Source: Pelomyxa schiedti
Taxonomy: Eukaryota > Protista > Evosea
Reading direction: 5' to 3'
Length of the DNA stretch: 37,300 nt
NCBI GenBank assembly: GCA_020536535.1
Contig: JAHLWZ010000763.1
Coordinates: forward strand, 1-37,300
The notes under the pieces are model-generated. The model saw only the letters and a program-made list of their open reading frames with translations, did no database searches and was not told the origin of the DNA. How positions within the stretch are numbered: position 1 is the first letter of the stretch; each line of letters opens with the position of its first letter. Shown piece by piece: positions 1 to 37,300 of this stretch. The position numbers were made by a program, and so were the translations under genes.

Positions 1-303
1 TCACATTCACAATCAGAATCCCAATCCCATACACAAGACCACCACCATCAGGAACAACAGCAACACACAGCAGGAGGCAGCACACTCAATAGCAGGAAGG
101 GATCCAAAACAACCACACCATCATCAAGCTTCCTTGTTGTGGCCAATGATTCACACTCTGAATCCAACGCAGAGGGTGGTGCATCATGCAAGGAACATAA
201 ACTGAGCACATTGCACGAGAATCTGGCATTCAACCAGAGCCAGTGGGCTCAAATGTCCGCCGCAGTTTCAAAACCCTCAACACCAAAAGCAAAGGCACTC
301 TAG
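1..303 (+). CDS. 3' end of an unknown gene with a low-complexity S/H/Q-rich C-terminus (5' part outside window)
   Basis: Frame 1 is open from base 1 (SHSQSESQSHTQDHHHQEQQQH...KPSTPKAKAL) to TAG at 301-303. Confidence 0.55.
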   Translation, partial: SHSQSESQSHTQDHHHQEQQQHTAGGSTLNSRKGSKTTTPSSSFLVVANDSHSESNAEGGASCKEHKLSTLHENLAFNQSQWAQMSAAVSKPSTPKAKAL

Positions 304-376
304 AGTCTGTGTATCAGGTAGGTGATGGTAATTTATGGAAAAAAATAGAATTTTTGGCAGACATTTAACATGGGTA

Positions 377-1881
377 TCACAATTGGTGGGCATTAACTGT
401 GAGGTTTGTTGTGGAGGGTGTTGTATCGGGGTTTGTGTTAGTGTAGGATATAAGGGGATCGTAGGGAGGAGGTTGTTGTATGCTCAGAGTTGTTGTGTCT
501 ACAGCGGGTTGTGCCGGAAGCGGTTGAACAGCATAGGTTTCATATATATTGGGAGGAGGTGGTGCTGAGGGTGGTGCGTACGTTCTCCCTGTATTAGAAG
601 ATTAGATGAGGATATGGAAGAGAATAAAAGGAAATACTGGAAACCGGCAGTAATGGAGCATTGCCCCCGGGTCCATTCCTACTTCTCAGAAAGCAATAAA
701 CAACAGATGAAGCCGCAGCTAGGAAACCAACTCCGGCGACAGCAAGGAAGGCTATTAGGCAGTAGAATCCGGTCAGTGTTAAACCCCATATCCTTATCGA
801 CCCGGAACTACAATCATCTCCGCTGTACTATTCAATTCAATTAGAAAAACTGGAGTTCAAAGAAAAAACCTCAATGTATGCAGTATCGCATGTGCATATA
901 TTGCTAGTTTCATCGCATCCGCCATTGCAGTTACAGTTGCCTGGGCATGTTGAAGGGCACCAATCATCCCAACAAAACTCAACCCAGAAGGAGACGTCTG
1001 TAAAAGCTGGTATAACCACAAGGATGTAGTAGTTATTCCCTGTGGAAATTAGCATCTTCGACATTTTTGGTGTATTATATTATTACTACTTCTTGGGAAC
1101 CTGGTTCCAATGGTGGTGAGGAATCACCATTGGCTACAAGGGCATAACATTCAGAGTTTTCATAGTCAGAGCACAATGGGTNNNNNNNNNNNNNNNNNNN
1201 NNNNNNNNNNNNNNNNNNNNNNNNNNNNNNNNNNNNNNNNNNNNNNNNNNNNNNNNNNNNNNNNNNNNNNNNNNNNNNNNNACATTTTTGGTGTATTATA
1301 TTATTACTACTTCTTGGGAACCTGGTTCCAATGGTGGTGAGGAATCACCATTGGCTACAAGGGCATAACATTCAGAGTTTTCATAGTCAGAGCACAATGG
1401 GTCCAGAACGGACTGCGGGCATATCCTAATATTCTCATAGTCTAGTGATGGTTACTGCTGTGGCCAACGTAATAATATTCTTGGTAATAAACATTTACAC
1501 ACCGTACCGTCGGTGAAATGTGAGGTTCGCACCATGTCAATGAACGCGGTAGTGTTGTCATCAGCAGTGTCCGGCACTTCAATAATGAAGGTGTAACTAG
1601 AACCCACTACACCAGTACTCTCACTCCAGAAGTTCTATAGTGAAGACACAGCCAATAAATTATACAATTTTGCTTGGGTAAGGTGCCACCCCAAAACATA
1701 CCTTTATGCCTGGATACAAGTAGGTACTGATTCTGGGGCCAGCCTCCCCCCTCGCCATCATCATCATTTCCCCCTTGTCACCACCTTCGACTTGCATGGC
1801 CTCATTTGTATAGCCATGACTGCTGCTGGACAACAAACCAACAACAATTACAACAATAGCACCCACAATGCCCCTCAACAT
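377..1881 (-). CDS. Multi-exon single-pass type I membrane protein: signal peptide, EGF-like domain, TM helix, Pro-rich tail
   Basis: ATG 1881 gives MLRGIVGAIVVIVVGLLSSSSHG (signal peptide). EGF-like CPSTCPGNCNCNGGCDETSNICTCDTAYI/YSGDDCS. TM GFYCLIAFLAVAGVGFLAAASSVVYCFL. Tail APPSAPPPPNIY...QPPPYD...NAHQL then TGA 377-379. Spans the gap at 1182-1281. Confidence 0.75.
1061..1402. other. Scaffold gap (N 1182-1281) with an identical 121-bp sequence on both sides; probably an unmerged contig overlap
   Basis: 1061-1181 is identical to 1282-1402. Confidence 0.9.
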
Positions 1882-2145
1882 CGCTCTCGTCACGCAACAG
1901 ATAGACGCCGGGGTTATTGTCCCAGAGGGAATTGGGGGACACCAATTCCAATTGCGTGGGAGAAAATGCGGACAATTTTCAGAGAGTACGCGTAACCCTG
2001 TGTTTGATCCATCAAACGTTGGATCTGTTGGTGACTTGCTCTCACAATCAGAGAAACCCGAACTTAGGTATTTAACGTAAGTTGAAGTAAGGTGCGAGTG
2101 TCATAACGCGGTAACCGTTCGCACAACACACACGCACGCAGACAC

Positions 2146-3083
2146 ATGGACCACGGTGACATTGTCAGAATAGAGAAAGATGTGCAGTGCCAAGCAAACT
2201 TTTTTTTCCTTTTTTTTTTTGTTTTTGTTTTTTTAAAAGATTTAACTTTGTGAAAAGGAATTGGTGCTGCAGGGATGGCTGCTTAAACAGGGAATCATAC
2301 ATACAAACTGGAGGAAGAGGTGCCTTTGGGTTTTCTACTAGTTCTTACTGGCTTCTGTTCCGAACAGATGGTTCCGAAACACGTTGTCATCATTGAACAC
2401 ACTGGAATATTACTCCGAATCCACTTGTGCAAAGACTTCCTTTAAGGTTGTCTATTGGCCTATTGTCTTTTATTTACCGGTGTTTCATTTTCAACAGGGT
2501 ACTATTGACTTGAAGAAAGTTGTTGAGTGGCGGGTAAACCACGGTAAATCACTTGGTGATAATATGGTAACTGGAATTCTACTCCGGACCTCATCCAGGA
2601 CTTGGAAACTCGTGGCTGAAGGTGCCACTAATTCGGACTACTGGACAAGAGGGTATTATACTCAATACCGCCATAATAAACTCTGAATCCTCTAAAAGAT
2701 TCAACCACCTTCTGCGCCGGGTTCATCCTCCAAAAACAGTTCCAACAACAACGGTCAGCCCTGCAACAACAACCACGTCAGCACATGAACCTCACCCCAC
2801 AAAGAATCACAGCAAGAAAAGCACACATTCAGCACACAGCCACAAACACAGAAGCTCATCGCATTCCAGTGATGCTGAGTACCGCCATCATTACAACAAA
2901 GTCACAGCAGAGGAAAACCGTAAGGCAGTGGTCAGTTCAACAGCTGAGGCTGCTGATGTTGATTGTGGGTTTGCAGTAAGTAACCTGGAAGAGATATTGG
3001 TACTACCGCCTGGTACAAGTCAAGCAAGCAGTGCTTTCAACCAGGCAAACTTGTTGCCTGATGTTGATTGGGGAGGATTCTAA
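2146..3083 (+). CDS. PH-domain protein with a His/Ser/Thr-rich C-terminal tail (spliced)
   Basis: Spliced MDHGDIVRIEKD/ELVLQGWLLKQGIIHTNWRKR/WFRNTL...LEYY.../GTIDLKKV...RTWKLVAEGATNSDYW matches the PH signature (GWLxKxG..WxxRWF, GxIxL, C-terminal helix W). Last exon is ORF 2622-3083. Confidence 0.85.
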
Positions 3084-3251
3084 AACAGTGGAATGGTTCC
3101 CGTTCATTCCAACATGTATTATATTATGTATTCTGTTTCTTTTTCTTTTTCCGAAACTAAAACAAGCAATTTATTTACTTGTCTTTTTTTTGTCCCTGCC
3201 TCACTATTCACATATAATATAATCTCAGCAGAGGATTTGCATATCAAAGCT

Positions 3252-6032
3252 TTAGGATTTTGTAGCAGGCTGTTCTGGTGCTGCTACTGCTTGTTTATCT
3301 TCATGAGGCTCATCCTTCCTTGGTACCCTTGAAGTCATGAATTTCTCCAATGTATTAGACCAACAGTGGGACTTCCCATCATGGCGCTCAGAGTCCTCAC
3401 AGAAAGAGAGTAGAATGGTATCAACAGCAACCTTGTACGTGGTTGTAAAGGCTGAAGATACCAAGTAGGAGAGGACTCCCACTATCTGATGGGTTTTGAG
3501 AAGGAGAAGGTAAAGTGGAGAGGGATATGATACCACTACAGGAATAACCCAGTAGTGCAAATCCGGCATTCTGTACATTGCATAGGCTGCTGCCGTAGTT
3601 GTGATTCCAACAACGAGAATATTCATCACAAAGAGAAGAAAACTGGATATGCCTGATACAACTCCTTACAACAGGTAAGGAGAAGAACGAAGTGGAAGGT
3701 AGTCTTACCAACACGTAAAATGTTACTTGTTATAAGTATAAATGCTCGAGAAGCAGCTCGGCAGAAATTCTGTGATTTCATAGCAATCTGAGAAATCCAA
3801 TTAGTAAATAGAGCTATTTAAGTACACTTACCATGATATAGGCGTTTCTGTTTAAGAATTTGACGATCCTTTCCATTACCCAAAGTAAGCAGTGCAGGCA
3901 CCGCATAAGACATTTTGTGGCTTGGGTATTGAAACGTCTCATTTTGTCTTCAAACTGCCTGGGGAGTGTGATAACACTGTTGATTTATACTTTTGAAAAT
4001 ACTTGAGCAAAATGCGGAGGAATTGTATGATTGCCAAAATGAGGCTACCAAATGCCATGGAGCCTAAATGGTATACAACAACGTTCTTAAATGATCTCGT
4101 AATAGGAAATCGGGGAAAATCCTAATAAGGTGAGGGAGATTCTAAAAAAGTTCGAAATCATACTTCTTTTTCCACGCACCAATACCAAAATGAGATTGCT
4201 CCGGCCACTGTAGTTTCCCCAACAGCAAAAATGAACGCTGTGGTCCACAGTAAACCTTTGGGGAAGTTTTAACACCAAAAAATACTGCAAAAGTGAAGTA
4301 ATACCAAATAGGTGGTACAAATACAGGTACTTAATAGCGATGGGAACTTTATACACGGAAACCCCAATTGAGAGGGTCTCCTGTCCTAAAGATGCCGTGG
4401 CCATGAAACTGAAACAATGGGGAATTACTTTAATAGTTATAATAGTCAGGATTTTACCATGATACAGTTAACCAGTAGGTATACAAAATTCCAACGAAGA
4501 CAAATATCTTGGATCATGTAAGAATTCGATAAAAGAATACATAGTTAGCAATACCACAACAGGGTACAACGTAAGAAGAGGCATTTTAGCCAAAGCTTTG
4601 CTTGATTCTTTGAAAATGGCAACTGCAAGGTGTATTCTGTTTCTGAGGACGATTATCAAGAGCATAATCACGAAGTCTGCTGCCAATAATATGTAGGATA
4701 CAATCCGAGTTGTATTTACCATATTCAGTTCGGATTTGATTGCTAGTGCAGGGTTGTCAGGGAGGTCCATGTTCATGTCTGATGCTACACGCAGAATCGA
4801 TAAGTAAACCGTTAGTTAAGTGTTGTGTGTAACCTGCTGTCCACACCCATATCGTTGCAAGAAGCATAACGGCAACAATCAATATTATGGAAGCCCAGAC
4901 AATCACCCCAGCAAAAAGCCGTAAAAGAAATATAAGTATCCAGGACAAAATCACGGCAGCTACAACAAAAGCACAAACTATCCACCAAGTCTTTAGAAGA
5001 TCTGCCAGAACTTTGGAAAATGTGCCGCCAGCGTTGAAGGCACTGTACAAGGCCTCCATCATCACTGTTCCATCCAAAAACTGAATTTGTGTTAGGTAGG
5101 CAACCTTAAAGAACAGTACTGTTTCCTCAGAGGCTGAAGAACTGTTAGTACTCGAGATCGATGGATCTGACGTGTTCTTCTCATGGAAAAAAGTGTTCCA
5201 AATAGACTCGATGAAAGAAATGTTGCTGATATCTGGGGCACACCGTCCCAAGACTATTGGGTGTTAGGAAATAGGCCACATCGAAAAACGGCGCACTTGG
5301 TGAAGCCTTATATGGAGGCCAGCATAGTCCATCGTACAAATCCCATACTGATGGAGAAGTAGTGTCGTTATGCTGCAGTAGGCCATAGTTGCAAATAAGT
5401 TGTGACCGTGCGGCCTCTCCATCAGATGTAAAGGGAATGAACATCAGGGCAATACTTTCTACATCCACCGTATGACTAGGACACTCAGAGAGGCATAACT
5501 TTTGGTTTATTTTAAGGTTCTCCCATCAGCAACTGCATAATAACAGGAGGGAATAACGTACTTGTACAGATAGGTCAAGTGGGTTTGGCCAGTACAAAAC
5601 AGATTTGTTGGTCATGTCAAAATGAAATCCATCTTGTACGATTTTCGATCCGTTGTTGGTATCTCCGCACATATTCCCATACATATCAATACCATGCGTG
5701 AGTCTTAAGTAATTATGAGAATCGATAACAGAGATGCAAACAACTTTTTGAAAATAATTTGGTACCATAACACTCTACAAACCTTTTTACGTCGCCAGCC
5801 TGAATTGACACAACTGCAATTGCAACCATTCCTCCCCAGAAAACCGCAAAAAGCAGTAAAAAAAACACGTCGGTGCACGAGTGCGACGCGTGCGGCCCGT
5901 ACTCCTCGTCAACGTCCCTGTCGATGTCAGTGTTTTGGGAGTGAGGCGATTATGGGTTGGCGAGTACTTTTGGTCACTGACTTTGGCAGGCGAGCAACAG
6001 CAGCAAGAACAAAGTGCTCCTCGGCATCCCAT
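3252..6032 (-). CDS. Choline transporter-like protein (CTL/SLC44 family), multi-exon
   Basis: N-terminus MGCRGALCSCCCC..., HSCTDVFFLLLF, HGIDMYGNMCG, LRNRIHLAVAIFKESSKAL, YHLGSMAFGSLILAIIQ, FLNRNAYI, VDTILLSFCEDSERHDG: all CTL hallmark motifs. Confidence 0.92.
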
Positions 6033-6346
6033 AATCACCCAAGTCACTCGGCGCAACCGCCCTCTATGCTACAACCGCAACGTCGTTGGTTCTGGTTTTA
6101 TGGTTAGTGGAATCTCAAGCCAGTGATCCCCAACTCACTGTTGAGACGCCATTGAGCTCCTGAGCCCCAGAGGAATCTTTCTCAGAGGGTGCACCCAGAT
6201 ATTCCGTATTGTCCCAAGTCCACAGACCAGAACCCATCACTGTTCGCGTTAAATTCGAACGCAACTGTTGGAAGTTTCATAATTCTGTAATCTTTTTCTT
6301 CTTGTTCTTGGCAGTGACACTGAGCACAAACAACAAACAAACAACA

Positions 6347-8719
6347 ATGAGCAACAAACTAGTGGAGTGTGTTCCCAATTTCTCGGAGGGACGTGACCAT
6401 ACCGTTATTGATGCCATAGTCCAAGCGTATGTGCCATAACTTACCCGTTTTTTACTTGTTCGAAATGACAGTTATAATAACATTTTTATGGTGTCTCTTC
6501 GCTGTTGCATTTTGGTCAACCTGTTGTCGGAGTGTGCGTAATTATTCTTGATAGTAAGTAACATTTTGGTGTTGAATAGGGTGAAGAACACAGCTGGATG
6601 CACTGTGTTGGATTGTGACCCTGGTGCTTCTACTAACAGGACCGTCCTGACTTTCGTTGGTTCACCAGAGGCTGTGGTGGAAGGTGCTTTCAATTGCGCT
6701 GCAAAGTGCAAGGTATCACGTGCACTTGTGCGTTGACGCATTAATTAACGGGCACCTTGTAGGAGCTTATTGACATGACAAAGCACACTGGTGCCCATCC
6801 AAGGATGGGTGCTATGGATGTGTGCCCGTTTGTTCCTGTAAGCAACGTCACTATGGAAGAGTGTGTGCAGTGTGCCCACGCATTCGCGAAGAAAGCTGCA
6901 ACTCAGCTTCGTATTCCCCTCTTTCTCTACGAGGTTATACCTACTTTGCCTATATTATACTTACATGCGATGCAGGAAGCGGCAACCAAGTCATATAGGA
7001 AGGCACTCAAGGATATCAGGGCTGGTGAATATGAGGGACTTCGCGAAAAGATAATGCACCCCGACTGGGTTCCTGATTATGGACCCCAAGAGTTCCTTCC
7101 CAAGTATGGAGCCACAGTCACCGGAGCAAGATTCTTCCTTATAGCTTATAATATCAATGTACTGGGTACCAAAGAGCAGGTTGGTTGTTTCTGCAAGCCT
7201 TCACTGTCTGACTTGTTCTTTCTCCAGGCACACAGAATTGCTCTTAACCTCAGGGAAACAGGACGCGGAGCTGGCAAGCCAGGACGGCTCCCCAAAACCA
7301 AGGTAGATCCAAGTTCTGTCAGCAAACTAATTCCAAGGTTCATTTCAAAAAAGGCAATTGGGTGGTGGGTTGCAGAATACAATATGGCACAGATCTCCAT
7401 GAATTTAGATGATTACCGCATCACTCCTCCACATATCGCCTATGAAGAGAGTAAGAAGGATGCAGCTGAGGTTGGAGTAGCAATTGTTGGGAGTGAAATT
7501 GTTGGGTGCGCCCGCTTCAACCATATTTGAGGAAAAATTGTAACTCTACAATTAGACTTGTTCCTCTCGATTGTCTCTTGGCAGCAGCGAACTATTACGC
7601 GAACCGCGAAGGTTTACTCCTTCTTGAGGAGGACCAAAAAGTGAGACTTGCCGTTGAACGCCTTGGTATAAATGTTCCGCTGTTGTGTCTTTTAACTTCA
7701 TTCAGGACTTGGAGCATGCAAGCCATTTGAGGCCAATAAGAGAATCATCGAATACATTGTCAGTGGTGATTCTGCCACTACTGCCCCTTTGGCATCTCTT
7801 ACAGTGAAGAACTTTGTTAAAGAAGTTGCAGCCAGAAGTGTTGCACCCGGTGGCGGGTCAGTCTCCGCCCTTATAGGTACTATGCTATAGCACTGGTTTT
7901 CCAATTCACGGCATTAAGGGTCTCTTGGCGCCGCTTTGGGTGCGATGGTCGGTCTACTTTCCTACGGGAAAATTAAATTCCTGGACAAGGATAAAATTAT
8001 GCGCGAAAACATTCCCCCTCTCTACGAGTAAGCCTTTCCATCCTATTCCGCAATTTAACTCATTACCACCAGTGCAATGGCAAAACTCATACCCCTCATC
8101 GATGCCGACACAGCGGCATATAATGCAGTAGTTGCCGCACACCAGCTTCCTAAGGTTCTAATTTTTTTTTCCTTTCCACACACTGTCTGACCGATTTTTT
8201 CAGGATGACCCAAACAAGGCTGCGGCCATAACCAAAGCCAACCAGCAAGCAACGGAAGGTAAGAAATCCAACCAATACCAAATCAACTACCAATAACACA
8301 CAAATAGTTCCCCTTACAACAATGCGTGTTGCCTCTACCTGCTGGCCAGCCATGCTTCAAATGGCCCTTCACGGCAACATTGGCTCCAAGTCTGACCTTG
8401 AAGTCGGTGCCAGGGTACATATCTACTTGCTCACTTAAACAAACACATAAAACGGCACTACCTGTCTAAATCCCAACTACTATATCAAGCCAAAACAAAT
8501 TCAACCCTAACCCACAATTGACAGGCACTTGAGCTTGGCGTTTGGGGAGCACACCGCAATGTGCTCATCAACACAGAACCCATGCCCAAGTCCGAATGGA
8601 AAACCGCAGTAACGGCAGAAGCAGAGGGCCTCATGAACCTCGCTGTGGCTCAGTCCAAGGCAGTAGTTGATGCCATAAACGCAAGGCCAATGCCCCCTCC
8701 AACACCTGAGGACTCATAG
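6347..8719 (+). CDS. FTCD: Bifunctional formimidoyltransferase-cyclodeaminase (His catabolism/folate one-carbon), multi-exon
   Basis: [62 protein letters not shown], cyclodeaminase [54 protein letters not shown]. Stop TAG 8717-8719. Confidence 0.96.
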
Positions 8720-8880
8720 GCAAAAACCCAATCATTCAAGATAGTGCCAGGTGCCACTTGTTCTTAACGAATTGTGGGGAACAACAAACAAACCTTCTTT
8801 TTCCGTCTTTTTTGTTTGTCCTTCACACCAACTTGAGCACTTTTCACACTTTTGGGTTTTCCTGGTGATTGTCCAATCAG

Positions 8881-11800
8881 ATGGCTGATTTCGAGGAAGA
8901 GTAAACCGCTGGTCCACGGCCAACCAACGAATCTTCCACAAGACGAAAAATTTGTCTGGTGACAAACTCATCATCCACTTTCCAAAGTGTTGTGAACCTA
9001 CCGCGAAAAGAATTGTTCTCTTCGATGATTTGTGAGGCACAAACAACTGAATTCTTGGCAAAGAACCAAACTGTAACTTCTGTGTATCACTATCTTTCAG
9101 AAAACCTTACCCTCAGGGAGCGTAGCAAGCACATGGACCGGACAGATTTCCAGTGTGTGCTCACCAAGCTTTTCCCCACAGGTTATTCGAATTGTCTTCC
9201 CCCCCACCTTGTTTTCCTCATGGTCACACAGAGAGCGAACGAGAAAGTGGAGGACTGTCCACTGCGAAACGAATAGAGGAGTACATCACCACCATTCGTG
9301 GAGGAAACACAGCCCTCACTGTGGAGAGATGTTGCGATACTCTGGGAGGCAAGTCATACCTGCAGATAGAGTACAACTCCACTCCTCAAGCAGGGAGCTC
9401 ATCGCCTCCTTTCTATCTGCTCCCAAGTTCCTCTTTTCTGCAGGTTGGGCTTGTTTCGTGCTCCTCCCATCATTTCCTCTTTTGACTCTACTTCACCAAA
9501 AGGCGAACGACCGTGGGTCGTCTGTGCAGGATGCCCATGACAGATACGTTGGCCAGGGCCTGTCTGTCCCACAATTGGCTCCGCCGGCCTACCGCGTCAA
9601 CGCCGGGCTAGTTTGTTACCTCTTCGATAGGCTGGCACTTGAGCGACCCACAATTCGGTGCCGAGTGGTTTGCCTCGTGCCCCTTTACGACGATGCCTCA
9701 TCTAACGCAGTTTACGTTCAACGTCAAATCCGTGGGTCTTTTTTTCCTTATGCAAAAATTCACCCAATTTTTTTTTTTACACGTACTCTATTGTTTGAAG
9801 TTAGTAACTGTACTGTTCACAATGCTGACTTTTTTCCCCTAGGCAAGTTGGAAGTGGAGGAAGGCGTGAATAAAGCAGATGCCCTGATTCTTGATACGTG
9901 GGGCAAACCAAAGCTTGGTTGGTATTGCCACTTTTTACCATTTGTCACGTGAACAAGAGGATTTTGGTCTATTACATTGGAAGATTCTTGTGAAACCTAT
10001 CAAGTACAAGGGTGTAAGTCTATCCGAAGTTGCCCAGAGCGTTTTTACAGCCCTCAAAACTTGCTTTTACTCCTGTACTATCTTTCTCCCTTATTTACAA
10101 CAACTAATAAGAACAGACATTTGTCCCTCTTATCCAGCATGCAACTCGGAGTTTGATTGTCGTCTGGACAGTTCTTTCAATGTAACTCCTCTTTACGGGG
10201 AAATACCGAATAATACTCTGGAGCCCTGTGACTATTCTCTCCAGGGAAGGATACTCATTCGCCCGAAGTATAATGTTGGTACTCACGTCCTGTTCTAGTG
10301 ACTTACTCCACAACTACAGGTAGCAACAGTGAAAACGGAATTAGAAAATTACTTTTGTGAAATCAAGAGAAATCCAGATCTCTTCCAGAGACTGTGCAAA
10401 CTTGGGGATTCTTATAGACCTAGTGTTAAACTGGATGAGGTGTGTAAATGGAACCTATAAAAAAATCCCTGATGGTTTGTCCTGTAGTACTCTCTCAATT
10501 TTGAAATTGGGGACCAGTTGTGGCATTGCATCATTTGTAAGAAGGTGCCCCCCTTTTTTTTCCCCTACTTCATACTTATATTTCCCAATCAGGATGACCA
10601 GTTCACCCCCCTGGTGACCAAGTCATTTGAGTACGCCGGGTGCCAAACAGAGCCAATATCCTGGTGCCCCACAAGCTCTGCTGTGCCAGACTTCAACATC
10701 ACACGCCACGGTAAAGTGGAGATGGTTGGATTTGCATTGCCGAGTGTGCAACAACACAGCGGCGACGATAGCGAGAACCTTTTCCTAAACTCACTGGACA
10801 AGAGTTACAGAATCCTGAGGAACATCATCCTTCTCGAATCCGAGAGATGTGGCACCGTTTCACCGTCGTCAGCATCACCGGTTCTCACGCCTGACGATAG
10901 TATACAAGAGGGAAGGATCACAACCTACCCGGATCTCATGGGCCAACCATCGTGGAAAGACTTCGTGATTCCATCAGAGGGACTTTCAGAGGAAACCAGA
11001 CTCCATAAACTCAAGGTTCAAATACCGAAATAAACAATTCCGCTTAAGAAAGAAAAGAGAAACAGAGATTTCCTGCAGCAACAGTGCCAACGACTTCTTG
11101 GATATCAAATGAATACGAATTTTGCGCCTCTCTCTGATGAAATGATAGATTGTTTCAAAGTACCGGGCAATAATGTTGGGGATCCTTTCCAGCCAGGAAA
11201 CTTAACGGTATGACCCCCTTCTTCTTGCATTGCTGGCACTGCAATTAACAACAATGTTCAGCTGAACACAAAACACTTGGAGATCAATGTTCTGAATTAC
11301 TTTGCCAAGTTGTGGGGAATTCAGCATTTCCGTGATCCAGCCAATCCACCACCTCACCCTGAGTCATATTGGGGTTACATTCTCACAATGGGGGCAACAG
11401 GTAAAAACCCCCAACCTTCGCAAGGATACTGATTCGAACACAGAGGCCAATATGTATGCGTTGTTCAATGCGCGGGACTATCTGTCTGGAGTTTCACTGA
11501 TCAATGCACAACGGGTGCCTCCAAGAAAGAGTGAAAGGCACAGAGAATTCAAAATGCCTGTTGTCAATCAGTTTAGCTTGGCACAACCAGCATTTTCAGC
11601 CCAAATGTCCATGAGACCTCGAGAACCACTCGCACCTCATGATCCCTCTTTCACTCCTGTTGCATTTTTCAGGTTTGAAAGTTTATGTCAACTTTCCTTG
11701 TGATCTCACGATTTTGGCAGCGAAGACACACATTACTCAATCATCAAAACATTGCGCTCGATGAGCATCTTCTCGTGCATGGAACTCGGGAAGATGATGC

Positions 11801-13222
11801 ACAGCAAGAAGAAGCACCGGGCTTGGTGGCGGTGCCCAATCAGTGACAACGGGGAGTGGCCCGACGTGCCCACCGTCGAAGCAACTGGAATGTCACACAC
11901 ATTCCCTTTTCACAAAATGAATAACCGTGGGAACAACAGGTGGGACAAGAGGACCAGGAACCATCAGAGAGGATCACCTTTTGGTACTGTTGAGGTTCTT
12001 CTGTGAGAAAGGGTACCCTCCTCTGATCATCTTGAACATTGGAACCACTTTCAAGTGTGGATATGACCCAGTTGATACATTATGTGTGTGCCCTTTTCAC
12101 CTGTTTCCTCAATCAAACAAACCGAAACACTTCATTCCCCCACACAGTGCCACAAATACGGCAAGTTCTCGCGGAAACGAAAATGGAGAAGCGTGTGATG
12201 TGGCCAAAAGGATCGAAAAGAGAACAAAGACACATGGAGATCAGAGACGGATATTGGATCCACGTTGATGCTGCACTTGGTGGTTCTTATGTTCCTTTTC
12301 TTCGTCAGGTTCGGGTCATCCTCCCTTCCTTTTCTTCCCCGGATTTGAACTGATTGCATTTCTCCAAAACAGCGAGGGTACCAGCTTCCACAATTCGACT
12401 TCAGTCTTCCGATGGTTCATTCCATTTCGACTTCCTCACACAAGTTCATTGGGTCGCCCTTTCCAGGTGGAATTTACATGACAAAGGTATTTCGTTTCTG
12501 TTTTCCTGAACTCTGTCTCATTACTTTCTTTCTCCTCAGGCAAAATACCAGATCATCCCTCCAAGTACATTTTCGCCCTCTCCTCCCTCCCATCTGAAGA
12601 TTCTAAACTGCCGCCAGGTGACCCACAGTACATCGGCTCTCCGGACACAACATTCGCGGGATCCCGAAGTGCCCTCACGCCACTCTTCATGTGGAACGCC
12701 CTTGCGTCAACCTCGCAGTTCGAACTGGCGAACAGAGCAGAGAGATGTGTCCAGCTCACGCATTACTTTGTCGATCAGCTCCGGCAACTCGAGAAAAAGG
12801 TCTCCCGAATTCAGTTCCCAACTCTGTCAAACACTCAACAAACAAACACACACACACAGAACGCAGGGCGGAACCCGCCACAAGCGGAGCACCCCAGTGA
12901 CCTGTGGATCATCCACCACGGTTGCTCACTTGCTGTGTGCTTCAGGGCTCCGCACCGTGACACCACGTTCAAGTACAGTCTCAGCGGTGAGACTCTGGAT
13001 GAACCTGGTGTGGATTATGATGGAACCAGGAAGATGATGTTCCGGAGGACATGGAATCACGTTTATGTGATGCCGAGTGTCACAAAGCTCATGATTGACA
13101 ACCTCCTTGCTGATTTGGATTCTCATGGTTTCGCCTTAGGTATTTCCGCACGGAAATGCTCTGGATCCCTCTAATGAAAACTTACCAACCAAATTACAGA
13201 CTCTGAAATGGCAGTCATCTAA
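8881..13222 (+). CDS. Fusion gene: degenerate ArgE/M20 acetylornithine-deacetylase-like domain (~9130-10845) plus group II PLP-dependent amino-acid decarboxylase (VlmD/histidine-/serine-decarboxylase family, ~10960-13222), multi-exon
   Basis: Decarboxylase motifs LLGYQMN, NNVGDPF, YWGYILTMGAT/EANMYALFNARDYLSG, EDTHYSIIK, NIGTTFKCGYD, WIHVDAALGGSY, STSSHKFIGSPFPGGIYMTK (PLP Lys), YIGSPDTTFAGSR, HVYVMPSV. The end of the M20-like part and the start of the decarboxylase share one open frame (ORF 10518-11033). The last intron after ...GFAL gives DSEMAVI* (TAA 13220-13222). Confidence 0.85.
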
Positions 13223-13639
13223 CTCCGGCTATCGACACCTTTTTTGCTGGTTTTGTAATCAAATTTTTTTTCCCTCTTCGACTGTCGCAAATCCGGTGCC
13301 GCCGGTTTTGAGGGCTAACGACTCTACATGTGTCTGCGGTCATAACAGGCCACGTCAGGTCGCGCAGTTCGGTGCTCAGCCCGAGCCACTCTTCAAAGAG
13401 GAAAAAAAATACCCGTGGTTCAGCTAACAGATCAGGCTCCCAACCAAGGTGAACGTTCCCGACCTACCGTCCAGAACCATAGAGGTGAGGACAACACTGC
13501 CGGTTGTTTCGGCAAGAACAAGGCGAGTCTGGGGGGTGGGCATTGCTTAGAAATCATCAGAAACAATTAGAAACCGATTAGAACGTCCATTTTGTACGCT
13601 TTTTACGGGAAACTCACTATTACTTTACCCTCCGCCTAA

Positions 13640-14836
13640 AAGGATATTGAACCTCAGGGAGTGACAAGGAGCGGTGTGACCGAACACAAAAACATTTCTT
13701 TCATCCACGTTGTGGCCACGAACCTATTCAAAGCGGAGATGTGCACCCGAAATTTCATCTGCTTCACAATCAAGGCCTACACCAAATAAATAATAAAACA
13801 AAATGTAGACAGGATATGTGGATGTGGTTAAGTGCATGTGATTTATTTACTTACCTCTTAAAAAAATTTAAGTTGTGCGGCCAGGGCACAAATACCGGGT
13901 TAAGGATTATCTATAATTCGAGTTGCTCTCCATCATCGCAATTCCGTTACTTCCATAGTTTCACTCAAAATCAAGAACAACCTGGCCTTGTCCACGTTTC
14001 CCACTTTTACAATGTTGCGCTTTTGGCCTACCTTTTCAAACGGCTGGCGACTGAGAAACCTTCCCTTAATTGCAAGATAGTGTGCAAGATAACCGGTGAG
14101 GGTGAGCTACTGGACAAATATTTGGATTGTGATCAAAGCATTCAGACAGGACTCTTTGCAGGAAACTTTGGTGGAGGATCATCTTTGGGGATACCTATGA
14201 CACAGTGTGGCTTGATTCAAGACAAGGTATGAGATGACTCACATTTCCTCCATTTAACTAAGGTTCAACAGAGGACTTAGGGTGTTTAAAGTGGGGCCTT
14301 ATCGTCAACGTTCCCAGAGATACAGGGCATACAAGTCCCCTGGAAGTTGCCAAAAGTGTTTTTACTGCTCTTCGGGGTGGATTTCTTCACTGTACTCCCA
14401 ATTTATTTATGTGCTCGAACTCAAATATTAAAATAGACATTTGTCCCACCCTATCGGCATGTTCCTATAAATTGTAGCGACCATTGCGCCTTTACTCTCC
14501 AGGGGGCGCTCATATTTCTGAAAAATATAATGTTGTCCTAGTTTCCACCAGCGCATATAATGGTGACCAAGTCACTTCACTCTATTGGGTACCAAACAGA
14601 GCCAATATCTCTGGGACAACGGGACATGGGGTGCACCGAGGTGAATATCACACGCCACGGCAAAGTGGAGATGGAGGACATGGAATCACATTTATGTGAT
14701 GCCGAGTGTCACAAAGCTCATGATTGACAACCTCCTTGCTGATTTGGATTCTCATGGTTTCGCCTTAGGTATACAATGTTTGTAATTTCATTAGTTCACT
14801 AACCAGGAAATAGATTCCGAATCCTATGCCAGCTAG
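13640..14836 (+). pseudogene. Decayed tandem paralogue of the M20-decarboxylase fusion; most of the decarboxylase is deleted (5' boundary approximate)
   Basis: LRIIYNS; NVALLAYLFKRLATEKPSLNCKIVC vs NAGLVCYLFDRLALERPTIRCRVVC; EDLGCLKW...EVAKSVFTALRGGFLH/DICP; frameshift between CAFTLQG and HISEKYNV. ...NITRHGKVEM is joined out of frame to a ~100-bp near-identical copy of 13044-13143. Same terminal intron position followed by DSESYAS*. Confidence 0.8.
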
Positions 14837-14977
14837 GAGGTTTTGGGTGTTCAGTACCCTAGCCGGAATATGTTGTAATATTATATATTGTAGAAAAGGC
14901 ACTTATAATAATAACAAAAAGCAGTTCTTTTATGGAATTACAACAACAATCTAATCGGCAGTCTGTGTGTAAGTGTT

Positions 14978-17900
14978 TCAGGGACTGTGCTTGTCAGTAT
15001 CAGTGTAATCACTGTTTGGTGATGACACAATTCCCTCGTCATCAACGGAATCACCCAGTGATGATTCTGTGAATGTTGTGGTTGATGATGAAGCGGTACC
15101 AGTGGAATCAAGGGACAGTTGATGACACAGTGGTGATGAGGGTGATGATGTGATTGTGGTGCTTGTTGTTGCCGTTGTGGGAAGAGAGGTGGACAGTGGT
15201 GATTGTTGTTGCTGGTGGTGGATTCTGTTGGGTGATGAGGATTTGGATACTATGGGAATGGGAGCACTTTTGCCGGGAATAAGGGAGGTGGATTCTTGTG
15301 GATGTGGCGTTGAGTGGGAGGTGGATAGAAGAAGTGGGGATGAGCTGGATATTGGTGCTCGGTGTGATTCTGGTGAGTGTTCTTGTGGTGGGGGAGAATT
15401 GTGTGAGCTGGGTAGAGGACGCGGTGGTGAAGTGGGTTGTGGTGATGGTGATGGTGATAATGATGAAGGAGGATCACTGCCGGCACCTCGTTTGGAGGGC
15501 CGGATGGTGAGGTATGTGTTGAGCTTGGAGGATTTCCACGAAACCGGAGTAGTGTCAACACTTGATACCCAGGTATTTGCTGTGGAAGCGGTTGAGCTTT
15601 TGCTTCTTTCTCTCACTGAGCGGCCAGTTGTTGCAGTTACCTTTTCTTCCCCGGTACCTTGGGAAACTGAAGCTCTACATTGATACGCACCAACAACAAT
15701 GGCGGGATGTACTGTTGCATAAATCAATTTGCTAGGAAGGTGTATGAGGAGAAACGGAAAAGTGATTCGGAGATACTTCTTGGTGAAGAACAAGGTGCTA
15801 TAAGAAACTCCTGTTTGGCCGAATTTCTTGACAACAACGAAGGTCTCTGGATGCCAGGCAAAAATGGCGCCCTCAATGTCTGACGACCACACATATCTGA
15901 AGGTATGTGAGCTAAATTGTTTTGTTAACAGTCCCACCCAAGTGCTGTGCAAAGTGTTGTCACTTCACAAGAGTGACCAGCAAGTTGTGCAACGCAAATC
16001 TGATTGGTAAAATCTTAGCAGCAGTTACTGGTAAACTTACTCTTACCATTTCCGTCGAGCTAAAAACACAAATTTTTTTGGCGGCTCCAAACCAGACATG
16101 GGAGTCATCAACAGAGACCGGGCATATATATTTGCTTGGCAGAATATCTGGTTGTGCTGAGAACAAGGATTTACAAATGTAGAACCAGCTACTTCTCGTT
16201 AAAACCCGGTGCGTTCCCATTGTTGTTGCATCCAAAATAATGATTTTCTTGTAGCATCCAACCCACACATGGCCCAGACACTGGCACATTGAAATAATTC
16301 GAATCTCGGCTGGGTTGAAGCTAACTTTGTTCAGAATGTACTTTGTCTTGTAATATCGGTTATTGATTTACTGGAGAGTGGTCTCAAACTTGTGGGTGAA
16401 TCATAACAATTGTGGCCTCTGTGGATGACACTGACCAAACAGACCTTACGTCTCTAGCATCTGTTTCATTTGATGGTTGCATGATGGCCACCATACTTGA
16501 AATGATGTGCTTTTCGCCATGGGCATGAACATGACACTTGAATCTCGATTTCTAATGGATGTAGTGAGGATGGTAGTGGAAAAAAGAAGGTCACGTACTA
16601 GAGCATCAAAAATGGCAATTTTACCATATTCAGTTCCAGCCCACACTTCTCCCACAGTGGAGCCGTGACCACTTTCAGTGGTGGGGGCAGGAATATATAA
16701 CAGACAATATATGCGACATCTCTGTGATAGTGCGGAAAGGGATCCCATGAAGCATCCATGGACTGAGTCCAGTTTGCGAATTGTTCCATCTGCACATCCA
16801 ACCTGGAAAAAGGTGAACTTGAACTGTTATTCGAGAATATTGCTTACCCACAAAGTATCAGTAACAGAATCTGAGGCACTGCTCCAGATCTTCATTTCGG
16901 ACATGAACTCCCACAGTAGTTTGGGTTGTTCCGCGAGAGGAGCAATAACTTGTCAGTTGTGAAAAGCATCATACTTGTGGAATTGTTGCTACCTCTCTTA
17001 GGCTTTGTAATCTCTTCTCCCTTTCCAAGTACTGTACGAAGGCCTTCCACAATAGAACGAGTATTGGGTCTCTCTGAAGGATTGCTCAGCCAACACTGTT
17101 TGATTAAATTCGTAACCGAGGGGCTAAAAAGCTACTTAGAAGAAGAAAGAGGAGGTTGTTGAGTTACATTGGAAACGAATCAGGGAGAGTGGGGCGAAGC
17201 CCGTTCATGATGGCCACTTTCATGGATTGTTGCCTCCATTCCCATTTATTACCCTTCTTGATTGAATAGAGGTCATTTTCCGCGTACTCTGGGGAAAAAT
17301 GGTAAGTAAAACAGGAAAAAACCTTCCCACAAACCATCATAAGGGAATTGACGTGTGATAATTTCATAGAATACAATCTATTGCTCTTTCCATAAGAATA
17401 CCAATGGTGGAAGAATTACCCCAAAGCTGAAAATGTCTGAACGCTCATCATATGAATTGGATGAATCAATAACCTCAGGTGCTAACCACTGAAAAGTAAT
17501 ATTATGCCAATGCAAATGGTTTCTTTAAAATACCTGCCAGGTGGCGAGGTTTCCACTCACTTTTCCAGCGGCCGTTACACTAAGTCCAACTGTTTCGAAA
17601 TGAATTCAATTTGTAGGAAAATGATTAGAGCTTACAATCTGCAACTTTTGCTCGAACGGGAGCACTTGGGTCAAGTGTTTTTACCTTGTTAGGTTACTGG
17701 AGGGAAAAAAAATATTAAGTGGGACTACAAAAATGTTCGGGCTGCGGAGATCCCTGCACAGAAATGAATGTTATTTTTTCTACAGTCTGGGCTTACCTGT
17801 GAACTACAGGAGGGTGCAGTGAATGAAGGTAGTCAAGACCCTGTGCAATATCTAGTGCAAGTTGGAGTCGCAAGCGCCAACTGTCAGAGGAATTAGTTAT

Positions 17901-20900
17901 TTCATACTGAAACAGGAAAAAACCTCATTGGATGTGCGTATGAAGAATCCAGTTTGGGAATTGCATCAAGCCGTGATGACATTGAGAAAGGAAATTCTGC
18001 TGGTTATGTAGCGTCAGCAATTGTTTTCTCCATTTGTTGCTGTACATATTGGCATTTCCACTTCAGCTTTCTTGTGTAGAATTTTGAATAAATCGCCCAT
18101 TACCACAAATTCCATGATCATCATTGGCGGGGAGACACAAATGCCATAGAGTTTGACAATGAATGGGTTGTCTAACATACTGCAAAGAATCAAAAACGGA
18201 CTGCAGAAAAGGAAGGTACCTCATAAGCATAACTTCTTTCTTGAATTCCAACAGTTTTTCCAGAACTTCATCTTCTTCAGACTTGACAATTAATTCCTTG
18301 ACTGCGACTTCTCTCCCGTCCAACAAAGCTGATCAAGTGAGTTGAAAAAGTTACATAGGGTTGGAACCTTTGTATATTTTCCCAAATCCACCTATTGTTG
18401 CGTGAATAAGAGAAAGAATAAATGAAAACGAACCAGATCCAATTTGAACCATGTCAATAAGGTCAGCTGGGGATATGTGAAATTGAGTTTCTAACGTGAG
18501 GTCCGGAACAAGTGTATGAGGTCGAATTGCAATATTTTCAACCTGGGGAAGATTAATAAAGGAGCGTACTCAAAGAACGCAGCAAAGAATGTGATTGGAG
18601 AGAACCTTGCATGTTACAGTTGATCGAGACCCAATTGCAGCAACTATTTCATCAAGTGGAAACTGATGTGGAAGTGGGGCCTCCGGGTTGGACGTTGGGT
18701 CGGGGCAATGTGGACATGTAACGAGCTGTTTCATTCCAAGTTGCAGGTTTCTAGATACAAATTGGGAAGGGTAGGTCGAAAAGGATAAAGGAACCTGTAA
18801 AAGCAATCGATGGTGGTTTCAATGCATTCCAGAAGCTTTGTTAACAGGTAGGGTTTCTTCGAAAAAGTGAACAATGGAAAAAGTCCGTGAGAAAAAACTA
18901 TACAGAATCGACAGGTGTCCTAACAGTAAGTACCAAAAAGGGTGTATAACCAAACGTTGATTCAAAGACAATGGAGCCAAATTGATTTCGCGCATCTTGT
19001 TGGAAATGTTAGTGACATGTCATTCCTTTTACGCGTTTGATATACCACATTGAGGTGCAACCTCAAGGCGCATATTATTGTGCCAGAAGCAATGGCGAAC
19101 AATATTGTGGAGGTGCAAAACGCGGAGCAGAAGTCTTTCAAATAATCCAATGGGGACAATTGGAAAAACATACAATCGCTCTTTGTGCCATGGTAACAGT
19201 TGTACTTGATAAAAAGAATCATACCATATGTTTGAAGCTTTTCATCTTTCATATTTGGCCAAATCTGAACTGCTTCGGGTGGTTCATTTGATGAAAGGGA
19301 GCTAAGTAAAGGATGAAAAGAATGAGAGGGAAAACAAGCGAAATACCATGGAACAATATAACCCACTTGCCCGTTAATGCTGATCGGGTAGAGAATTAAA
19401 AATAATGATAACCTGGGGAAAGTTAATGTTGTGGACTTTGAGGTCTACCCGACACACAATTCTATCAGCAGAGGATGTATTTCAGGATCATAGGAGTGCC
19501 ATATCTGCTGAAGTCTTTCCAGTGGAAGGAAGCCATTGCTTACTGTGTCCGATTTAATATTAACCATGGTTACCATGACATCTTTTTATAAGAAAATGAG
19601 AAACTGGCTGAGGATTGCGTAATCCATTCCTACCTGAAAGATACTTTGGATTCAAAACAACATACTCTCCAAGATTAGAGTCTTTAGAGTCATAATAGAC
19701 AACGGACCCAATGTCGTGGAGAAATGATGCAACCTGCAAATGAGTCAAAACACTTGTTGAAGGGGAAACGACAACCTTCTTTGTTTGATTAGGCTCAACT
19801 CGGGCAGTGGAAGCTAAAGCGCAAAATTCAGACCAGTTTACAGTTTGCTTGAGGGATTTTTTTTCATTCAAGAGAGAATCAAGAGTCAGCCAAGACCCAG
19901 GCACCTGGTAATGTTTGATACTTCCCAAAGTGGGAGGGGAGTACCTTTTCCTGGAGAAATGCTTGTTTCTCAATCACTGTTGCACATATCATAGACTCAA
20001 GTTCACTCAGCTCTCCACCCCGTACATCAAGTGGAATGCACCCAATGGGTACACAAATGTGTCGGAACTGTGCATACAGACCTGAGCAAATGTCTCTTGC
20101 TTTATCTCGTGGCAATTTGTCCAGGCGTGTTCCGACCAGTAATACTGGAGGAAATGGCGGTTTTTGTACTGTGTGAGCAAGTTGCCTGGCTGAGTTAGAA
20201 AATATTGGATTTTGTGAAAACCTTAGCCAATATTCAGTTCTATGAGAATCTGGATTAAGCAAATCAAAGAATACAAGATAAAGTGCTCGTCCCGTAAGGA
20301 AAAACTAAACAGACATGACTAATGCGTTATCTTTTAGAAAAGAAAACCTGATGAGTAGGCAAGAAGGAATCCTGTCCCCCAAAGTCTTGTTTCCGGGAGT
20401 AAATACAAGTGAATATAATTAAGTTACAGTACAAACCCCAACAAGAAAAATTGACATCTCGGAGTTTGATGTCCTGAATGACAATTCCCTCTAGTTGGAG
20501 GTCAGTGGTACTTCACAACAAGTGTAGGAAACCTGTGACCGAGCCATCATGGGGTTTTCCCTGCAATCTTCTCAGAAGTGTCGTTTTGCCAACATTTTCC
20601 TGTAACGAGATAACTTTGGTTGATATTGGCATCCTTAAGAAAATCAGAACTAATACTTACTGGACCAATGAGAGCCAGCTTAATCTTTGGCCACCGCACT
20701 GACAAAGATAATGAGGCTCTTTGTTCACAATCCCTCAGGAAATCATCAACTGTGTTGAGAGTGGGAAGGAAATTGTTGCCCGGCTGGTAAATAAGTCTTC
20801 CCGTCCGCAAGTGGTGACTGAAACTGTGTGGCAGAATACTTATCTGAAAATCATACTCGTTACCACATAATGGGGTGGAGTTTCTACTTTGTTGTTACTG

Positions 20901-23292
20901 CAATTAAGATTCATAAACAAACAGTCTCCAAGGGATTCCGGCAACTCAGTTATATCATTGTGCTCAACCTATTTTGTATAAATTTTCAAAGAGAAAAATC
21001 GGTGGTCAACATTGAATTCTTGGAACCTTGGTGGGGGGGAAACTATCTCAGGAATACAGGTGATGAGATTCCCTGATTCTTCTAAGTCAGTGCACAAGTT
21101 TGAATGTAAAGCGTACATGACAAGTTGAGTGCCCGCAGTGTTTTGAGCTTAAACAGTTCGCCTGGAACTTCAGTCAAAATATTGTGTGATAAATTTATGT
21201 CAGTGATGGCTGTCATCCGCGATAATATTGACTGTTCAAAAGTGTCTGTTGGAAGTCTATTACTGCAATTAAAGTAAAAAAGGGAGTACTTGAAAGCCTA
21301 GGGAGCATCATAAAATTTAGACACACTGTGGAACTGCTTGGAAGTGTTCCAGGGAGAGGTCCTGTGTTTGTTTATCAGGAAGCAGTTCTATGAAAGGTAC
21401 GCACTTTCAGTGAAAGCAACAGACATAGATTCAATAGCCTTCCCATAAAGGAGTTGGTGGGTTGGAGACAGGTGTTTGAGCCAGTTACTCCGAGCCTTTG
21501 GGAAGTGTGCCATTAAAATAGTGAAGCATTGTATATCAAACAAAACATCTTCATCTGCAAAAATCTTTGTCATCCACATGGTGCTAAAACGAAAAGAAAT
21601 ACCATGCAAGTACAACAGTAAGGTATCAAGAGAATGTCCCTTTTTGATTGCGACATGAATCAACTCATCAAGGTAGTGGTAAGTTTCATCAACGAATTTA
21701 TTCTTGCTGAGATGGAACTGTTGGTAAGGGAGCTGTGAAAGAACACTCTGGGGGAGGCACGGCAGCATTTGCTTCCAGTTGGTTCCTCTCCTAATATCTG
21801 TCATAACAATACTTAAAAAAGACTTCAACATACTTTTTTTGTGTGGTGAAGGTAACCACCACGTCTTCAAAGAGGTGCTTGACAGCATTCCTGTCTTCTA
21901 TTGGCACTGACCTCACAGCCCAGCAAGATACTTCAGAACTTGTTGGTGAAAACTGAGGAGGAATAACAAATCCACTTCCTGTGCTTGTATTACCAGGAAC
22001 TGGTTCCCTGGTTGCAGTTGCACGGAAAAAAGAAGCTGATGATGTTTCTCCTTTCAACCAGTCAGCTAGTTCATCAGGAAATACAGGCCCAGCCCCTCTT
22101 TCAATCACTCTACTATTTAGATCCATTCTCTTTAACCTGTTATGGACAAGACTTTTATTTCCTGAGCACCACTCAGAAACCATGTCATGATCAATGATGC
22201 ACAAAAGTATCCGGCACTTGTGCCCATAAAGGCGCTGGGTAATTTGCAGACGGTCGTTTAAGTGCACGAAACTTGTTCTGTCAAGCATACTGAAGACATA
22301 AATTCCAATTTGAGGGGGATTAAGTGGTGGCTGATTCCGTGGATAAAGATTGATCTCCAGAGTTACTGGTCCACTTTCCAGAGCAAGTGTTTTTGATACA
22401 ACCTCAAGCTCTGTGTAAGAGTGAATGTTTTAGTGGAAGAAAAATAGGACAAACTCCGGCAATCGGGTTTCTCTTCAGAAAATAGACACAGTCCAGTAGC
22501 GAAATTCATCAACAGGGCCCGCGCAGTGATGTCCACATCTCCAGTCAGTGCAATCCTCAGCTCTATTTTTGTTCTCGCCTTCGCAACTCCTAGGGACATA
22601 CCCGGAATGTTTCCAGTGGGACTTGATTGACGCAACACTGGCTGCCTCGGTACCACAACCCCAGAACTCATACTAGAGCTATTAGCACCAGGAGCATTAC
22701 TACCGGTGCCATTATCAGTAGTAGTAGTAGCAGTATTATTCATATCATGAGTAACACTATTCAGTGGTGGCAGTGCCAGCACTCCATTCGCGGAAGCATC
22801 ATCAACACGCGGCACAGAAGGAGAATGAGGAGGTGAGGGCGGAGCCGAAAGGACCACGGATGAACCTCCTCCATTTTGTATGATGGGAGTAATATTGGTG
22901 ACAGTAACAGGACCGGTGGTACTGGATTCGGCGTTCAAACCGGAATTTACAGCCGGGCTCCCGCCGCCACCCACAATGGCCTTTTGCCACGTAGACGACG
23001 AGTTCGAGGACCTCCGCGCCGCCAACGGCGACACAGCCGGGGCTGTTGCCGGCCGCGACGAGAGCGTGGGCGAAGGCGGGGCCGCCCTGCCCGGCGTTAT
23101 GTTGCTGTTGCTCGCGGCGGCGGGGGCAACGACGGCGACTCCCCCGCGGACCCAAGACGGCGAGGACGGCGGGGGCGGCAGGAGGGCAGGCTGCTGCGTG
23201 TCCACGCCGTTGGCGGAGGCGGAGACGGTCGGGCCTGTTGTATCTGCGGGCTGCGTCGTGGCGCCGTTGGCGGCCGCGTGTGGCATAATCAT
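14978..23292 (-). CDS. Roco family kinase (LRR-ROC-COR-kinase-WD40-like) with an extra N-terminal degenerate small-GTPase-like domain, multi-exon
   Basis: [91 protein letters not shown]...YVVLNPKYL. Kinase [44 protein letters not shown]-like [32 protein letters not shown]. Ser/Pro-rich termini. Confidence 0.92.
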
Positions 23293-23543
23293 CTTTACGC
23301 AGGCTGCAGCACCGGTTTCGGTGCACGGAAAAGACAATCAAGATGACTGTTCCACGAAGCGTCCTTATGAGAATCACGGTCGGAACGACCTGTGGTGGGG
23401 TCAACGGCAGACAACTCTTACGCAATGTGTGCCGCTTCAACAACTTCATAAACGGAACACATTTGCTTTGATTATTGGGCTACTTCTACAAATGAATTTA
23501 TTTTTCCAACCCAGAAAGGAGGTGACTGGCGCCGGGGGGGTTC

Positions 23544-24168
<625 letters not shown>

Positions 24169-24310
24169 TTAATTATATAATTGCCATACCAATTGGCAGT
24201 CCAATTCGGACCAATTGCCCCCAAGTTCTCCAATTGCTCCCAAAGAAGGAACTTTCAAATAGGGAAATAGAATAAAGGGAAAGAAAAAGCTTTCTTTCTT
24301 GCTATTGTTT

Positions 24311-25136
24311 TCAGTGAGAGTCAGTGGCGGAGTCGGTTGGTGGGGTTGGTTCCGCGGGCGTGGTCTCTTCAGAGACGGTGGGTTCTGTTGGGGTGGGTGT
24401 TTGTGGTGTAGTTTGCTCTGTGGTGGTTGGTGCTGGTGCTAGTTCTGGTACAGGTTCTGGTTCTGATGTTGGTGGTTGTTGTGTGGGAGTTGCGGGGGTG
24501 GTTGTGGTAGTTGTGGTTGTGGGAGCGGGAGCCGACACTGCAGCGGCGGTTGTGGTTGCGGTTGCGGTGTTGGTTGGGGTGGTTGGCATAGGGACACTGG
24601 GATTCCTGGCATCTTCAAGTGTTGACAAGATTAAACGCATATCATCGTCAATTGTTTTGGCCCAATTCTCAATGTCACCTATTTCCTAAGGGAATATTTG
24701 AATAAACTACATTTATAACTATTCCTGTAATGTTACCTTCATAGCTCTGTTAAACTCCTCTATTACGGAAAGCCACTGGTGTGACTGCCGCGAGAGTTTT
24801 GTGGTTGCGGCTTGTAATTGTTTGCATTCTTGTTCAAGGAGTTGTTGGTTGTTAACAACTTCCGACATTCCTGGAGAGTAAAGCGTCAGGAAATGCACAC
24901 GGTTAGACAGAATATTTGTGGAATAGTGAAAGAGGCAGCGTATTCACCGGTATCAATGTCCGTCAAAAGACACTCGGACACAACCGAGACAGAGCTCATC
25001 ACAGCCTTCTTCAGTTTTTCTAAACAAAGGCAAATTACCACCGGAAACAACGCTTCATCTACGCCATTTACGTACCATTTTGTTCGCGAAGAGGCACCTG
25101 CGCGGCCTTGTGCGCGCTCACCAACTTCCCTAGCAT
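24311..25136 (-). CDS. BLOC1S1: BLOC-1/BORC subunit 1 (BLOS1/GCN5L1) with a Thr/Pro-rich C-terminal extension
   Basis: MLGKLVSAHKAAQ.../...NQQLLEQECKQLQAATTKLSRQSHQWLSVIEEFNRAMK/EIGDIENWAKTIDDDMRLI matches the family motif NQxxL...W...FNxALKEIGDVENWA. Confidence 0.92.
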
Positions 25137-25331
25137 GTTTTTATTTTTTCTGATTGATCAGATCTCATCGCATCAAGGGACAGACACACCAGCAGGCACT
25201 TCAATTCTGATGTGTCAACTGGTGGCACATTGACACTTTAAAGTGCCAGGTTCTATCAAAGAACTCTTTCTTTGAAATTTAAGGAGGAGATCGGAAAAAA
25301 ATACGCTAAACAGGAGGAACGTAGTGGGTAG

Positions 25332-25981
25332 ATGACGGATAGTGCGGCTGCAACCACGACCACCACGTCAAGTACCACAGCGTCATCGGCGTTGCCTAGC
25401 GCTAGTACTGGCGTTACATCGCTCAAAGACGAGATCCCGACAATTCGACTTATGTCTTCGGAAGGTCAGTGTGGCCACACTCCAAAACAATGGATACACG
25501 TGCCTACAATATTGTCCATTATCACACCGCCTTTTTATTTCCAAAATGACCTGGTGTGCTAAGGTAACGAGTTTATAATTCACCGTGAGTGTGCGCTTAT
25601 CTCTGGAACTATTAGATCTATGTTGACTTCTCCAGGTTTCTTAACTAAAATATGAAACTTTAAACGCTTTATGTAATCCTGTAACCTTTGCGTCAGGCCC
25701 GTGCATGGAACAGTCAGCCGGTGAAATTAGTTTCCAAGAAATTACCGCACCAATTCTCGAGAAAGTTATACAATATTTTTACTACAAGGTGATATGGATT
25801 TTGCTACTTTTTTCCTTCTAACTTCATAAGGTTATCAACTCTCCCAACACCGCCACGGAAATTCCGGACTTCCTCATAGAACCGGAAATTGCTCTCGACC
25901 TTCTCATGGCCGGTATGCTCTATTTCTTTTGATTTAATAATAACCTTTCAAATAAATACAGCCAACTTCCTCGACACCTAA
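25332..25981 (+). CDS. ELOC: Elongin C (5 exons)
   Basis: IRLMSSEG/NEFIIHRECALISGTIRSMLTSP/GPCMEQSAGEISFQEITAPILEKVIQYFYYK/...EIPDFLIEPEIALDLLMA/ANFLDT*. Confidence 0.95.
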
Positions 25982-26082
25982 TTGCATGTCTTTGAGTATA
26001 ATTACTTCCTCCTCTGTGCGGAACAACGAAATCAACTTGTTTTTATTTATGCTTACTTTGTCACTACACTTATCTGACTCCA

Positions 26083-27860
26083 CTACGAGTCTTCAGTTGC
26101 CGCGGCACCTGACGTGCCGTCAGTAGGCAGAGCCATTTCCTCAGCTATTGCCAGGTTGTACATGAAGTGGTCCAGTGGTGACTTTATCTTGGCCTTGTGG
26201 ATAGACTCCATGGTCACGTATCCAGAACCAGAGTCATCTGTTTCCTTTGTGTATTTGTTAGTAGTGTGACGTTTAGCTTGCATTTTGTTATGTGTTAAGA
26301 TTTGGTGTGTTTATGTGGGTAAAAAGGAAAGGCACTTTTAGAGACTCCAGTTTTTCCAACAACTTCTTGGTCCTCAGTGTGAGCTCCTTTATGAGGGTTA
26401 AGTTTGAAATGTTGAACTTGTTTGATTTGTGTTGACCTTAATGAGAGCCTGGTCAGTCATGTCGTCACGTCCAGAACTCTCAACAAGCCAGTTGGTCATT
26501 TCCTTGTGGAACCCAGAGAGCATGAAAGAGTCTATTTTAAATACAGGTTACATAGAAGTATAATGTATTGGAAAGAGAATATTAACCTCGGGACTGTTGA
26601 ACAACGGAGATGGACTCGGCATCAAGGTCAACAATTAAATCAAACAGGTCGGTGTTGTTCTTGATCCCAGGGTTGGTGAAACCCACGGTGTAGAAGCCAG
26701 AACTTTGTATGTCTGATATTTCCTGAGTTGTCCTTTAGTGTCGAATGTATGGTGGCGAAAAGGGTTAGGGCACACATTCTCATGACCGGCAATGTAGGGC
26801 CAGAGGTTTGTATTCCAGCTCTGGCGATGCCATACTAGCAACGGGAAGCCCCTAGTGATGGTCATGTTAGATACATCGTAAGGGATATCTTACCTTATTG
26901 TATGAAGGAGCTTCTGTAAATCTGAACAGAACACTCCCACACGCTTCTTAATCATCAGGGCCACCCAAAGAAGAATGATTTCCTCACCAAACATTCCAAT
27001 GATGGCTACGGTATTTTTAAACTCAAAACGATAAAGTGGAACTAAAACCTTTCAGGGAGGATGTCAAGTAGGCATGTCTGATATCGAACGAGTCCCCTTT
27101 GAAGGACATACTCAAAGCATCATCCGCCCAGTTGCCTTTAGCAAACACAGAAAGGAAACTGAAGTGAATCTCAGAACACCTTTATCGAAACCTGTTCACA
27201 AAACATACCACTGCAGAGAAGACAAAGGTGTTCCACTCGTGGTATACAACGTAGTGAGTAGTTTACACAAAGCAAGATACTTTTCAGGATGGAAAGCCTG
27301 GAAAACAACTTAACGAATCCCAGTAAAAGGGGTCGTCCAATCAAAAAAAAAAAAAAAAAAAAAAAAAAAACCAAACAACTAAAAAGACAAAAACCAAAAC
27401 AACAAAACAACAAATAAGAAATAGCAAATAGCAACAATCACACACCTCTGACATGAGGGCCACGGCCACGTGTGTGAGCTTGGGCGACAGCCTGTGTGGC
27501 GGCGCCGCCGCGCCCCCCTCCCCCCCACCGCCCCCCCCCCAGGGGCACGGTAACCATGTGCACCCACAGCCCCTTGTACTTACTGAACGAGCTCAGCTCC
27601 TCCCCTGGCACCTCCCCCGCTCCCACTGCCCCGCCCTCGCCGTCCTCCCCCGCGTCGTCCGCCGCCGCTGCCTCCTCGCCCCCGTCCGCCGCCCCGCGCT
27701 TGGTCCCCCCGACCCGCGAGGACGAGGCCAGCCGCGAGCGGGCCTTGAGGACGACTTCCGCGTCGGGGTCGACGTCGGGGTACGACCACGTCACGAGAAC
27801 GTGGGCGTTGATGTCTCGCTCGATGATAACGCACGACGACAGGCCAGACAGCGACGTCAT
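26083..27860 (-). CDS. DENND10: DENN domain protein 10 (FAM45A), multi-exon
   Basis: IIERDINAHVLVTWSYP, AFHPEKYLALC, FGEEIILLWVALMIKKRVGVF, FPLLVWHRQSW, LSGFHKEM, and C-terminal LDHFMYNLAIAEEM (cf. FAM45A ENFLYHLAAAEQM). Confidence 0.9.
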
Positions 27861-28082
27861 GTTGTGGCGGTGTTGTTGTTTGAAGAATCTATCGCCCCTT
27901 CGGCTTTGTTTCGTTGGAACGGGCTGCAAGTCTTGATGGGACGAAGTGGCAATCTCTCAGACAGCGCCTCCCTCCTTCGAAGGCATGGGAACTCGAAGAT
28001 AATCACCAGCTCTGCTGAGGAGTACGCTCTGGTCTGAGCTCCCTCATTGGGGCAATCACAGTCGCAATTTATCAAAGCGCGA

Positions 28083-29410
28083 ATGAACGCACTTGGCACA
28101 CCGGCGGAGCAGGTGAGGGCATCGCAGAGCATGCGAGGCGGAGGAGGAGGAAGAGGAGGAGGTGGAGGACCGAGGCGAGGGCGCGGAGGCGGATCGTGGA
28201 CCCCCAGAGGCGTAGCCCATACGGCGGCGGCAGCAGGTGGCGGGGGGTGGCTGCGGAGCGGGCCCGCGAGGGGGGGCTATGGCCGGGGTGCACACACAGG
28301 GGGGGCGGCGCGCGGGGGCCGCGGCCGAGGGGGGGCGGGTGCCCCATGGGCCACGGCGCAGCGTGGGGGGACACGAGGAGGAGCGGCAAGGGGACCGAGA
28401 GGGATGATGCGAGGAGGGAGAGGGAGAGGGGGCGCGGGGAGGGGGGGATTAAGAGGAGGAGGATATAGCCAGAGCGGGTCAGGGGCAGGGGCAGGGACAG
28501 GGGAAGGCGGGGTTGTGGGTACTGTACTGTATGTATGTTGGTTTGTTGTCGTTGCTGGTGTGTATGGGGTGTTGTTCGCCTTCTACAATTCTAGCAGTGC
28601 GGGAATTTTACTGACTTTCCTGCAGGAACAGCCAAGGGGGTGTGTTTGCATTGCAGGAAGCACGGACACACTCTATCAGAGTGCACAGCTCATACCGGAG
28701 ACGTTGATGTGTGCTACAATTGCGGCGACCCTGGTACTTCCACTTTAGATTACGGCAACCCTAACTCTCCAAAGGTCATGCCCTGAAAAACTGCCCAAAG
28801 GAAAAAACTGGTGAATGGTTTTCCTCGCCACAAAATCGCGCCTAGGCGTTTGATAATTCTCACTGTTACCACAGGAACACTTAAGTTCGTGAAGTGTTTT
28901 ATTTGCAACGAAATAGGCCATCTCTCATCCAAGTGCCCAAAGAACACAAATGGAATATTTCCCTACGGCGGGGGTTGCAGGGTATCAACACACCCTCCGC
29001 TAAGACTAACAATCTAACTGATACCAAAGGTGTGCGGATCCAACCAACACTTGGCCGCGGAGTGCCCTGCTAAGATACAAACACCGGTTCGGAGACCTAT
29101 GGTCCAACTCACTACCACTTCACAAGCAAACTCTCGCACTCAGTCAGCCGATGATGATGGACTGGTTCCTGTTGAAGTCTCTGGAACCTCTTCTACTTCA
29201 TCATTGGGTGATTCACAACTCCCCGTTAAGAGAAGAAGGATAGAGAACAGTGACAAGAAATCATCTAAGAAAAAGAGCAGGACAGAATTTGTGGCAGCCT
29301 CAACTCTAACAAACAACACACAATCAACAGACACTACACCACGACAAACAAACAACAGTGCATCACCAAATCAGCCACAAAACAAAAAGCCCAAAGTGGT
29401 GCGATTTTGA
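28083..29410 (+). CDS. ZCCHC9: ZCCHC9-like protein with four CCHC zinc knuckles and an N-terminal RGG/Gly-rich region (start could be ATG 28131)
   Basis: CLHCRKHGHTLSEC, CYNCGDP/GHALKNC, CFICNEIGHLSSKCPKNTNGIFPYGGGCR/VCGSNQHLAAEC, SADDD, C-terminal KKPKVVRF (ZCCHC9 ends PKVVxF). Confidence 0.85.
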
Positions 29411-29470
29411 GAAAGAAAAAATCAATTCCATACAGTAGATACCCTGTTTGTTATTCAGTCGAAATATTGG

Positions 29471-31820
29471 CTATAGTCCCATGTGTTGAAATGACAGAAA
29501 ATTGGGGAAGGTTGGCTCTTGTTTTGCTGAGCGGAACCTAACTTGTAGAGTTTTGTTCCCCAGTTGTTGCCCATTAAGTGTCATAATAGCCTAAGAGCGG
29601 AATAAGAGAAGGAATATAAAAGTACACCTACTCGTTGTGCCTCATCCACGTTAGATAAAACAACAAACCCATATCCCTGAAAAGCGTTGCGTGAGAATTG
29701 AAGTTGATTAAGGGGTTCTTACTTTGCACTTTTGTGTGGTGAGATCCTTCACAACTTTCACTGACATGACTGCACCAAAGGGGGAGAAAAGTTTGTATAA
29801 TAGGAAGTCATCGGCATCCTAGTTGTGTTTAGTTCGTTTGAAAGAAGCTGATGGCAAGAGAAAAAAAAATACAGCAGGAAGATTGTAAATAAAAATGGCA
29901 TTTTGAGACTGCTGTGAATTTGGTGCTGCTTTAGGTTTATAAATATTCACGGGAAAAGTTGAATTGGCTATTTCATCTTACGTGTTTGTGGCATTAAGAA
30001 GTTCTGGTCAAATCCGGGTAGGCCAGGGTACCCAGTAATACTCAACGGGTTATATCGCGAATAGGCGGAGCTTCTAGTGTCAGCGAGTATAAAGGAACAG
30101 GTGCATACAGGATTGGTGGCATCAAAGAGTGAGAAGCCTTCTCCGTGGACTGGTCAGCAACCTGGTTTGGAGAAAAGAAAGAAAGGAAAGACAGAAAAGG
30201 AAAGAAAAGGGAAAGGAAGATAGTAGAACGAAAAGGAAGCCCAGGAAAGGAAAAAAATTAAAACACTCCAATAAAGAAGGCTGGGGAGAGGAAACAAGAC
30301 AATTGAAGGCAGCAAATAGCAATAGGAGTTTAAGTGAAATAAATAAATTAAAAAAATAAAAAGCAAAGATAACGGTGAGCTGTGCTGATTTGGGAAAAAC
30401 AAAAGAAGGGAAAAAATCAAAAAAAAGCAAGAAAAGAGTTGAACTGGAGTGATTGTACCTTAACAACAAGGCCCCGATTACTCATACCAGGAATGCAAAT
30501 TCCATTTAGTGAATTAATTGCAATTTCAGCATCACTTCGACGTTCAAAACGAACAAATCCAGCACCTACATGAAGTGACAAGAGGGAATGTGCACAGTCT
30601 CAAACCTCTGTTCAGACCAGATTTGGGATCTGTACAGTCATAAGTTGTGTATTGCAATACTCCGCAGTTCACACACCAGTAAGTATTTTAGCATCAATGA
30701 CCTTTCCAAATCGAGAAAAAACTTCTCCCAACTCGTCTCTGGTAAATGTGGGTTCCATTCCACTCACGTAAAGGTTGGTATTTTTGATGTCAGCAGAGGG
30801 AGGCCTTGCAAATGCCACCTGAAGAAAGACTGTTGAGAGGGAAAAAAACCAAGGATAGAGTGCGCAACCTTTAACACTTTTCCGTCCAGTGCATGACCTG
30901 CAATAAAATAAACAAAACCCCTTTGTATGGAGAAGTCAGTACCATTCATTACTAATATAGCTTTTTTGGCTTCTTCCAGAGTTTCATATCTTACAAAGCC
31001 ATAGCCGAGACTTGTTCCTATGGTTGGTAAGTTCCAGATATGAAGTTGACCAAACCGAGTTACCCAGTCTCTTATCAACCACTACTTTGCAAGAAACAAT
31101 CTTCAAAATGGAATGGTTCATCCATGGTAGTCAAATCAAAAAAAACATAATACAAAAAAAAAGAACCTTTCCAAAAGGAAGAAACATGTTTTGGAACTGA
31201 GCTTCGTTGACATGAGAGGGCAGATAGTTTACAATGAGATTAGGCTCCTGGCCCCCGTCTCCGCACCCCCCTGCCGCTGCAGCAGCCGCAGCCGCAACAG
31301 CCGCCGCTATCGACGACGTAGTAGTCATGCCCCCACCACCACCCCCCACCCCAATCCCCAGGCCCAGCCCCATCCCCATGTTCATGTTCATATTCATATT
31401 CATAGGCATGGGTATAGGAATCTGGACACCCAACGGCAACGCCAACGACAATGGCAACGTCGCCCCTGACGCACCAGAGGCGTATGTGCTGCCACCCAGC
31501 GACGCCGACGACGACGACGAGGCCGCCGCTGGCGATGTCGTTGCTACTGTCGCTGTCGACGGTGACGTAGTGGCGGTGGTGGCGGCGGCGGTTGTGGCAC
31601 TGTTGGCGGCGGCGGTTGTGGCACTGTTGGCGGCGGTGGTAGAAGATGATGATGATGAATTGGAGTCGAGCGGCGGGGGGTCGGTGGGGCCGCACGCGCT
31701 CGCCGTGGTGGTACCAGAGCACGACGCGTCGTCCGTTGTTGCTGCGTCGTACGTGCGCGCGCCGCCGGACGATGATGGTGGTGCTACGGTTTGCGCACCT
31801 GGCTGCTGCTGAGGGTCCAT
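29471..31820 (-). CDS. ELAV/Hu/Sex-lethal-like three-RRM RNA-binding protein with a low-complexity N-terminus, multi-exon
   Basis: RRM1 PNLIVNYLP...SLGYGFVRY. RRM2 TNLYVSGM...GAGFVRFERRSDAEIAINSLNG. Hinge SRYNPL. RRM3 IFIYNLPA/DADDFLLYKLFSPFGAVMSVKVVKDLTTQKCK/GYGFV...LNGQQLGNKTLQVRF. Stop TAG 29471-29473. Confidence 0.92.
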
Positions 31821-32092
31821 GAGTGTTGAGCCTACCGATTTTTAAGTTACTGTCTGAGTGACTCCGATGTTGCGACCCCTATTCTCCTCTCAGTTGAGTA
31901 ACGATACAAGTGGGTTCACCCAGAACTTGGTCCAAGTCTCCCCACCAGATCTTATCTGCCAATACGAGAACCACGCCTTGGAAGGAATTCTTCGAAGTAG
32001 CGTCAAGACGTTGAATTCCGTGTAGAAAAGAGACTTAAAAGTAAATGGCTGGTTGTTTCCACACAACCGCATAAAAGAGGTTAGTAATCGAC

Positions 32093-32996
32093 ATGCAGCC
32101 GCGTCATATGGTTTGTGCCGTGTTGCCTTTGCTGTGTTGGGCCGTGGCGTGGAAGGGCAGGCTGTGAATGGGTATTACATTCGCAACTCGGATGGATGGC
32201 TCGTGCACTTCACCGACCTCAATGACGCTGCTGGTACAGCAATCTGCGCAGTTCCGGCTGGTGGTTACAACGCTGGTAGCACAACAGCCTCGTTTTTTTT
32301 TTCGGTGTATGTGCAGTCCTTTGTTGAGATAGCGAGCAGCTTGTTGTCGGTGCTTCGGATTGCGTACATCTTTGTTGTGTCACCGTTCATGAAGTCACCT
32401 GGAGAGAGTGGTTATTGCCAGCAGTGGAGATAGGCAGCACAGGCATGGACGCCAGCACCAAGAAAGCCACGGGAATGTCGTGGAGCAACACCACCAGCAC
32501 AATGTGGGCCTCGTTCACCAGCCTTTCCAGCACCGACATGGTCTACGAGGGCACCCTGGACCTCGCCACCGGGCATTTCACGCAGCTAGTCTCCGCATCA
32601 GCGCTTGTGGTGATGGACATTGCTTGGGACGCCGTGCCCCCGGGCGCGGGCGAAAGTGGCTCGTGCATGTGGCACCTCTCGGGATATGGGATGCTATTCT
32701 GGTGGAAGACAGGCACAGACTGGACAGTAAACATGATGGTGGGGAGCTACCTGTGCTCCCAGTACGACAGCGACGCCGTCGGGGGCCTGTCGCGAGACCC
32801 GACGACCGGGAAGCTGCTGGCCATCGGCGTGGGCGCGTATGGCGGGGAGATGATGGCGGAGATATACACCGACAGCGGCTGCTTGTCGGCGTACCCAGTA
32901 ATTGACAGGTCCGACGCTGCCTGCCTGAGCTTCGGCCCAATTGTGACGACCAAGACATACTCGGCCGAGTGCGTCGCGAGGCCTCATTACGAGTAA
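32093..32996 (+). pseudogene. Disrupted tandem copy of the secreted protein gene at 33252-34167
   Basis: Same start (atgcagccgcgtcat) but a net 4-nt loss in the signal-peptide region shifts the frame. The PGDFxNGDTTKMYAIRSTDNKLL segment is present only as reverse complement (32302-32428). The rest of exon 2 is open to TAA 32994-32996. Confidence 0.8.
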
Positions 32997-33251
32997 AAAG
33001 CACCTGGCCGTGTGCGTGTTGTACCTTGAAATAAAATTTTGTTTCATCATGAAAGCCTGGCGCTTAGTTTTTATGAAGAACCCTTTTAGCCAAATTTCCG
33101 TATAACCTTCAAATTATCAAGAAGCTCCCTGACCCTCGTTGATGGAACCAACGTTAGTTTGATGTGTGTGAATAATTTTGACGTAAGCTGAAGAATAGTC
33201 TGTTGCCATCATGATTGCTTCCGCAACTTCAATCTCCAACACACAATCGAC

Positions 33252-34167
33252 ATGCAGCCGCGTCATTTGGGTTGCCCTGTGCTTACGTTGCTTCTTGTGT
33301 TGGGTAGTGGTGTGGAAGGGCAGGCTGTGAACGGATATTACATACAAAACACAGACCCATGGCTAGCGCACCTCACAAACCTCGCAAATTCTCCTGATTT
33401 TATCTGCCAAGTACCTACTGGCCAATACTATGCTGGTAATTGTCTTTCACTGTGTGACAAACGTCATTCATTTAACTCAGCCAGGCGACTTCGCAAATGG
33501 AGACACAACAAAGATGTACGCCATCCGGAGCACTGACAACAAGCTGCTCACTATCTCCACAACAGCCACAACGGGCACAATTGACTGTTCATACACCGAG
33601 ATAGGCAGCACAGGCGTGGATGCCAGCACAAAGAGCGCCACGGGAATGTCATGGTGCGCCACCACCAGCACAATGTGGGCCTCGTTCACCACCAACACAG
33701 ACACCAACGTGGTCATCGAGGGCACCCTGGACCTCGCCACCGGGCACTTCACCGAGCTCGTGTCGACATCATATTACCCAGTCCTGGACATCGCGTGGGA
33801 CGTCGTGCCCCCCAGCTCGGGTGAAACCGGCTCGTGCATGTACCACCTCTCAACCATCGGCAGGATATTCTGGTGGAAGACAGGCACTGACTGGACCCCC
33901 ACAGACCTTGTTGGGGAAGGGGAGGAAGTCTTCCCCATCACCTATTTCGACTACGCGCATCACGGTGGTTTGTCTAACGACCCGACGACCGGGAATCTGC
34001 TGGCCATCGGCGCGGACTGGACTGAGGAGCTGGTGCAGATCGACAGGGACTGCGGGGCCTTGGTGAAGACCTACTGGTACGACTTGACGTCCGACGCTGC
34101 GTGCCTGAGCTTCGGCCCATTGGTGACGTCGTCGGCCGAGTGCCTCGCGAGGCCACATTACAAGTAG
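33252..34167 (+). CDS. Secreted protein with a bacterial-like beta-propeller-type repeat domain (2 exons; intron 33436-33484)
   Basis: Signal peptide MQPRHLGCPVLTLLLVLGSGVEG. Repeated blade-like motifs AGDF..MYAI..NKLLTIST; TGMSW..TSTMWAS..GTLDLATGHFTEL; LDIAWD; GGLSNDPTTGNLLAI..ELVQIDRDCG. Confidence 0.75.
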
Positions 34168-34670
34168 GCGATGAGCCACATAAGAAAGCATTGACGTGTT
34201 TTCCTCTGTGTGTTGGTTGATACTCCAAAAAAAAAACAGTGAACAGTTTCTTTTCCTCTCGTCCCATGAGTCAAATATCAAAGTCAATCCCGGGTTATTC
34301 ACATGCCGAATTTTGGCATTTGTGTTACTGCAGGATGATATACCTAGGGTTTCGCTAATAATTCATAATACTCTTGAATGAGACTACCTTTGGCAGTCTG
34401 ATTGCTTTTTCTTTTTTGGAGAAGGGAAACAAAAAGGCCAAGGGAAGTAGGGGATACTCTGCAATCACCAGTGGCAAAGGGTAAGCTACCACAATATATC
34501 TTATTAATTTTATTACTTGGGGTTGGGTTGCTATACTATACACGTGGGTGATACTGCCGTGTGATTGTTGTTGAAGAAGTGGTGGAAATGATGAATGAGG
34601 ATGACGGTGGTGGAAGTGATGTGCCAGTTGGTGCCACACCAACAACCCACACACCCACCCACAGTGGACA

Positions 34671-36629
34671 CTAATGGGTGGACTTGGCTCGCTCGATCCT
34701 CTGTTGGCAAACATTTCCAAGCGTCACATAAGTCACACTCAGGTCACTGTTGCCAATGCCCTGCAAGGGAATGCCCTCCACCAGGTACCTCTTGTATGCG
34801 TTTATGTTCCTTGTGGCCACACGGGAAGCATGCTGCATCATGGCCTCCTTGGGATTCCCTGCTGCTGCTTTCTCCTCCCCGTTTGCCGCCGGCGGTGGTG
34901 GTGTTGATGTTGTTTTGGTCTTTGGTGTTATGCTCGCAACCGGTTGGGAGTGCGAGGCGAGCTCCGTGTTGGCGTGGTACGTTGCCATGTCGGTTGTTAT
35001 CGTGCACACCAGCCGGTCACTGTAGTGTGTGGTGAGTTCTCGTTTGGAAAGTTCCTTGACTGCCGGAAGCTTCCCGACGCCTTGACATCTCGCAGCCAGG
35101 TTCACCTTTTGGGAAGGAAACATCAGAGTAACATCAGAGTTTGGAAACGGGTGTGTGATGAGAGAGCAAGTGGCTTTACCGCTGCCCCAACAACGTCGGG
35201 GTTGATCAACGTGGGGGTCTTGAGGAGTCCATGCAATGCCGGGCCCGTTGTCAATCCGATCCTCACTTCGAGCATCCACTCAGGGGCATCTTTTGAAACA
35301 AGACCGCGAAATTCTTCCGCCTGAAGTGCAACAGATTCGGCGATCCGAAGTGCTGCCGCGTAGGCCAAGGCCGGGAGTGGAGTGCTGGTTCTTTTTTGCT
35401 TTTCCACCTGAATCTATGAGTGAAAAGAACAGGGGTGAAGTCGGTTCACCTCCAATTGAAAGCCCCATGCAATGAAAATTCCATCACCCAGCCTCTTCAC
35501 CAACAAGTTGTGTTTGTTTGCCTTGGCTGCCCTTTCAACAGTGTCGTAAAACAGTTCGAGCAGCTTGGCCGCAGAGTCCGGAGAAACGGATTCACACAAG
35601 CCGGTGAAATCTGTGTGTTCAGGTTAGTGTGGACTGAGAATTGTACATAGAACACACTTGCAACGTCACAGAAGAGATAACTGCCCATTCTCCTCAACAA
35701 AGAGGACTCCAAAATGGCGGAATCAGACAACCGTTGCCTGCACACGAGTCGGGAAATCACAGGAACGAATGCCACCACGATTTGCACTTTCCCTTCGAGC
35801 CACTCCAGTTTGTCAAGAATGAGTCGAATCTCAGACAGCCGGCTGAAAATGTTCACCTTGGAAATGTCCCCTCCGAGATGCCACCGCTTTTTTTGCTTCC
35901 TTTCACTTTCGTCCTGGTTTTTGTTGTCCTCTGGTTGGGTTCCCTCCCCAAGGCTGACTTCGCTGATTCTCTTGATCCGGTTGATGACTTGCAGTTGCCC
36001 TCCAAGTGTGAACACAGAGAGAATTCCAGCAAGACTTACAGCAATGCAAAGACTGACGATAATAAATTTCTGCAAATTGCTTTTGACTTCTCTGTATGTT
36101 TTCTGGAAATAAGACGAATCTATATGGAAAAAGGAGAAAAAAATCAATGCAATCTTTTTGTGCAAGGATCGGTGCATACCAGCAATCACAGTTGTGATTG
36201 CAGTGAAACCGGATTCCGTCTGAATTGTCAGGTATGCCACTGAATAGTTGTGCTGATCAAAAATTATAATACCGGTGGTGTTCTTAGCCAGTGCCTCAGA
36301 AAGAAATCGTGTGGAATCTCGGATCTCCCAAAGACTGGAATTCGAGGTCAACTGAGGAGTGAGGTCCGCATAAGAGATGTTCTCACATGAACTGCTTATT
36401 ATCCAGCTGTTTTGATTTTGAATGAATGTGCACAAGATTCCAGGTTGGTCTTTCTGCCCAAAAATGGAAAGAAAATTTACTGCACTGATACCTGCTGAAA
36501 AAAGGGCAGTGATGTTCGAAGATCCAGGCAAAAGTATTGGAGCATTCAAAGCTGCAGTCAGGTCTGGAACTGTTGCAGGAATCTCAATTGGACTCCACAG
36601 CAGACACCCGGGAGTCAGAGAGTTCCACT
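34671..36629 (-). CDS. Membrane-anchored class III adenylyl cyclase (5' end lost in the scaffold gap), multi-exon
   Basis: TM FIIVSLCIAVSLAGILSVFTL. Catalytic motifs YLFCDVA/DFT, VKRLGDG, VRIGLTTG, PDVVGAAV/NLAARCQ, LQGIG. Preceded by an Asn-glycosylation-site-rich, presumably extracellular region. Confidence 0.85.
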
Positions 36630-36729
36630 NNNNNNNNNNNNNNNNNNNNNNNNNNNNNNNNNNNNNNNNNNNNNNNNNNNNNNNNNNNNNNNNNNNNNNN
36701 NNNNNNNNNNNNNNNNNNNNNNNNNNNNN
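36630..36729. other. Scaffold gap (100 N)
   Basis: N run; unrelated genes lie on either side. Confidence 0.99.
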
Positions 36730-37300
36730 TATGTGGGTAAAAAGGAAAGGTACTTTTAGAGACTCCAGTTTTTCCAACAACTTCTTGGTCCTCAGTGTGA
36801 GCTCCTTAATGAGGGTTAAGTTTGAAATGTTGAACTTGTTTGATTTGTGTTGACTTTAATGAGAGCTTGGTCAGTCATATCGTCACGTCCAGAACTCTCA
36901 ACAAGCCAGTTGGTCATTTCCTTGTGGAACCCAGATAGCATGAAGGAGTCTATTTTAAATACAGGTTAAATAGTAGAATGTATTGGAAGGAGAATTAACC
37001 TCGGGACTGTTGAACAACGGAGATGGACTCGGCATCAAGGTCAACAATTAAATCAAACAGGTCAGTGTTGTTCTTGATCCCAGGGTTGGTGAAACCCACG
37101 GTGTAGAAGCCGGAACTTTGTATGTCTGATATTTCCTGAGTTGTCCTTTAGTGTCGAATGTATGGTGGCGAAAAGGGTTAGGCACACATTCTCATGACCG
37201 GCAATGTAGGGCCAGAGGTTTGTATTCCAGCTCTGGCGATGCCATACTAGCAACGGGAAGCCCCTAGTGATGGTCATGTTAGATACATCGTAAGAGATAT
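36730..37300 (-). repeat. DENND10: Second, slightly diverged copy of the internal DENND10 region (matches ~26312-26890)
   Basis: Colinear with 26312-26890, with scattered substitutions and small indels in introns. Confidence 0.92.

Follow-up and report, generated by a model that had tools for sequence, protein, structure and literature searches.

The DNA studied here, hereafter the window, is the whole stretch of 37,300 nucleotides from contig JAHLWZ010000763.1 of the amoeba Pelomyxa schiedti. It raises the question of whether an M20-type deacylase domain and a PLP-dependent decarboxylase are really joined in a single protein and, if they are, what a first domain that looks catalytically dead is doing there. 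A sequence-only reading had proposed such a fusion and had offered three roles for the dead part: N-acyl-amino-acid sensor, substrate-channelling module or oligomerisation scaffold. For database searches we used single exons or the NCBI protein KAH3758482.1, and joined translations served for frame checks, alignments and trees.

From splice sites and paralogues we modelled a stop-free gene of P. schiedti, whose introns measure 40–111 nt and comprise 18 of the GT-AG type and one GA-AG. The main features of this model are as follows.

9133 to 13222, forward strand: whole gene, 20 exons, 1017 aa (our own model)
10593 to 11015, forward strand: junction exon with the M20 C-terminal part, the linker and the decarboxylase start; in-frame Met at 10938
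11016 to 11057, forward strand: 42-nt GT-AG intron, in which the raw ORF runs into its TAA; position and phase common to both paralogues
11888 to 11939, forward strand: probable GA-AG intron; the donor is also GA in paralogue C613 and is GT in paralogue C792

Translation most likely starts at Met 9133, which matches the start in the paralogues; a start of the feature at 8881, as previously suggested, is unsupported. The peptides quoted in the sequence-only reading are present where it placed them, and the two halves are indeed continuous in one exon, since 10593–11015 carries the final strand and helix of M20, then a Ser/Pro linker, then the first motif of the decarboxylase. The joining exon is not ORF 10518–11033, which takes in intron at both ends, and the intron at 11016–11057 is the top-scoring splice at its site. 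The estimate of about 450 aa before the decarboxylase fits as a total, but the M20 part itself accounts for about 420 aa and a linker of about 30 aa makes up the rest. Moreover, an independent NCBI prediction gives a single 1034-aa protein, KAH3758482.1, which spans both halves and is named “histidine decarboxylase”; compared with our model, it starts at 9025 and mis-splices around 11890–12050.

With the junction exon as query, we found two paralogues in the P. schiedti genome (C613 and C792), whose models, of 1051 and 1048 aa, are free of stops. In both of them PF01546 scores above its cut-off upstream of the same decarboxylase, and the motifs HMD, YGRGTTD, DEE, WxD, HSG and YH are intact, with all five metal ligands present. 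The junction exon carrying both halves is common to the three paralogues. As for the 19 introns of the window gene, 16 agree with C613 in alignment column and phase, and the remaining three agree in phase but are displaced by 5–10 columns, in an N-terminus that aligns poorly. In trees computed for each half, the three genes group in a single, fully supported clade. Because the paralogues share the fusion, the introns and an intact M20 site, the fusion is older than the duplications, and the dead state is a derived one; the earlier view of a dead fusion was right for the window copy but missed that the other two family members have an intact M20 site. When a standalone amoebozoan NAOD was searched against the P. 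schiedti genome, only the C613 and C792 loci and a distant intronless M20 were matched; no NAOD-type deacylase other than the fused copies was detected there. The window also holds a decayed relative of the gene.

13640 to 14836, forward strand: decayed tandem sister copy, with dead-type M20 exons and an internal deletion, then a 99%-identical copy of 13044–13143

This sister copy has a second last exon (14814–14836), which is used by an RNA contig, and, like the window copy, it carries 7 inserted residues at the GRG site and has the HSG loop deleted.

The M20 ancestry of the first half is most evident from these paralogues, to which the window domain is 31–35% identical and whose exons pass the PF01546 cut-off. 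In HHalign, the window domain was colinear with NAOD-type M20A over 278 columns (E 5.6e-5, probability 66%), a similarity greater than expected by chance. In direct searches, no Pfam or NCBIfam model (PF01546/PF07687, TIGR01910) matched the window N-terminal domain while the paralogue exons did match, single window exons in Pfam gave no M20 and one weak PF00282 match, and a search with ESM Atlas features of the N-terminal domain returned no match. An AlphaFold model of the domain built with M20 homologues reached pLDDT 57 and pTM 0.52, against pLDDT 35 from the single sequence. The homologue-guided model retrieved only M20 structures among the top 50 in Foldseek (best E 1.9e-7), 4Q7A as best match in VIA (Z 12.0, rmsd 9.6, 295 aligned) and a eukaryotic acetylornithine deacetylase as top match in the Atlas (TM 0.45); these fold matches are partly circular, the model having been guided by M20 homologues, and homology to the paralogues is the stronger evidence. 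The proposed M20/ArgE ancestry and fold are thus borne out by profile, paralogues and structure matches, and the model predicts an M20 fold with an inserted dimerisation domain in the window copy. Its parts are listed here.

9133 to 9917, forward strand: degenerate M20A catalytic domain, N-terminal part (exons 9133–9181, 9232–9443, 9503–9731 and 9843–9917); 22–28% identity to the intact paralogues
9429 to 9443, forward strand: HxD site (metal His, catalytic Asp), lost; its position is fixed by the phase-0 intron that comes after HMDV in both paralogues
9551 to 9601, forward strand: GRGTTDCLGH site (bridging Asp), lost, with the 7-residue insertion
9689 to 9694, forward strand: EE motif (general base, metal Glu), reading DD in the alignment with the paralogues
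9893 to 9895, forward strand: WxD metal-ligand Asp, kept in the same alignment
9958 to 10544, forward strand: M20 dimerisation domain (exons 9958–10074, 10117–10274, 10320–10439 and 10488–10544); 40–42% identity to the paralogues

Alignment with the intact paralogues confirms that HxD and GRGxxD are lost and that EE has become DD. In fact, among the five metal ligands the first His and the bridging Asp are lost, the Glu is Asp or Ala, the WxD Asp is kept, and a candidate for the last His, at 10755 in the junction exon and accompanied by a 3-residue insertion, is ambiguous. Further catalytic residues have also gone: the general-base Glu is replaced by Asp, the HxD Asp is lost, the trans-acting His is deleted or Tyr, and the carboxylate-binding Arg is Leu. 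The last two changes fall in the dimerisation domain, where the HSG loop is deleted near 10002–10013 and the GDIR Arg reads Leu; in the alignment, this His and Arg correspond to the two such residues of the DapE dimerisation domain, and in DapE H194 and R258 are active-site residues implicated in substrate binding (PMC4012986). With di-metal and catalytic residues missing, the M20 site of the window copy is predicted to be catalytically dead, as first supposed. Since the HxD His, the bridging Asp, the HSG His and the carboxylate-binding Arg are gone, sensing and channelling are both argued against: a channelling module does not apply to a dead domain, and an N-acyl-amino-acid sensor is disfavoured where the substrate-binding His and Arg are missing too. 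The oligomerisation scaffold fares better, with partial support from the slower decay of the dimerisation domain.

The second half is well preserved, and its residues can be placed on the same strand.

10920 to 13222, forward strand: MetDC-type group II PLP decarboxylase, 68–72% identity to the paralogues
11106, 11731, 12261, 12442 and 12629, forward strand: Gln (= MetDC Q64), His, HVDAA, PLP Lys and acid Tyr (= Y421), respectively, as placed by alignment

This half scores 43 bits with PF00282 (cut-off 27), and its nearest solved structure is the L-methionine decarboxylase of Streptomyces sp. 590 (7CIF, E 1.4e-74); serine and histidine decarboxylases are far weaker than MetDC (1e-21 to 1e-30). 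It had been called VlmD/HDC-type. A group II PLP decarboxylase it is, but MetDC is the nearest solved enzyme and the histidine decarboxylase equivalog NF002748 gives only 178–182 bits, below its 305-bit cut-off; the valine decarboxylase VlmD we take to be a relative. Equivalents of Q64, K394 and Y421, the stacking His and HVDAA occur in all three Pelomyxa genes, so the reported retention of the PLP Lys (SSHKF) and HVDAA is confirmed in the sequence. The equivalent of Q64, a residue that presumably acts in the substrate specificity of MetDC, is invariant across the wider family. The roles of the PLP Lys, the stacking His, the HxD Asp and the acid Tyr have been described for AlaDC/SerDC (10.1101/2023.09.04.556203). 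In a tree computed on 50 rows, the Pelomyxa decarboxylase clade sits on a long stem with no resolved sister, and a bacterial donor of the decarboxylase is possible.

We then asked how widely the fusion occurs. Among long proteins (569–1810 aa) collected by decarboxylase words, none of the best 120 of 330 was another such fusion, and no other was found among 8000 candidates scored by M20 words. A junction profile run against 1.84 billion representatives gave KAH3758482.1 as the only strong match, and junction patterns in metagenomes gave nothing beyond it. At 160 bacterial and metagenomic MetDC-type loci there was likewise no fusion, and the proteins had at most 187 extra N-terminal residues. 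Our literature search found no paper on an M20-decarboxylase fusion or on an M20 domain persisting as a pseudoenzyme, and the genome paper (PMC8887013) mentions neither decarboxylase nor ornithine. The architecture, which had been noted as unfamiliar, was therefore matched in no other protein or organism searched, and the fusion is apparently lineage-restricted, with one species so far, as judged from searches that cover protists thinly and a database without the C613 and C792 proteins.

What keeps the dead domain in place can be approached from its rate of change. The window copy retains 29 of the 93 M20 residues that are invariant in the paralogues and in outside NAODs, against 149 of 159 in the decarboxylase. 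This M20 retention of 31% is no higher than the overall identity, as in plain decay, and the terminal branch is eightfold longer in M20 than in the decarboxylase (1.59 and 0.19; paralogues 0.14/0.13 and 0.51/0.25). Such figures would suit a purely vestigial domain, one that drifts without function and is kept by lying in frame; standalone decarboxylase homologues of about 570–600 aa manage without an M20 domain, and the in-frame Met 10938, ahead of the first decarboxylase motif, could serve as an internal start that bypasses it. However, the intact paralogues have this Met too, so it is not a new start. The decay is also uneven, the dimerisation domain being 40–42% and the catalytic N-part 22–28% identical to the paralogues (Fisher p 0.011 and 0.002); when the two intact copies are compared with each other, these subdomains differ no more than by chance (61 versus 60%, p 0.91). 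M20 replacements are mildly more conservative than in neutral simulation (p 0.00–0.09 outside the C-part), and pN is below pS between the window M20 and its decayed sister (0.36 and 0.66 over 106 codons, a comparison biased by blocks chosen for protein similarity). Full length and intron phases are kept, although the open M20 frame as such is uninformative on M20 function because the downstream enzyme requires the frame. On this evidence a purely vestigial domain seems unlikely to us, and the window M20 is better described as a putatively relaxed yet still folded domain, with weak signs of residual constraint.

A second explanation would make the dead M20 a regulatory pseudoenzyme, acting either through a bound ligand or by pairing with the M20 dimerisation domain of the intact paralogues, which it would thereby tune. 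Both partners are encoded in one genome, the dimerisation domain is the best conserved part, and, as each M20 active site depends on a His supplied by the other subunit, a mixed dimer would be left half-dead. The domain that in DapE gives H194 and R258 to the active site (PMC4012986) has, however, lost both substrate-binding equivalents here, and an interface identity of 40% leaves specific pairing uncertain. We regard regulation of this kind as quite improbable, and we see the same slim prospects for its most elaborate form, a single-chain deacylate-then-decarboxylate machine that would turn N-acetyl or N-formyl amino acids of digested bacteria into amines, with the window pseudoenzyme co-assembling with the intact paralogues and regulating them through the dimerisation domain.

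Transcript evidence bears on the remaining explanation.

12215 to 13139, forward strand: part covered by RNA contigs, with four introns confirmed and no mismatch

This is the only part of the window gene that RNA contigs cover; it lies inside the decarboxylase half, and the window copy is transcribed in that region. That two adjacent genes were wrongly merged, or that the whole gene is a pseudogene, is very hard to believe: coverage stops short of the junction, the RNA contig begins mid-exon at 12215 with a template-switch adaptor and the raw ORF has a stop at 11031, but one exon holds both halves in all three paralogues, the stop sits in a conserved intron, a genuine mid-exon start would yield half an enzyme, and the decarboxylase is conserved and spliced.

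The reading that we favour, and hold to be reasonably probable, is that the window copy is a free-amino-acid decarboxylase carrying a dead, structurally retained M20 appendage. In an ancestor of P. schiedti, an NAOD/ArgE-type M20A deacylase was fused to a MetDC-type PLP enzyme; three paralogues with shared introns, in which both halves are monophyletic, show that the fusion is ancestral. In the intact proteins, the M20 domain would first remove the acyl group (acetyl or formyl) of an N-acyl amino acid; the amino acid so released would then be turned by the PLP domain into a primary amine and CO2. After duplication, the window copy lost its di-metal site and substrate-binding residues, and it would now decarboxylate free amino acids, a role that we infer from its intact PLP chemistry, slow evolution and transcription. 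Its dead M20 may remain as a folded N-terminal appendage, constrained mainly in the dimerisation domain, for folding or self-association.

Judging from their sequences, we give the intact pair about an even chance of coupling deacylation to decarboxylation. ArgE enzymes have broad N-acyl specificity. Bacterial loci lend the two-step coupling no outside support, because they show no conserved M20 neighbour: an M20 gene adjoined a MetDC-type gene at 2 of the 160 loci, both dipeptidase-type and about chance level by a rough estimate. Arginine synthesis is an unlikely job, since argB and argC had no match in the P. schiedti genome in searches whose sensitivity is lowered by introns. A neutral amino acid (Met or branched-chain) appears likelier as substrate than ornithine or His.

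Both halves belong to known enzyme families; it is their fusion that had no match in the other organisms searched. Two predicted intact bifunctional proteins and one copy with a dead first domain provide a natural live-versus-dead comparison. With these proteins one can ask directly if the fusion links deacylation to the making of amines, and if an M20 domain is able to survive as a pseudoenzyme. The family further suggests that this anaerobic amoeba, which harbours symbionts, has an amine-forming activity not described before, and it offers a way to approach the substrate of a widespread family that wrongly bears the name “histidine decarboxylase”.

Four known systems can be compared with the window gene. 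First, plant and amoebozoan NAODs and M20A ArgE/DapE (Cucumis P0142, Copromyxa P0143, E. coli ArgE 7RSF) are colinear with the whole window domain, which is modelled with the same fold and inserted dimerisation domain; the paralogues retain all ligands, whereas the window copy is without His1, the bridging Asp, the HSG His and the GDIR Arg. Known members of this family stand alone, at about 430 aa, and the Pelomyxa copies are fused, in a genome where an acetylated ornithine pathway was not detected. Second, homologues of MetDC 7CIF from bacteria, bdelloid rotifers and Physarum are 33–39% identical to the Pelomyxa decarboxylase domain over 91–99% of its length, and their PLP Lys, stacking His, Asp, acid Tyr and pocket Gln are kept in the Pelomyxa copies; these homologues are standalone (568–707 aa in the best 120 of 330), unlike the fused Pelomyxa copies. 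Third, histidine decarboxylase PRK02769 and plant serine decarboxylase share the group II fold with a partial match of 178 bits, which is the source of the NCBI name. Fourth, the intact paralogues C613 and C792 are like the window copy in fusion, introns and decarboxylase, but only these two have an intact M20 site.

Downstream of the fusion gene lie two features:

13640-14836 (+), decayed tandem sister gene, compared with the window gene
13264-13647, a dispersed repeat some 384 bp long

The sister gene carries frameshifts and one internal deletion. Its 3' 100 bp are 99% identical to the window gene and its 5' part about 75%, a pattern that suggests recent recombination or conversion. A transcript contig covering 12215-13139 departs from the window gene at 13139 and resumes, with one mismatch, in the sister's last exon (14814), leaving the window gene's own last exon (13200) unused. 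The join is explained by a splice of 1674 nt or else by an allele without the intervening stretch. The repeat has several near-full copies elsewhere, with identities of 89–98%, and its site holds different sequence in some cells and on contig C3692, which gives it the appearance of a polymorphic mobile element. Within the window gene itself, single-cell DNA runs differ in the M20 exons at 9242, 9297 and 9577 (two synonymous changes and one Arg to Ser, too few for a selection test), and no differences among these runs were found in the decarboxylase exons.

Other loci were also recorded:

6775-8730, FTCD gene (glutamate formimidoyltransferase, histidine catabolism), transcribed, upstream neighbour of the window gene
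L018 1499-1976 (near 31300 on contig C613, assembly G000), duplicated copy of the C613 paralogue's final 486 bp
67149-68201 on contig C800 of G000 (L019), M20 gene

The adjoining position of the FTCD gene is probably coincidental. The duplicate on C613, which carries an intact-M20 paralogue of the fusion, lies near the contig end and shows 96% identity. The C800 gene, an open frame of 519 codons in which no introns are apparent, lies in an intron-rich genome and is possibly a lateral transfer or a contaminant.

Splice-site scoring gave two probable GA-AG introns:

11888-11939 (+), window gene
L010 6149-6192, C613 paralogue

The intron site is common to both genes, and two of the three paralogues have a GA donor, the third having GT. 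The GA-AG choice is top-scoring in the window gene and in the C613 paralogue alike; in the latter, the best GT/GC alternative falls far below it (401 vs 473). GA-AG introns are absent from the list in the P. schiedti genome paper (PMC8887013).
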